DNA from: Candidatus Cloacimonadales bacterium
GTDB lineage: Bacteria; Cloacimonadota; Cloacimonadia; Cloacimonadales; JAIOQZ01
DNA: 64,000 nt
Assembly (NCBI GenBank): GCA_963662655.2
Contig: CAXXTU010000001.1
Span: 72,083 to 136,082 of the forward strand
Reading direction: 5' to 3'
Positions within the stretch are counted from its first letter, which is position 1. Each line of letters opens with the position of its first letter. The position numbers and the translations under genes were made by a program. Of the stretch, positions 1-64,000 are shown in pieces. The notes under the pieces are model-generated. The model saw nothing but the letters and a program-made list of their open reading frames with translations, was not told the DNA's origin and made no database searches.

Positions 1-87
1 AAGGGCAATTTCACCCGAGGTGTTCTTCTCCGCCTTCTCTACAGATTTACCGATTCGTTCGATTTCCTCTTGCGCAAGCTTGATCAT
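1..87 (-). CDS. TPM-domain protein, 5' part only (runs off the window)
   Basis: ATG at 87 overlaps the lemA stop (ATGA). Translates MIKLAQEEIERIGKSVEKAEKNTSGEIAL; the 'AExxTSGEI' motif is typical of TPM-domain genes downstream of lemA. Confidence 0.65.
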   Translation of the reverse strand, partial: MIKLAQEEIERIGKSVEKAEKNTSGEIAL

Positions 88-716
88 TTATCCTTCGCCT
101 TGTCCATCAGTTCCTGCACGTTCGGAGCCTGATCCGCTCCTTGCTGGGCGGTGAAGTAAGGCCTCTCGTCAAAACCCATCAAGTTGGCAATGAACATCGC
201 GGGGAACTTCTTGATCGCTGTGTTGTATGCACGGGCGGTCTCGTTGAAGCGTTGACGCTCGACCGTGATCCGGTTCTCGGTTCCTTCGAGCTGACTCTGA
301 AGAGCCAGGAAATTCTCGTTCGCCTTCAGATCCGGATATCTTTCCACCACGACCATCAGCCGGGAGAGCGCACCGCCAAGAGAATTCTGCGCTTGCTGGA
401 ACTGCTGGAAAGCAGCCGGGTTGTTCAGCATGTCTTGACCGACCTGGATCGTGCCGCCAACCTTTGCGCGAGCTTCGGTAACGGCAGTCAGCGTTTCCTG
501 CTCGTGAATGGCGTATCCCTGAACGGTCGCGACAAGATTGGGAATTAAATCGAAGCGACGTTGGTAAACGTTCTCGACCTGGCTCCATTTCTCCTTAACG
601 GCTTCGTCCATCGCCACAAGCGAGTTATAGGTGTTTTTACCCCAGATAAATACGGATATTACGGCAATAAGCAGTATCGCAAAAACGATAAGACAACCAA
701 TCGCGAATTTCTTCAT
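84..716 (-). CDS. lemA: LemA family protein
   Basis: N-terminal TM helix; motifs 'WSQVENVYQRRFDLIPNLVATV', 'ERYPDLKANENF', 'LEGTENRI'. Confidence 0.95.
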   Translation of the reverse strand: MKKFAIGCLIVFAILLIAVISVFIWGKNTYNSLVAMDEAVKEKWSQVENVYQRRFDLIPNLVATVQGYAIHEQETLTAVTEARAKVGGTIQVGQDMLNNPAAFQQFQQAQNSLGGALSRLMVVVERYPDLKANENFLALQSQLEGTENRITVERQRFNETARAYNTAIKKFPAMFIANLMGFDERPYFTAQQGADQAPNVQELMDKAKDK

Positions 717-758
717 TTCTCCTCCAGCGTGATATAAAAATTGTGTATTGAAAGAATG

Positions 759-1073
759 TTATTTCTTGGGTTCACTGTTTTCAGTATCTTTGTCTTCGTT
801 CGTTTCGTTTCCACGGATGTAGGTTGTGGGTTCTTCGTTCAGATTGCTGAGCTGGCTAATGAACCGATTGAAACTCAGGTTGGCAACGCGCATGTAGATA
901 CCGAAAAGCACAAAACCAAGAACGATCGTCATCAAACTCAGGTAGAAATAGAATTCGATATCTGTATCACCGATAAATTTCATGAAAAAGAATCCGAAGC
1001 CAAGAATCCCGGCAGCCAGGAAAATATATGCAAGCACAGTAAAAATTCTGTTTACAATCGTAGGATTTACCAT
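759..1073 (-). CDS. Hypothetical membrane protein with two TM helices
   Basis: 104-aa ORF with two hydrophobic segments and a charged tail; co-oriented upstream of lemA. Confidence 0.65.
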   Translation of the reverse strand: MVNPTIVNRIFTVLAYIFLAAGILGFGFFFMKFIGDTDIEFYFYLSLMTIVLGFVLFGIYMRVANLSFNRFISQLSNLNEEPTTYIRGNETNEDKDTENSEPKK

Positions 1074-1270
1074 TTTATCCCCTTTTCGAGAAAATTCATT
1101 TTATCACAATCTATATCATGTGTCTTTTATCTTTTAAATTGTCAAGCACAAATATGAATTATCCGCGATACACAGTCTTGAAGCATCGTGCAAAATCGAA
1201 GCGGGACGATTCTCCAAAGGTTTTCCTCGACAGATTCACCGCCGGGTGATCACCTGCAACCGGAGGCGAA

Positions 1271-2149
1271 ATGAACGAGGCCGAGTTTTCCAGGTTTGTG
1301 AGCAACCACCAAGTTGTCCTTCTCGACGGGGGTTGGGGGCATCAATTGCTCCAATACGGCACTCCATGCCCCGATTACCTGAACATCGTAAATCCCGCCG
1401 CTGTAAAGAAGATTGCCGAATCATTCCTTCGAGCCGGATCGGCCATCATCGGTACGAACACCTTTGGGGCCAACAGAATTCGACTCAGTGATCTCGACTT
1501 GGATAAGCACGCAAGAGAGATCAATCGACGCGGTGCGGACATTTCCCTGAATGCAGCCGCCGGCAAAGCCCTTGTGGCGGGGACAATCGGACCGGCGGTC
1601 AGCGTGTGGAACATATCGCTCTCGAATCGGCTTTACGATTGTTTCGCCGAGCAGGCGATGTTCCTCAGCGATGCCGGCGTTGACCTCCTCTGCCTCGAGA
1701 CCATGCAGGACATCCGGCAACTGGAGATCGCACTCGTTGCCAGCTACGAGGCATGCGGATTACCGGTTCTGTGCAGCGTTTCCCCTCCTCGCGGCGAGCG
1801 GGAATCTCGATCCGGGCTTGTCATCGCTTGTTGCGAATTCGCCGTCCGTCACTGCGTAGTAGCTTTTGGCGTCAATTGCGGTGAAAGCGCGGACGACCTC
1901 CTCCCTTTCATCGAGCCACTCCGCAGCGTTTTCCCGGAAACGCCCATCCTTTTCAAGCCCAGCGCCGGTGTTCCCGAAAAGATCGACGGTCAATGGCGTT
2001 ATCCGATCAAGCCGGAGCCGTTCGCGCAGTACATCCGGGAAGCCGTAAACGCCGGAGCGAAACTCGTGGGTGGTTGCTGCGGAACGGATGCCTCCTACAT
2101 TGAAGAGACACGCACAATATTGAATGATATAAACCCGGAGGAGTCATGA
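1271..2149 (+). CDS. Homocysteine S-methyltransferase family protein (stand-alone Hcy-binding domain)
   Basis: 'LLDGGWG', 'TNTFGAN', and Zn-ligand motifs 'GVNCG' and 'GGCCGT'; RBS GGAGG upstream. Confidence 0.85.
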   Translation: MNEAEFSRFVSNHQVVLLDGGWGHQLLQYGTPCPDYLNIVNPAAVKKIAESFLRAGSAIIGTNTFGANRIRLSDLDLDKHAREINRRGADISLNAAAGKALVAGTIGPAVSVWNISLSNRLYDCFAEQAMFLSDAGVDLLCLETMQDIRQLEIALVASYEACGLPVLCSVSPPRGERESRSGLVIACCEFAVRHCVVAFGVNCGESADDLLPFIEPLRSVFPETPILFKPSAGVPEKIDGQWRYPIKPEPFAQYIREAVNAGAKLVGGCCGTDASYIEETRTILNDINPEES

Positions 2150-2595
2150 ACATCGAGAACATTCAGGAACTCACATCGCTATTGCAATCGTCCATCGCAC
2201 CGGTCGTGCTGATATCGGGAATCGGCCTGCTGCTACTCTCCATGACAAATCGGATCGGGCGCGTGATCGACCGGGTCCGGCAGCTCACGGACGAAAAAAA
2301 AATTGTCTCGCCGGAAGTTGAACGCTTCACAAACAAGCAGGTGAACAACCTCTATCACAGGGCGAGAAACCTGCGCCTCTCCATCATTCTTGCGATCGGA
2401 TCGGTGCTGATGGCTTCGCTTATCATCATTACGCTTTTCATCCTGCAATTGATGAGGATCGATCTCACCATCGTCATCGTGATGGAGTTCGTGCTTTGCC
2501 TGGTATTCCTGATCCTTGCGCTACTGTTGTACATCAAGGACATCAGCCTGACCCTGAAAGCCCTGGACTACAAAATGGAGCAGGACGGGAAATAG
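2146..2595 (+). CDS. DUF2721-like membrane protein
   Basis: 'IAPVVLISGIGLLLLSMTNRIGRVIDRVR' and three TM helices; ATGA overlap with the upstream gene. Confidence 0.75.
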   Translation: MNIENIQELTSLLQSSIAPVVLISGIGLLLLSMTNRIGRVIDRVRQLTDEKKIVSPEVERFTNKQVNNLYHRARNLRLSIILAIGSVLMASLIIITLFILQLMRIDLTIVIVMEFVLCLVFLILALLLYIKDISLTLKALDYKMEQDGK

Positions 2596-2609
2596 TCGAC
2601 AGCCGATAA

Positions 2610-3122
2610 TCAGAGATACTCCACTAGCTCCGCAAGAGGCTTTCTCTTCAGGTGGCGCTCCGGAACTTCGTCCTTTTTGGGGTAACCCACGGGCAGGATC
2701 ACCACGGGCTCGATTCCTTCCGGAAGTTTCAGCGACTGGCTCAGCATGAAGGAATCGAAGTAACCGACCCAGCATGTTCCCAGCCCCATTTCCGTGGCGG
2801 CGAGCGTCATGTGATCCACGGCAATCGCAGCGTCCACATCGCCGTAGCTCTTGCCGTCCGGACGACGCCACGCCTGCGAGTGATCGACGCATATCACGAT
2901 GAACACCGGGACTTCCTCCGCCCACTTGCGCGGGTATGCCCTGACGACATGTTCTTTCGCCTCGGGTGATTCGACCACCAGGAACTTGAACGGTTGAAGG
3001 TTCTTCGCTGTCGGCGCAAGGCGTGCCGCTTCCAGTATCTTCTCGATTTTATCCTTCTCCACCGTACGATCCGAATAGCTCCGAACGGAGTAACGGTTTT
3101 TGACTAACTCGATGAATTCCAT
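2610..3122 (-). CDS. Nitroreductase family protein
   Basis: 'RYSVRSY', 'ARLAPTAKNLQP', 'LAATEMGLGTCWVG'. Confidence 0.9.
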   Translation of the reverse strand: MEFIELVKNRYSVRSYSDRTVEKDKIEKILEAARLAPTAKNLQPFKFLVVESPEAKEHVVRAYPRKWAEEVPVFIVICVDHSQAWRRPDGKSYGDVDAAIAVDHMTLAATEMGLGTCWVGYFDSFMLSQSLKLPEGIEPVVILPVGYPKKDEVPERHLKRKPLAELVEYL

Positions 3123-3234
3123 AGCTTTTCTCCTTTTCTTCGCAGATTATCGCAAACCGGGGAATCGTCAACTGAAAAGTGATCGCTCGTTGGAAGCCAC
3201 GCACGGAGAAATTCCTTGCCGGTTAAAATACTGG

Positions 3235-3284
3235 TTGACAAATGGAGCGAATCGCACGATATTGAGAATGATATTCAGTCTCAA
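3235..3284 (+). promoter_or_regulatory. Putative sigma70 promoter with a Fur-like operator upstream of feoB
   Basis: TTGACA at 3235-3240; imperfect palindrome TTGAGAATGATATTCAGTCTCAA at 3262-3284 beside the -10/start region of an iron-uptake gene. Confidence 0.55.
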
Positions 3285-3298
3285 AAATGGGAGTCGAA

Positions 3299-5557
3299 AT
3301 GGATCAGGTTACAATCGCTCTGGCCGGAAACCCGAACTCGGGCAAGACAACGCTTTTCAACGCACTTACGGGCGCAAAGCAGCGCATCGGTAACTGGCCG
3401 GGCGTTACGGTCGAGCACAAGGAAGGCTCTTACCAGGATGGCGATACTCGCATCAACGTGATCGATCTCCCGGGGATTTATTCCTTCTCCGCGTGGTCGG
3501 TCGATGAGAAAGTCTCCCGCGAGTATATCCTCTACCAGAAACCGGACGTGGTCGTCAACATCATCGACGCCTCCAACCTGGAGCGGAATCTATACCTGAC
3601 CACCCAGCTTCTGGAGATTCAGGCCCCTATCGTGGTCGCGCTGAACATGATCGACGTCGTTCAGAAGCAGAAGATTCGCATCGAGATCGAGCACCTTGAG
3701 CGCCACCTCGGCTGCCCGGTGATTCCGATGGTCGCAAGCCGCAAAGAGGGCCTGGACGAGCTGAAGAAGAAGGTTCTCGAAATCGCCGATTCACGCCGGG
3801 TATCCCCCACACGGGTCGCTTACGACTCCGTGGTCGAGACATCCCTGAAAGAATTGCGGCCCAAACTGGAATCGATTGCTGCCGACAAGAAAGTGGATTC
3901 TCGCTGGCTGGCAATCAAGCTCCTGGAGAACGACCCCATCGGCGCTGAGATCACCCAAGATCAATTCAAGGAAGAAGTCGCGAAACACGCGTCGAAGATC
4001 GAGAAGCATGTCGGCGATTCGATTGAAATTGTCGTAGCCGATGGTCGGTACGGGTTCATTCATGGCCTGGTCAAGGATGTGACGCATCGCGATTTCGAGT
4101 TCCGCAAGACGGTCTCCGACAGCATCGACCGCGTGGTGCTGAACCGTATTCTCGGGATTCCGATCTTCCTCGCGGTCATGTACCTGCTCTTCTTTTTGAC
4201 GATCAACCTTGGCAATCCATTCATCTTTTTCTTCGACAGGCTTTTCGGAGCAATCTTTGTAGACGGATTCGGATCAGTTCTGCAATCGATCGGCTCTCCG
4301 GGATGGTTGAACCTCTTTCTGGCTAAAGGACTCGGGGAAGGCATCCGCGTGGTTTCGACCTTCATCCCCCCCATTTTCTTCATCTTCCTTTTCCTCTCGT
4401 TTCTGGAGGACTCCGGCTACATGGCGCGCGCTGCGTTCGTCATGGATCGCTTCATGCTCGTGATCGGCTTACCCGGAAAGGCGTTCATCCCGATGCTGAT
4501 CGGCTTCGGCTGCAACGTCCCAGCAATCATGGCAACGCGCACGCTGGAGAACCACCGCGACCGCATTCTCACCATACTCGTGAATCCCCTGATGTCCTGC
4601 GGTGCGAGGATTCCCGTGTACGTGCTCTTCGCGACGATCTTTTTCCCACAGCGAGGCGGAACGGTGATCTTCGGACTTTACATGACAGGCATCCTGCTGG
4701 CGATCGTCTCCGGCCTGATCTTCAAGCGAACCCTCCTGCAGGGCGAGACATCGACCTTCGTCATGGAGCTGCCCTCGTACCATATCCCCACGTTCAACGG
4801 CGTGATGCTGCATACGTGGATCCGGCTCAAATCGTTCATTTTCCGCGCCGGAAGGCTGATCATGTTTTTCATCATCCTGTTGAGCATCCTGGGGTCTCTC
4901 GGCACCGACGGTACCATCCACGAGGATTTCTCCGACAACTCCGTGCTTTCGGCGATCGGGAAATTCATCTCGCCGGTTTTTCGTCCCATGGGTATCGAGA
5001 AGGACAACTGGGAAGCGGCGGTCGGTCTCTTCACCGGCATTTTTTCCAAAGAAGCGGTTGTGGGCACGTTGAATGCGCTCTACGCCCGTGTGGATACCGC
5101 TCAGCAAGAAGCTTCCTTCAATTTCTGGCAGGAGGTGAGCGCATCGTTCCGACAGCTTCCCCTTGACCTCGGCGACGCCTTGAGAAGCTTTACGGATCCA
5201 CTGGGTATATCCTCCGAGCTCGAGGAGACCGAGACCGACTCCTCCATCAGCGAGGTTTTCCACCGCAAGTTCACGTCCATCGCGTCTGTTATCGCGTACC
5301 TTCTGTTCATCCTGATCTACACGCCATGTATCGCTGCAATCGCGGCCACCTACCGTGAAACGAACGCCGGATGGGCCATTTTCTCCGTGGTTTACCTCAC
5401 CGGCCTGGCCTGGCTTATCGCGACGATATTCTTCCAGATTTCCACCTTCCCGTTGCATCCCGAAAGCTCGGCGATCTGGCTCGCGGGTTGTCTCGCCACA
5501 GTCGGCCTTTTCTTCGGAGCAATCCGCTTTTGGGGTAAAACGCATCCCATCGAGTAG
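3299..5557 (+). CDS. feoB: Ferrous iron transport protein B
   Basis: G1 'GNPNSGKT', 'GNWPGVTVE', 'DLPGIYS', 'LEDSGYMARAAF', 'GFGCNVPA', 'FVMELP'. Start placed at ATG 3299 after GGGAG (ORF track starts at 3287). Confidence 0.95.
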   Translation: MDQVTIALAGNPNSGKTTLFNALTGAKQRIGNWPGVTVEHKEGSYQDGDTRINVIDLPGIYSFSAWSVDEKVSREYILYQKPDVVVNIIDASNLERNLYLTTQLLEIQAPIVVALNMIDVVQKQKIRIEIEHLERHLGCPVIPMVASRKEGLDELKKKVLEIADSRRVSPTRVAYDSVVETSLKELRPKLESIAADKKVDSRWLAIKLLENDPIGAEITQDQFKEEVAKHASKIEKHVGDSIEIVVADGRYGFIHGLVKDVTHRDFEFRKTVSDSIDRVVLNRILGIPIFLAVMYLLFFLTINLGNPFIFFFDRLFGAIFVDGFGSVLQSIGSPGWLNLFLAKGLGEGIRVVSTFIPPIFFIFLFLSFLEDSGYMARAAFVMDRFMLVIGLPGKAFIPMLIGFGCNVPAIMATRTLENHRDRILTILVNPLMSCGARIPVYVLFATIFFPQRGGTVIFGLYMTGILLAIVSGLIFKRTLLQGETSTFVMELPSYHIPTFNGVMLHTWIRLKSFIFRAGRLIMFFIILLSILGSLGTDGTIHEDFSDNSVLSAIGKFISPVFRPMGIEKDNWEAAVGLFTGIFSKEAVVGTLNALYARVDTAQQEASFNFWQEVSASFRQLPLDLGDALRSFTDPLGISSELEETETDSSISEVFHRKFTSIASVIAYLLFILIYTPCIAAIAATYRETNAGWAIFSVVYLTGLAWLIATIFFQISTFPLHPESSAIWLAGCLATVGLFFGAIRFWGKTHPIE

Positions 5558-5717
5558 CGTCGCAAAACCGTACGATTTCGTTCACCCCCTCTTTAAAATC
5601 GGAAACGAACAGCACCCTTTTTTGCGAATTGCTTGACGTTAACCGCCTTTTCGTAATGGTATTGGTTTTGCTTGTATTCAAAGAAAAACGCTTCAAAATA
5701 AATTCAATGGAGATGCG

Positions 5718-8117
5718 ATGTCATTTTTCAGATTAAAACTCATTTTGCGCGGTTACATGCGCCATCGGTTGCTGTTCGTCCTCAATCTTTCGAGCCTGGT
5801 TATCGGGCTTGTCGTATGCTTCCTCATCGGCGCTTTTATCGCCTTCGAGCTCAGCTTCGATAGAGAAGTCCCCGACTACGAGAGAATTTATCGAATCAGC
5901 ATCCACGGCAAAATATCGAGCCTGCCCATCCATTACGCGGTTACCATGCCTCCCCTTACCGAGAAGCTGAAACAGACCTATCCTGAGGTAGAATCGACAA
6001 CGGCCTTGGCGCTCGTGAACAGCTTCAACGAAGTACAGGTCGGGGACAAGCACTACAGCATGAAAAACCTCTATCAGGTAACCCCGGGATTCTTCGATGT
6101 CTTCGGTGTGAAAGTTCTTGCCGGAGACGACCAGAACCTGCTTGCGGAGCCCGGAAAGATCGTTCTGACACAAGCAGCGGCTGAAATGCTTTATGGCAAA
6201 GACGATCCGATAGGTAAAAGCCTGAAGATTAACAATCAAACAGATTATACGATAGCAGCGGTTATCGAGAACCCGGACGAAAACATGCATTTCACGTACG
6301 ATTGCCTGATCCGCTCCGAAGAAGTGGAAGTGGATAACCCTGCTTACTGGGGAAATTTCAGCAGCTATACGTACGTTAAACTCCGGGAAGGAACCGATCC
6401 GCAGAAATTCGAGGAAAGCATCCGTATGCTCGCCATGGATCAGATGCACATGAAGCCAGGCGATCAGGGAATGGAGTTCAACCTGGCGCTCCAGCCGATC
6501 TCCGACATCCACCTTCGCTCCAAGCTCGAATACGACATGGCCTTTACCGGAAACATCCACTACATTTATCTCTTCGTCGCGATCGGTGTTTTCATTCTGG
6601 CGCTTGCCTGCATCAATTTCGCCATGCTTATTACGGCGAACGCGTCGATACGCAGTCGCGAGATCGGCGTTTCCAAGGTTTACGGAGCGTCACGCGGAGC
6701 TCTGATCAAGCAATTCTTGCAGGAATCGCTCTTGCTGGCTGTTATCGCGTCGATCCTTTCGGTGATTATCATCTCGATCATCAAACCCTATTTTATGGAA
6801 CTCACCGGTCATGAGCACATGTTCGATAAAGCGCTCAACTGGAAGATGGTCTCTGGCAGTATGTTATTCGTTCTCGTAACGGGATTCTTCGCGGGGATTT
6901 ACCCGGCGCTGTATCTTTCGAGCGTGGAAACGATCCCCATCCTGAAAGGCTTCATCACGGGCGGTAAAGGTTCGGGAAGATTCCGTAACTTGCTTACGTT
7001 ATTTCAGTTTGCCATCTCCATCGCGTTGATCTGCGGTACCCTCACCATTTACAACCAGTTGCGCTACATACGGAACTCGGACCTCGGTTTCGACAAAGAG
7101 AACAAGCTCTACGCGCTGATCATGGGGGAAAATGTCGAGGAACGCAGCGAGCGTATCAAGGAGGAGTTCAGCAAAATCATGGGCGTTAACAATGTAAGCA
7201 TCTCAACCGGATTCCCCGGCGCCGGCGCGTGCTCGGGAAACGGCATGACGCCCGAAGGGGAAGCCAGCGATACCATCGTCCTCGTGAAATGGTTCAACAC
7301 GGACCCGGATTTCCTCTATACATATAATATCAGAATGACCCAAGGCGACACCATTCACGTGGATCAATACCCGAGCAACAAGTACATTCTGGTGAACGAG
7401 ACGCTCGCCAGAGGATTTGGTTGGGACGATCCGCTGGGCAAGAAAATATTCGATATGAGCCGGGCCAATAACGACGGCACCCATCTGGAATATACGGTTG
7501 TCGGCGTGTTCAAGGACTTTCATGTACGTTCGTTCCGGGAATCGATCGAACCCATGATTATCTTCATGAGGGGTGGCCCCAAGCCGATCATCAATATATC
7601 GATCGAAGGCCAGAACCGCAAAGAAACCGTGGCCCGTCTCGAAGAGAAGTGGAAAGAACTCGAACCAGGATTGCCCTTCAACTACCGTTTTGTGGACGAG
7701 CATTTCACCCAGTTGCACGAGTACGAATTGCGCCTCGGCAAAATCTTCTCATGGTTCTCGGGACTGGCGATCGTCATCGCATGCTTGGGTCTTTTCGGTC
7801 TGGCCTCGTTCACGCTCAAGCGAAGGATCAAGGAAATCGGCATTCGCAAAGTGCTCGGATCGACCAACGCCGAACTCGGTTTCATCCTCGCGCGCGATTT
7901 CGTGAAGTGGGTGCTTCTGGCGAACATCATTGCCCTGCCAGTGGCCTGGTACGCGATCCGCAAGTGGATCGTCTCGTTCAGTTTTCATGCATCCGTTTCG
8001 CCGTGGATATTTATTTTCTCGGGAGTTATTGTTATTTTTATTGCGGTAATTACGGTTTTATATCATACTGTCAAGGCTTCACGCATGAATCCTGCGGAAG
8101 CGCTCAAGTACGAATAA
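5718..8117 (+). CDS. ABC transporter permease, FtsX/MacB-PCD type (duplicated architecture)
   Basis: 799 aa; 'LACINF', 'RSREIGVSKVYGAS', 'LGLFGLASF...KEIGIRKVLGS', C-terminal 'NPAEALKYE'. Confidence 0.9.
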   Translation: MSFFRLKLILRGYMRHRLLFVLNLSSLVIGLVVCFLIGAFIAFELSFDREVPDYERIYRISIHGKISSLPIHYAVTMPPLTEKLKQTYPEVESTTALALVNSFNEVQVGDKHYSMKNLYQVTPGFFDVFGVKVLAGDDQNLLAEPGKIVLTQAAAEMLYGKDDPIGKSLKINNQTDYTIAAVIENPDENMHFTYDCLIRSEEVEVDNPAYWGNFSSYTYVKLREGTDPQKFEESIRMLAMDQMHMKPGDQGMEFNLALQPISDIHLRSKLEYDMAFTGNIHYIYLFVAIGVFILALACINFAMLITANASIRSREIGVSKVYGASRGALIKQFLQESLLLAVIASILSVIIISIIKPYFMELTGHEHMFDKALNWKMVSGSMLFVLVTGFFAGIYPALYLSSVETIPILKGFITGGKGSGRFRNLLTLFQFAISIALICGTLTIYNQLRYIRNSDLGFDKENKLYALIMGENVEERSERIKEEFSKIMGVNNVSISTGFPGAGACSGNGMTPEGEASDTIVLVKWFNTDPDFLYTYNIRMTQGDTIHVDQYPSNKYILVNETLARGFGWDDPLGKKIFDMSRANNDGTHLEYTVVGVFKDFHVRSFRESIEPMIIFMRGGPKPIINISIEGQNRKETVARLEEKWKELEPGLPFNYRFVDEHFTQLHEYELRLGKIFSWFSGLAIVIACLGLFGLASFTLKRRIKEIGIRKVLGSTNAELGFILARDFVKWVLLANIIALPVAWYAIRKWIVSFSFHASVSPWIFIFSGVIVIFIAVITVLYHTVKASRMNPAEALKYE

Positions 8118-8130
8118 CGGAGAATCCGAT

Positions 8131-10071
8131 ATGCGTGATATCCTTTTACTTGCTCTACTGTTCGGCAGTTCGCTGCTGTTTGCATACGATGAATCATACA
8201 TTGATTCGACCAACAGGCCGCAAGACGATTTCTATAACTTCGCGAACGGCTACTGGATCAAGACAAACGTACTACCCCGCGGAGTCTCCCGTTACAACCA
8301 GATGAGCGAACTGGACAATCTCATGCTCCACAAAGTTTCTGAAAGCCTGGGGGAACGGCCCGACGGTCCCGTTGGCCGCATCGAGGAAACGCTGAGACTT
8401 TATTACTACGCCGGGATAAATGAATACGCCAATCTCGACAGAGAAAGGGAAGTTCTCCTGGAGCAAATTGCCAGAATCGAGTCTGCGGTCTCCGAAGACA
8501 AGATCATGGAAGCAATTGCCATGCTCCACTCGCTGGGCGTGGATCCACTTTTCCGTATCCACGATCCGGAAAAGTGGCAGGTTCCCGAAGAGCATTTGCT
8601 GGTTCTGTGCCAGCCGTATGTGAATGTGTCCAATGGCGCTAACGAGCACTACAAGAGTTTTCTTCGCGATCTCTTCGTACTGACCGGGCAATCCGCCGAC
8701 GAGGCACAAACCAGCGCCGAAACGGCCATCAGGCTGGAAAGCGAGATTGATTTGCTCCTGATGCCGCAGCCCGATTCCCCGTGGGACCTCTACAACAAGA
8801 AGTCCGTGTCGAGCGTATCCAAGTGGTTCAAACCGCTGGATTTCGGCATCTGGATGAAAGCGCTGTCCGTCAGCACGGATCACAAAATCGTAATCGATCA
8901 TCCCGAGTATTTCCAGCAGCTCGGTTCATGGCTGCAAAAGGTTGATCGACCGGAGCTCGCGACCTACATGATCTCACGCCTTCTTACCGTATATTGCCGC
9001 TACATGCACGGTGACTTCAAGGACGCGAGAAAGGTATTCTACTGGAATCAATACGGATTGCAACTGACGGATTCCGTCACCGAACAAATGACCCGTGATT
9101 TGCCCGAATACTTGAACGAGTACGACCTCCATGAATTCGTAACGCAGGATGTGAACGAACAGCTCGCCTCAATGGTCGAGAACATCCGCACTGCCTGGCT
9201 GAAACGCATCGTGGCCAACGACTGGATGGGGTCATCGGAAAAGAAGCGTGCACTCGAAAAAATCACCGCGATGGAGTTCGTCATCGGGGGGAAATCGAAC
9301 CCCGATCTGCTGATTCAAGAGACGCTTTCGAGGCAACTCACGCGTGAGATGACATTCATCGAGATCGCGATGAAAGTTCGCAACTGGCGCACAACGCAGG
9401 CGATCGCCCGAATCGGGAGCATGTGGGACGCGAATCGTCCTGAATGGTGGGCCTTCTCACTGACCTGCCATTACCGGCTGGACGAGAACATCGTCGAAAT
9501 CGGCGGCGGGAATTTTCTACTATCAGCATTCGATCCGAACGGTGATATCGCTGCCAACTACGGCAACATCGGAACCCGCATAGCTCATGAAATGACGCAT
9601 GCAATCGACAGTCAGGGACGCTTGTATGATGCGAATGGAAAACGCTTGGGATGGATGAGCAAATGGATGCTGACCTCGAAATTCGCGAAACGCTCGCAAG
9701 CGCTAATCGACCAATACAACCACTTCAAGGCCTTCGAGGACTGCGCGGTGGACGGCTCTGCGACGCTCATGGAGAATCTCGCGGACCTTGGCGGTGTGCT
9801 GACGGCTTTCGACGCCATGCACATCGAGCTCGGTGGGCAGGCGAAACACGACGCCGGGATCGACCGCGATTTCTTCATCACCTATGCCCAGAGCTGGCGG
9901 GAATTGATAACGGACGATGCGCAGCGAAATCAGTGTAAGGGGCCTCACGCTCCAACACGGTTCAGGGCGTACGGACCGCTGCAGAACGTGGACAGGTTCT
10001 ACGAGGTCTTCGATATCCAGCCCGACGATCCGATGTTCCTCGAACCGGAGAAACGGGCGAGTATCTGGTAA
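8131..10071 (+). CDS. M13 (neprilysin/PepO-like) metallopeptidase, secreted
   Basis: Signal peptide; 'PQDDFYNFANGYW', zinc motif 'HEMTH', 'ENLADLGG', 'HAPTRFR'. Confidence 0.9.
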   Translation: MRDILLLALLFGSSLLFAYDESYIDSTNRPQDDFYNFANGYWIKTNVLPRGVSRYNQMSELDNLMLHKVSESLGERPDGPVGRIEETLRLYYYAGINEYANLDREREVLLEQIARIESAVSEDKIMEAIAMLHSLGVDPLFRIHDPEKWQVPEEHLLVLCQPYVNVSNGANEHYKSFLRDLFVLTGQSADEAQTSAETAIRLESEIDLLLMPQPDSPWDLYNKKSVSSVSKWFKPLDFGIWMKALSVSTDHKIVIDHPEYFQQLGSWLQKVDRPELATYMISRLLTVYCRYMHGDFKDARKVFYWNQYGLQLTDSVTEQMTRDLPEYLNEYDLHEFVTQDVNEQLASMVENIRTAWLKRIVANDWMGSSEKKRALEKITAMEFVIGGKSNPDLLIQETLSRQLTREMTFIEIAMKVRNWRTTQAIARIGSMWDANRPEWWAFSLTCHYRLDENIVEIGGGNFLLSAFDPNGDIAANYGNIGTRIAHEMTHAIDSQGRLYDANGKRLGWMSKWMLTSKFAKRSQALIDQYNHFKAFEDCAVDGSATLMENLADLGGVLTAFDAMHIELGGQAKHDAGIDRDFFITYAQSWRELITDDAQRNQCKGPHAPTRFRAYGPLQNVDRFYEVFDIQPDDPMFLEPEKRASIW

Positions 10072-10116
10072 TCTGCATTTTTTTCAATCTTTACGGGTTT
10101 ATCCGATTCCAACCCG

Positions 10117-10158
10117 TGTCATGCTGAGTGATCCCGATTTACCGGGATTGTATCGAAG
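10117..10158. repeat. REP-like short palindromic element
   Basis: TGTCATGCTGAG...TCGAAG frame with an internal TCCCG/CGGGA hairpin; resembles the TGTCACTCTGAGCGGAGTCGAAG units near 53434. Confidence 0.4.
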
Positions 10159-10287
10159 GACGACAGAGGGGACACTGCCTGATTACTGTATTTGATTACG
10201 AACCGATAAGAACGCCTCCCGATTGACAAATTCCTTGACGATCGTCTTCCCTCTTGTTTTTTTTCAGCAAACTGTAGGAGCAATCGG

Positions 10288-10917
10288 ATGGAACGACATG
10301 ACGACTACTACGTAAGCACACATCGATTCGAGGCCCTCAACGACGGCGTTTTCGCCATTGCAATGACGCTGATGGTCATGGGGATCGAGGTGCCTGAGAA
10401 CACCAGCATCACAAACTCTGCGGATATGCTTAAAGCGCTTTCCGCGATGTGGCCGCAATTCTTTAACTACCTGCTGAGCTTCGCTATCATCATGTCGATG
10501 TGGATCAGCAACAATGGCATTCTGCGACACATCGAGAAGCTGAGCAAGCCTTACACACTCATTTCACTGGGCTCGCTGATGTTTATCTGCCTGCTTCCGT
10601 TCTCTTCGTCGCTCATGGGCGATTACTCCAACAATGTCGTCGCCGAGATGGTGTTCCACGTGAACCTGCTTGCGCTTGGCATCCTCAACATGATGCGATT
10701 CATGCATTTGAAGAAGCGCAAGGAAATCATGTACGAAGAATACCGTGGGCATATCAATCGGGATCGATTCCTCCACGAGACGGCGATCTACATTATCGTG
10801 CCTATCCTTGCGCTGATCGCCGCGCCCATCATCCCGGGCTACAGCACCATGTGCTATCTGCTGATGCCCGTGCTGGGATCGATACACCGGAGGAAGAAGA
10901 GTATTTCGGCTTCATGA
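10288..10917 (+). CDS. TMEM175 (DUF1211) family potassium channel
   Basis: 'RFEALNDGVFAIAMTLMV' signature and about six TM helices. Confidence 0.85.
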   Translation: MERHDDYYVSTHRFEALNDGVFAIAMTLMVMGIEVPENTSITNSADMLKALSAMWPQFFNYLLSFAIIMSMWISNNGILRHIEKLSKPYTLISLGSLMFICLLPFSSSLMGDYSNNVVAEMVFHVNLLALGILNMMRFMHLKKRKEIMYEEYRGHINRDRFLHETAIYIIVPILALIAAPIIPGYSTMCYLLMPVLGSIHRRKKSISAS

Positions 10918-11045
10918 GGTAAAAGCGCTGGTTGATTCTCTCCTGCTACGGTCGCGAGTTTTTGTTACCGTTGCTTTCTGCTTGACAATAACAATCCGCC
11001 ATAAACACATGTATGGAAAGAGAAAATCATTACTGGAGACAATCT

Positions 11046-12242
11046 ATGGAACAGTGGAATCAAATCCTTAGAAAGAGCGAGGAATACCGCGACGATATGG
11101 TGCGGTTCCTTAAAGATATTGTGTCGATCCCATCCTACAGCTGCCAGGAGAAGGACGTTGTCGAGCGGATCGTGGAAGAGATGAAAAAACTGGGCTTCGA
11201 CGAGGCGTACTCGGACTCTCTGGGCAACGCCGTCGGCAGGATGGGCAACGGCGAAACCGTTCTCCTCTACGACGCTCACATCGACGTCGTGGGAATCGGA
11301 GATCCGGATAGTTGGGACTACCCGCCCTTCCCCGCATTCGAGAAATACGGCAAGATCTATGGTCGCGGAAGCGTGGACGAGAAACCGGCCGCGGCGTGCA
11401 TGGTTTACGCTGCGCGCATCATGAAGGACCTCGGACTTCTGGACGGAATTACCCTCTACTGCGTGGGCTCCGTCATGGAAGAGGACTGCGACGGTCTGCC
11501 TCTCACCCACATTTTCGAGAACGAGGGGATCAAGCCGGACTTCGTCGTCCTGGGCGAACCCACCGACCTGCATGTCTATCGCGGGCACCGCGGCAGGATG
11601 GAGATCATCATCCGCACCAAGGGCAAATCGGCGCACGGCGCGCACGAGCACCTCGGGGACAACGCCGTTTACAAAATGGCTCCGATCATCGAGGGAATCA
11701 AAGCGCTCAACCATCGCCTGAAAGACGATCCATTCCTCGGAAAAGGCTCCGTCACTATCTCGCAGATAACTTCGACCAGCCCTTCGCTGTGCTCGGTGGC
11801 CGATAGTTGCGAGCTTTATCTCGACCGACGCATGACCGTAGGCGAAACGAAGGAATCGGTTATCGCCGAATTGAAGGAAATCACCGGCGACGATGCGGAG
11901 ATCATCATCCCGCAGTACGACGCGACAAGCTGGAAAGGCTACAAGGTCAACCAGGAGAAGGTTTACCCGACTTGGATACTTCCCGAAGAACACCTATTGG
12001 TGCAAGCCGCGAAGCGAGCTGCCGATCTGGCTGTCAAACCTGCCAAGCCGATTGGAAGATGGTCATTCTCCACCAACGGCGTCTCGAGCATGGGACATTT
12101 CGGGATCCCGTCGATCGGTTTCGCGCCCGGTAGAGAAGAGCTTTCGCATTCGACGGAGGAGCACGTGAAAATCAGCGACCTCGTCTTCGCAACACAGTTC
12201 TACGCTGCTTTCCCGCATTTCTTGAAAGAACAAATGAAGTAA
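11046..12242 (+). CDS. YgeY-like M20 family metallo-hydrolase/deacylase
   Basis: 'YDAHIDVV', 'GRGSVDEK', 'MEEDCDG', 'GEPT', 'YRGHRGR', 'FSTNGVS'. Start placed at ATG 11046 after GGAGA. Confidence 0.85.
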   Translation: MEQWNQILRKSEEYRDDMVRFLKDIVSIPSYSCQEKDVVERIVEEMKKLGFDEAYSDSLGNAVGRMGNGETVLLYDAHIDVVGIGDPDSWDYPPFPAFEKYGKIYGRGSVDEKPAAACMVYAARIMKDLGLLDGITLYCVGSVMEEDCDGLPLTHIFENEGIKPDFVVLGEPTDLHVYRGHRGRMEIIIRTKGKSAHGAHEHLGDNAVYKMAPIIEGIKALNHRLKDDPFLGKGSVTISQITSTSPSLCSVADSCELYLDRRMTVGETKESVIAELKEITGDDAEIIIPQYDATSWKGYKVNQEKVYPTWILPEEHLLVQAAKRAADLAVKPAKPIGRWSFSTNGVSSMGHFGIPSIGFAPGREELSHSTEEHVKISDLVFATQFYAAFPHFLKEQMK

Positions 12243-12260
12243 TAGATTTGGAGGATCATT

Positions 12261-13478
12261 ATGGCATTAGAAGGTAATGTAGTCGTCGCGCAAGGAGGCG
12301 GACCAACCGCCGTTATCAACCAATCGCTGGTTGGCGTGGTGCTGGAATCGCGTAAGTTTTTCCAGGTCAATCGCGTTTACGGCGCGGTGCATGGAGTACG
12401 TGGAATTATTGACGAGAATTTCGTCGATCTTACACAGGAAACCACCAACAATCTCGAGAAGATCGCCTGCACTCCGTCTTCAGCGCTACTTTCCACACGG
12501 GACAAACCGGACGAGGTCTACTGCCGCGAGATATTCAAGGTTCTCAAAGCCCACAACGCCCGTTACTTCTTCTATATCGGTGGAAACGATTCTTCCGACA
12601 CGGTTCGCATCGTGAATCACGAGGCAGAAAGAGCCGGCTATGATTTCCGCGCAATACATATCCCCAAGACAATCGACAACGATCTCGTTCTGAACGACCA
12701 CACCCCCGGATACGGCTCAGCGGCAAGATTTGTGGCATCCGCATTCATCGGAGCCAACCTCGACAACCGCGCCATCCCGGGCGTATATATTGGCGTAGTG
12801 ATGGGACGCCACGCCGGATTCCTTACCGCTGCCGCCGCTCTGGCGAAGAAGTATCCGGACGACGGTCCGCACCTCGTTTATCTTCCGGAGCGTCCATTCG
12901 ACGTGAACAAGTTCCTCGAAGACGTCAAGTGCTGCCACGAGCAGTACGGTCGTTGCGTTATCGCCGTTTCAGAGGGCATCAAGGACAACTCGGGGCAGGA
13001 AATCGTGACGCAGCTTGTCGATAACATCGAGCACGACGCGCACGGCAACGTACAGCTCTCGGGAACCGGTGTCCTGGGTGATCTTCTTGCCAAGTACATC
13101 CGGAAGCATCTGAAGATCAAGCGCGTTCGTTCGGATACTTTCGGCTACCTTCAGCGCTCCTTCATCGAGTGCGTATCCGATGTCGATCAGAACGAAGCAC
13201 GGGAAGTGGGCGAGAAAGCGGCACAGTACGCGATATGGCATGATCTGGACGGGTCCATCACCATCAAGCGTACCGGCTACTACTCTGTCGATTACCAGCT
13301 TGTGAAGCTGGAAGATGTCGCTGGGAAAACCCGCGTGATGCCCAAAGAATTCATCAACGCTGCGGCAAACAACGTAACCGACGATTTCCGCTACTATATC
13401 CGGCCGCTCCTCGGCTCGGGGTTCCGTCAACCCCATCGCCTCAGAGCGCCGCAAGTTGCGAAAATCCTGAATAAATAA
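12261..13478 (+). CDS. 6-phosphofructokinase, probably PPi-dependent
   Basis: 'QGGGPTAVIN', 'GGNDS' (Asp at the phosphoryl-donor position), 'PKTIDND', 'MGRHAG'. Confidence 0.9.
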   Translation: MALEGNVVVAQGGGPTAVINQSLVGVVLESRKFFQVNRVYGAVHGVRGIIDENFVDLTQETTNNLEKIACTPSSALLSTRDKPDEVYCREIFKVLKAHNARYFFYIGGNDSSDTVRIVNHEAERAGYDFRAIHIPKTIDNDLVLNDHTPGYGSAARFVASAFIGANLDNRAIPGVYIGVVMGRHAGFLTAAAALAKKYPDDGPHLVYLPERPFDVNKFLEDVKCCHEQYGRCVIAVSEGIKDNSGQEIVTQLVDNIEHDAHGNVQLSGTGVLGDLLAKYIRKHLKIKRVRSDTFGYLQRSFIECVSDVDQNEAREVGEKAAQYAIWHDLDGSITIKRTGYYSVDYQLVKLEDVAGKTRVMPKEFINAAANNVTDDFRYYIRPLLGSGFRQPHRLRAPQVAKILNK

Positions 13479-13493
13479 TCCGTTTGGAATCTT

Positions 13494-13526
13494 AACGCCA
13501 GCCGGTACGAATCGGCTGGCGTTTTT
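13494..13526 (+). terminator. Rho-independent terminator
   Basis: AACGCCAGCCG...CGGCTGGCGTT followed by a T-run, just after the PFK stop. Confidence 0.8.
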
Positions 13527-13665
13527 ATACAAATCGGTTAAGGAATAAAATGCGCAAATGGCGTATCAGGCTTTCGAAATATCCATTGACACGAGCGCGA
13601 TTGAAATGAGAATTTGTTAGTCTATTCTGAATCTTTCATAGATTCGGGTGATTGGAGCGTCGAAT

Positions 13666-14694
13666 ATGATATTGGACAGTATTTTCTTTCAATTCGCAAC
13701 GTTGATTTTTGCTTTCGCGATTCTTTTCAAGAGCGCGGATCTGTTTGTGGATAGCGCTGTTGGCATTTCCAACGATTTCGGTATCCCGCGCATTGTCGTG
13801 GGTATCATCATTGTCGGGTTTGCGACAACTGCGCCGGAAATTACTGTGTCAATCATCTCTGCTGCCAAGGGCAAGAGCGAATTCGCCCTGGGGAACGCCT
13901 TGGGCTCTGTCATTGTTGACGACGGGATCGCGCTGGGCCTTGCCGCCATCCTTGCACCGGCGGCAATCATGGTGGATAAACGCACGTTAAAGACGACAGG
14001 CATTTTCCTGCTCGCAGTCATCCTATTGGGATATCTTCTTGGATTCAACGGAGTTTTCGGCAGACTGGAAGGCTCGCTTTTCGTCCTGATCCTGCTTGGC
14101 TATTGGGGATCGATGGTATGGGCGGAGCGGAAGAGAAAGGCGAAGGGATTCGATATCTCCCAGGATTTCCCTGAAATCTCTGGACACGACAAAAAGCCTC
14201 TTTCGAAGCATATCATTCAATTGTTGATCGGTCTTGCAGGAGTCATCGCCGCAAGCCATCTGGTTGTGTGGTCGGCGGAGAAGATTGCAATATTCTACCA
14301 TGTGCCGGAGGTCATCATCGGCTTGACGATCATCGCGATCGGGACGTCGCTTCCCGAGATAAGCACCGCGATCATCGCCGCGCGGAAAGGCGAAGGCGAG
14401 TTATCGGTCGGCAACATTCTTGGGGCCGACATCCTGAACATCCTTTGGATCATCGGTATGTCCTCCATCGTCAATCCCATCGACGTCCGTCACGACAAAG
14501 TCCACCTATCGATCTTCGGATTCGACTTCGGTATCGTTGGCTCCATTCATTTCTCGTTCGTTTGGGTGATGATCATCGTCGTAACGATGCTTACCATGAT
14601 GAGGACCGGATACAAGCTGAAGAAATCGGAGGGGATCATCCTTATCGCGATGTACGCAGTTTACCTCTTGATGAACTACTCCATTTTCAACTAA
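13666..14694 (+). CDS. Calcium/sodium antiporter (YrbG/CaCA family)
   Basis: Alpha repeats 'ATTAPE...GNALGS' and 'GTSLPE...GNILGADILN'; about ten TM helices. Confidence 0.9.
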   Translation: MILDSIFFQFATLIFAFAILFKSADLFVDSAVGISNDFGIPRIVVGIIIVGFATTAPEITVSIISAAKGKSEFALGNALGSVIVDDGIALGLAAILAPAAIMVDKRTLKTTGIFLLAVILLGYLLGFNGVFGRLEGSLFVLILLGYWGSMVWAERKRKAKGFDISQDFPEISGHDKKPLSKHIIQLLIGLAGVIAASHLVVWSAEKIAIFYHVPEVIIGLTIIAIGTSLPEISTAIIAARKGEGELSVGNILGADILNILWIIGMSSIVNPIDVRHDKVHLSIFGFDFGIVGSIHFSFVWVMIIVVTMLTMMRTGYKLKKSEGIILIAMYAVYLLMNYSIFN

Positions 14695-14704
14695 ACCCTT
14701 TGCC

Positions 14705-15319
14705 ATGAGCGGATTCATCGATTTCTTGAAAAGACACGGCAACGACATCGATGGAGAAGTCGTTTCCGATATCACCTGCCGGGAAGAATCGATCAATCGG
14801 GCCAGTTTTATCGACTGCACTTTCAAGAACTGCGATTTTACCGAGACGAAGTTCATAGGCTGCCGTTTCATCGATTGTTCGTTCGAGCGATGCGAGCTCA
14901 GCATGGTAAGTCTGGGGGGATGTTCTTTTCGCGATACGCGTTTCGAAGATTCCAGGCTGGAGGGAATCGACTGGACGCGCGTTGACTGGGGCAAGATGTC
15001 GTTTAGCGCGCCGGTGTCTTTCAAGAGGTGCTCGCTGAGCCACTCAACGTTTATCGGCCTCTCGCTGCAAGAGCTTCAACTCGAGGACTGCCGGTCACAC
15101 AACGTCGATTTCCGTCAGGCGAACATGGAGAGTGCCTCGTTCAAAGGCACCGATTTCACGGACTGCCTTTTCCAGAACACGAACCTCGCCAGGTGCAATT
15201 TTATGCAAGCACAACATTACCAGATCAATCCGGCGAGCAACAACGTAACGAAAGCGAAGTTCAGCATGCCAGAAGCTATGGAACTTCTGTATTCGCTGGA
15301 TATCGCCATCGAAGACTGA
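14705..15319 (+). CDS. Pentapeptide repeat protein
   Basis: Repeating pentapeptides 'ASFIDCTFKNCDFTETKFIGCRFIDCSF'; C-terminal 'KAKFSMPEAMELL'. Confidence 0.9.
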   Translation: MSGFIDFLKRHGNDIDGEVVSDITCREESINRASFIDCTFKNCDFTETKFIGCRFIDCSFERCELSMVSLGGCSFRDTRFEDSRLEGIDWTRVDWGKMSFSAPVSFKRCSLSHSTFIGLSLQELQLEDCRSHNVDFRQANMESASFKGTDFTDCLFQNTNLARCNFMQAQHYQINPASNNVTKAKFSMPEAMELLYSLDIAIED

Positions 15320-15357
15320 TCCAATGCAGCTCGATCGTCGTTTCATGAGCACCATCC

Positions 15358-15472
15358 GCGCGGAGGCGGCGCAGAATCCCCGAAGGGGCTTCTGCATTCC
15401 ATTGCAATGTTTTCTTGCAAAAAACATTGCAATGGAATGTTAGTGCGCGGAGCGCACGCGCCGCCCCCGCGC
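15358..15472 (+). repeat. Family A four-way-junction palindromic element, copy A1
   Basis: Outer stem GCGCGGAGGCGGCGC/GCGCCGCCCCCGCGC encloses CCCC-GAA-GGGG, a 19-bp perfect stem and GTGCGC-GGA-GCGCAC. 30 nt (15438-15467) are identical to the reverse complement of 61508-61537. Confidence 0.8.
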
Positions 15473-15592
15473 AAGCGTGTCGAGCAAAACCCAGAGGGGC
15501 CTTCCCCTGAAAATTCGATTATCCCAACAATAAACTTTACAAATCAGGATATTCCAGCAACATGATCGTAAGATGAATTTTACGAGGATACG

Positions 15593-18500
15593 ATGAGAAA
15601 TTTACGGGGAATTATACCCGACTACATTCATAAGCTTCTGGGGCATTACAGCGACATCGAAGAAGTCCAACTTCCGTTGATCCACCGCGAAGACATGGCC
15701 GCGCTCTTTACGGATATCAAGGCCTTTACGCGACTCACGGAGCAGGTCAGCCAGGAAGGCCATTATGGCGTTGAGACAATCACTGCAATCCTGAAGAGCT
15801 ATTTCGAGGTGATGGAGAATTGCATCCGCACGCACGGAGGTTCCCTCGTTAAATTCGGGGGAGATTCCCTCCTTTCGGTTTTTCCCGGAGGAGAGTCCGA
15901 AGCGATACGCTGCGCGGTTTGTTGCAGCAATTCCATGCAGCATGAGCTAAAGGAATTGAACATCGATTTCCTGCGTCAGTACGGCGTCCAGATACAAATC
16001 CACGGTGGAATATCCTGGGGTAATGTAGCACTGCGTATCGTTGGGGATTTGCAATATCACCTCGATTACTATTTCTACGGCGAAGCGCTACAGCAGGCTT
16101 ACGAAGTCGGCGAAACCTCCGGCGCTGGAGAAATCAAGCTGCATGATTCCCATAAAAAACCCATATCAAACCATCACGAATGCACTCCGTTGACCGTAGC
16201 CGATAGTGGATTCTCATCCCACTTCATCGGAGGGATGGTCAAGTCCCGGATATCGGCGATGGAGTTTTCCGCAGAGCTGCGCAACGCGGCAGTCATGTTC
16301 ATCGGCATCAGTTCCGAATCGACGGAAGAAACGATTTCCTGCGAGGTATATCATTCATTCTACAAGCTTGTTCAACAGCAAGTGTATGCAATGGAAGGGA
16401 CCATTAATAAAATCGACTACAACGACAAAGGCTTCATCCTGATCATCACCTTCGGGGTCCCCAATATTCACTACGACGACACGGAACGAGCCTTCATCTG
16501 TGCGTGGAAACTCCAGCAAATCAGAGACATCAATCTCGATATCCGCATTGGAATCACCTACAGCAATATCTTCGCCGGAACACTCGGCTCGGAAAGGCGA
16601 TGGGAGTACGGCATCATCGGGAACGCAGTCAACATCTCAGCTCGCCTGATGTCCACCGCCCGAAATGGAGAAATCGCGTTCTCTTCAGAGATTCTCCCGA
16701 AAATCAGCTCGCATTTCGAATCAAAATTCCTCAACAGAGTTCGGGTCAAAGGTATCAAAGACGAAATTGATATTTACACTCCCGTCAGAGAACTCCCCGA
16801 AAGCTGGACCGCCTTCAAGCAGCAATATGACAGGCAGGATTTCGCTGGAATTCACCGGTTCGACAACGAAATAAATGAATTCACGAACAGCGGTCAAGGC
16901 AGCATTGTTTACATCTCCGGACACGCAGGCACAGGTAAATCATTCCTGACCTACGAACTTCTGAAACGCGGAATTACGGAGGACAGAAACTTTGATTTGT
17001 ACGTTATGGACGAGTTCAGTCGCAACACACCCCTTGAATTTATCCGTAAAGCGCTCAACCGAAAGCTTAACATCGAACAACTACCTCAGGATTTGCCCAA
17101 GCTGCTTTCCTGGTGTGAAGCGCACAAGATTTTCGCCAGCGATTCATTACTGGAACGCTACTTTTCGACGACCGCTAGCAAGGATTCTGAGGCAATCCCG
17201 GAGGAATCGATTGCCATCGTCGAGCAAACGCTCGCGTCCATCCTGCTCATGCTGTGGAAGGACGTGGATATCCTGGCGCTGGACAACTACCAGTGGCTCG
17301 ACAGGCAGTCCCGCAAAATCGTCGAGCGAACGATCCCTCTTCTCGAACGAGAAAACTCAGATGTTATAATCACCTCTCGTGAAACAGATTCTCCCGAACG
17401 GTTCGAGCATTTGAATCTTCGCCGCATCACCCTGGAAAATCTTGAGGTCGAAGACGCCACCGCCTTGATTCGCAGTAAAATACCAAACATCACCGGAGAT
17501 GCAGCCAGGAACCTGGTTAAAATAACCGACGGCAATCCCATGTTCATCTATGAGATGTGCCGATTGATACAGGCCAACTTCGATTGCCACGACAACATCC
17601 TCAACGAAGCCAATATCAGCATCATGCTGCGTCAGGGGATTATCCCTCAGACGCTGGAAAACCTGTTTGTCCGCCAATATGAGAACCTCGAAGATGCGTC
17701 CCGGCAACTTCTGAAAGTTGCTTCAATCGTTGGACGCGCCTTTTCCATCGACGCACTTTCCGTTATCGGCAAGGCCGAGTTTTCTCAGAGGGTTCTCGAA
17801 ATCCTGCAAATGCTCAATGCCATAGAGATCATCAACGAGAAGAACATCAATCCGGAGATCGAGTATATCTTCAGCAACAACCTGATGCGTGAAGCGATCT
17901 ACCGCACCATCCTCAAAGGTGAAAAGCGAGACTTGCATAACCGCATCGCGCATTACTACGAGGAGAGGCACAGGGGAAACCTCCATCCGTGGATCGAGCT
18001 CATCGCCAATCACTTCATCCTGGCCGATAATCCCGAAAAATCCTGCCACTACGCCCTGCTGGCCGCCAGAAAGAACTTCCGTCTGTTCGCACTCGCCGAA
18101 AGCGCGTACTTTTTCCGGATTGCGGAGAAGCATTGCTCCGATGCTGCGCAGAAAATCGAAATCGATTTACACATTATCGAAATACTGCTTCTTCAGGGCG
18201 ATACAAGTGAAGCCAAGCGTTGCCTGGAAGCAACACAACTGACCGATCTTTCGGGTCCGACCCTCGATTATTATCACTATCTCCTTGCGAGATTGTACGA
18301 TAAAACATCCCGCTATCACGAACAGATTCAGTTTGTCGAGTCGGTTATCGATTCCATGACAGACCGGGAGCGATACCATCAGGTTAAAATCCTCTATCTG
18401 AACGCCCTCAGGGGAACCGGCAAGGGATTTGAAGAGCAGGCATTGAGCTTCCTCGAAGAGGTGAAGAATACCGATAACGACCGGATCATCGCGCAAATGG

Positions 18501-19390
18501 CATCGATCCTGGGGCAATACTACCTGGATCAATCCCGCTACGAGAATGCGCGGAAATTCTTCGAGCAACGCTACGAAATCGCACTCAAGCTGAAAGACCA
18601 GGTACAGACACGCCTTGCACTAACCGGGCTGGGAGCGCTCGCGTTCTATCTCGGGAAAACCGATGAGGCGGAGCGCTATCATCTTCAAGCGCTCGAAACA
18701 GCAGAGAAATTGGGCGATAAGGATGGCTACGGCAAGGTGCTGATGGATCTAGCCTCCCTGGCGCGCCGACGCGGGAACAACCAGAAAGCGCTCGAAACCT
18801 ATCGAAAATCTCTCAAGCTCGCGCGGCTCTCCGCGAATCGCAAACAGGAATGTACGGTGCTGTATAATATCGGCGAAGTGCACTATTTTATGGAGGCGTT
18901 CGAGAAAGCTCTCGAATACCTCTACCCCGCCCTGGAAATCGCCAGGGAAATTAGCGACCAGGTCATGATAACCTATTGCCAGGACGCCATCGGCGACATG
19001 ACATTCCAGCTCGGGAACATCGCCGAGGCCAAGAAGATGTACACGAACAACCTGCAATTTCAGGAAAGACTGAACGATCTGGAAGGAATAGCTCATACTT
19101 ACGGAAATCTAGGTAACGTCGCCAAGATGGAAAAGAATTATAAACTGGCGATCGAATACTACGGGAAACAGCAAAGTATGCTGGCGGAGATCGGCGACAA
19201 GGACGGCGAGGGCCGGGCATGGTTCAATTGGGCAATGATCCACGTTGAAAAAAACGAGCAGGATCGGGCAATCGAAAAACTCGAGAAGGCCCATGACCTG
19301 TTCGCGGAAATCGGGGCAAAGCAGCTCGTCGACTTCACGCAGCAACAAATCGATAACTTGAGGACTCCCGCATCCGATGGATCCGAGTGA
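15593..19390 (+). CDS. Dual class III nucleotide cyclase + P-loop ATPase + TPR protein (soluble adenylyl cyclase-like STAND)
   Basis: C1 'FTDIKAFT...KFGGDS'; C2 'GNAVNISARLM'; Walker A 'GHAGTGKS'; Walker B 'LALDNYQWLD'; 'GNPMFI'; C-terminal TPRs. Confidence 0.9.
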   Translation: MRNLRGIIPDYIHKLLGHYSDIEEVQLPLIHREDMAALFTDIKAFTRLTEQVSQEGHYGVETITAILKSYFEVMENCIRTHGGSLVKFGGDSLLSVFPGGESEAIRCAVCCSNSMQHELKELNIDFLRQYGVQIQIHGGISWGNVALRIVGDLQYHLDYYFYGEALQQAYEVGETSGAGEIKLHDSHKKPISNHHECTPLTVADSGFSSHFIGGMVKSRISAMEFSAELRNAAVMFIGISSESTEETISCEVYHSFYKLVQQQVYAMEGTINKIDYNDKGFILIITFGVPNIHYDDTERAFICAWKLQQIRDINLDIRIGITYSNIFAGTLGSERRWEYGIIGNAVNISARLMSTARNGEIAFSSEILPKISSHFESKFLNRVRVKGIKDEIDIYTPVRELPESWTAFKQQYDRQDFAGIHRFDNEINEFTNSGQGSIVYISGHAGTGKSFLTYELLKRGITEDRNFDLYVMDEFSRNTPLEFIRKALNRKLNIEQLPQDLPKLLSWCEAHKIFASDSLLERYFSTTASKDSEAIPEESIAIVEQTLASILLMLWKDVDILALDNYQWLDRQSRKIVERTIPLLERENSDVIITSRETDSPERFEHLNLRRITLENLEVEDATALIRSKIPNITGDAARNLVKITDGNPMFIYEMCRLIQANFDCHDNILNEANISIMLRQGIIPQTLENLFVRQYENLEDASRQLLKVASIVGRAFSIDALSVIGKAEFSQRVLEILQMLNAIEIINEKNINPEIEYIFSNNLMREAIYRTILKGEKRDLHNRIAHYYEERHRGNLHPWIELIANHFILADNPEKSCHYALLAARKNFRLFALAESAYFFRIAEKHCSDAAQKIEIDLHIIEILLLQGDTSEAKRCLEATQLTDLSGPTLDYYHYLLARLYDKTSRYHEQIQFVESVIDSMTDRERYHQVKILYLNALRGTGKGFEEQALSFLEEVKNTDNDRIIAQMASILGQYYLDQSRYENARKFFEQRYEIALKLKDQVQTRLALTGLGALAFYLGKTDEAERYHLQALETAEKLGDKDGYGKVLMDLASLARRRGNNQKALETYRKSLKLARLSANRKQECTVLYNIGEVHYFMEAFEKALEYLYPALEIAREISDQVMITYCQDAIGDMTFQLGNIAEAKKMYTNNLQFQERLNDLEGIAHTYGNLGNVAKMEKNYKLAIEYYGKQQSMLAEIGDKDGEGRAWFNWAMIHVEKNEQDRAIEKLEKAHDLFAEIGAKQLVDFTQQQIDNLRTPASDGSE

Positions 19391-20276
19391 TTTCGTAAAT
19401 ACCTATTCGAGATACATGCGCGAGAAATACAGCAGGCGAATGCAGCGCGTGCCGCTCGCCACCGGAATCGCATGTCCGCATCGCATATCGACGGGCGGAT
19501 GTGTTTTCTGCCGTCCCGATACCTACACGGACGCAGTTTCAACCGAGGACATCGTTACTCAATTCAACACAATCACAACCAGGATGCGCAAAACTTTCCC
19601 CGATTGCGGCTGGATTCCCTATTTCAACGCGGAGACATCCACTTACGGCGAGATTGATCACTTGAAACAACTTTTCCAGAAAGCGTTACATCAACAGGAT
19701 GTATTCGAGCTTGCACTTTCCACGCGTCCGGACGCAGTTACGGACGAAATCGCAGCCATGCTCGAAACGCTGGGACTGCCGGTAACCGTGGAAATCGGTA
19801 TGCAATCCATCCACGAGCGGAGTCTGAAGTTCCTGAAACGGGGGCACACGTTTCAGGAATGCGTAACCGCGCTGGAGACGTTGCGAAGACATCACATCAG
19901 GACTGGCGTTCACATCATTATCGGCATCCCGGGAGAATCTACCGAGAGTATACTCGAAACCATCCGCTGGATTTCGGATTGCAGGATCGTCGACGAGGTT
20001 AAGTTTCATCAGTTGGTTGTGTACCGCGATACAGCGCTGGAACAGATTCTGCGTGAAGGCAGGTTTATCCCGTTGACAATGAACGACTACCTCGCCATTT
20101 TGACTGTACTGATACCGGAGCTCGATGAGCGCATCGTGGTAAGCAGATTGTTCACCTCGAATGTGCGCCGAACCGGCGTGGCAACCGCACCGGAGACCGG
20201 CTTGAAGCGTACGGCCATGAATCGGCTGGCGAAGCTGCTTTCCGACGGAAGCATCCGCCAGGGCATGAACCGGTGA
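19377..20276 (+). CDS. YhcC/TIGR01212-like radical SAM protein
   Basis: 'CPHRISTGGCVFC', 'LSTRPD', 'EIGMQS', 'RGH', 'HIIIGIPGE', 'VKFHQL'. Confidence 0.85.
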   Translation: MDPSDFVNTYSRYMREKYSRRMQRVPLATGIACPHRISTGGCVFCRPDTYTDAVSTEDIVTQFNTITTRMRKTFPDCGWIPYFNAETSTYGEIDHLKQLFQKALHQQDVFELALSTRPDAVTDEIAAMLETLGLPVTVEIGMQSIHERSLKFLKRGHTFQECVTALETLRRHHIRTGVHIIIGIPGESTESILETIRWISDCRIVDEVKFHQLVVYRDTALEQILREGRFIPLTMNDYLAILTVLIPELDERIVVSRLFTSNVRRTGVATAPETGLKRTAMNRLAKLLSDGSIRQGMNR

Positions 20277-20326
20277 TCGGTGGAGTGGAGAAAAGGCTGC
20301 CCCGAGATGGCGGTGTTTCTCCTGAC

Positions 20327-20432
20327 GGTGAGGCACATTCGCCCAATCTCCTCCCTTTACGGCTTATAACGACACAACGTTCGTTGTGTAAGAATACGCC
20401 TCGGGACAAGATTGAACGAATCTGCACTCCCC
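20327..20432 (-). repeat. Family H long-hairpin element, divergent copy H4
   Basis: Minus strand reads GCAGATTCGTTCAATC...GATTGGGCGAATGTGC, matching the H consensus with a compensatory G-C to A-T change. Confidence 0.7.
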
Positions 20433-20496
20433 TGAGGGCAATCACACAATTTCCGCACAGAATGGGAATAAGGACAGAGTAACTCGGCAGGAGACG

Positions 20497-23400
20497 ATGG
20501 AACAGAATTTCGAGAAGACAATCCACGCGTTGAAGCGTAAACAGAATCTGGTATACAGCGCTTACTATGTGATTCTGGCAGCGATGCTCGCGCTGATTTT
20601 ATTCAGCGTGTATCATGGCGGATACCAGATAGTGCTGCTGCGCGGTGGGCTGATCAACGAGCTGCGAGCGATGTTCATTCTCGCGCTGGGGGTCCGCATC
20701 CTTCTGGCACTTCTTTGGATATATCTGGCGATGCAGGCGTGGAGAAGCCTTCTGACTCCCTTCCAGGCGGCGCGCCAGCTCGATGATGATAATGGGGATC
20801 CACACGACACTTATCAGAATGCGTGGGAGCTGAAGCAGGAGACGCCTGACCACCCGCTTTTGGAAAGGGTTCTTGCGCTCGCAGACGAGAAGGCTACGAG
20901 TCAGGCGATATCCCCGAAGACGGACGCGCTTCGCAAAATCACGTTCCCTGCGATCCTCGTTTTCGCGGTAACGCTGATCACGTTGTTCATCAATCCGAGC
21001 GCGCTCGAGAAGAGTTGGACAGCATTTCAGATGAAGGAATACCCACAGGTGAGGCATCAGACGCACATCGATGTCCTACCCGGCGACAAAACCATTTTGC
21101 GCAACGAAGCGATCGATATCGTCGTGGTGAATCCCGAGCCGCAGGTGGAATACTCGCTGCTTTACACGATGGGGGAAGCATGGCGGGAAGTTGCGATGCC
21201 AGAAGCCCACAAGCGATTTACCAACACCGAAAACAGCTTACGGTATTACGTTAAAAACAACTGGGCGGTCTCGGATACGTTTGCGGTGGAGGTCTTTGAG
21301 CAGCCGACGGTCACGCGCATAGACGTACGGTACGATTTTCCGCGATATACCGGCATGGCAACCGAGACGTACATGAATACCGACGGCAATCTCAAGGCGA
21401 TCGACGGAACCGTCGCCACATTGACGGTGGAGACCAACAACCCTATCGAGGACGCCCGTATCGTGCTGAACGACGGATCAACGAACGAGATGGATCGACT
21501 GGGGAAAACCTCGTTCTCGGTCGAAATCCCTATCGAGGATAACGGCAGCTACTACTTCAAGATGATCGACCTGCTGGGAAGCCAGTCGGAGAAACTCGTT
21601 AGAAGCATTACGGCTATCTCTGACAAGGTTCCTGAAGTGCGCATCGCGTATCCGGGACGTGATACCATCCTCACACAGAATCACCTGCTCCCGCTGAAAA
21701 TTCTAGGCGCGGACGACTTCGGGCTGGACGACCTCTCCCTCCACTACGACGTCAACAGCTCCGGCGAGCAGGCGATCGACCTGAACACGAATATCAGGAA
21801 CCAACTGCTGGATTTCGATACGGTTTTCGACCTCACAGCCATGCAGCTATTGCCCGGCGACCGGGTGGTTTACTGGGCAGAGCTCACGGACAACGCGCCC
21901 GACCAGAATTCGGGCGTGAGCAAGCGGTACACGGTCCGCTTCCCGTCCATCGAAGAAATCTACCAGGAGATCGAGAAGCAGGAAGAAGAGAAGCGCGAGA
22001 CCCTGGAAAACACACGGGACGAGGCTAGGGAACTGACCAAGGAGTTCGAGGAAAAACGTCGAGAGCTCATGAAGAAAGAAGAAGCCGATTGGGAAGACCG
22101 GAAGTCGCTGGAAGAAATGATGAAGCGCCAGGAGAACCTCAACGAGCAGGTCGAAAAAGTGGCGGAAGAATACCAGAAGCTCGCGGAGAAATTCAACGAG
22201 AACGATGCGCTCTCGCAGGAAACCCTTCAGAAGATGGAGCGCATCCAGGAGCTGATGGAGCAAATCAGCAACGACCAGCTGAAACAGGCCATGCAAAAGA
22301 TGCAGCAAGCGATGGAAAATATGAAGATGGAGGACATGCAGAAGGCCATGGAGCAGATGAAATTCTCCATGGAAGAGTTCATGCAGAAGCTCGATCAGAC
22401 CATCGACCTGCTGGAAGATATCAAGAAGGAACAGGCGCTGCAGAAGTCCGCCGAGATCGCCGAAGAAATGCTGAAGATGCAGCAAGACCTGAACCAGCGG
22501 ACGCAGGAAGGCAAAGAATCTCCCGAGCAGCTTGGCAAGGAGCAGGAGAAAATCGGCGAAAAGCTGGATAACCTCGAGAAACAACTGGATAAAACCGGTG
22601 AAATGCTCGACCCGAAAAAGGACGGGGAGCTGCAGAAGATGATGGAGGAACTCCAGAAGATGATGCAGCAGGACAGCCTTTCGAAGGATATACAGGAGAG
22701 CTCCGAGAACCTGCAGAACAAGCAGATGAAGGACGCGATGAAATCGCAGCAGAGCGCTGCGAACAAGATGCAGAGCATGCTGGACAAGATGAAAATGATG
22801 CAGTCGATGATGTCGGGCGGTATGCAGGCAGAAATCGGAACGATCATTCAGGACAGCATCGCAAGGCTGCTCTTCTTCTCGCAGATGCACGAGCGATCAT
22901 CCAGACGTTACGTGCGCGATCCCTTCGTGATCATCAACGATCAGCTCGCCAACTTCGAAGGCATTCAGCTTACCCTGCAAAAACTCTATTCAGTGCCGAT
23001 GATAGCGCTGTTCCTGCACCCAAAGTTCTTCTCGGACGCATCGGGAACCGTGAAAGATTACCAGACACTATTCACCACAGTCAACGATGCTCCCAACCAG
23101 CGAATCACGGCCAACCTTGAGGATATCCAGGAAGGAATCAACCTGATGATCTACGACCTGATGCAGTCCGCCGCATCGATGTCTCAAGGACAGGGCGGTG
23201 GCATGCAAAGCATGATGCAACAGCTCCAACAGATGAGCGGCGAGCAGATGATGCTCAATTCGCTTACCCAGCAACTTCTCCAGCAGATGCTTTCCGAGGG
23301 CAAGATGTCCGGCAACGCGCGATCCGAACTGGGTCGTCTCGCGGGTGACGAAGAGCGAATTGCCGAAAACATGCGCCGCATGATGCAGAACAACCCCGAC

Positions 23401-23766
23401 GCCATGAAGGGCGGATCGGGTCTTGAAAAAGCTGCGCAGGAACTGGAGGAAATCGCGAAAGATATGCGCTACAACCGGCTGGACCAAGAGCTCGTGGATC
23501 GCCAGCAACGCATCCTGTCCCGCATGCTGGACGCACAGAAATCGATTCACGACCGTGACCACTCCAAGAAACGCAAAGCGGAGGCCGGGAAGGAACAGGA
23601 TTGGGAGCTCCCGGCAGACTTGCAGTTGCGCTTCGAGGAGTTCAAGCGCAAGGCCCTCCTTCAGGATGACTACAAGGCCTACCCGAAAGAATATCAGGAA
23701 GTGATTCTGGAATATCTCCGGCAGCTCAACGAACGTTCGCTGGAGAGAAGCGGAGGTTCCGAATGA
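20497..23766 (+). CDS. DUF4175-like membrane-anchored long coiled-coil protein
   Basis: N-terminal TM helices, Ig-like middle region ('ADDFGL', 'PGDRVVYWAELTDN'), Met/Gln/Glu-rich coiled coil, 'RQQRILSRMLDAQKS'. Confidence 0.75.
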   Translation: MEQNFEKTIHALKRKQNLVYSAYYVILAAMLALILFSVYHGGYQIVLLRGGLINELRAMFILALGVRILLALLWIYLAMQAWRSLLTPFQAARQLDDDNGDPHDTYQNAWELKQETPDHPLLERVLALADEKATSQAISPKTDALRKITFPAILVFAVTLITLFINPSALEKSWTAFQMKEYPQVRHQTHIDVLPGDKTILRNEAIDIVVVNPEPQVEYSLLYTMGEAWREVAMPEAHKRFTNTENSLRYYVKNNWAVSDTFAVEVFEQPTVTRIDVRYDFPRYTGMATETYMNTDGNLKAIDGTVATLTVETNNPIEDARIVLNDGSTNEMDRLGKTSFSVEIPIEDNGSYYFKMIDLLGSQSEKLVRSITAISDKVPEVRIAYPGRDTILTQNHLLPLKILGADDFGLDDLSLHYDVNSSGEQAIDLNTNIRNQLLDFDTVFDLTAMQLLPGDRVVYWAELTDNAPDQNSGVSKRYTVRFPSIEEIYQEIEKQEEEKRETLENTRDEARELTKEFEEKRRELMKKEEADWEDRKSLEEMMKRQENLNEQVEKVAEEYQKLAEKFNENDALSQETLQKMERIQELMEQISNDQLKQAMQKMQQAMENMKMEDMQKAMEQMKFSMEEFMQKLDQTIDLLEDIKKEQALQKSAEIAEEMLKMQQDLNQRTQEGKESPEQLGKEQEKIGEKLDNLEKQLDKTGEMLDPKKDGELQKMMEELQKMMQQDSLSKDIQESSENLQNKQMKDAMKSQQSAANKMQSMLDKMKMMQSMMSGGMQAEIGTIIQDSIARLLFFSQMHERSSRRYVRDPFVIINDQLANFEGIQLTLQKLYSVPMIALFLHPKFFSDASGTVKDYQTLFTTVNDAPNQRITANLEDIQEGINLMIYDLMQSAASMSQGQGGGMQSMMQQLQQMSGEQMMLNSLTQQLLQQMLSEGKMSGNARSELGRLAGDEERIAENMRRMMQNNPDAMKGGSGLEKAAQELEEIAKDMRYNRLDQELVDRQQRILSRMLDAQKSIHDRDHSKKRKAEAGKEQDWELPADLQLRFEEFKRKALLQDDYKAYPKEYQEVILEYLRQLNERSLERSGGSE

Positions 23767-25493
23767 AGCGATTCATCTTGATTGCGCTGCTGCTCGTAAT
23801 TACGGCTGGAGCCCTCCACGCCCAGTACGATATCACCAAAATCTATATGGAACGCGCTCGCAGCATGGAGATGCGGCGTCAATTCGACGAAGCCAACCAG
23901 ATCTATCGCGAGCTGCTCAAGGATAATCCAACCCATGCTCCGGCCATTGAGAAGCTGATTCGCAATCTGCTCCTGCAATCGAAGACCGAAGATGCCTCCG
24001 AGGTCATGCAGCAATACGGAAGCGCGCTGCCGCTCGCCGCTCGCGTCCGCAACCAGCTATCGATCATCCTGAAAAACAGCGACTTCAAGGGCGCGGAGCG
24101 ATACGCCAGAGAACAGGCGAAACAGCATCCGGACGATATCGCCCTGCACAGTGAAATCTCGGCGATATTCGAGGCCTACCGCGAGTATTCCAACGCGATC
24201 CACTACCTGCTGAAGGCTCGCGAGATATCCGGCATCGAAGACAGCTACCACCTGGAATTATCCAGAATGTACCAGGCCGAAGGGCAATTCGATGAAGCGA
24301 TACCCGAACTCTTTGCGCAGTTGAAAAGTCAACCCGGGTATTTCCACTACGTGAACCGCCAGATCAAGGAGATGATCCTGGTGAAACCGGATATCGTGAA
24401 TGTAATCAGAGATAAAACGCTCGAAAGCGGCGATCCGCTTCTCGTCGAGATTTACGCCAAGGCGTTGATCGAAACAGGCGATTTGGACGCAGCGTTCAGG
24501 ATTTACAATGACCTCGCACCGGAGAAACTGCTCTCGTTTGCCGATGAACGCGTTGCTGCCGGCGACTACCTGCTGGCGCAACGGGCATATAACAATTTCA
24601 TCGCCAAGACGCCCAATGTTCTGAATACCGCGGATGCACGTATCATGCTGGCGCGGATCGCGATCGCGCAAGACAGCCTCCGGCTGGCGGAAGAGATTTT
24701 GCAGGATATTCGAAGCAATGCCGATCTGAGCAGGGGGTCCAATCTTTACCGCCTGAAGGCCAATCTTGAAGCTCGGGAGCTCCTCGCCAATCTGGCGTTG
24801 ATTCAGCAGAAGGAATCCGACGTGGTCGTTGAATTTCTCAACGAGGCCGTCGCCTGCACGATGAATCACCGCGAGAAGAAACGAATTGGATTCGAGATCG
24901 TGAATTTCTATCTGCTGAACAAGCAATTCGAGCAGGCGGACAACGAGCTTTCCCAGATTCTCCGCGGCGAAGAAACCGGCTCGGAGACAGAGACCACGAG
25001 CTTCTACTATCGTTTCCTTTCATATGCCTTTCAGAGCGACGCACGAGCGGATACGCTCCTCAACATGATGATCGTCCGCGATGCAGGCATGGAAAACGTG
25101 AACGACGCGCTGAACCTCACGAACATGATCAAGGATCTTGGAGAAGAAGAACGGGCTCTGTTTCTCGACGCTTTCTGCGCGTTCAGTCTGTTCCGGTTTG
25201 ACGAGGCTTTTGCGAAGATATCTCAGCTCATCGAGAAGAGCAACGGGGAGGCGTACCGATTGCTGGCTACCGAGTGGGCCATCATGAGTGGTAGAAAGCA
25301 GTATGCACTCGAGTTACTCGAGTATCCCTACGAAAACGAGATTTACGCAGGTTACGCAAACCTCTTGAAGCTCGATTTGGCGGATACCCCGCAGCAGAAG
25401 CAGGACATCGCCATCATGTTCCTCACCGAGCACGATCAGAGCGTGTTCGCTCCAGCCGTGAGAGGCTACATTCAGACGAAATCTTCAGAATAG
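23763..25493 (+). CDS. Secreted TPR-repeat protein
   Basis: Signal peptide and helical repeats; ATGA overlap with the upstream gene. Confidence 0.75.
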   Translation: MKRFILIALLLVITAGALHAQYDITKIYMERARSMEMRRQFDEANQIYRELLKDNPTHAPAIEKLIRNLLLQSKTEDASEVMQQYGSALPLAARVRNQLSIILKNSDFKGAERYAREQAKQHPDDIALHSEISAIFEAYREYSNAIHYLLKAREISGIEDSYHLELSRMYQAEGQFDEAIPELFAQLKSQPGYFHYVNRQIKEMILVKPDIVNVIRDKTLESGDPLLVEIYAKALIETGDLDAAFRIYNDLAPEKLLSFADERVAAGDYLLAQRAYNNFIAKTPNVLNTADARIMLARIAIAQDSLRLAEEILQDIRSNADLSRGSNLYRLKANLEARELLANLALIQQKESDVVVEFLNEAVACTMNHREKKRIGFEIVNFYLLNKQFEQADNELSQILRGEETGSETETTSFYYRFLSYAFQSDARADTLLNMMIVRDAGMENVNDALNLTNMIKDLGEEERALFLDAFCAFSLFRFDEAFAKISQLIEKSNGEAYRLLATEWAIMSGRKQYALELLEYPYENEIYAGYANLLKLDLADTPQQKQDIAIMFLTEHDQSVFAPAVRGYIQTKSSE

Positions 25494-25506
25494 TGCGGCT
25501 GCGTTC

Positions 25507-27888
25507 TTACTCCGATCGGAGGAAATCGATCAACTTCGTGCGATGCAATCTCAGCCAGTGGATGACAACGGCGGATAGAATCAACACGACAACAATGAAC
25601 AATCCCATGAAGTAATCAAGCACGGTCAGGCTTACCCTACTCGCGAAACCTTCCAGCCAGCGATTCAACAAGTAGTGCGTTACCGGTATCGTGATACCGA
25701 GTGACACGCCGAGCAGGATCATGTAATTGCGTAACATGTACTTCAGCGTATCCCAGGGCGTGGCTCCCAGCACCTGCCGTATCGCGAGATTCTTCATTTG
25801 ATGACGCAATGTATAGGCTGTCAGCCCGAAGATGCCGACGAACGTGAAGAACATCCCGACGATCGCGACAAACACCATGAGTTTCATGAAATTGCGCTCG
25901 GGATCGCATTGATGGGTAACTTCCCAGTTTGTATCGTACATCGTGGCATAGAAGAAGTTCTCGCGCGCTTTGTCCTTGAATATTTCCCATAGCTGCTGGC
26001 GCGCCGCGGTCTCCATGCCCGGAGCAATCCTGAAGTTGAAAAAGGATTCGTAGAAGTTCTGTTTGCCATATACGATGGGCTCGACATTCTTGCGCAGTCC
26101 TTCCCAGTAGGAATCTTCCACCACGCCGATAATGGGTCCGTGGTAGTATAGCATCCCTTCTCTGTCTTCGCCCATCTCGATCTCAGTTCCGAGCTCGATT
26201 CCATGATGGCCGTACAGTTTCATGAAGGCTTCATTCACTACAACGCCGGTGGTGTCATGGAAATCCCAAACCCGCCCCTGGACCACGGGGATGCGATACA
26301 TATCAAAGAAATCACCGCCCAGCAACCCGAGCCTGCATTGTGAATACTGAATCCTGGACTTTGCGCTATGAATCGTCAGCTTTGTCCTTTCCAGCTTCCG
26401 CGAGGGCATGAAATTCGAGTGGGATACTTTTTCCACCCCGGGGATAACTTTCGCGCGCTCCATAACTTCATCGTGGAAGCGATCGGCATTCAGCATCAGG
26501 TAGAAGCTTGTAACGCCTTTGGGGTCATAGCCCGGGTACTTGTGATCCAGCAGGTGAATCTGCCGGATCAACAGCATCGCGCTGATTATGAGCACCAGCG
26601 AAACCGTGATCTGGGCCAGCATGGCGAGCTTCCAGTGACTTGCAGAGCGCTTTCGGTACATGATCATGCGTGCAATGAAGGAGGGATAAATTACAATGAC
26701 AATTCCCGCTGCCGCCAGCCCAACGGCTATCCAGGATATCGTTTTGGCCCAGTTGATGTTCTCGATGGTGTATCCGGGAATCACGACATTCAAATATGGC
26801 AATAAAAGGTAGATCACGAACGCGGCGAGGCCGACCATTCCCAGATACAGAATCAGGTGCTCGCCGATGAACTGGCGGAAGATATCCCCTGCTCCAGCTC
26901 CAACATTACGCCGGACGTCGATCTCTTTCTTGCGGCTCATGGTACGTACCGTCAGAAGAATCATACTGTTGGTCACGAGCACCATCAGTATGGCGAACGC
27001 CACGATCGCGTATTTGATCAATTCCCCTTTATCGAATGTCTCGAACTGGGTAACAAAAGTCTTGTCGTAATGCGTTTCATCCATGCGCACAACCCTGAAC
27101 GAGAATTCCAAATCGTCTATCATGTCTGCGATGAGAGCTCGATTCTCTTCCACAATTTTACTCGCTTCATCCGCCAATATCTGTGGATCCGTTCCTTCCT
27201 GGAGAACGACATAGGTTTGTTCCGTATAGAAGAAATCATCCGGCGATTCTATCACTGTTGTGGAATCGCCAACCTCATGATTGTAATCATAAGTGAAGTA
27301 ATCGCCCTGTATGTGCTGATTGTGCGGGACATCCTCGAAAACCCCGGAGATGGTATATCGATGAATCTTGTTTCCCTTAACGTTGAGCATTAACTGCTCA
27401 CCGCGAGGATCGGTATCTCCAAATATCTGAAGCGCTCGAGAACGGGAAATGAGAAGCGCTTTACTATCTTCCAGGCAATCATCCCAAGTTCCGTAGACCA
27501 TCTTGAGGTTGAGCTTTTCGGGTACGTTCTTCGAGCAGAAAATGATGTCGTTCAATGGGACGCTTTCATCGTTATGGGTGAAAAGCAGCTTGAAATCGAT
27601 GGGGTTTACGATAAACCAGTCTTTGATTTGCGGCACTCTATTCCGGAGTACTTTGAAGACTTCTACCGACATCCCTGGGGAGCTGTATTCAATTTCACCG
27701 TACTGGGTCATTTCTATCCGCCAGATGTTTTTGTAATCGTGTATGTGCTCGTCCCATGAGAGCTGATACGAAATATGGATGGTCAACAGGATAAAAATCG
27801 CGATCCCGGTAACCATGCAGATGGTCAGAATCGTGCTCAGTAGTGGTTCAGTAAACCAGATACGCAGCAATCGAGGGATGTTTCTCAT
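25507..27888 (-). CDS. ABC transporter permease, FtsX/MacB-like (divergent)
   Basis: 'SRKKEIDVRRNVGA', 'GIFGLTAYTL...LAIRQVLGA', C-terminal 'FLRSE'. Start placed at ATG 27888 after GGAG. Confidence 0.8.
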   Translation of the reverse strand: MRNIPRLLRIWFTEPLLSTILTICMVTGIAIFILLTIHISYQLSWDEHIHDYKNIWRIEMTQYGEIEYSSPGMSVEVFKVLRNRVPQIKDWFIVNPIDFKLLFTHNDESVPLNDIIFCSKNVPEKLNLKMVYGTWDDCLEDSKALLISRSRALQIFGDTDPRGEQLMLNVKGNKIHRYTISGVFEDVPHNQHIQGDYFTYDYNHEVGDSTTVIESPDDFFYTEQTYVVLQEGTDPQILADEASKIVEENRALIADMIDDLEFSFRVVRMDETHYDKTFVTQFETFDKGELIKYAIVAFAILMVLVTNSMILLTVRTMSRKKEIDVRRNVGAGAGDIFRQFIGEHLILYLGMVGLAAFVIYLLLPYLNVVIPGYTIENINWAKTISWIAVGLAAAGIVIVIYPSFIARMIMYRKRSASHWKLAMLAQITVSLVLIISAMLLIRQIHLLDHKYPGYDPKGVTSFYLMLNADRFHDEVMERAKVIPGVEKVSHSNFMPSRKLERTKLTIHSAKSRIQYSQCRLGLLGGDFFDMYRIPVVQGRVWDFHDTTGVVVNEAFMKLYGHHGIELGTEIEMGEDREGMLYYHGPIIGVVEDSYWEGLRKNVEPIVYGKQNFYESFFNFRIAPGMETAARQQLWEIFKDKARENFFYATMYDTNWEVTHQCDPERNFMKLMVFVAIVGMFFTFVGIFGLTAYTLRHQMKNLAIRQVLGATPWDTLKYMLRNYMILLGVSLGITIPVTHYLLNRWLEGFASRVSLTVLDYFMGLFIVVVLILSAVVIHWLRLHRTKLIDFLRSE

Positions 27889-28012
27889 AATCAACTCCAA
27901 TCAACAATAATCCAAATCATTTCTTAGCGGCATCGAAATACACTCGGAGAGAAGCGGTCCCGCTTTCCATGCATTAGGCGAGTGTATTTCGAGAGAGAAG
28001 AGCGAGCACCGA

Positions 28013-30406
28013 TCACTCGGTTCGCAAGAATTTAATCAAATTGGATCGGTAAAACCTGATCCAGTGAATCACAACAGCGAGCAGAATCAGGATGATACCA
28101 GCTATCAAAGCCGCAGCGAAATCGAGCGCTGTCAGACTGATACCGTTGCTGAAACCCTGCAACCATTTTTGCAAGAGGTAAACCGCGATGGGGATCGAAA
28201 TCCCGAGCGCGATACCGAGCAGAGCAAGATAGCTTCGCAGCAGAATCCAAATCGTGTCGATCGACGATGATCCCAAGACCTTTCGAATGGCGAGGTTCTT
28301 CATTTGACGGCGCAGAGTGTAAGCCGTCAGACCGTAGATCCCCACGAATGTGAAGAACATGCCCAGCGCAGCGATGAAGACCGTCAAACGCATGAAATTC
28401 CGTTCAGGATCGTACTGGTGGGCGACTTCCCAGTCCGTATCGTACATCTCCGGGAAAAAGATGCCGGTATACGCGTTGTCTTCCAGTATTTCCATGATCT
28501 GCTTCTGAGCTTCTATCTCTCTTGACGGCGCAATCCTGAAATGATAGTAAGCGCCGATATCGCCTCCGCGTTTAAAGACAATCGGGGCGGCGGTGTAGCG
28601 CATACCGCGCCAGTAGGTATCCTCCACAACTCCGATAATCGGCCCCTCGAACGTGGCCCCTTCCGGATCACCCGAGCCGATTTTTACATGCGTCCCCATG
28701 CCGATGCCGTGCACCGCGAATCTGTCCATGAAGGTACGGTTCACCAAAACGCCTGTCGAGTCGGAGTCCTCCCAAACATGGCCCTGCAACAGGTCGATGC
28801 GGAAGACGTCGAAGAAGTTGGCCTCGACCATCCCGAGTCCGCACTGCCGGTAGTTGCCAACGGACTTATGACCGTGGATTGTCACCGACTCCTGGAAGTA
28901 GTACATGACCGGTGTGAAATTCAGGTAGGTTGAGGATGTAACCGATTCTACGCCCGGGATTTTCATGATCCTGTCGATATCCTCTTGTGGAAGCTGGCGT
29001 GCGCCGGCCCCAAGGTAAGAGGTGATCCCGCTCGCATCGAAGCCCGGACTGCGATCGGTGAGAAAATGAACCTGGCGGAACAGAAGAATCGCGCTGACCA
29101 TCAAGATAATCGAGATGATGAGCTGTATCAGCATGGCGAGCTTCCAGTAGTTCGTCGACCGCTTTCCGAAGTGGATCGTTCGCGCCACCAGCGCCGGATA
29201 AACGACGATGATCGCTCCGGCTGCGAGAAGCCCGAGCAATGAGACGTAAACCGTCTTCTGCCAGTTCGTGTTATCGACGGTGAATCCGGGGATAATGAGA
29301 TGCAACCACGGCAGGATCGTGTGGATCAAGAAAGCGGAAAGCGCGATCATCAGGCAGTAGAGCCACAGGTGTTCCTTCACGAACTGGCGCAGAATGTCCG
29401 AACCGCTCGCGCCCATGCTTCGGCGGATGTCGATCTCCCGCCTCCGGCTCATGACACGCACCGTGAGCAGGATCATGCTGTTGGTGACCAGCACCATCAG
29501 AATCGCCAGCGCCACGACGCCGTACTTCGTCATCTTCCTGCGATCGAACTTCGGATAGTCGAAAATCTCGTCCGTGTTGTCGTCGTAATGGATATCGTCC
29601 AGCCGTGTCACCCGGAAGGAAACCTTCTCGCCATCCGCGAGGTCTTCGATATTCCCCCGGTTCTCCTCGAATATACGGTACGCTTCGTCCACAAGGATTT
29701 GAGGATCCGTTCCTTCTTCCAGAACGGCGTAGATTTGTGTCGTAAGCCCAAAAGTGGTTGGATTCTCCCAGACCGTGGACGTTCGGTCGAGATCGTAGCG
29801 GTTCATATAGCCGTAGGCTTCGCCCTGCAAATGCTGATTTTGCGGTTGATCTTCAAACACACCCGAGATAGTCACGCGAGGCACCAACATCCCATCATCC
29901 CAAACCAGGAGCCTCTCACCGGTAGGATCGATATCGCCGAATATCTCCTGCGCCTTCGAATGGGAGATGATCATGGATGTTTCATCCGGAAAGCAGTTGT
30001 TTCGCGTGCCGTAGACCATCTTGAGGTCGAGCAGCTCGGGGAAATTTCTCGAGCAGTAATTGATGTTGTCGAATATGACGTTCCGATCTTCATAGATGAA
30101 ACTGTGCTCGATCAGAACCGGAAGAATCATATACCAGTCGCGAATCTGGGGTAATCTCCCCAGCATGGCCCGGAACATCTCGTTCGAGATGGTGGACGAG
30201 CGCTCGATGTTGTTCGACTCGCGCGTCATCTGGATGCGCCAGGTGTTCTCGCAGTTCGGAAGATGTTCATCCCAGGAAAGCTGGTAGGTAATATGTATCG
30301 TCAGGAGCACAAAGACGGTGATGCCGACAACCATGCACAGCATCAGGATCAGGCTCAACAGCGATTCGGAAAGCCAGAAACGAAGAAACTTCGGGACCTT
30401 GTACAA
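28013..30406 (-). CDS. ABC transporter permease, FtsX/MacB-like; tandem paralog of 25507-27888
   Basis: Shares 'HIxYQLSWDEH', 'AILMVLVTNSMILLTVR', 'DPERNFM', 'MFFTFVGI' with its neighbour. Confidence 0.8.
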   Translation of the reverse strand: MYKVPKFLRFWLSESLLSLILMLCMVVGITVFVLLTIHITYQLSWDEHLPNCENTWRIQMTRESNNIERSSTISNEMFRAMLGRLPQIRDWYMILPVLIEHSFIYEDRNVIFDNINYCSRNFPELLDLKMVYGTRNNCFPDETSMIISHSKAQEIFGDIDPTGERLLVWDDGMLVPRVTISGVFEDQPQNQHLQGEAYGYMNRYDLDRTSTVWENPTTFGLTTQIYAVLEEGTDPQILVDEAYRIFEENRGNIEDLADGEKVSFRVTRLDDIHYDDNTDEIFDYPKFDRRKMTKYGVVALAILMVLVTNSMILLTVRVMSRRREIDIRRSMGASGSDILRQFVKEHLWLYCLMIALSAFLIHTILPWLHLIIPGFTVDNTNWQKTVYVSLLGLLAAGAIIVVYPALVARTIHFGKRSTNYWKLAMLIQLIISIILMVSAILLFRQVHFLTDRSPGFDASGITSYLGAGARQLPQEDIDRIMKIPGVESVTSSTYLNFTPVMYYFQESVTIHGHKSVGNYRQCGLGMVEANFFDVFRIDLLQGHVWEDSDSTGVLVNRTFMDRFAVHGIGMGTHVKIGSGDPEGATFEGPIIGVVEDTYWRGMRYTAAPIVFKRGGDIGAYYHFRIAPSREIEAQKQIMEILEDNAYTGIFFPEMYDTDWEVAHQYDPERNFMRLTVFIAALGMFFTFVGIYGLTAYTLRRQMKNLAIRKVLGSSSIDTIWILLRSYLALLGIALGISIPIAVYLLQKWLQGFSNGISLTALDFAAALIAGIILILLAVVIHWIRFYRSNLIKFLRTE

Positions 30407-30671
30407 TCAACTCTCTCCTCAAAATCAGTGGAATAATTTCATGCAACAATTGTGCCGCATTTCTTAAAATATTGCAAATTGCAGCCTGTACATTGCAAGA
30501 TAATCGGTTACGCGCTCGCTTCGGAAACCGGCGGCCGGGAAGCGCATTCGGAACCGCCGTCACACCCGGCACTACCGTTCATGGAGTGTTCGGATTCGCA
30601 CGCGATGAAAAAACATAGACAAAATCGCTCCTAATTTTTTTCTGCCGTAAGATTTCGTAATCGGAGGCGAC

Positions 30672-32771
30672 ATGCAGCGCAAAGATTTTCTTTTCGAAAT
30701 CGGGGTGGAAGAAATACCGGCCGGTTTCATCGACAAAGCCATGAAAAAGCTGGAATCCTGGTTCAAGGATCAGCTCAAACAAAATATACTCTCCTATGAA
30801 TCGATGTCTCTTTTCAGCACACCAAGACGGTTCGCGATCATGATCGAGCAACTTCAGACGATGCAAGAGGATGAAGTGCTGGAGAAGATCGGCCCGGCCG
30901 AAAGGATCGCCAAAGACGCCGAAGGAAACCTTTCCAAGGCGGGACAGGGCTTCCTGAGGGGCGCCGGCGCAACGGAAGACGACATCTTCATCAAAGAAAC
31001 CGACAAAGGCAACTACATCGCGGTCCGTATCGAGAAGAAGGGGCGTCCGGCGATGGAAATCCTGCAAGAGATTTGCTCCGGCGTTCTTCGCGACTTCAAT
31101 TTTCCGAAATCGATGCGCTGGAACAACCGCGATTTCTCCTTTGCGAGGCCGGTCCGCTGGCTTCTTGCGCTCCTTGGCGATGAACTGGTCCCCGTTCGCG
31201 GAGCGGGACTCGAGAGCGAGCGCTTCACATGGGGAAATCGCTGGCAGAAGCTTGAAAACAGGATCGAGATCAAATCGCCTCAGGAATACGTCGAGAAGCT
31301 GGAAGCCACATGGGTGATCCCCCAGCGGGAAAAACGCCTCACGATCATCCGCGAACAGCTCGAAAACCTCTCTTCCGACCAAAATCTGCGAGTCATCATG
31401 GACGAACGACTCATCGAGATCGTCACCGACCTGGTGGAACACCCTACCGTGGTGATAGCGGAATTCGACGAGCGCTTCCTGCGTCTCCCTGCGAAGATCA
31501 TCACGTCCACACTATCGGAGCATCAGAAGTGCTTCGCGGCGGAGGACGCCGAAGGCAACCTGGTCAACAAATTCATCTTTATCTCCAACGGCGATCCCGA
31601 GTATTCCAATCTGATCAAGCTCGGTAACGAGAAGGTGATCCGTCCGCGCCTCAACGACGCCGAGTTCTACTACAACGAAGACACCGCGCAGCCGTTGGAG
31701 AGCTTCGTGCAGAAGCTCGAAGAGGTAACGTTCCAGGCGAAGCTCGGTAACTTGAAAGAGAAAACCGAGCGCATTCGCAACCTCTGCAATACCATGAGTG
31801 CGAAACTATCCATAGAAAGTAAAACGACCCAAGACGCGGACCGCGCAGCGCTGCTTTGCAAGGCCGACCTGGTTACAACCATGCTGGGCGAGAAGGAATT
31901 CACCAAGCTGCAAGGTTACATTGGTGGAAAATACGCCCTCGCTTCCGGCGAATCGCCCGAAGTGGCGATCGCAATCGAAGAACATTATCTCCCGCGCGGC
32001 CAGAACGACGACCTTCCTACAACGATCGAAGGCGCGCTTGTCGCGGTGGCGGACAAGATGGACACCGTATGCGGAATCATCGGCGTCGACATGATCCCTA
32101 CCGGATCGAACGATCCTTTCGCGCTTCGCAGGGCAGCCAACGGCATCGTCCAGATCATCGACCGGTTCAGCTTTGAATTCAGCATCCTCGATCTGATCGA
32201 CAGGAGCTTCGAATTGCTCGCCGGGAAACTCTCCGAGCCCAACCACAACATGAAAATCGTGCGGGAGTTCTTCCGTCAGCGCGTTGACTGGCTTCTTCAG
32301 CAGAAGAATATCGATTACGACGTCATCGCCAGCGTGATGCACATCGACTACAGCAACATCCCCGATCTGGTTCACCGGGCACAGGCTTTGCAGAAATTCA
32401 AGACGCGCGACGACTTCGTTCATCTGGTGCTTGGCTTCAAGCGCGTATCCAACATAATCGAAGAAGCTGGCGACTTGAAAGACGTGGACACCGCCCTTCT
32501 CGCAGAACCAGCCGAAAAAGCCCTTTACGATGGCTACTTGGCACTCGAGAAGCGGATTAGCGAGCTGCTCCCCGCCAAAGACTATCTCACCTGCCTGGAA
32601 GGACTCGTCGAGTTCGGCGCAGCCATCGACAAGTTCTTTGACGACGTGCTGGTGAACACCGAAGACATACCAACAAGAAAAAACCGATACAGCCTGTTAG
32701 CCGGCATCAGGAAGCTCTTCCTGCGCATTGCCGACATCGCTAAAATCGTTGTGGAAGGAGATCAATCATGA
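30672..32771 (+). CDS. glyS: Glycine-tRNA ligase beta subunit
   Basis: 'FLFEIGVEEIPA', 'TPRR', 'FPKSMRW', 'RPVRW', 'KADLVT', 'EFTKLQG', 'PTGSNDPFALRR'. Confidence 0.97.
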   Translation: MQRKDFLFEIGVEEIPAGFIDKAMKKLESWFKDQLKQNILSYESMSLFSTPRRFAIMIEQLQTMQEDEVLEKIGPAERIAKDAEGNLSKAGQGFLRGAGATEDDIFIKETDKGNYIAVRIEKKGRPAMEILQEICSGVLRDFNFPKSMRWNNRDFSFARPVRWLLALLGDELVPVRGAGLESERFTWGNRWQKLENRIEIKSPQEYVEKLEATWVIPQREKRLTIIREQLENLSSDQNLRVIMDERLIEIVTDLVEHPTVVIAEFDERFLRLPAKIITSTLSEHQKCFAAEDAEGNLVNKFIFISNGDPEYSNLIKLGNEKVIRPRLNDAEFYYNEDTAQPLESFVQKLEEVTFQAKLGNLKEKTERIRNLCNTMSAKLSIESKTTQDADRAALLCKADLVTTMLGEKEFTKLQGYIGGKYALASGESPEVAIAIEEHYLPRGQNDDLPTTIEGALVAVADKMDTVCGIIGVDMIPTGSNDPFALRRAANGIVQIIDRFSFEFSILDLIDRSFELLAGKLSEPNHNMKIVREFFRQRVDWLLQQKNIDYDVIASVMHIDYSNIPDLVHRAQALQKFKTRDDFVHLVLGFKRVSNIIEEAGDLKDVDTALLAEPAEKALYDGYLALEKRISELLPAKDYLTCLEGLVEFGAAIDKFFDDVLVNTEDIPTRKNRYSLLAGIRKLFLRIADIAKIVVEGDQS

Positions 32772-33757
32772 ACATTATTGAAACCCTGAGAAACAAGGCG
32801 AAGCAGAACCTTCGTACCGTCGTTCTGCCCGAAGCATTTGATGACCGTACACTCCAGGCTTGCGCCGACATCCAGCGTATGGGGTTCGCAAAGCCGATCC
32901 TGCTGGGAAACCCCGAAACCGTTAAAGCGCAAGCCGATAAGCTTGGCGTTGACCTCGGCAATGCGAAGATCGTCGATCCAGAGAACTTCGAGAAGAACGC
33001 TGAGTTCGCGGAATACCTCTACGAAAAACGCAAAAAACGCGGGATGACGCCGGAAGTCGCAGCCGAAACCGTGAAAAACGCCCTCTTCTCGGGCGCGCTG
33101 ATGGTTAAATTTGGCGTTGCAGATTGCATGGTTGCCGGTGCAGCCAACACAACCGCAGACGTCCTCCGCGCCGCGTTGCAGGTGGTAGGCGTAGCGCAGG
33201 GACTCAAGACCGTCTCCAGCGCTTTCATCATGGTCGTGCCGGACTACATGGGCGAAGACCGCATCTATCTTTTCTCCGACTGCGCTGTGGTTCCCAATCC
33301 CGATTCGGCCCAGCTCGCGGATATCGCGATGAGCACCGCGACAACCTACAAGAAACTCATCGGCAACGACCCGAGAGTCGCGCTACTTTCCTTCGCGACA
33401 AAGGGCAGCGCTCAGCACGAACTCGTCGACAAGGTACTTGAAGCCCGTGGAATCCTCGGCGAACGACAGGTCGATTTCGAATATGACGGAGAGCTCCAGC
33501 TCGACGCGGCCGTCGTACCGAAGATTGCTGAGAAGAAAGCTCCCGGCAGCAAAGTCGCAGGACACGCCAACGTGCTGATATTCCCCGACCTCCAGGCCGG
33601 AAACATCGGCTACAAGCTCGTACAGCGCTTTGCAAAAGCCGAAGCCATCGGTCCCGTTATCCAGGGTCTCGCAGCGCCAATCTGCGACCTCTCGCGCGGG
33701 TGCTCGGCGGAAGATATCGTCAACACATCCGTGCTGGCGTCCCTCATGTCGATCTAA
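32768..33757 (+). CDS. pta: Phosphate acetyltransferase
   Basis: 'VVLPE', 'DCAVVPNP', 'SFATKGSA', 'DGELQLDAA', 'FPDLQAGNIGYK', 'DLSRGCS'. Confidence 0.95.
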   Translation: MNIIETLRNKAKQNLRTVVLPEAFDDRTLQACADIQRMGFAKPILLGNPETVKAQADKLGVDLGNAKIVDPENFEKNAEFAEYLYEKRKKRGMTPEVAAETVKNALFSGALMVKFGVADCMVAGAANTTADVLRAALQVVGVAQGLKTVSSAFIMVVPDYMGEDRIYLFSDCAVVPNPDSAQLADIAMSTATTYKKLIGNDPRVALLSFATKGSAQHELVDKVLEARGILGERQVDFEYDGELQLDAAVVPKIAEKKAPGSKVAGHANVLIFPDLQAGNIGYKLVQRFAKAEAIGPVIQGLAAPICDLSRGCSAEDIVNTSVLASLMSI

Positions 33758-33774
33758 TCATACCTTAGATACAG

Positions 33775-33805
33775 AAACGGGAACAGGTCTCCTGTTCCCG
33801 TTTTT
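33775..33805 (+). terminator. Rho-independent terminator
   Basis: AAACGGGAACAGG-TCT-CCTGTTCCCGTTTTT after the pta stop. Confidence 0.85.
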
Positions 33806-33841
33806 CTATGCAATGTCAAACATCTGCAATTACCACCGCGA

Positions 33842-33967
33842 GGCGCGAGCAGGTTCGTTCGATCCGCTCTTCAGCGTGGTGTTTCACAGCGGAGTTTCAA
33901 TATCAACTTCCTTTCGGAGCTGTGGTATATCCACGTTGAAGAGCGGATCGGGCGAAGATGCCGCGCC
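33842..33967 (+). repeat. Family H long-hairpin element, copy H1
   Basis: GCAGGTTCGTTCGATCCGCTCTTCA...TGAAGAGCGGATCGGGCGAAGATGC; near-identical to 38945-39072. Confidence 0.9.
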
Positions 33968-34004
33968 GGAAAGCAAGTCACAAAAACCCTACTTCTCCCA
34001 AAGC

Positions 34005-36191
34005 CTATTTCAGCAGCATCATCTTCCTGACGATGCTCTTTTCTCCTGATACCAGACGATAGAAATATACGCCCGATGCGGCCGATTTACCTATATCGTC
34101 TCGCCCATTCCACACAACTTCGTGTTCTCCGGCCTGGAAATCGGGATAAGACATCACCTTCTGCCCTTTCAGATTATAAATGGTAAGATTTCCTACCTCT
34201 CCCCCGGCCACGCTGAAAGAAATGGTTGTGCTCGGATTGAACGGATTGGGGTAATTAGCATGAAGCGCTGTTACCGATTGAACCACCGGAATAACATCCT
34301 CATCTTCAACCGGTGAAACATTCTGCCAGGCCAAGTAGGGGTACCCGTTGTTGAAGTCGCTCAACATCGACCAATAATCCGCATTACCGTTCCCGGTTTC
34401 GTTGACAAAATCCCATCCTGCATCGAGATAGGTGGATAACGTCTGCATTTCTTCCGTCGTGAGGCCCGTTCCGCCAGCGCTCTCGGATTGTCCGGAGCTC
34501 TCGATATTCCAGAATGAATTATATATTCCGGCTTCGTTCACACTTCCGGCAAATCCGCCGACATCCTCGATACCGGATACACTTCCGACGCTATAGCATT
34601 TCGATATGGATGATTCCATTCCCAGATGCCCGACAAAACCACCGCATATCCGATCTCCGTTTACCACCGATTCGCTGTATGAATTGCTGATGGAAGCCAT
34701 AAAAGCTCTTCCGGTGAAGCCGCCGACGTATTCCTCACCCTCAACAAATCCGTCGCTGATACAATTATCCGTTGTCGAATAGCTACTATAACCCGCAAAA
34801 CCGCCAACATACTCCGTTCCGGAAACTGTTCCGCCCCATTTACAGAAACGCACGATAGAACCTGAATCTTGAAGCCCAATGAATCCACCGACCTTGCTTT
34901 CTCCCTGAACATCGCTATAACTATCGCAATGAACAACCGTTCCAACTCTATCAATCTTGCCGATAAAACCGCCAACATCAGTTGCGCCTCTCACATTTCC
35001 CGAACTCCAGCAATCCGTGACGATATACCCCCCGCAAGATCCAATAAACCCACCGACCATGTATCCACCAGCTACATCACCCGTGGCATAACAATCCCTA
35101 ACGACATATGTCTCTTCATCACAGGACAAAAGCCCCACAAAAGCTCCAACTGCTCTAATCGTACAATCGCCTGTTTCATCGTCAATATCACCAGTACTGT
35201 GGCAATTCTCAATTGTTGAGCGCTCAACAATTCCTGCGAAACCTCCAATACTAGCTTGATACCCGAACGAAAAACCTACAGAACAGATAAGATTACCTTC
35301 GCTGTAGCAGTCAGAGATATCGCTGGAACAAATCCTCCCAATGAAACCACCCACACTTCCAGATTGCCTCACAGCCAGAGGTATTGACATTGAAGAATAA
35401 CATCCAATCACTTCACTACTACCACACTGCCCGATAAAACCTCCAACACAAGAAAGGTAATCTGTATAATCGAATATTCCTGTACAGTAACAATTCTGGA
35501 TTAAACTCGAGTATACCCAGGCGATCAAACCACCTGCGTATATAAATGCTCGATCCGGTCGAGATAAACCACCGGCAAGTAAACCATCCGTCCAGCAATC
35601 CAAGATCGTCGAGTTCGCACATCTCCCAATTAACCCACCGACTTTGAAATCACTGTACATCTCACAACTGCTATGGCACCCGGAGATAACGCTTCCTGCA
35701 GAGCACTCGCCAATCAGACCACCGGTAAATAATTGAGCCGACTGGCATATCCTGCCGCTGGTATTGCAGTTAATAACCTGAGAACTATCACACAGGCATA
35801 TCATTCCGCCGATTATTTCATCCGCATCGATCATCAAGTTTGTCATGCCAAGGTTACGTATCTCCGCCTCGGATATCGTGCCGAACAATCCATTGCAATG
35901 CAGGCTGTCAATGACGTACCCCATCCCGTTATAAACACCCGTGAAAGCGTTATATCCGGGCAAATTCGCAATGCGAACAAAGGGATCATCAATTGTTTCA
36001 GAGGCATTGATATCGCAAGTTTGAATGAAGCGCTTCGTCCAGCTCAGGCCCGTAACGCTCATCCACCGCAGATTGGCGAGAGACTCTATTTGATAGGGAT
36101 TTTCAGATGTACCGTCACCTTCCGGTTGGGTAATTTCAGCAAAGGCACTCACAGCAATCATTAGAATAAAAAGTACGACACCAGTTTTCAC
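34005..36191 (-). CDS. GLUG-repeat secreted/surface protein with FlgD-Ig/T9SS-like C-terminal domain
   Basis: Signal peptide, 'GDGTSENPYQI', many 'VGGFxG...C(Y/W)SxGxV' repeats, 'NYPNPFNPSTTISF...RKMMLLK'. Confidence 0.85.
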   Translation of the reverse strand: MKTGVVLFILMIAVSAFAEITQPEGDGTSENPYQIESLANLRWMSVTGLSWTKRFIQTCDINASETIDDPFVRIANLPGYNAFTGVYNGMGYVIDSLHCNGLFGTISEAEIRNLGMTNLMIDADEIIGGMICLCDSSQVINCNTSGRICQSAQLFTGGLIGECSAGSVISGCHSSCEMYSDFKVGGLIGRCANSTILDCWTDGLLAGGLSRPDRAFIYAGGLIAWVYSSLIQNCYCTGIFDYTDYLSCVGGFIGQCGSSEVIGCYSSMSIPLAVRQSGSVGGFIGRICSSDISDCYSEGNLICSVGFSFGYQASIGGFAGIVERSTIENCHSTGDIDDETGDCTIRAVGAFVGLLSCDEETYVVRDCYATGDVAGGYMVGGFIGSCGGYIVTDCWSSGNVRGATDVGGFIGKIDRVGTVVHCDSYSDVQGESKVGGFIGLQDSGSIVRFCKWGGTVSGTEYVGGFAGYSSYSTTDNCISDGFVEGEEYVGGFTGRAFMASISNSYSESVVNGDRICGGFVGHLGMESSISKCYSVGSVSGIEDVGGFAGSVNEAGIYNSFWNIESSGQSESAGGTGLTTEEMQTLSTYLDAGWDFVNETGNGNADYWSMLSDFNNGYPYLAWQNVSPVEDEDVIPVVQSVTALHANYPNPFNPSTTISFSVAGGEVGNLTIYNLKGQKVMSYPDFQAGEHEVVWNGRDDIGKSAASGVYFYRLVSGEKSIVRKMMLLK

Positions 36192-36216
36192 TTCTACCTC
36201 CCAGAGTTGAATCAGA

Positions 36217-38859
36217 TCACTTCAGCAACATGATTTTTCGAACCAGGTTTTGCTTTTCTCCTTGCAAGCGACACAAATAGACACCCGATGCTACGGATTT
36301 TCCCACATCGTCTAGCCCATTCCACACGATATCGTGTTCTCCGGAGTGGAATACGGAGAAATCCTTCACCTTCTGCCCCTTAAGATTATAGATGGCAAGA
36401 CAGCCCGTCTCGCCATTGGCTACGCTGAAAGAAATGGTTGTGCTCGGGTTGAACGGATTGGGGTAATTGCCGCGCAAGGAAGTCGAGGACACCTTCAGCG
36501 CTATCCCTGGATCTTCCGCATCGAGGTATCCCTGCCAGCTAAGGAACGGATACCCGAAATTCACATTCGGGTTGAGTCCCCAGACATCGTCCAGCCCATT
36601 CACGCTTTCCCCCATGAAATCCCATCCCGCAGCGATAAACGTATCCTGCACCATCATCTCGTGCGATGGCAATCCGGTCGCTCCGGCATCTTCACTCTGC
36701 CCGGAGGTTTCAATGTCCCAGAATGAATGGCTGATGGTCATCTCGTCCGCGCTTCCCGCGAATCCCCCGACTTGATCCTCGCCTGACACTTCCCCGATCG
36801 AATAGCATCGCGTGATCGCACACTCTCCAGCCACGGAACCGAGGAATCCGCCCACGTTGCTCTTCCCGATAACGCTCCCCTGAGAATAACAGTCGAGCAC
36901 GTACGAATCTTCATTTACCCTGCCGAGAAATCCCCCGACATAGTCGCTGGCCGCAACTTGCCCATCGATGTAGCATTGTTCGATAACTGATGATGAAACC
37001 TTGCCGATCATGATTCCCGCATTTTGCTGGGCCTCTACAGCGCCATCCATCATGCATTCACGCACGATGGTTTCGTATTGCGACGAACCGGCGAGAATCC
37101 CGACGTTCTCTCGTCCCGTAACGGAAGCTGAAACAATGCGGATGTTTTCTACCACTGCATGATCGAGCCTTGCGAAAAAGCCCTGGTAATCGGATTCAGG
37201 ACGGTTGATAGTCAAATTGCTTAGCTGATACCCATTTCCGTCGTAGGATCCTCCGAATCGAATGTGTTCGTTACCAATCGGACTGAACCCTGTGTCGTTC
37301 AACCAGATGGATGCCTCGGATAGATCAATGTTATCCGTTTGCACAATATGCGACATCCACGCGCCTTCATTCACGCTCAGCCAGTACAGCTCATAGAGAT
37401 CGCCGACAAGGAACGGCTCGTCCTCCGTCCCATCTCCCAGTGGTCGCACGGGAGGCTGGTGTTCGTATTCTTCGTAATACTTGGAGAATGGATAGCCGTT
37501 ACTCACGGCAGGATTGATTTTCCAACGATATGATCCTGAATCACTCTGAAAGAGCCATTCGAATGCCTGATAGGTTGCCGGATTCCTCATCTCGCAGGTC
37601 GTACGGGCATTTCCACCCGCGCTTGTGGATTGTCCCGATGCCTGCGCATCGTAAAATGTCTTCATTGTATAGCAATCGTTTTCTCTTTCGGCAGTTATCC
37701 CGCCCGTTACACCCAGTCCCGATACTCTTCCCGCGTTGTAACAGCGCTCGATCCGGCTACCAAAGAAATTCCTTCCGGATATTCCACCAATGTAGTTTTC
37801 GCCTTCCACACTACCAAGATTGTAACTATAGAAGCAATCGGTTTCAAACGTGAGAACACCGGAGATTCCGCCAACGTCGATCGTTCCGATTACACGTCCA
37901 TGGTTGTTACAATAATAAACCACACCTGCGGTACTGTTTCCGAAAATTCCTCCGGTTTCCACTTCTCCAAGCACTTCTCCATGATTTGAGCATAGGTACA
38001 TGTCATCATTGTTGCTGAAACCGACTACTCCACCGACTTTCTCAAGACCCCTAACAACCCCTGAATTGTCTATGTAACCGAACATACATACATGAGAATA
38101 GCCAGCAACTCCACCCACAAGCGTATTTCCTGTCACATTTCCTTCGTTGTTGCAATAAAAAGTACTGCCGCTATTATAATATGATTCTCCGATCAACCCT
38201 CCGACTGATTGATTACCTGAAACCCAGCAATAATTAATCGAGGATTGCATATTAAAACCATACGCAAAGCCAATCATTCCACCAACCCGACAATCTCCGG
38301 CTATTTCACCCTCACTTGTACAATACAAAATAGATGTATAACGCATCTCTCCTACAAGTCCACCGACACTGCTATTGCCAGTAACCTCTCCCGCTAGAGT
38401 ACATGATTCGATGTAAGAATCTTGGCAGAATCCAATCATTCCCCCGACACAGCTATCGCCACGTACCGTGAAATCTACCAGATTCAGGCTATCGATTATC
38501 GCTTCCACCGCCACACCGAAAAGACCCTGATGTGTTGAATCGGGACGATCGATCACCAGGTTCATGATGGAATGCAGGTTGCCTTTGTAAACGCCGGTAA
38601 ATGCCATATCTTCACTGCAACCTATCGGTGAAAAGCCAGCGCCGTCGTTCCAATTCTCCGTATCGGAAGCATCGATGTCCGCAACCTGACTGAAATGCGA
38701 CGACCAACAGCTATCGGTCGTGCTTACCCACAAGAGATTGTCCAGCGTTTCAATCTGATAAGGATCCGCCTCCGTTCCCAGACCATCGGGGTGTGCCCCA
38801 TCCGAATATACATACACACAAAGCGCTACCATAAGCATAAACAATATCAATCGGCGCAC
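36217..38859 (-). CDS. GLUG-repeat secreted/surface protein with two modules and FlgD-Ig/T9SS-like C-terminal domain
   Basis: Start placed at GTG 38859 after GGGAGG. Two 'GxGTExxP' module starts, GLUG repeats, 'NYPNPFNPSTTISF...RKIMLLK'. Confidence 0.85.
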   Translation of the reverse strand: MRRLILFMLMVALCVYVYSDGAHPDGLGTEADPYQIETLDNLLWVSTTDSCWSSHFSQVADIDASDTENWNDGAGFSPIGCSEDMAFTGVYKGNLHSIMNLVIDRPDSTHQGLFGVAVEAIIDSLNLVDFTVRGDSCVGGMIGFCQDSYIESCTLAGEVTGNSSVGGLVGEMRYTSILYCTSEGEIAGDCRVGGMIGFAYGFNMQSSINYCWVSGNQSVGGLIGESYYNSGSTFYCNNEGNVTGNTLVGGVAGYSHVCMFGYIDNSGVVRGLEKVGGVVGFSNNDDMYLCSNHGEVLGEVETGGIFGNSTAGVVYYCNNHGRVIGTIDVGGISGVLTFETDCFYSYNLGSVEGENYIGGISGRNFFGSRIERCYNAGRVSGLGVTGGITAERENDCYTMKTFYDAQASGQSTSAGGNARTTCEMRNPATYQAFEWLFQSDSGSYRWKINPAVSNGYPFSKYYEEYEHQPPVRPLGDGTEDEPFLVGDLYELYWLSVNEGAWMSHIVQTDNIDLSEASIWLNDTGFSPIGNEHIRFGGSYDGNGYQLSNLTINRPESDYQGFFARLDHAVVENIRIVSASVTGRENVGILAGSSQYETIVRECMMDGAVEAQQNAGIMIGKVSSSVIEQCYIDGQVAASDYVGGFLGRVNEDSYVLDCYSQGSVIGKSNVGGFLGSVAGECAITRCYSIGEVSGEDQVGGFAGSADEMTISHSFWDIETSGQSEDAGATGLPSHEMMVQDTFIAAGWDFMGESVNGLDDVWGLNPNVNFGYPFLSWQGYLDAEDPGIALKVSSTSLRGNYPNPFNPSTTISFSVANGETGCLAIYNLKGQKVKDFSVFHSGEHDIVWNGLDDVGKSVASGVYLCRLQGEKQNLVRKIMLLK

Positions 38860-38944
38860 AATTCCTCCCTTACCAGTTGATCCGGCTACCGTTACGAACA
38901 ATGATTACCCGATTGTAACTTGTCTTGTCAAGTAATTAAGCAGA

Positions 38945-39072
38945 GGCGGGAGCAGGTTCGTTTGATCCGCTCTTCAGCGTGGTGTTTCACAGCGGAGATT
39001 TTTATCATCAATCTCCTTTCGGAGCTGTGGTATATCCACGGTGAAGAGCGGATCGGGCGAAGATGCCACGCC
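38945..39072 (+). repeat. Family H long-hairpin element, copy H2
   Basis: Direct repeat of H1, differing mainly in the apical loop and a few stem positions. Confidence 0.9.
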
Positions 39073-39100
39073 GGTCGGACATTGCCCGGCTTACCCGGAC

Positions 39101-39127
39101 AAAAAAAAGCCCGTCGAAACGGGCTTT
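39101..39127 (-). terminator. Rho-independent terminator
   Basis: AAAAAAAAGCCCGT-CGAA-ACGGGCTTT; the T8 run falls on the minus strand after the lipoprotein gene. Confidence 0.8.
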
Positions 39128-39150
39128 GAAAAATCTCGCATTGCTTGCGG

Positions 39151-39774
39151 TTAAAAATCGTCTGTGTTCATCTGATCCATTTTCTGAAGCGCGCGATCGA
39201 TCATCTCTTGCTCTTTCTGATCCTGAAGCTTCGCCTTCTCCTGATTGAGGATATTCTCCATCAATTGTTTCGGATATTCCTTCGGAACCATGTAACGGCA
39301 GTAGGCGATATAATAGTAATCGAACTTCCCGTCCGATTTCTTCTTCCATTTCTGCACATAGTATTCCTGAGGCTCTCCCACCGAGATTCCCGACGCTTGA
39401 ATCCTACTCATCTCATCGCGTACTACGGCCGGTGCTAGAATGTTGTTCCCCATATCTACAGAAGAAACCACTTCATCGATTTTACTCTTCACATATACGC
39501 CCAACGCTTCGACCGCCTGACGATAAGCGTCCCTACGTGCATCGGATCGGGCGTCCTGTTCCATGCTGTGCTGACGTGACACGCCGATGAAAGCTTTTTC
39601 CTCATCGGTGGAAGCTTTTTCCGGTGTCTGTGCCCAGGAGGGCATCGATCCACCCTCGACCTGTATCGCCTCCCCTTCGGCCATTTCTTTATTGCCTGCG
39701 CATCCCCAAAATGCTGTGAATGCGATGAATAGCGCCATCCAAGCAAGCCACGTAATACGTGCGGATAACTTCAT
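39151..39774 (-). CDS. Lipoprotein (LPP20-like)
   Basis: Lipobox-like 'FWGC'; 'PSW', 'FIGVS', 'ARSDARRDA' pattern. Confidence 0.65.
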   Translation of the reverse strand: MKLSARITWLAWMALFIAFTAFWGCAGNKEMAEGEAIQVEGGSMPSWAQTPEKASTDEEKAFIGVSRQHSMEQDARSDARRDAYRQAVEALGVYVKSKIDEVVSSVDMGNNILAPAVVRDEMSRIQASGISVGEPQEYYVQKWKKKSDGKFDYYYIAYCRYMVPKEYPKQLMENILNQEKAKLQDQKEQEMIDRALQKMDQMNTDDF

Positions 39775-39843
39775 GATTCCTCCTGTTATCGTTTCGTGAT
39801 TCTGTTTCTCAATGTACTCTTTTGCAAACGTTATGCCAAATTC

Positions 39844-40569
39844 TTACTTACCGGCATACATTGCTTGCGCTTTCTCCAAATCTTCAGGCGTATCGATTCC
39901 GATTCCACGATACTCCGAACACACGGTCCGAATGGCAATACCGTTCTCCAGCAGTCTAAGTTGCTCCAGGCTTTCGGCCAGTTCCAGTTTACCCGGCGAC
40001 AGTGAGACAAATTCAAGGAGCGCTTCCTTCCGGTAGGCATAAACGCCGATGTGCCGATAGTAGTCGGGAACATAGTCCCGCGCCCGATTGGGAATTGCAC
40101 TCCTGGAGAAATAAATCGCGTCGCCATTGGAAGCCGCGACAACCTTCACGACATTGGGATTATGCAGATCGTCCAAATTCTCCAGCTTGTGAATGAGCGT
40201 TCCCACCTTTACAGAGCCATCCTCAAAAGCCGCAAGCAGCTTCTTCAGCGGCTTCCTTGATATGAACGGCTCATCGCCCTGAACGTTGAATACCACATCG
40301 CAATCGATATCTCTCACCACCTCGGCAATTCGGTCGGTCCCACTACGATGCTCCGCTGAGGTCAATGCCGCTTTACCCCCGGATTTCACAACCGTATCGA
40401 AAATTCTTTGGTCGTCCGTCGCGACAATGACATCCGAAAACAGCTCGGTATCAACAACAGCCTGATACACTCGGATAATCATTGGAAGACCGCCAAGCAG
40501 TTCAAGGGGCTTTCCCGGAAATCGGCTTGAATCATATCGGGCAGGAATTACTGCTAATGTTCGAATCAT
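39844..40569 (-). CDS. kdsB: 3-deoxy-manno-octulosonate cytidylyltransferase
   Basis: 'IPARYDSSRFPGKPL', 'SGTDRIAE', 'NVQGDEP', 'YFSRS', 'HIGVYAY', 'LEQLR', 'IDTPEDL'. Confidence 0.97.
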   Translation of the reverse strand: MIRTLAVIPARYDSSRFPGKPLELLGGLPMIIRVYQAVVDTELFSDVIVATDDQRIFDTVVKSGGKAALTSAEHRSGTDRIAEVVRDIDCDVVFNVQGDEPFISRKPLKKLLAAFEDGSVKVGTLIHKLENLDDLHNPNVVKVVAASNGDAIYFSRSAIPNRARDYVPDYYRHIGVYAYRKEALLEFVSLSPGKLELAESLEQLRLLENGIAIRTVCSEYRGIGIDTPEDLEKAQAMYAGK

Positions 40570-41390
40570 TGTTCCATCCCCATTTCCACATGCACTGTGT
40601 AGCTGAAAAGATTGTTATTGTAATTACGTTGAACATGCAGCCGGTTGAGCGTCAAACCATCCAACTGCACAACCGTCTCTATTGCTGTGGCCTGATGTGT
40701 CTTGCTATAATCATCGGTGACTTCGTACTCCTTGAGGGCCTCCACTTTCTTCAGCTTGTACCGGGCAAGCTGCAAACGCGCGTCAATCAACGCCTCCTCG
40801 TAAGCCCTTATCAAGTCCTGGTCTCTGTACGTTGCAACGGACGAGACGTACCCGTCCATTTCTTCCACGGCAAGCCGGTCGATCCATTCTGGCTCGGTGT
40901 GAGGTTCAAACGTGACGATTGTTGTATCCACATCCGTTGAAAGGTCGGAGAATAGACAGATGTGGTAACAATCCAGATCGAAATCCTCCACACAGCGTAA
41001 TGCGTCAAAGAGCTTGCGTGCGTTGGGCGAGGAGCTTACATTGACCTCGAACTGCGCCTTCGAATCCTGCTCGATGTAATCTGAACGATCCGAGATAAGA
41101 ATATCCTTTTTCACGTTGTACGAACTCCGGTTACGCGAAAGGATCACAGCCGCCTGATTCTTCGCGCTTGTTTCAGCGCTGTCAGGATTCATATCGCAAT
41201 AGGATATGCCAATTACGTGATGAGCCGTGGCCGGCGGATTCAGAAACCAACTCGGTAAAGAGAGTTCAGGATTGGCGACTTCAATCTTCTGCTGATCACG
41301 AGCTGCCGGGACATAACTTTTGGGAGTACTGCTGCATCCACCGATCATGAGAGTTACTGAGACAAGAATCAGAATGATACGTCTCATCAT
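40566..41390 (-). CDS. Lipoprotein (LPP20-like)
   Basis: Lipobox-like 'IGGC'; 'PSWF' and 'PEWI' repeats; overlaps both neighbours. Confidence 0.6.
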   Translation of the reverse strand: MMRRIILILVSVTLMIGGCSSTPKSYVPAARDQQKIEVANPELSLPSWFLNPPATAHHVIGISYCDMNPDSAETSAKNQAAVILSRNRSSYNVKKDILISDRSDYIEQDSKAQFEVNVSSSPNARKLFDALRCVEDFDLDCYHICLFSDLSTDVDTTIVTFEPHTEPEWIDRLAVEEMDGYVSSVATYRDQDLIRAYEEALIDARLQLARYKLKKVEALKEYEVTDDYSKTHQATAIETVVQLDGLTLNRLHVQRNYNNNLFSYTVHVEMGMEQ

Positions 41391-43246
41391 GATTCATCCT
41401 TTTTGTATCGTTGTTTTCTGATATAGACCATTAACGCCGTTACGTCCGTGCGATTTACGCCCGATATCCTCGCGGCCTGCCCAAGCGAACGCGGCTTTTT
41501 CTTTCTCAGCTTTTCGCGCGCTTCCCAAGCGACGGTCTCGATCGACATATAGTCGATGCCTTCCGGCAAAAGCTGCTCTTCCATCTCTTCGAATCTGCGA
41601 ATATCCTGCAACTGTCTCTGAAGATAACCCTCGTATTTGCATTCGATGGATATCCTCTCCTTGATCGCGCGCGTTACATCCGCCGGAATTTGATAACCGA
41701 ATCGGGTCAGGTCGTCAAACTCGATCTCGGGACGCTTGAGAATATTGTAAAATTTCACAGGTTCTTTGAGGAAATCCGTGACCGTTGTGTTCTTCGTTTT
41801 CAGAATATCAAGTTCGCGCTCCTTGATCTTCAGGGTCTCAAGATACCTCTGCCAGCGTACGTCTTCCACGAGTCCAAGCTTGTACCCCAGAGGCATCAAA
41901 CGCTCGTCCGCGTTGTCCTGGCGAAGGAAGAGGCGGTATTCCGCTCGCGATGTAAAGAGGCGGTAGGGTTCTTCCGTTCCGCGAGTTACGAGGTCGTCAA
42001 TCAGCACGCCAATATACGATTTTGAGCGATCGAAGATAACGGGATCCTTGCGATCGAGGGTGAGAACCGCGTTGATCGCGGCGACCAAACCTTGTGCTGC
42101 GGCCTCTTCATAGCCGGAAGTTCCATTTATCTGCCCGGCGAGGTACAGGCCCTCGATGGTTCGCGTCTCGAGCGTCGAAGTGATTTCAGAAGGAATCACG
42201 ATATCGTATTCGATGGCGTAGGCATAGCGGATCACTTTCGCGTTTTCGAGTCCTTCCACCGTTGCCAGCGCTTCTTTCTGGATTTGGGGCGGTAAACTGT
42301 TGGATATGCCGTTGACATACGCTTCGTGCGTGTGTTCGCCCTCCGGTTCGATGAAAAGCTGGTGCCTTGGTTTGTCGCGGAATTTCACGATTTTATCTTC
42401 CACCGACGGGCAGTACCGCGGCCCCACGCCGCTGATGTTCCCACCATAGAGCGAGGAACGCTTCAGGTTCTCTTCGATGATACGGTGCGTTTGTTCGTTG
42501 GTGTACGTAAGCCAGCAACTAACCTTGTTGTGCAGCGGGATATCGCGGTAGAAAGTAAACCCCTCCGGATCCGGGTCGCCTGGTTGTTCCTCGAGTCTGG
42601 ACAGGTCAACCGTACGCAAATCGACTCTCGGCGGCGTTCCGGTCTTGAAACGGGCCGTCTGCAAACCGAGTTTCTCGAGCGAACCTGTCAGGACGTTCGC
42701 TGCCGGTTCACCCGAGCGGCCTCCGCTGAAATTCACGTCTCCAACATGGATCGTTCCGCGCAAAAAGGTACCGGTTGCAACGATTACTCGTGGTGCGAAA
42801 TAGTCCTCGCCCAGATGCGATCGCACGCCAACAACTTTCTTCCCGGAGCTATCGACAAGAATTTCGTCGATGATCGATTCCTTGATGTCCAATCCCGGCT
42901 GGTTCTCCAGGCTCATCCGCATTTCGATGGAGTACTGCAATCGATCGTTCTGCGAGCGCGGCGCCCAAACCGCCGGTCCCTTCTTCCGATTCAGCATTCT
43001 GAACTGGATGCCTGTCATATCACCGATTTTGCCGATCTCACCGCCCAAAGCGTCCAACTCGCGCGCCAAATGACCTTTCGCCGGTCCACCCAGCGAAGGA
43101 TTGCAAGACATCCGACCGATGCTTTCGAATTTTACAACGAAAACGAGCGTCGAAGCACCCATCCTCGCCGAAGCGAGCGCTGCCTCGCAGCCGGCGTGAC
43201 CCGCGCCAATCACTATTACATCGTATTTTCTGTTATTCACTGCCAT
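41387..43246 (-). CDS. mnmG: tRNA uridine-5-carboxymethylaminomethyl modification enzyme MnmG/GidA
   Basis: 'GAGHAGCEAA', 'MSCNPSLGG', 'FKTGTPPR', 'GPRYCPSVEDK', 'AGQINGTSGYEEAAAQG', 'FTSRAEYRL'. Confidence 0.98.
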   Translation of the reverse strand: MAVNNRKYDVIVIGAGHAGCEAALASARMGASTLVFVVKFESIGRMSCNPSLGGPAKGHLARELDALGGEIGKIGDMTGIQFRMLNRKKGPAVWAPRSQNDRLQYSIEMRMSLENQPGLDIKESIIDEILVDSSGKKVVGVRSHLGEDYFAPRVIVATGTFLRGTIHVGDVNFSGGRSGEPAANVLTGSLEKLGLQTARFKTGTPPRVDLRTVDLSRLEEQPGDPDPEGFTFYRDIPLHNKVSCWLTYTNEQTHRIIEENLKRSSLYGGNISGVGPRYCPSVEDKIVKFRDKPRHQLFIEPEGEHTHEAYVNGISNSLPPQIQKEALATVEGLENAKVIRYAYAIEYDIVIPSEITSTLETRTIEGLYLAGQINGTSGYEEAAAQGLVAAINAVLTLDRKDPVIFDRSKSYIGVLIDDLVTRGTEEPYRLFTSRAEYRLFLRQDNADERLMPLGYKLGLVEDVRWQRYLETLKIKERELDILKTKNTTVTDFLKEPVKFYNILKRPEIEFDDLTRFGYQIPADVTRAIKERISIECKYEGYLQRQLQDIRRFEEMEEQLLPEGIDYMSIETVAWEAREKLRKKKPRSLGQAARISGVNRTDVTALMVYIRKQRYKKDES

Positions 43247-43352
43247 TTGTTCCTCAAGAATTTTAGGTTCTCCTTCTGTGCATTATTGTCAACAGAATTC
43301 GCTTTCGTCATGCGATCGGGCCCCGTGCTTCAAAGTCGTTCAGCGTACTCCC

Positions 43353-43464
43353 GCGCGGCGGCGGCGTTGGACGCCAAAGGCGTCCTCGAAAGTTCCCGAT
43401 GTTGCTTTGCCCTGAGCAACATCGGGAACCTTCGGTGCGCGAAGCGCACACGCCGCCGCCGCGC
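43353..43464 (+). repeat. Family A four-way-junction palindromic element, copy A2
   Basis: Perfect 15-bp outer stem GCGCGGCGGCGGCGT/ACGCCGCCGCCGCGC encloses GGACGCC-AAA-GGCGTCC, a long stem GTTCCCGATGTTGCT/AGCAACATCGGGAAC and GTGCGC-GAA-GCGCAC. Confidence 0.8.
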
Positions 43465-43517
43465 TGAGCGGGGCACAAACTCCGCAACCTGCACCTCGTG
43501 GATCAAGCAGGCCCAAT

Positions 43518-43545
43518 AATGAACTCGTTCATTTTTATCTTGACA
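43518..43545 (+). promoter_or_regulatory. Candidate TetR operator and -35 box
   Basis: Palindrome AATGAAC-TC-GTTCATT (43518-43533) next to TTGACA (43540-43545), upstream of the TetR gene. Confidence 0.45.
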
Positions 43546-43591
43546 AGATGGAATCCGCCTGCTCATCTTGTCGACAGATAAAGGAGATTCG

Positions 43592-44191
43592 ATGCAAACG
43601 AAGAAGACCGAGCTTGAAGAGAAGATACTGAATGCAGCTCGCAGAGCTTTCCTGAGTGATGGCTACGACAAGAGCAGCCTGCGCAGGATAGCGAAGGAAG
43701 TTGGGATCACGGTCGGCAACCTTTACCACTATTTCAAGAACAAGGACGACCTCTACATGACCGTTTTTCTCGAGTTCAACGAGAAACGCCTGGAGTGGGT
43801 CTTCGAGAAGATAAGTCACGGCAGGGATCCCATCGAGCAGCTCCGTTTGTACGGCAAGGCGCAGCTCGAATACATACGCGAGCACCCCGACGAATTCCGT
43901 CTCGCGATGCAGTACGACCACCACGGCATTAACGAGGATGCGCTTTCCGAGGAGGTCGACGCGGCCTTCGAGCGCCAGAAAAAGCCCTATATTAGTCGAT
44001 TCAAATCTATATTCGACGAGGGAAAAAAGCTCGGACAAATCCGCACGGATTACAGCACCGACATGCTGATTCAGTGGGTCAGCATGACACTGCGCCTGAT
44101 CCTCAACGAAGTCGTAGTCCTGGGATATTTCGACGACTCGTTCTACCAGAGCTATGTCAATTTCCTCATCGACGCAATCCAGCCACGCTAA
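43592..44191 (+). CDS. TetR/AcrR family transcriptional regulator
   Basis: HTH 'SLRRIAKEVGITVGNLYHYFKNKDDL'; ATG 43592 after AAGGAG. Confidence 0.92.
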   Translation: MQTKKTELEEKILNAARRAFLSDGYDKSSLRRIAKEVGITVGNLYHYFKNKDDLYMTVFLEFNEKRLEWVFEKISHGRDPIEQLRLYGKAQLEYIREHPDEFRLAMQYDHHGINEDALSEEVDAAFERQKKPYISRFKSIFDEGKKLGQIRTDYSTDMLIQWVSMTLRLILNEVVVLGYFDDSFYQSYVNFLIDAIQPR

Positions 44192-44204
44192 GTAAGGAGG
44201 CACT

Positions 44205-45299
44205 ATGAAAGTTGCTATGATTATATTCATGGGGGTGATTTGTATGTCCCTTTTCGCTCAAAGTTTACTGAACGGTCCGGAAGGTGTTACGTGGGACCCG
44301 ATCGGCTATCGCTACTTCGTCGCAAACTACAGCAGTAACAATATCATCGCGATCGACCTCGAAGGTAACGAGACGGTTTATGCAGAAGGCACGACCCAAC
44401 CCCTCGGCGTTCTTGTCCATGAAAGAATGCTCTACGTTACGGGAAACAATCCGCCGACTTTGTACGGTTACAGCTTGGACACCGACTTCCTCATGCTCGA
44501 GATGGGAATCGATAACTGCCTTGCATGCGCCGAGTTATGCGCTGACGATTCAGGGAACCTGTACATCGCGGATCAGGGTGGAAAAATCCACAAGATCGAT
44601 CTGGCAGCCGGCGAGAGTGAAGTATGGATCAGCGGAGGAATGCCATCCGGCCCCCAGGGCGTAGCTTATGATCCCGCAGGCGAGAGATTGATCGTCGCGT
44701 GCTACGGAAGCGGCCCCATCAAGGCGTTCGATATCAATACGCAGGAAGCTGAAAATCTGATTTCCTCGGCACCAGGACAATTTATCCAAATCTGTATGGA
44801 CTCCGCCGGAAAAGTCTACCTCTCATGCTGGAACGGCAATCGCGTCTATTGGTTTCAGCCCGGCGTGGTTGATGAACTTCACATCATCACGGGACTGGTA
44901 ACCCGTCCCAGCGGCCTGTACGCCAATGAATCCACCGGCCAGCTCGCGGTCGCATCCTTCGCGTCCAGCAACATGAACTACTTCCCTCTCTCGATGGACG
45001 CCTCGCAGAGCGATACCCCGGAGTTGAACACGTTGATAACCGTCTCTCCCAATCCCTTCAACCCGGAAACGACGATCACCTACAACATCCCCGTGTCGTC
45101 CAGCGTCTCAATGAACGTCTACAACGCGCGGGGACAACGCATCACAACGCTGGTCGATCAAAACATGGAAGCAGGTACGTATAAAGTAGTCTGGAACGGC
45201 ACCGACAACGTCGGGAAAGCAGTTTCATCCGGCGTGTATTTGCTTGTGCTAAAGTATCAAGGAAAAGAATTGAGCAGGAAAATGGTCCTCATGAAATAG
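44205..45299 (+). CDS. Secreted beta-propeller (SMP-30/NHL-like) protein with FlgD-Ig/T9SS-like C-terminal domain
   Basis: Signal peptide; 'PEGVTWD', 'GNLYIAD', 'PQGVAYD'; tail 'PNPFNPETTI...SSGVY...RKMVLMK'. Confidence 0.8.
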   Translation: MKVAMIIFMGVICMSLFAQSLLNGPEGVTWDPIGYRYFVANYSSNNIIAIDLEGNETVYAEGTTQPLGVLVHERMLYVTGNNPPTLYGYSLDTDFLMLEMGIDNCLACAELCADDSGNLYIADQGGKIHKIDLAAGESEVWISGGMPSGPQGVAYDPAGERLIVACYGSGPIKAFDINTQEAENLISSAPGQFIQICMDSAGKVYLSCWNGNRVYWFQPGVVDELHIITGLVTRPSGLYANESTGQLAVASFASSNMNYFPLSMDASQSDTPELNTLITVSPNPFNPETTITYNIPVSSSVSMNVYNARGQRITTLVDQNMEAGTYKVVWNGTDNVGKAVSSGVYLLVLKYQGKELSRKMVLMK

Positions 45300-45337
45300 T
45301 GATTTGTGCGGTCTCATCCAATGGAGATCGTTGCGTG

Positions 45338-47548
45338 TCACAATCCTCGATTCAATCCTGAGTGCATGTAGAAACCATTTTTCAGCGGAAAATCCCGTTT
45401 CATCGAAGGGAGCAGGTGATGGAACGAGAACGGCTCTGAAATCGGTTCTACATGCGCTTTTTCAGAAAGCCCCGCTCGATGCTTCGCATAGCGTATTGCA
45501 TCCTCGATCCCACCGATCTCATCCGCCAGGCCACGCGTGAGGACATCGCTTCCCACAAGCAAATAGCCTTCCCCAAGCCGATTCACCTCAATCATGGGTA
45601 TATCCCGCGCGGAAGAGATTCGCGTCAGAAGCTGACGGTAATACACGCTAGCCATATTCTGATACTCCGAGCCATTCGCCTCGGTCGCGTAGATCATCTC
45701 GCTTCTTAGGCCCAGCTTCGAAAACAATCCTCCGGCGTCGAACCGGTATGCCGTTACGCCGAATCCACCTGAAACCGTGTAGCGGTCCACAAAAATACGT
45801 TCCGCGGGAAGCGCTAGATAATACGCCCCCGAAGCACAGATACCCGAGCAGGAGATTACCACCGGTTTGCGCCGGTTGATCTCGCGGATTCTGTTCCAAA
45901 GCGAGGAAACGGCAGCCACATCACCCCCGCCGCTATCGATACGCAATACGATAGCCTTATAGATAGAACCATTCTCCGCCCTCTCGAGTTGGCGCATGAT
46001 GCGATCGAGACCGGCGATTTTCCCGCCGAACATCGGCAGCGGCAGAATGCAGTCCCGGTCTTCACCCGGCATAATGTTACCCTGTATGTCGATCAATGCG
46101 ATCCGGGATTCCACCGCCCAATCCCGCTGCATCGAGACCATTCCTTCAAGAGACTCGATCCGCGGCTCTGGAAATCGTTTGGACGGCTTCAGGAAGTTCT
46201 CGGCATTCCCGATGTATCCTTCCTCATCGATCAATCCCGCTTCAAGCGCCTGACTCGCCGTCATCGGAGAAGGCAAGGCGGTTATATCTTGCGTAATGCT
46301 CCGCGATTCCTTGATCGCTCTTTTAACGTCGTCAATCGCCTGACGCCGCAACGCCAGTACCTGCTCTTTGAGGTCTCCGGGCAATTCGCTTTCCTTGTAA
46401 GCATCGGATCCGCGGAATTTCTCTCCTACTTGCCAGCTCTCCACGTCGATATCGAGCTCATCGAGTAGTCCACTCCATTGAAGGAGCGTCTGCCCGGTAT
46501 CGCTCAGGTCGACACAAGCTGCCGGAGAAGCCACGATGTAATCCGCTGCGGAAGCGAGATAGAGGCTTTTCAGATCGGCGTAATCGAGGTAGCAGGCAAC
46601 CTTTCCGTGCTTGCGGAACCGCATCAATTCATTCCTGATTTCCTCAAGCTGCGCGAACGACGCATCCGGCTGTTGAACGTGCAGCAGAATGTTTCGCACT
46701 TTGGGATTCGCTTCTGCCTCTCGGATTTTTTCCAGTATCCGGAAATCGCCCTTTTGCCTTTCCATGAAAGAGAATCCCGAATCGTCCGTTGTGAAACCGT
46801 TTCCGACTTTTATGATCTCCATACGGTTTCCCGGCGTAAACAGACTCTGCCAGTCAACTGCCGACCACGTGACAATTTGCCTCGTGTTGTAGCTGTCGCT
46901 CTCTTTCCCCTGAGAGAGATAGCCCACGGACAAGTGATCGAGACCGATGCGCAGCATGATCTGCCAGTTTTCGTCCTGGTCGTAATTCGCATCGAATTCC
47001 AGACCATTAAAGGGGCGTAGCACCGCCCCCATGAAATAGTAATCCCGGCTGTACTCCTCATCCGAGTAGTTCCAGAAGATTTCCTGCTCCGCGTACAGCG
47101 TCAGGTAATCGCGATACGGACGAACGGCCAGCCCCAGATTCATATCGGGTTTCTCATGGGCGAAATCGTAAACCGTCCAGCCCAGCGAGATTTGGTTGAA
47201 CGGACGATACAATGCGCCGAAATCAAGTAGCGTGTCGTCCGCCTTGCGCATCAGGATGCCGGTGTGGAGGTTGCGTAATGGAGAAATAGCCCCGCCAAGG
47301 TAATATCGCTCGTTGTCGAAGTCGTACGAATAGGCAAAATAACGCGGGAAACGGAAGGTCAGCATTTGTTCGCGGTTATCGTTGTAATCGAACAGGTAGG
47401 ATACACCGCAATCCCGATCTCCCGATAGAAAAGCGGGATTGTATAAATATGATTCCATTCCGGTGAAGACCGAATTGGAGTAATTCAACGCATTGGATAA
47501 ACTTATCATTGACAAAAGCGCAAAAAGGAGCAATATCCTTGTTTTCAT
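45338..47548 (-). CDS. sppA: S49 family (SppA-like) peptidase with an extra N-terminal beta-rich domain
   Basis: Two S49 repeats: 'LYLASAAD', 'AIVLRIDSGGG', 'KPVVIS', 'CASGAYYLA', 'GLADEIGG'. Confidence 0.75.
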   Translation of the reverse strand: MKTRILLLFALLSMISLSNALNYSNSVFTGMESYLYNPAFLSGDRDCGVSYLFDYNDNREQMLTFRFPRYFAYSYDFDNERYYLGGAISPLRNLHTGILMRKADDTLLDFGALYRPFNQISLGWTVYDFAHEKPDMNLGLAVRPYRDYLTLYAEQEIFWNYSDEEYSRDYYFMGAVLRPFNGLEFDANYDQDENWQIMLRIGLDHLSVGYLSQGKESDSYNTRQIVTWSAVDWQSLFTPGNRMEIIKVGNGFTTDDSGFSFMERQKGDFRILEKIREAEANPKVRNILLHVQQPDASFAQLEEIRNELMRFRKHGKVACYLDYADLKSLYLASAADYIVASPAACVDLSDTGQTLLQWSGLLDELDIDVESWQVGEKFRGSDAYKESELPGDLKEQVLALRRQAIDDVKRAIKESRSITQDITALPSPMTASQALEAGLIDEEGYIGNAENFLKPSKRFPEPRIESLEGMVSMQRDWAVESRIALIDIQGNIMPGEDRDCILPLPMFGGKIAGLDRIMRQLERAENGSIYKAIVLRIDSGGGDVAAVSSLWNRIREINRRKPVVISCSGICASGAYYLALPAERIFVDRYTVSGGFGVTAYRFDAGGLFSKLGLRSEMIYATEANGSEYQNMASVYYRQLLTRISSARDIPMIEVNRLGEGYLLVGSDVLTRGLADEIGGIEDAIRYAKHRAGLSEKAHVEPISEPFSFHHLLPSMKRDFPLKNGFYMHSGLNRGL

Positions 47549-47632
47549 ACAATCCTCAAACCGGTTTATTATTCTGCTTTCATAAGTAATGGAAAGAGCC
47601 TGAAACTGTCAAGCGTTCTGATTACAACCTTT

Positions 47633-48829
47633 TTACAGCACAATCAACGCAACGACGAACACGAGAGCGATTGTGATCACGCCCGGAGCCCACACGCGCA
47701 TCAGGAACGACTTCAGGCTGGTTCCGAAAAACTCCAGCGTCACCAATATACAGGGATGCAGGGGTGAAATCACGTAACCCATGAAGACCGACATATACAT
47801 CAGGGTGAACGCCATATAGCCGATCTCACCGAATTTGGCGTAATAGAGAGGCAGCAGAATCGACATCCCCAACTGCGTGCGTGCCGTGATGAATCCCACA
47901 AGCGCTCCGATCCCCACTACGAGGACCGCAGGAGATACGTCGAACGCGGCAATCACATCGGGTATGCCGGCCGTCTTGAACGTATTGAGAAACAAGAAGA
48001 TCGCCAGCATCAGGAGATAGAAATTCCAGGGCTTCATCTTCCGTGCCGATTTGAAGAAATCGGGTCTGGACAGTCTCCCGGCTACGATTGCCAGGATCAA
48101 CGAGAGGCTTACGCCGATGAGCAGGAACAGCTCGTCCATCACGCCCGGGAAAATGTGGCTCAGCACAAATTGCGTGACAGGCGCCGCCAGAATGATCCCG
48201 ATCGGAACCAGCACCTTTACGATGTCTCGTTTCCCCTGTATCATCAGCCGACCCTTGACTTTACGCAAGAAGAAGAAGTAGCCCAGAACGGTTATCAGCA
48301 GAGCGCCGGGTATGAGATAGACCATTGCGGTGAACATGCTCAGGTGCGCGTCCTGAATCGTGGAAACCATTTTCGTCGTCGGCAACAGCGCAGCCAGGGG
48401 ATAGATGAATGTCAGTACATGACGGAACCACACGTTGATAACCGCGTAATCGCGGTCGCTTATATCGTCTCCGGCGCGGAACACCAGCGGCGCGGATAGA
48501 AGCGCGCCGCCCGGAACGGGAAGAAGTCCCAGGAAAGCCGGAGCCGACATCAGATACGCGTCCCGGCGCATATTGAGATTGCTCACCATGCCGGTCAGCA
48601 TTCCCGACGCTTGCAACACACCACCGATGATGGGAATAATCCCCACGGCAACCGCCATGAACTGCAACGATGGATCGCCAATCGTTTGCAGAATCAAATG
48701 CAGAAACGCCAGCGGCTTCAACAGGATGAATCCGATCACCGCGCAGGCCGAAAGCAGCGCTATCCAAATGCTCTTTCTTGCCAGCGAGAACAGAACGATC
48801 AGAGCTATCCCGAGCGTGATCCACTTCAT
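47633..48829 (-). CDS. DUF401 family membrane protein
   Basis: 'GLLPVPGGALLSAP', 'NVWFRH', 'ISPLHPCI'. Start placed at the TGATG overlap with the yjbQ stop (48835 also possible). Confidence 0.8.
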   Translation of the reverse strand: MKWITLGIALIVLFSLARKSIWIALLSACAVIGFILLKPLAFLHLILQTIGDPSLQFMAVAVGIIPIIGGVLQASGMLTGMVSNLNMRRDAYLMSAPAFLGLLPVPGGALLSAPLVFRAGDDISDRDYAVINVWFRHVLTFIYPLAALLPTTKMVSTIQDAHLSMFTAMVYLIPGALLITVLGYFFFLRKVKGRLMIQGKRDIVKVLVPIGIILAAPVTQFVLSHIFPGVMDELFLLIGVSLSLILAIVAGRLSRPDFFKSARKMKPWNFYLLMLAIFLFLNTFKTAGIPDVIAAFDVSPAVLVVGIGALVGFITARTQLGMSILLPLYYAKFGEIGYMAFTLMYMSVFMGYVISPLHPCILVTLEFFGTSLKSFLMRVWAPGVITIALVFVVALIVL

Positions 48830-49230
48830 CAGCATTCGGATATCCCCAGGATACACTTGCGGTTGCGCGGTCCGTCGAACTCGCAGAACCAGACACCCTG
48901 CCAGGTCCCCAGAACTGCCTCGCCATCCTTCACCAGGATATCTTGCGAGCACCCGAAGAGGCTGCTCTTGATGTGGGCGTCGGAGTTGCCTTCCATGTGA
49001 TGGAATCCGCTGCTCTGCGGGATCAGCTTCGTTAGGAACATCAGGATATCCCGCGGGACATCCGGATCGGCGTTTTCGTTGATGGTCACAGCCGCGGTTG
49101 TGTGTGGCACATGGACGGTCATACGCCCGTTCACGATACCGGATTCTCTTACAAACTGAATCACTTCGCGAGTGATATCCACCATCTGGTTACGCTGCGC
49201 CGTGCGGACTGCTATCGTCTTGTACTGCAT
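48829..49230 (-). CDS. yjbQ: YjbQ (UPF0047) family protein
   Basis: 'PHTTAAVTINENADPDV', 'EGNSDAHIK', 'LGTWQG...EFDGPR'. Confidence 0.92.
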   Translation of the reverse strand: MQYKTIAVRTAQRNQMVDITREVIQFVRESGIVNGRMTVHVPHTTAAVTINENADPDVPRDILMFLTKLIPQSSGFHHMEGNSDAHIKSSLFGCSQDILVKDGEAVLGTWQGVWFCEFDGPRNRKCILGISEC

Positions 49231-49310
49231 AAGGTTCTCCTTTGACTGTGAAGGCTGGTTTCACGGGCGTGGATGTCAATGAAAATGTGTGTATGCATTC
49301 ATCGGTTCGA

Positions 49311-49438
49311 GACGTTAGCAGATTCGTTCGATCCCCGCCTGCACAGGGTGTTCCACAGCCTTGTCGCCTTACATTAGTCCATTCTCAAGGGTGTGGTATA
49401 TCCCTGTGCAGGCGGGGATCGGGCGAAGATGCCACGTC
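49311..49438 (+). repeat. Family H long-hairpin element, copy H3
   Basis: GCAGATTCGTTCGATCCCCGCCTGCACAGGG...CCCTGTGCAGGCGGGGATCGGGCGAAGATGC; boxes conserved while the connecting stem is replaced. Confidence 0.85.
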
Positions 49439-49447
49439 GTTAGCGCA

Positions 49448-49960
49448 TTACACTTCCACCCAATACTGCCGGAACAGCTTACCTTCATACGTGGAAGTGG
49501 TATACTCCTTCCCGCCGTTGTTCTCGATCGTCTTCGCCGAACCGATATTGTCGTCGTGGCAAGTGATCAGAACACTTTCGTATCCCTTGTTCCGGGCAAT
49601 CGCCAGCATGTGGCGTAGCATGAGCGTCGCGTAACCCTTCCTGCGCTCGGTAGGACGTACTCCGTAACCGATATGTCCGCCGAAATGCTCCAGAAAATCA
49701 TTGAGCTCATGCCGAAATTGGATCGCGCCACAAATACGCCCCCGGGCATCGACCAGGTAGTACAACGTTGCGGGAACCAGTCCCGGCTCGCACGTTTCCC
49801 ACGATGAAGCCAATTCCCAATATTCCTTAAGCTCCTCGTACGTGAGCTTCCCATTGATGATCGCCGAAGGAGATACCGGTTCGCCCGATGCGAGAATCTC
49901 CTCGATGTATTCATAGTAAGCTTCTCTCGTAATTCCATCAAATCTAACAAGTCGCATCAT
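49448..49960 (-). CDS. GNAT family acetyltransferase
   Basis: 'FRHELNDFL...GGHIGYGVRPTERRKGYAT', 'NIGSAKTIENNGG'; ATG 49960 after AAGGAG. Confidence 0.9.
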   Translation of the reverse strand: MMRLVRFDGITREAYYEYIEEILASGEPVSPSAIINGKLTYEELKEYWELASSWETCEPGLVPATLYYLVDARGRICGAIQFRHELNDFLEHFGGHIGYGVRPTERRKGYATLMLRHMLAIARNKGYESVLITCHDDNIGSAKTIENNGGKEYTTSTYEGKLFRQYWVEV

Positions 49961-49991
49961 AACTCCTTCATCGTTTCGAGACGTTAGCGCT

Positions 49992-50501
49992 TTACAATTC
50001 AATCCAATACTGCCGGAACAGCATACCTTCATACGTGGAAGTGGTGAATTCCCTCACGCCGTTGTTCTCGATTGTTTTGGCCGAACCGATATTGTCGTCG
50101 TTGCAGGTGATGAACACACGGTCATAGCCTTTCTCGCGAGCCACATCCAGCATCATCTTCAGCATCATAGTTGCATACCCTTTCCGCCGCTCGGATGGAC
50201 GAACGATATATCCGATGTGACCACCGAAGTGCTTCAGGAAGTCGTTGAGCTCGTGCCGGAAATGGGTCGAGCCATAGATTCGCCCCTTATCGCTGACCAT
50301 GAAATACAATGTCGATGGCATCCAACCGTCAGGACAATTCTCTACCATCGTCTCGTCTCTCCATTGCTCAACCGTCTCCTCGAATGAACATGTCTCCCGC
50401 ACAAGCACCGACGGCACACTGATTTCTCCCGCCTCATCCAGCTCTCGGATGTAATCGTTGTATTCTTTCTCCGTAATCTTGTCGTATGGCACCAGTTTCA
50501 C
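49992..50501 (-). CDS. GNAT family acetyltransferase, tandem paralog
   Basis: 'GGHIGYIVRPSERRKGYAT', 'NIGSAKTIENNG'; 3' end nearly identical to the neighbour at DNA level. Confidence 0.9.
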   Translation of the reverse strand: MKLVPYDKITEKEYNDYIRELDEAGEISVPSVLVRETCSFEETVEQWRDETMVENCPDGWMPSTLYFMVSDKGRIYGSTHFRHELNDFLKHFGGHIGYIVRPSERRKGYATMMLKMMLDVAREKGYDRVFITCNDDNIGSAKTIENNGVREFTTSTYEGMLFRQYWIEL

Positions 50502-50548
50502 GATTTCTCCTTTCGTTTGAACAAAAGACCTCCGAGAGGTTATTCTCC

Positions 50549-50590
50549 ATCCTGTAAATCATGTAAATCCTGAGAAATCTGATTCAGACA
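50549..50590. repeat. Short 9-nt tandem repeat ending in a mini-palindrome
   Basis: ATCCTGTAA ATCATGTAA ATCCTGAGA AATCTGATTCAGACA. Confidence 0.5.
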
Positions 50591-50595
50591 AACAT

Positions 50596-50621
50596 AAAGG
50601 GGAGAACCGAAGCTCTCCCCT
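50596..50621 (-). terminator. Rho-independent terminator of valS
   Basis: Minus strand AGGGGAGAGC-TTCG-GTTCTCCCCTTT about 20 nt after the valS stop. Confidence 0.75.
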
Positions 50622-50640
50622 GAATCTATTGCGATAATTT

Positions 50641-53289
50641 CTATCTCAAATCTTCGAGAAGAGCCCGAGTCTTTTCAAGCGTGACACGAACTTCCTCATA
50701 CTTTTCCTTCTCTTTATCGACAACCTCTTGAGGAGCGCGAGCGGTGAAACTCTCGTTGTTCAGCTTGCCCTCGATGCGCTTCAGGTCTTGCGAAAGCTTT
50801 CCTTCCTGCTTCTCGAGACGCGCGATTTCGCCGTCGATATCCACCAAACCCGTCAGCGGCAGGTAAATCTCGATATCGGTTACTACATCCGCAAGAGAAG
50901 GCTTCGGACGTGCCACATCGGTTCCGACTGTCATCTCTTCGATCTTTGCCAGCTTGGAGAAGTAACCGAGATTCTCTTCGATGATCGATTTCTGTTCACC
51001 GGTGGCAACCCTGATCGAGACGTTGACCATCTTGCCCGGCGCTATACCCATCTGCTTGCGCAGGTTACGGATACAACTGATGCAATCCTGAACGAGTTGC
51101 ATGTCGCTCTCGATGGTTGCCTCGATCATTCCATCGTCGCAAACCGGATACTTGGCGATGATCAGCGCTTCCTCTTGCAGCGGCATCTGCTCCTTCAAGC
51201 TCTGCCAGATTTCCTCGGTAATGAACGGCATCAGCGGATGAAGAAGCCGCATGGAATGCTCCAGCACGTGCAGAAGGATGTACTTCGCTGTGCGTTGCGC
51301 CTTCTTGTTGTCCTCGTTGTAAATACGATCCTTGCTGAGCTCCAGATACCACGAGCAGAACTCCTTCCAGATGAATTCCTGGATGAGCTGCGCGGCATCG
51401 TTGAACCGAACGTTGGCAAAATCTTCGTTCGCCTGCTTTGTCACCTGATTCAAGCGAGAAAGAATCCATTTGTCAGCAAGCTCCAGCTCGAGCTCGTCTT
51501 CCTTCGGGAGCCCTTCGATCTTCTCCACGCTCATCATGATGAAGCGATACGCGTTCCATATCTTGTTCGCGAAATTGCGTCCGTTCTCGATGACAGATTC
51601 CGAGAAGTAGCTGTCCTGACCGCGCGGCGTATTGAAGATCATGCTGAAGCGGAGCGCGTCGGCGCCATAGATCGCGATGAGGTCGATCGGATCGGGCGAA
51701 TTGCCCAGCGACTTGCTCATCTTGCGGCCCTGCTCGTCCAGAACCATCCCATGCAGGAACACGGTATCGAACGGAATCTTGCCCGTGAACTCCAGCGTAG
51801 ACATGATCATCCGCGCCACCCAGAGGTAGATGATTCCGGGCGCGGTAACCAGCAAATTCGTCGGCAGGAAGTACTCGAGGTCCTGCGTCTTCTCCGGCCA
51901 ACCCATCGTCGAGAAGGGCCACAGCCATGAGGAAAACCAGGTATCGAGCACGTCTTCGTCCTGACGGAGTTTATCGCTTCCGCACTTCGGGCAGGTTGTC
52001 GGATCCTCTTCGGAGACGATCATCTCGCCGCATTCGCAGTACCACGCAGGGATGCGATGTCCCCACCAAATCTGGCGAGAGATACACCAGTCGCGGATGT
52101 TCTCCATCCAGTGCAGGTAAACCTTCGTCCAGCGCTCTGGAATGAACTTCACCTCTCCCGAGTTCACCACGTCGATTGCGGGTTCGGCGAGCGGTTGCAT
52201 GCGCACGAACCACTGATCGGAAAGATAGGGCTCAATGACGGTTGCACAGCGGTAGCAATGTCCCACCGCATGCTGATGATCCTCGATCTTGTTCAGAAGC
52301 CGCTGCTGCTTGAGCAGTTCAACGATCTTCTCACGGCAGGCGAACCGGTCCATGCCCTTGAAGAGCGGACTCGCGTTCTCGTTCATGATGCCGTGATCGT
52401 CCATCACGAGGATGGGCTCCAGACCGTGGCGCTGTCCCATCATGAAGTCGTTGGGATCGTGCGCCGGGGTGATCTTCACGCACCCGGTTCCGAAGTCTTT
52501 GTCGACGTATTCGTCCGCGATAATGGGAATCTCTCGCCCGACGAACGGCAGCAGCACCGTCTTACCGATCATGTGCTTGTAGCGCTCGTCGTTCGGATTC
52601 ACCGCCACCGCAACGTCGCCCAGCATGGTTTCCGGTCGGGTGGTGGCGACGGTCACGAAGTCGCTTCCGTCACTGAACGGATAGCAGAGGTACCAGAGTT
52701 TTCCGGTCTCGTCCTCGTGATCCACTTCGTCGTTGGAGAGCGCGGTATTGCATCGCGGACACCAGTTGATGATGTAGTTGCCCTTGTAGATCAGGTCCTT
52801 TTCATAGAGGTGCACAAACACCTTGCGAACCGCGCGAGAGAGCACGTCGTCCATGGTGTAACGCTCGCGTGACCAGTCGCAGGAAGCGCCGAGCTGCTTG
52901 AGCTGCTCGATGATGCGACCGCCCTTCTGCTCCTTCCATTCCCAGATGCGTTCCACGAGCTTCTCGCGTCCCACGTCGAAACGGGTGAGTCCCTCTTTCG
53001 CGAGCTCCTTCTCCACCACGTTCTGCGTGGCGATTCCGGCGTGGTCCACACCGGGGAGCCAGAGGGTTGGCCTACCGGTCATGCGCTGATAGCGCACCAT
53101 CACGTCCTGATAGGTGTTGTTGAGCACGTGGCCCATGTGTAGGATGCCGGTCACATTCGGCGGCGGAATCAGGATGGTGTAAGGCTCCTTGTCCTTGCCG
53201 ATCTTCGGCGTGAACATGCCCTTATCCATCCAGTATTTATACCACTTCTTCTCGGTGGCTTGCGGTTGATATATTTTCTCGATATCCAT
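50641..53289 (-). CDS. valS: Valine-tRNA ligase
   Basis: 'PPPNVTGILHMGH', 'TTRPET', 'DWCISRQIWWGH', 'KMSKS', C-terminal coiled arm. Confidence 0.99.
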   Translation of the reverse strand: MDIEKIYQPQATEKKWYKYWMDKGMFTPKIGKDKEPYTILIPPPNVTGILHMGHVLNNTYQDVMVRYQRMTGRPTLWLPGVDHAGIATQNVVEKELAKEGLTRFDVGREKLVERIWEWKEQKGGRIIEQLKQLGASCDWSRERYTMDDVLSRAVRKVFVHLYEKDLIYKGNYIINWCPRCNTALSNDEVDHEDETGKLWYLCYPFSDGSDFVTVATTRPETMLGDVAVAVNPNDERYKHMIGKTVLLPFVGREIPIIADEYVDKDFGTGCVKITPAHDPNDFMMGQRHGLEPILVMDDHGIMNENASPLFKGMDRFACREKIVELLKQQRLLNKIEDHQHAVGHCYRCATVIEPYLSDQWFVRMQPLAEPAIDVVNSGEVKFIPERWTKVYLHWMENIRDWCISRQIWWGHRIPAWYCECGEMIVSEEDPTTCPKCGSDKLRQDEDVLDTWFSSWLWPFSTMGWPEKTQDLEYFLPTNLLVTAPGIIYLWVARMIMSTLEFTGKIPFDTVFLHGMVLDEQGRKMSKSLGNSPDPIDLIAIYGADALRFSMIFNTPRGQDSYFSESVIENGRNFANKIWNAYRFIMMSVEKIEGLPKEDELELELADKWILSRLNQVTKQANEDFANVRFNDAAQLIQEFIWKEFCSWYLELSKDRIYNEDNKKAQRTAKYILLHVLEHSMRLLHPLMPFITEEIWQSLKEQMPLQEEALIIAKYPVCDDGMIEATIESDMQLVQDCISCIRNLRKQMGIAPGKMVNVSIRVATGEQKSIIEENLGYFSKLAKIEEMTVGTDVARPKPSLADVVTDIEIYLPLTGLVDIDGEIARLEKQEGKLSQDLKRIEGKLNNESFTARAPQEVVDKEKEKYEEVRVTLEKTRALLEDLR

Positions 53290-53375
53290 CGATTACTCCT
53301 ATGTATGCAAATCATTGGGACTGCTACCAGCAGTCAATCTTTTTTATGCCGCTGTTGTTTCGGTTGCTACACAGA

Positions 53376-53523
53376 TCACTCTGACTACCTCAATGTCACT
53401 CTGACTACCTAAATGTCACCATGACTACCTCATTGTCACTCTGAGCGGAGTCGAAGGGGCATTCTCACTACCTCAATGTCAGCATGACTACCTCAATGTC
53501 ACCTTGAGCGGAGTCGAAGGGGC
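53376..53523. repeat. Composite tandem array of 20-nt units and REP-like units
   Basis: Five TCACTCTGACTACCTCAATG-like units interleaved with two TCAC(TC/CT)TGAGCGGAGTCGAAGGGGC units. Confidence 0.85.
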
Positions 53524-53601
53524 ATACAACTGGCAACCCAAACACAGCGAGAGCACGTTATGATTCTTGTGGAAAATTGTAAGACCTGCCTGTTAAGTGG
53601 T

Positions 53602-54132
53602 TTACGCGAGTCCCTTGAGCTTCTTCGCCTCTTCGATGAAATGGCGATGCGAAGCAAAGGCGATCGGCGGCAGGTCGCTTAGAGGGACGAAACTGGCTTC
53701 TGCAGCGTCATCCCCTGCAAGAAGCCGACCTCCCTCGGCCTTCATGAGAAAGCCGAACGAAAGAATGCTTTGATAGAGTGGAGAAGAGCCCGTGAAATAC
53801 CCCAGGAACCGCTCGTTGCGCCCGATGAGACCGGTTTCCTCTTCCAGCTCGCGCACAGAGGTTTCCTCCGGCGTCTGGTCGATCTCGATGTAGCCGCTGG
53901 GAAGCGCCCACTCACCCGCCTTGGGCTCGTTCTTGCGAAGGATGATCAAGAGGCGGTCCTCCTCATCGAAAACCACGCACGCCGCCGCCGGCACCGGGTT
54001 CTTGTAGTAAACCCAGCCGCAACTGTGGCAGTGCGGGCGCTCGCGTCCCTCGTGGTCGCGCCGAATATACAGCTCGCCGCCACAACGAACGCAGTAGTTG
54101 ATTCCTTCGTAGGTCGCTTTCGTGTATTCCAT
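53602..54132 (-). CDS. NUDIX hydrolase with N-terminal zinc ribbon
   Basis: 'CVRCG...CHSCG', 'NPVPAA', Nudix box 'GYIEIDQTPEETSVRELEEETG'. Confidence 0.92.
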   Translation of the reverse strand: MEYTKATYEGINYCVRCGGELYIRRDHEGRERPHCHSCGWVYYKNPVPAAACVVFDEEDRLLIILRKNEPKAGEWALPSGYIEIDQTPEETSVRELEEETGLIGRNERFLGYFTGSSPLYQSILSFGFLMKAEGGRLLAGDDAAEASFVPLSDLPPIAFASHRHFIEEAKKLKGLA

Positions 54133-54487
54133 AGCCAAATAGCTTACTCACCGGGATTTTTTGTCAAGGGGGAAATATAGAATTACTTGACACGAATCAT
54201 TCACAAACAAATATTTAATAAAATTGCCAGCATTGGATTGTCTTAGCTCACTTTCTTGTCGTATCCTTAGTCCATTTTCTGACTAATGTAATTAATCTAA
54301 ACGGACAGGAGGCAATTATGGGAATAAATGCTCAAATAAGTGCTGGCTTCAAGGTTTCTCCACCATGTCTGGGGCGATAAGGAGAGACCTTAGCTTTGGC
54401 TTTGTTGAGCATTGAGCTAAGCGACAGCGATATACTGGAGACATGGGGAGGGAACTTCCCTCCTCGCCCCGCCAACAAGGAGAAGAT

Positions 54488-55255
54488 ATGAGCAGTAATA
54501 AGAAAGGCATTTCAACTTCAGTGATAAAACGACTATGTGCGACATCACACAATCAATGTGCTTTTCCGGGATGTAATCAAGAGCTTTATTTCGAAGATGC
54601 AAGCCTTGGTCAAATCTGCCATATCAAAGGGGAGAATCCATCTTCTGCGAGATACGATGAAAAACAATCTAGTGAAGACAGGCAATCATTCAGTAACCTT
54701 ATATTGTTATGCCCCAATCATCACAAAATCATTGATGACAATCCAAACAAATATACCACTGAATTCCTTTACAATATGAAAGAGAAACATATCGGTGCAT
54801 TTCCTTATGAATCCAACAAGGTTGATCCAAAGTGGGTTGAGCTACTCAAACAAAAACTTTCAATAAAAATTGAAACGAATGAAGCCCCAATCTTCACACA
54901 GAATCTTACAATAAAGCAATCAAAAGGTGCGATAAATAAAGTCCCACTCGAAGGTTCTATCGGCGCAAGTGAGGAACATAGAGCATATATAAAGTATTTA
55001 ATTGATAGGTATCATAAATGTGCAACCGAGGGAATCCATCAAAGGAAAGATTTCAGTTATGCTGTCATATACGTTAATATACGAAAAAAGTTCGGGAATA
55101 ATTGGGACCGGATTAAGATTGAACGATTCGATGATTTGGTAAAGTATCTTCAAGGGTGTATTGACAGAACAGAGTTTGGACGTAATAATAAAAAGGGAAA
55201 TGAACGAAATTTCCACTCTTTCGACGAGCACATAACGATAATGATTGGAAAATGA
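54488..55255 (+). CDS. HNH endonuclease domain protein with an uncharacterised C-terminal domain
   Basis: 'CAFPGC', 'ICHIKG', 'NLILLCPNHHKIID'; ATG 54488 after AGGAG; AT-rich relative to flanking genes. Confidence 0.8.
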   Translation: MSSNKKGISTSVIKRLCATSHNQCAFPGCNQELYFEDASLGQICHIKGENPSSARYDEKQSSEDRQSFSNLILLCPNHHKIIDDNPNKYTTEFLYNMKEKHIGAFPYESNKVDPKWVELLKQKLSIKIETNEAPIFTQNLTIKQSKGAINKVPLEGSIGASEEHRAYIKYLIDRYHKCATEGIHQRKDFSYAVIYVNIRKKFGNNWDRIKIERFDDLVKYLQGCIDRTEFGRNNKKGNERNFHSFDEHITIMIGK

Positions 55256-55458
55256 TATACTAAGTGAGTAATCTTCCTGTCGAATGATATGTTTTCTCAC
55301 AGTGAAAAGAAATGTTCACTCATCCCCTTCTTTTCCGTTATCCCCCTCCCCCCTCCCCCAGCTTTTTTCTTGACGAAAACGAATCCGCAAGTAAATTGAG
55401 TACAGACGATTATCATGATCCGAGTTTCCTTGGAAAGAACCTACATTTTGGAGGATAA

Positions 55459-55950
55459 ATGCAAAAGTTTTCACTGAACGAAGTCATCGAAATGGCGGTA
55501 CAGATCGAGCAGAGCGGCTACAGCTACTATGATAAGGCGTTGCAGCGCAAGGACCTCGACGAAGAGGCGAAGAACCTGATCACCTTCCTTCGCGATGAAG
55601 AAATCCGGCACGAAAAGACCTTCATGGCCCTGCGCGACCACCTGGACGAAGTCGAGATCGAGCAGTCGCAAGACTGGGATGTGGTGGGCTCCTACATGCA
55701 GGCCATCGTCGATTCGCGCATCTTCTCGTCGCCTGCGTCGGCCATCCAGACCGCGATCGAAGCCAAGAACGTCACCGAGGTACTCCTGAACGCAATTTCG
55801 TTCGAGAAAGACACCCTTCTTTACTTCCACGCCCTCGACGACCAGGTCAACGGCGGCAAGGCGAAAGAAGCCATTCGTATCATCATCAACGAAGAAATCA
55901 GCCACGTTCGCAAACTGAACGAGTTCAGGGAGCAGCTTCTTCATTCCTGA
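55459..55950 (+). CDS. Ferritin-like / rubrerythrin-family protein
   Basis: Paired motifs 'AVQIEQSG..YY...EEIRH' and 'AISFEKDT..YF...EEISH'. Confidence 0.88.
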   Translation: MQKFSLNEVIEMAVQIEQSGYSYYDKALQRKDLDEEAKNLITFLRDEEIRHEKTFMALRDHLDEVEIEQSQDWDVVGSYMQAIVDSRIFSSPASAIQTAIEAKNVTEVLLNAISFEKDTLLYFHALDDQVNGGKAKEAIRIIINEEISHVRKLNEFREQLLHS

Positions 55951-56033
55951 TCCAACCTGCATTTCTCAACGCTAATGGCGATCGAACCGGTGCGATTCTC
56001 GAGATCCTTCCCTTTCTCGCCACAGGAGTAACT

Positions 56034-56855
56034 ATGTTTTTCAATGACATCCTAAGCAAGCATTTGAAGTCGGAGAAGAATCCGATCAATCGAATGTATC
56101 TCAACACGATCAACATCAAATGGAAGAAGGTGGACAAGGCCGCGGAAGACCTCGCCGAAGGAACAACCGGCATGAAGGAATTCGTGGAAGCGCTCAACGA
56201 TTTCTCCATTGAGTTGCTCAATCCCAAGTATCGTTTCGATCGCGCCACCAAGAGCGGGTTCAAGACGAGCCACGAGATTTTCTCCGTCGCGTATCTGGAG
56301 GATCTCCTCACCCTCTTGTTGAATCGACACGAGATTTTCAACGTCAGCGGTATCAAATGGGGCTACCAGCGCTTCTGCCTGGATCTGAGCTTCTTCCAGA
56401 AGAACCTCTTGAACGAAAAAGATTCCAAAACGCAGTTCAAGGAATCGCCGCGCTTCCTGATGCTCGCCCAGCAGATCGATCTTCAGTTCCGGCTCAGGGG
56501 CAGACGCAACTTCAACAAGTACCAGGTCACCATGCCCATGCTGATTTTCCATACCTTCCGCAACTTCATGGAAGAGCACTTCATCCGCGTCGATTATTAT
56601 TCGCGCCTTGCCAAGATGAGCTACGACCAGTGCAAGAACATCGTCGTCTGCGAAACCATCGACGAGAATTTCTACCCCGAGCTGGAAGACTCGCACATCG
56701 ACAACATCTTCCTTCTGCGCCGGCAGTCGCGCAATGGCCAAACCAAGGATTTCTCGCTGGACATCGTGAACAGCCTGGACGAGAAGTTGACTGAATACCT
56801 GCAAGAAGAGAAGCAGGACAAAAAGCAAATCATAAAAAGCGGAATGATCGAATAA
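56034..56855 (+). CDS. Hypothetical protein resembling the Bpu10I restriction endonuclease family, apparently degenerate
   Basis: RBS AGGAG; 'NIVVCETID...IDNIFLLRR' and the terminal 'IIKSGM' recall Bpu10I-family C-termini (from memory, not searched). Confidence 0.55.
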   Translation: MFFNDILSKHLKSEKNPINRMYLNTINIKWKKVDKAAEDLAEGTTGMKEFVEALNDFSIELLNPKYRFDRATKSGFKTSHEIFSVAYLEDLLTLLLNRHEIFNVSGIKWGYQRFCLDLSFFQKNLLNEKDSKTQFKESPRFLMLAQQIDLQFRLRGRRNFNKYQVTMPMLIFHTFRNFMEEHFIRVDYYSRLAKMSYDQCKNIVVCETIDENFYPELEDSHIDNIFLLRRQSRNGQTKDFSLDIVNSLDEKLTEYLQEEKQDKKQIIKSGMIE

Positions 56856-56865
56856 AGGAGGAACC

Positions 56866-58878
56866 ATGCCCGAACTCAAGGCGCCAATCCAAATCACGCT
56901 ATCCGATGTACTTCCCGAGAAGAAGACCTTCGAACCCGGAATCAGAAGAGCGCCCAGCCGCGGATTCAACCTCAACAAACGTGAAGCTGCCCTCGCGCTG
57001 AAAAACGCGCTGAGATACATCCCCGAATCCCTGCACGAAGCACTCGCTCCCGAATTCATGGAGGAGCTCAAGACCATGGGGCGCATCTACGGCTATCGAT
57101 ACCGTCCCGCAGGTAAACTGAGCGGAAAGCCCATCGACGCCTACAAGGGATCGGTGGAGGGCCGCGCGTTGCAGGTGATGATCGACAACAACCTCGATTT
57201 TGACGTCGCGCTGTACCCTTACGAGCTGGTCACCTACGGCGAAACCGGTCAGGTGTGCCAGAATTGGATGCAGTATCAGCTTATTAAGAAATATCTCGAG
57301 ATCATTACGGAAGACCAGACGCTCGTCGTCTCCTCCGGCCACCCGGTGGGCCTGTTTCCCTCCAAGCCGGACGCCCCGCGCGTGATCTCCACCAACGGCC
57401 TCATGGTGGGCCAGTGGGACGATCCCGAAAACTTCCGCAAACTTACCGCGCTCGGTTGCACCAACTACGGCCAGATGACCGCCGGCGGATGGATGTACAT
57501 CGGTCCGCAGGGCATCGTCCACGGAACCTACATCACCGTGTTGAACGCCGCGCGCAAGTACCTCGGATTGCCCAGCGACAAGAATCTTTCCGGCATTTGC
57601 TACGCGACCTCCGGTCTCGGCGGAATGTCGGGTGCGCAAGCCAAGGCGATCGAGATCGCCGGCGGAATCGGCATCATCGCGGAGGTCGAGTACAGCCGCA
57701 TCGAGACCCGCCACTCGCAGGGCTGGGTCGGCAAGGTTTCCGACAATCTGCATCAGGTTTTCCAATGGGTGGACGAATACAAGAAGTCCGGCGAAAGCGT
57801 ATCGATCGCCTACCACGGGAATGTCGTCGACCTGCTCGAGTACATAGACGAACATGACATCGATATCCCGCTCATCTCGGATCAGACCTCGTGTCACGCC
57901 GTTTACGAAGGCGGATACACACCGGTCGGCGTTTCCTTCGACGAGGGACGCAAGATCATGAACGACGATCCGGATAGATTCAAGGAACTGGTGGACGAAT
58001 CGCTCCTCCGCCACTTCCAGGTTATCAAACGCCTAACGAAAAAGGGAGCGTACTTCTGGGATTACGGCAACAGCTTTATGGCTTCCATCTTCGAAGCCGG
58101 CGAGAAGACCATCTCCAAGAACGGCGTCGATACCAGCGAAGGCTTCATCTGGCCATCCTACGTGGAGGACATCATGGGCCCGATCTGCTTCGATAACGGC
58201 TACGGCCCTTTCCGGTGGGTATGCCTGAGCGGAAAGGAAGAAGACCTGAAGCTGACAGACAAACTCGCGATGGACTGCATCGACCCTGATCGCAGCCCGC
58301 AGGACTTCGACAACTACCACTGGATCCGAACCGCAGAGCAGAACAAGCTCGTGGTGGGAACCAAGGCCCGTATCCTCTACGCCGACGAAGAGGGACGCGT
58401 CCGCATCGCGCTGAAGTTCAACGAGATGATCCGGAAAGGCAAGCTTGGCCCCGTCATGCTGGGACGCGATCACCACGACGTCTCCGGCACCGACTCCCCC
58501 TTCCGTGAGACAGCCAATATCTACGACGGGAGCAATGTAACGGCGGATATGTCGGTTCAATGCTTCGGCGGAAACATAGCACGTGGCATGACGCTCGTCG
58601 TTCTGTCAAACGGAGGCGGCGTAGGTATCGGGAGAGCAAGCAATGGCGGAAACGGCATTGTTCTGGACGGCAGCAAGAAAGCCGACACAATTATTCGTCA
58701 AGCGCTTTCATGGGATGTGATGGGCGGTGTTGCCCGTCGTAACTGGGCTCGCAACGAGAACGCGATGAAGACGGTGAAAGACTGGAATAGAAATCACGAA
58801 GGCGAGGGTCATATCACGGTTCCGTACCTTACGGACGAAGCAATGATCCAGAACCTTATCGATAAAAACATGGATTGA
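56866..58878 (+). CDS. hutU: Urocanate hydratase (long form)
   Basis: 'GRIYGYR', 'NNLDFDVA', 'GQMTAGGWMYIGPQGIVHGT', 'GLGGMSGAQ', 'SDQTSCH', 'GRDHHDVSGTDSPFRET'. Confidence 0.97.
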   Translation: MPELKAPIQITLSDVLPEKKTFEPGIRRAPSRGFNLNKREAALALKNALRYIPESLHEALAPEFMEELKTMGRIYGYRYRPAGKLSGKPIDAYKGSVEGRALQVMIDNNLDFDVALYPYELVTYGETGQVCQNWMQYQLIKKYLEIITEDQTLVVSSGHPVGLFPSKPDAPRVISTNGLMVGQWDDPENFRKLTALGCTNYGQMTAGGWMYIGPQGIVHGTYITVLNAARKYLGLPSDKNLSGICYATSGLGGMSGAQAKAIEIAGGIGIIAEVEYSRIETRHSQGWVGKVSDNLHQVFQWVDEYKKSGESVSIAYHGNVVDLLEYIDEHDIDIPLISDQTSCHAVYEGGYTPVGVSFDEGRKIMNDDPDRFKELVDESLLRHFQVIKRLTKKGAYFWDYGNSFMASIFEAGEKTISKNGVDTSEGFIWPSYVEDIMGPICFDNGYGPFRWVCLSGKEEDLKLTDKLAMDCIDPDRSPQDFDNYHWIRTAEQNKLVVGTKARILYADEEGRVRIALKFNEMIRKGKLGPVMLGRDHHDVSGTDSPFRETANIYDGSNVTADMSVQCFGGNIARGMTLVVLSNGGGVGIGRASNGGNGIVLDGSKKADTIIRQALSWDVMGGVARRNWARNENAMKTVKDWNRNHEGEGHITVPYLTDEAMIQNLIDKNMD

Positions 58879-58891
58879 TTGGGGGAGTATC

Positions 58892-60070
58892 GTGACTGGC
58901 CTGCCCAATCAGTTTGCTCTCGTCGGAGCTCGTATCTATACCGCTGCCGGAGAACCTCTCGATCAGGGAATCATCCTGATCGAGGAAGGACATATCAAGG
59001 CTGTTGGACAGGGGATTGACGTTCCTGCGGATTGGACGCGGTTCGATCTCCAGGGAAAAAGCATTACACCGGGATTCATCGATGCGCATTGCCACATCGG
59101 TGTGTTCAATGAAGGAGCCGGGGAAGTGGGGCATGACGGTAACGACTATGGAGAACCCGTCCAGCCCATGCTCCGCGCCCTGGACGCAATCTATCCCGAT
59201 GATCCTGCTTTTGTCGATGCACTGCAGAACGGTATCACCTCCATGTGTATCTCCCCAGGAAGCGGAAACGTGATCGGCGGCCAGATGGCGCTGCTGAAGA
59301 ATCGCGGCAACATTGTGGAAGACATGCTCGTGGACGAATTTGTGGGCTTGAAATGCGCCTTCGGCGAGAATCCGAAGGTGCGTTACGCGAGTCTGAGGAA
59401 GATTCCCGGCACCCGCATGGGAATCGCTGCGATGATCCGCAAGCATTTCCTGAAGGCTAGTCAATACAATGAGCGAAAGACGCGCCATCATGAAGAGGAG
59501 AAGTACTTCGAGCACGATCCGGAGATGGAAGTGCTCGGAAAAATCCTCTCGCGAGACCTGCCCTTGCGCGCACATGCCCATCGCATGGACGACATCCAGA
59601 CGGCCATTCGCATCGCGGAGGAATTCGATCTCCGATTGGTGATCGAGCACTGCACCGAAGGCTGGACGATTGCCGATTTCCTCGCGAGGAAGCAAGTTCC
59701 CGTCATCATCGGACCGCTCAACAGTACGCGCACCAAGTTCGAGCTGCGCAACAAGTCGCTCGAATCTGCCGGCGTTCTGGAAAAGGCGGGAGTACAATTC
59801 TCGATCATGTCGGACGCACCCGTGGAGCGGATCGGCGCACTTTTTGACGACGTCCGCCTTGCCATCCGCAACGGCCTTTCCGAAAGAACCGCGCTTGAGG
59901 CGATCACGATTAGGCCGGCTCGCATTCTCGGATACGAGAAGCAAATCGGAAGCTTGGAATCCGGCAAACAAGCCGACATCAACGTTTTTTCCGGTGATCC
60001 GTTCGACAGCAGAAACCGCGTCGAGGCGGTGATCATCGATGGCAAACTACAATATGGAGCAATTCAATGA
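58892..60070 (+). CDS. Amidohydrolase (imidazolonepropionase-like superfamily)
   Basis: 'PGFIDAHCHIG', 'KCAFGENPK', 'HAHRMDDI', 'IEHCTEG', 'GSLESGKQAD'. Confidence 0.88.
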   Translation: MTGLPNQFALVGARIYTAAGEPLDQGIILIEEGHIKAVGQGIDVPADWTRFDLQGKSITPGFIDAHCHIGVFNEGAGEVGHDGNDYGEPVQPMLRALDAIYPDDPAFVDALQNGITSMCISPGSGNVIGGQMALLKNRGNIVEDMLVDEFVGLKCAFGENPKVRYASLRKIPGTRMGIAAMIRKHFLKASQYNERKTRHHEEEKYFEHDPEMEVLGKILSRDLPLRAHAHRMDDIQTAIRIAEEFDLRLVIEHCTEGWTIADFLARKQVPVIIGPLNSTRTKFELRNKSLESAGVLEKAGVQFSIMSDAPVERIGALFDDVRLAIRNGLSERTALEAITIRPARILGYEKQIGSLESGKQADINVFSGDPFDSRNRVEAVIIDGKLQYGAIQ

Positions 60071-61411
60071 GTAAACTTATGACCAGCGTTTCAGGCGTAC
60101 GTGGCGTCTATGGCGACACCCTGCCCCCCTGACATCGCCTTACAATACGCCGCGCATTTCGGTATCCTCCAGAACCGCGGCAAGATTATTATCGGACGCG
60201 ACTCACGCAGAACGGGGCCGGCCATGCTTCACGCCGTTGTCTCTGGACTGATGAGCGTGGGCTGCGATGTTGTCGATCTGGGAATAGTGCCGACGCCTAC
60301 GGTTTTACTGGCAGTAGAAGAAAGCGACGCTGCTGGAGGCATCTGCATCACCGCTTCCCACAACCCTGCGCAGTGGAACGCGATGAAGTTCGTCGATTCG
60401 AACGGCCTGTTCCTCTTCCCCGAGAAGGCGGCAACGTTCCTTGCGATGTTTGACGACCCGATCTTCTATGCCGAGTGGGACCACATGGGAACATTCAGCG
60501 AGGACGATCAGGCTGTGGGCAGGCATATCGACAAGATATTCTCCGTCCCGTACCTCGATATCGAAGCGATCAGGGCGCGCAGGTTCAAAGTTGCCATCGA
60601 TTGCGTCAACGGGGCAGGTGGCGTGATGGCGGTCGAACTGCTGAATCAATTGAATTGCGAGGTTATGGAGCTGAATTGCGAGCAGACCGGCATTTTCGCA
60701 CATCCACCCGAGCCGCTCAACGAGAATCTCCGGCAGATTGAAGACGCGGTTCGCATCGGCATGTGCGATATCGGTTTCGCATCGGATCCCGACGCCGACC
60801 GGCTTTCCATCATCAACGAGGATGGCCAGGCGATTGGCGAAGAATTTTCGTTACTGCTCGCTGAATCATACATTCTTTCCAAAAACAAGGGCGACATCGT
60901 GACGAACCTTTCTTCGTCCATGGCTTCCGAGGACATCGCCGAAAGATTCGGCGTAACAGTACATCGCACGCGCGTGGGCGAGATAAACGTTGGCAAGAAA
61001 ATGAAAGAGTTGCAGAGTCCCGTTGGCGGCGAGGGTAACGGCGGCATTATCTGCCCGGACGTGCATTACACTCGCGACGCGTTTATCGGAATGACTCTGA
61101 TTCTTTCGTACATGGCCGAGACCGGCAAGAAGCTTTCGGAGCTTGTCGCAGAAATACCGCGCTACTACTTCGGTAAGATGAAGATCGAGGTTGCGCCCGA
61201 CATGCTCGATCCGATCATGCAGAAAGCTGAGCGTATCTATGCAGAGGAGAAGCTGGATCGGACGGACGGTCTCAAGATCATTGGCGACAAGTACTGGATT
61301 CACATCAGAAAGTCAGGAACGGAGCCAATCATCCGTGTTTACGCGGAAAGCGAATCGCCCGAGCGCTCCATAGAGCTGTGCAAGAATACAATCAAGGCTA
61401 TCACGGAATAG
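60067..61411 (+). CDS. Phosphoglucosamine mutase/phosphomannomutase family protein with a +1 frameshift near the 5' end
   Basis: The conserved N-terminus MSKLMTSVSGVRGVYGDTL starts at ATG 60067 and stops at TGA 60130-60132. The rest ('TASHNP', 'DPDADR', 'GGEGNGG', 'RKSGTEP') is in the +1 frame. Confidence 0.85.
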
Positions 61412-61430
61412 AAAACTGACATTTTTCAGG

Positions 61431-61460
61431 AAAAAACCCGCTTCACGGCGGGTTTTCTTT
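61431..61460 (+). terminator. Rho-independent terminator, possibly bidirectional
   Basis: AAAAAACCCGC-TTCACG-GCGGGTTTTCTTT. Confidence 0.8.
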
Positions 61461-61491
61461 CTTACGAAGCAGAGAGTAATCCGGGAGCTGT

Positions 61492-61625
61492 GCACCAGCC
61501 TCGCGGCGGGGCGGCGCGTGCGCTCCGCGCACTAACAGCAATTTGAGAAGTTTCTCGGCAGAAACTTCTCAAAATGCTGCCGAAGCCTGAAAGGCTTCAG
61601 CGCCGCCCCGCCGCGAGGCTAGTGC
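61492..61625 (-). repeat. Family A four-way-junction palindromic element, copy A3
   Basis: Perfect 21-bp outer stem (61497-61517 with 61600-61620) encloses three hairpins in the same order as A1 and A2 when read on the minus strand. Confidence 0.8.
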
Positions 61626-62332
61626 TACCGTTCCCCAAAATACATGAGTGGGGAGAATTTCAGCATGTAGGTGACCGAATGCGTCACATAATCTGCCGAA
61701 ACCCTGTAGCTATAGGGATAGTGATCTTCGAGAGACACGTAATAATCGGTGTTGCCGCTCTCCGTTTTGAAATGGGCGGAAAGTTCGAGGGCTATACAGA
61801 TTGATTCATTGATTGCTATGTTGTAGCCGAGTACGGGACCGATCCCGAATCCCATCATGAAACTATCACGCTCGTATTCATCATTGTCCTTGTGGTGATC
61901 TTCATTGGAGAATCCGAATTCCATAAGCAAAGACGAACCAAACCAGAGCTTGGAGCGACCTCTCTGATACAGTTTTAGTCCAAACGCATGCTCCGTTGTC
62001 ATTTTCGAGAATACTTCCGTTGCATAATCGCCTCTGAAATAGAAATCCCCGTTCTTGTAATGGCGCTGGATCATTCCGTACCCGAATCGCATACGATAGA
62101 TAAACGGAGATGTTCGGGTAACGTTCGAATCGAAAGTGAAGGCGACATCCCAGCGCGTGGAATTGAAATCGACGTCTTGCTTGTTATCGTAATATGGATC
62201 GTAAAAATCGAATTCGTAATCCGCTTCTCCGTTCTCTCCGCCGTAATTGAGTGTAACACCCAACCCAACAGCCTTCAGGCCTGCGACCGTGAGAAGCAAT
62301 ATCAATAACAGCGTTAACTTATTACTTTGCAT
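61625..62332 (-). CDS. Hypothetical secreted protein, possible outer-membrane beta-barrel
   Basis: Signal peptide; alternating aromatic/Gly beta-strand patterns such as 'GFGIGPVLGYNI'. Confidence 0.55.
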   Translation of the reverse strand: MQSNKLTLLLILLLTVAGLKAVGLGVTLNYGGENGEADYEFDFYDPYYDNKQDVDFNSTRWDVAFTFDSNVTRTSPFIYRMRFGYGMIQRHYKNGDFYFRGDYATEVFSKMTTEHAFGLKLYQRGRSKLWFGSSLLMEFGFSNEDHHKDNDEYERDSFMMGFGIGPVLGYNIAINESICIALELSAHFKTESGNTDYYVSLEDHYPYSYRVSADYVTHSVTYMLKFSPLMYFGER

Positions 62333-62662
62333 TTCAGCCCCCAGAAAATCTTGTATTCACCAAACACCGGAATGTTTTGTGGATCGTGATCAAATAACCG
62401 CTTTCACCATTTTCAATCGGAAAAGATGAATTTGTAAAGAAAAAGTTACGGTCATGGAGCTCTCGGGAAGAAGCAATCGAAAAAAATGAACGAGAAAAGG
62501 CATTTCTTCAAAACCTCCTCACCATTCGTGAAATGCAAAAAAGGACATTCCATTATATCCGATTTGTAACGTATTCCTTAAGGTTTGAAAATCCAGCGAT
62601 AACAACAAAGAACCGTCTTGCAGCATGAGCAAAACGGTTCAGCCGCAAAGAAATGACATCCT

Positions 62663-64000
62663 CTATTCGCTTTTCTTTTTTGCCGTAAGTCGATTCCCCA
62701 TTACCGTTACGACCATCTCGGAGACGGCACTGCTTTCGCGCTTGAAATCGATCAGAAAAGTATAGGGCGCATGAACGAAAAAGTGATCTTTGGATTCTGC
62801 CCTCAGCCCAATCGAATTACCCCGATCGAATAGACGGAGTTCACCGCCCTCCAGCTTGATTTCCATCCTGTCATCCGACGATATCTCGTAAATCCCTGCA
62901 TATTCGCGCAGTTCTTCTTCTGGAAGCATGATGTATGCCTTCTCCGGGAACTCCTGCTGACTTGCCCGTGCTTCTCTCGCCTGAATGATCTTCTCTTTCA
63001 GCGCTGACTTACCTTCAGCGCTTGCAGTAAGTGGTATAAAAACGACGTCGTTCTCGTATTGTCCTGTGCTGGAATCAATCCCGAAGTTACTCCAGACACA
63101 CAAGCTTCCATTGAGCGCAATTCCCTTGTTCAGAAGTTCAATCTCATCGGTGTTCATGGCAGATCGATAAATCGCAACGCCGGCAAACTTCGCTTTGGTA
63201 TTCTTCCTCAACGAGAACATTGTGGGCTCGATCCGATTCCTCAGCGCAAGCACATGCTTTCCGTTCACATTGACCTCGATCCTGCTATCCAGATAGTATT
63301 GCGAGATACTTACTCTCGCCACTTTCCCCGTATCCACCATTGCAAACTGCTCCACAGACTCTTCATCCAGTCGGATTTCGAGCCTCCCTTTTTCAATGCC
63401 AATCTTCAGAGTACCTTCCATGTGTTGGATATCTGCAATGGTTCCCGATTCTTGAGCTCTGAAATCAAACCAAAACGTGAAGCTGTGGATAACATCCTGT
63501 GGAACATAGGAAAAATCCTTTGCCAGTTCCCGGTATTCCGTCCCAGCTCGTGGGTTCAGTGATTTGACATTCTGTTCGTATGAAGCCCGGAATACTCCCG
63601 GCTCGATCGCGAAGAACATCTCTTCATGCCCCGTGTTATCAGGGTGATCCCCCTCGAATGTCGTTCCCTCCGGGAAATTACATTTCCCGTCGTCCAGCGC
63701 TCCCAGAAAATTGATCGTCGGGACATCCCATTGCGCCACTTCGATATTCATCGCTCTGACTGTTTCGTAATCCTCGGGCGTAAAGGAATCGTTCGGGTAG
63801 CAAAGTCCCACAATCGGCTCGATTCCTTTCTCGCGGCACAACGAGATAATCTTTTTCAAGCCTTCGCGATAGTGGGTCACAACAGAATCCACCGGAGCCC
63901 TTCCCAAGCCTTCGTTGGCCATTGCAAGTCCAATCAGTGCGTAATCAGGATGCAAGTCCAGCAAATCCGGCTTGATTCTCCGCAAGGATGAGCGCGTATT
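62663..64000 (-). CDS. SGNH/GDSL-like hydrolase fused to a beta-sandwich and a DUF3471-like C-terminal domain (5' end outside the window)
   Basis: Frame open to the window edge; 'NT...R...DL...PD..LIGLAMANEG', 'GDHPDNTGH' (catalytic His region), C-terminal 'LREYAGIYE'. Confidence 0.7.
   Translation of the reverse strand, partial: NTRSSLRRIKPDLLDLHPDYALIGLAMANEGLGRAPVDSVVTHYREGLKKIISLCREKGIEPIVGLCYPNDSFTPEDYETVRAMNIEVAQWDVPTINFLGALDDGKCNFPEGTTFEGDHPDNTGHEEMFFAIEPGVFRASYEQNVKSLNPRAGTEYRELAKDFSYVPQDVIHSFTFWFDFRAQESGTIADIQHMEGTLKIGIEKGRLEIRLDEESVEQFAMVDTGKVARVSISQYYLDSRIEVNVNGKHVLALRNRIEPTMFSLRKNTKAKFAGVAIYRSAMNTDEIELLNKGIALNGSLCVWSNFGIDSSTGQYENDVVFIPLTASAEGKSALKEKIIQAREARASQQEFPEKAYIMLPEEELREYAGIYEISSDDRMEIKLEGGELRLFDRGNSIGLRAESKDHFFVHAPYTFLIDFKRESSAVSEMVVTVMGNRLTAKKKSE

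Follow-up and report, generated by a model that had tools for sequence, protein, structure and literature searches.

The window analysed here, the whole stretch of 64,000 nucleotides, holds a long imperfect hairpin (H1, Table 1) that an earlier note had likened to the attC sites of integrons, and it raises the question of what kind of element this is and what acts on it. The four copies claimed for the family (H1 to H4) were all confirmed in position and strand, but four was a large underestimate: an iterated profile search of the whole host genome (G000; 3.81 Mb in 2 contigs, 99% complete) turned up 134 loci. Of these, 127 reach 100 nt or more and just 7 are partial copies. The same profile found 0 matches in the reversed contig, and a second profile added 3 weak loci in G000. 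We read family H as a genus-specific dispersed repeat, probably a non-autonomous mobile ssDNA hairpin that would be folded as the strand carrying the non-canonical pairs (H+, the + strand for H1) and served by a putative trans-acting enzyme whose gene does not lie next to H; we give this reading a probability of about 0.45.

Table 1. Coordinates in the window of the four H copies, the parts of H1 and a neighbouring terminator-like site
Feature	Positions	Strand	Remarks
H1, whole element	33842..33967	+	+ strand bears the non-canonical pairs (H+)
H1 outer stem, left arm (6 bp) and bulged A	33842..33848	+	pairs with 33962-33967; own linkage block
H1 box 1, left arm	33849..33864	+	pairs with 33946-33961; a 3-bp stem, then a 2x2 purine loop and a stem bearing two T-G wobbles
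H1 mid stem, left arm	33865..33875	+	exchangeable module, partner arm at 33935-33945
H1 box 2, left arm	33876..33887	+	GTG-N6-CAC, TGTT core
H1 variable apex	33888..33921	+	about 10 to 300 nt within family H
H1 box 2, right arm	33922..33934	+	GTG-N7-CAC, TATAT core, bulged T
H1 right arms of box 1 and outer stem	33946..33967	+	
H2	38945..39072	+	closest relative of H1
H3	49311..49438	+	
H4	20327..20432	-	divergent copy; box 2 arm-swapped, replication polarity reversed
Terminator-like site, pta-H1 interval	33776..33806	+	context; outside the H element

H1 folds much better than its shuffled versions both as DNA (z -9.2) and as RNA (z -10.2). The anatomy was parsed in 114 of the 134 copies, the other 20 being left out where the anchor failed, and runs from base to apex through a 6-bp outer stem, a bulged A, a 3-bp stem, a 2x2 loop, box 1, a mid stem, box 2 and the apex. 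The imperfections had been described as G-T wobbles only. They also include a purine-purine 2x2 loop (112 and 111 of the 114 parsed copies), a T-T mismatch, a bulged T and the bulged A (100 copies), next to the two T-G wobbles of box 1 (98 and 101 copies); in box 2 the G-T pair is found in 113 copies, the T-T mismatch in all 114 and the bulged T in 113. These features are near-invariant and all lie on one strand, H+, while the stems covary strongly. Of the 46 pairs in an alignment of 29 sequences, 25 show changes on both sides (0 of 500 shuffles), and 92% of cells pair compared with 79% in shuffles, in a test that leans toward the drawn structure since the structure was drawn from the same alignment.

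The mid stem is 9 to 12 bp long and either fully paired or interrupted by a GNA/GNA loop (46 of 114). GTG and CAC bracket each of the two box 2 arms, and the box mostly starts with GTGG or GTAG and ends with the complement, variants with GGGG, AGGG and ATGG being common. Box 2 had been claimed for all four window copies; H4 has no canonical box 2 but a variant with the arms swapped. Both orders of the box 2 arms are likewise seen on the same strand among short forms of the element (22 vs 8). The apex ranges from a few bases to about 300 nt and may hold internal tandem repeats. In one copy (G000:C2:1736696-1737100) it contains about four tandem stem-loop units of ~72 nt, a unit that is single in other long copies. 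At two places (G000:C2:89995-90315 and 414241-414570), a canonical and a divergent H stand tail-to-tail without an intervening gene.

The tip of short forms is C-GNA-G in 28 of 30, and among 32 long copies 16 of 27 well-closed three-base loops are GNA, with no tetraloops; these loop counts are of copies, not of independent events. GNA loops closed by C-G are described as very stable in DNA (PMC3201870). The excess of GNA is absent from an unfiltered triloop count (41 of 407 vs 633 of 5856). H+ is the strand with the lower-energy fold as DNA in 114 of 127 copies and with the better fold as RNA in 125 of 127, and the strand asymmetry of folding energy is larger for RNA (-13.3 kcal/mol) than for DNA (-3.5 kcal/mol).

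All 134 copies lie between called genes (our own gene calls, 2885 genes). They are spread evenly over the chromosome on both strands, with 6 to 17 copies per tenth, a median spacing of 16 kb and a spacing CV of 1.05, which corresponds to random. The gene context is convergent for 55 copies, tandem-antisense for 48, tandem-sense for 21 and divergent for 10, so that convergent gaps are enriched (55/134 for H vs 150/995). Direct repeats of 3 to 8 nt that could represent a target-site duplication are at chance level in 129 copies, although old ones may have decayed.

A covariance-model search of the genome and the phylum, which the earlier note had proposed, found many copies and confined them to one genus. 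The three congeners (G001, G002 and G003) yielded at least 34, 38 and 63 matches when 150 candidates were scored in each and opposite-strand matches were counted; two sister-genus genomes yielded none, and in 151 phylum genomes with 21 candidates scored each the matches were in the one genus only. A blastn search was negative in 37 of 37 other genomes. Ten pattern matches outside Cloacimonadales and 6 metagenome matches all failed the covariance model, and a second metagenome and two viral scans gave 0 matches. The outer stem consensus differs between G000 and its congeners, which suggests that H spread within each lineage. We found no description of the family or of its combination of features in a searched literature that largely excluded subscription journals; the available text of PMC11129491 has nothing on repeats.

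Whole H units have been gained or lost at syntenic junctions between congeners; in 7 empty-site alignments the sequences are too diverged to fix the ends of the element. In all three congeners, the orthologous genes have no counterpart of H1 or H2 within 1.5 kb. In the window, H1 and the near-identical H2 bracket two paralogous GLUG/T9SS-tail genes (34005-38901), and in the congeners pta and the 207-aa gene of this region are not adjoining. A tandem duplication of GNAT genes (49438-50501) has a duplicated segment that begins at the 3' foot of H3. In G002, two H copies of G000 type flank ~10 kb of genes without close G000 orthologues (L067), while the other H copies of that genome are mostly of a different outer-stem type; transfer and mis-binning are the alternatives for this pair. 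The same gene block with H also occurs on two G002 contigs at about 96% identity (L071 and L081), perhaps a strain mixture.

The feature of H that bears most directly on its nature is orientation. In each of the four window copies the structured strand had been described as antisense to a gene ending 10 to 80 nt away, and we confirmed the antisense arrangement, with distances of 38, 79, 10 and 51 nt from the 3' side of H1 to H4. The rule holds for 103 of 134 copies in the host and breaks down in the congeners (just 26 of 50), and its counts are better explained by replication polarity together with convergent-gap enrichment. The suggested check of orientation bias over many copies did reveal a non-random distribution, one that tracks replication rather than genes. 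On contig C2, H+ lies on the C-rich strand in 95 of 126 copies. Judged by local skew, 99 of 127 full-length copies have this usual polarity and 28 are reversed, and in the congeners 87 of 90 have it (24/24, 28/28 and 35/38), in a sample of 60 stretches fetched from the covariance-model match list rather than whole genomes. Third-codon skew served poorly as a local proxy, being dependent on gene strand.

The G-rich strand carries both 16S genes, and the C-rich strand was therefore taken as the leading-strand template, that is, the nascent lagging strand. In the convergent and divergent gaps of contig C2, where gene orientation predicts nothing, the usual polarity still prevails (37:15 and 10:0), so replication explains more than genes do. 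Next to tandem genes on the lagging strand the excess is reversed, 10 copies being antisense and 15 sense. The orientation of H thus follows replication and not genes, with H+ as the leading-strand template. Four other repeat families of G000 are without replication bias (12:20, 4:7, 7:6 and 6:7). Among copies with clear skew, polarity depends on box 2: the usual polarity is found in 81 of 92 copies with an intact box 2 core and in 12 of 23 with an altered one (Fisher p 3.7e-4, post hoc), and mismatches in box 1 have no effect (p 0.83, post hoc). This link fits removal of intact copies from the lagging-strand template, and it fits as well a polarity set at insertion and then scrambled by inversions in old inactive copies.

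The second line of evidence comes from linkage. When each base pair was treated as an allele in 104 copies, the median linkage z was 4.3 within the outer stem, 5.2 within the mid stem and 6.4 within the inner part and apex. Linkage between outer and mid stems breaks at box 1 (left arm of H1, 33849..33864), with a median z of 0.0 across the box and 0 of 77 pairs above 4; across box 2, linkage between mid and inner parts is weak (median z 1.9, 23% of 99 pairs above 4). Outer stem, mid stem and apex are therefore three separate linkage blocks, and arms 100 nt apart travel together where neighbours 16 nt apart do not. Mid stems are unrelated in 39% of 36 pairs of copies whose apices are at least 90% alike. 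Interior replacement is also seen at 10 orthologous, syntenic sites of G002 and G003, where the outer stems are 87 to 100% alike in all 10 and the cores are 96 to 100% alike in 4 and only 38 to 82% in 6, the median for paralogues being 68%. One of these sites has a short form in one genome and a standard form in the other, and some orthologous cores are more conserved than their own flanks.

A putative enzyme could connect these observations. It would bind the two-fold symmetric box 2 and act on fork-associated ssDNA. Active copies would end up with H+ on the leading-strand template through insertion bias, or else copies exposed on the lagging-strand template would be removed, and altered copies would drift to random polarity. 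Exchange between two folded hairpins would involve both arms and occur at box 1, more rarely at box 2, swapping everything apical of the box while the flanking genes stay. The stronger version of this model, in which an undescribed fork-gated ssDNA recombination recognises folded boxes, exchanges both strands between hairpins and so swaps nested modules among ~130 sites across the chromosome, with flanking genes left in place and box 2 re-entering in either direction, is in our judgment rather unlikely. Several observations speak against the model. Family searches found no enzyme, the contigs showed no intermediate of excision or insertion (contig joints at H, with sides of 20-26 nt, were left aside), and the IS200/IS605 enzymes use the lagging-strand template (PMC6006769), whereas H+ sits on the leading one. 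The 28 reversed full-length copies, the folding asymmetry that is larger as RNA than as DNA and the loss of the GNA excess in the unfiltered triloop count are further difficulties, and ectopic gene conversion ending in the boxes, combined with selection on pairing, would give the same linkage blocks.

The enzyme search was carried out by named family in G000 and 4 to 7 relatives. The co-occurring tyrosine recombinase or HUH/RAYT gene that the earlier note had proposed to look for was not found linked to H. Among the Y1 loci of relatives, 0 of 17 carry H within 1.5 kb, and the same is true of all fetched loci of candidate enzyme genes in relatives. IS110 is present only in G002 and a resolvase only in G001, neither of them in G000; DUF559 is missing from G000, PDDEXK_3 from the genus and RecT from all 6 genomes searched, G000 included. 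A four-helix IVP is found in 3 of 5 genomes. Reverse transcriptase is absent from G001 and the G000 gene has a stop, and the Y2 search matched 0 of 5 genomes and no control genome either. Clustering of the proteins adjacent to H gave no recurrent nuclease, the largest cluster consisting of secreted T9SS-tail proteins.

XerC- and XerD-like proteins were the only recombinases seen in all four genomes, as judged from the size and sequence of the two best tyrosine recombinases. XerD adjoins one H copy in G000 and was rejected as a linked enzyme, this adjacency being missing in the three congeners. A dif-like 27-mer candidate lies near the cumulative GC-skew maximum (G000:C2:796583), and its arms show no clear match to box 1 or box 2 by eye. 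GIY-YIG genes were also set aside. In G001 (L128) a small gene of this kind is flanked by the motif of another repeat family.

Some further loci are of note. That second repeat family, found in the window at 53377-53522, has 41 clusters in G000 and no replication bias, and its motif flanks the small G001 gene; the small GIY-YIG gene of G000 (L137) has an in-frame stop. A GC-rich inverted-repeat family (window 61492-61625 and 15411-15475) also has 41 clusters genome-wide. In G002, two IS110 families have expanded to 17 copies, and 0 of 8 fetched loci adjoin H (L217-L224). In G003 and G001 (L112, L113), xerC has as its tail-to-tail neighbour an IS200-like Y1 gene of 137 aa that carries hairpins of its own; G000 lacks it at this place. 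A short tyrosine recombinase consisting of the catalytic domain only adjoins rplM-rpsI; it is frameshifted in G000 and intact in G003 (L006 and L107).

The alternative that survives best needs no dedicated enzyme for exchange. H would be a passive ERIC- or REPIN-like repeat whose RAYT has since been lost from G000, with RecA-type ectopic conversion ending in the boxes and making the mosaics, and with polarity arising because the more stable fold is selected against when it lies on the lagging-strand template. We consider this possible, though on the whole unlikely. In keeping with it, Y1 transposases occur in the congeners but are missing from G000, each swap seen can be represented by a single continuous tract, and H+ has the lower-energy DNA fold in most copies, as given above. 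Exact local tandem duplications of H were seen in G002 and G003, as in REPIN clusters (PMC3116915). In these two genomes H also often lies in mosaics of fixed order with repeat types found beside Y1 and DUF559 genes (23 of 66 on the 5' side and 22 of 90 on the 3' side); in G000, however, only 1 of 134 copies has such a neighbouring repeat, and no RAYT is flanked by H. One-armed conversions should moreover be common under passive conversion, whereas the mid arms mostly stay matched, with just 14 of 113 pairing worse than the cross-copy median. The preservation of the imperfections in nearly all copies, the few partial copies, and the dependence of polarity on box 2 and not on box 1 also count against it.

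A structured RNA, acting as a 3'-UTR stabiliser, a terminator or an antisense RNA, appears improbable. It would explain the 95 gene ends that lie less than 45 nt from H and are not separated from it by a terminator-like site, as well as the convergent-gap enrichment, and G-U wobbles and tandem GA pairs suit RNA, as does the better RNA fold of H+. Yet the same enrichment is common to mobile repeats (PMC3049150), and of 84 gene ends lying farther away, 45 are followed by a terminator-like site of their own ahead of H, as is pta. Orientation goes with the replichore in every gene context, including the flipped ratio at lagging-strand tandem genes. Comparison with Rfam, which had been suggested as a way to detect a known family, gave 0 of 4227 families above the gathering threshold and one chance-level match (E 7.6). 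The antisense RNA that had been put forward earlier is disfavoured, since orientation tracks the replichore rather than transcription.

Similarly, there is little chance that H is a polar chromosome signal domesticated by the host, such as a structured ssDNA site at which replication restarts or a fork-associated protein is loaded. Strong polarity, an even spread over the chromosome, near-invariant boxes and the orthologous cores that are more conserved than their flanks would all be expected of such a signal; random spacing, a restriction to one genus and the gain and loss of sites between congeners would not.

Most improbable of all is that H copies are solitary attC-type sites for cassette recombination by an integron-like integrase, a membership that is largely refuted by the near absence of the RYYYAAC and GTTRRRY core motifs (in just 1 and 2 of 129 copies, as had been noted for the window copies), by the lack of arrays and by an IntI model (TIGR02249) that stays under its cut-off in 8 of 8 genomes. 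What stood of the earlier comparison is the strand-specific, two-box hairpin with a variable apex, likely ssDNA and without an Rfam match; the cassette-site reading did not. The shared anatomy, the orientation on the leading-strand template, which is that of sedentary integron attC sites in 25 of 30 arrays (PMC5371416), and the position of 12 of 114 nearest neighbours within 20 kb are in its favour, as is one indel of a gene plus H (L053 vs L072/L204). In that indel, however, both outer arms of the single H match the same one of the two copies, which means that it is not a hybrid.

The predicted link to gene-content variation did not appear either. Of 164 congener genes adjacent to H, G000 lacks 27, compared with 58 of 273 other genes next to long gaps (p 0.26), and the antisense 3' neighbours are mostly shared genes (missing from G000 in just 4 of 50). 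Breakpoints among congeners are not enriched at H (52/132 vs 91/252, in directional and non-independent counts). An apparent enrichment of breakpoints relative to G000 (30/39 vs 46/102, p 7e-4) was discarded when it vanished on stratification by gene orientation (tandem 12/19 vs 22/61, p 0.06).

Returning to a mobile ssDNA hairpin as the preferred reading, H can be placed among known systems. Like REPINs and REP-BIMEs, it is dispersed, extragenic and ~100-140 nt long, has conserved ends with spacer length and pairing kept by compensatory changes, and forms local tandem clusters without a detected target duplication (PMC3116915, PMC6006769). In many copies the inner part opens with GT[AG]G and closes with C[TC]AC, which may correspond to the 'double foot' described for subclass 2.4 REPs (PMC6006769), other openings being common as well. 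Unlike these elements, H is built not from two inverted REPs but from a pair of nested boxes whose mismatches are fixed, no RAYT is present at all in G000, and polarity and module exchange of the kind seen in H were not found reported in the available text of PMC3116915 and PMC6006769. With integron attC sites it shares the strand-specific imperfect hairpin, the unpaired bases, the variable terminal structure and a structured strand on the leading-strand template (PMC5371416); unlike them it has no core motifs, IntI or arrays, its neighbours are not cassette-like, and its boxes are conserved in sequence over 12 to 16 bp.

The ends of IS200/IS605 elements resemble H in their strand-specific hairpin, fork-tied recognition and orientation bias (PMC6006769, PMC3971601), whereas H is one nested hairpin and not two ends, lies on the leading and not the lagging template, and has no TnpA in G000. 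ERIC, BOX, RUP and SPRITE are likewise folded repeats of ~130 nt with ~100 copies and enrichment in convergent gaps, and BOX shares modular length variation with H; BOX and RUP have target duplications, unlike H (PMC3049150). All three pneumococcal repeats have a leading-strand bias of 61 to 63% that mirrors the genes, compared with 78 to 97% for H, independent of genes (PMC3049150). H is thus attC-like in anatomy and polarity and REPIN-like in dispersal, and it fails the defining tests of both. It is a real family, undescribed as far as searched, and a variant of dispersed ssDNA-type repeats with two unusual properties.

The family touches on the question of how REP-like repeats and attC sites originate, diversify and keep their fold, and it gives sharp, testable predictions as to which strand, which box and where exchange happens. 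If an enzyme does exchange modules between folded hairpins, it would add a new activity to ssDNA recombination and might serve as an editing tool. Should the passive explanation be true, H would still document gene conversion and fork-related selection on hairpins in nature with unusual clarity.
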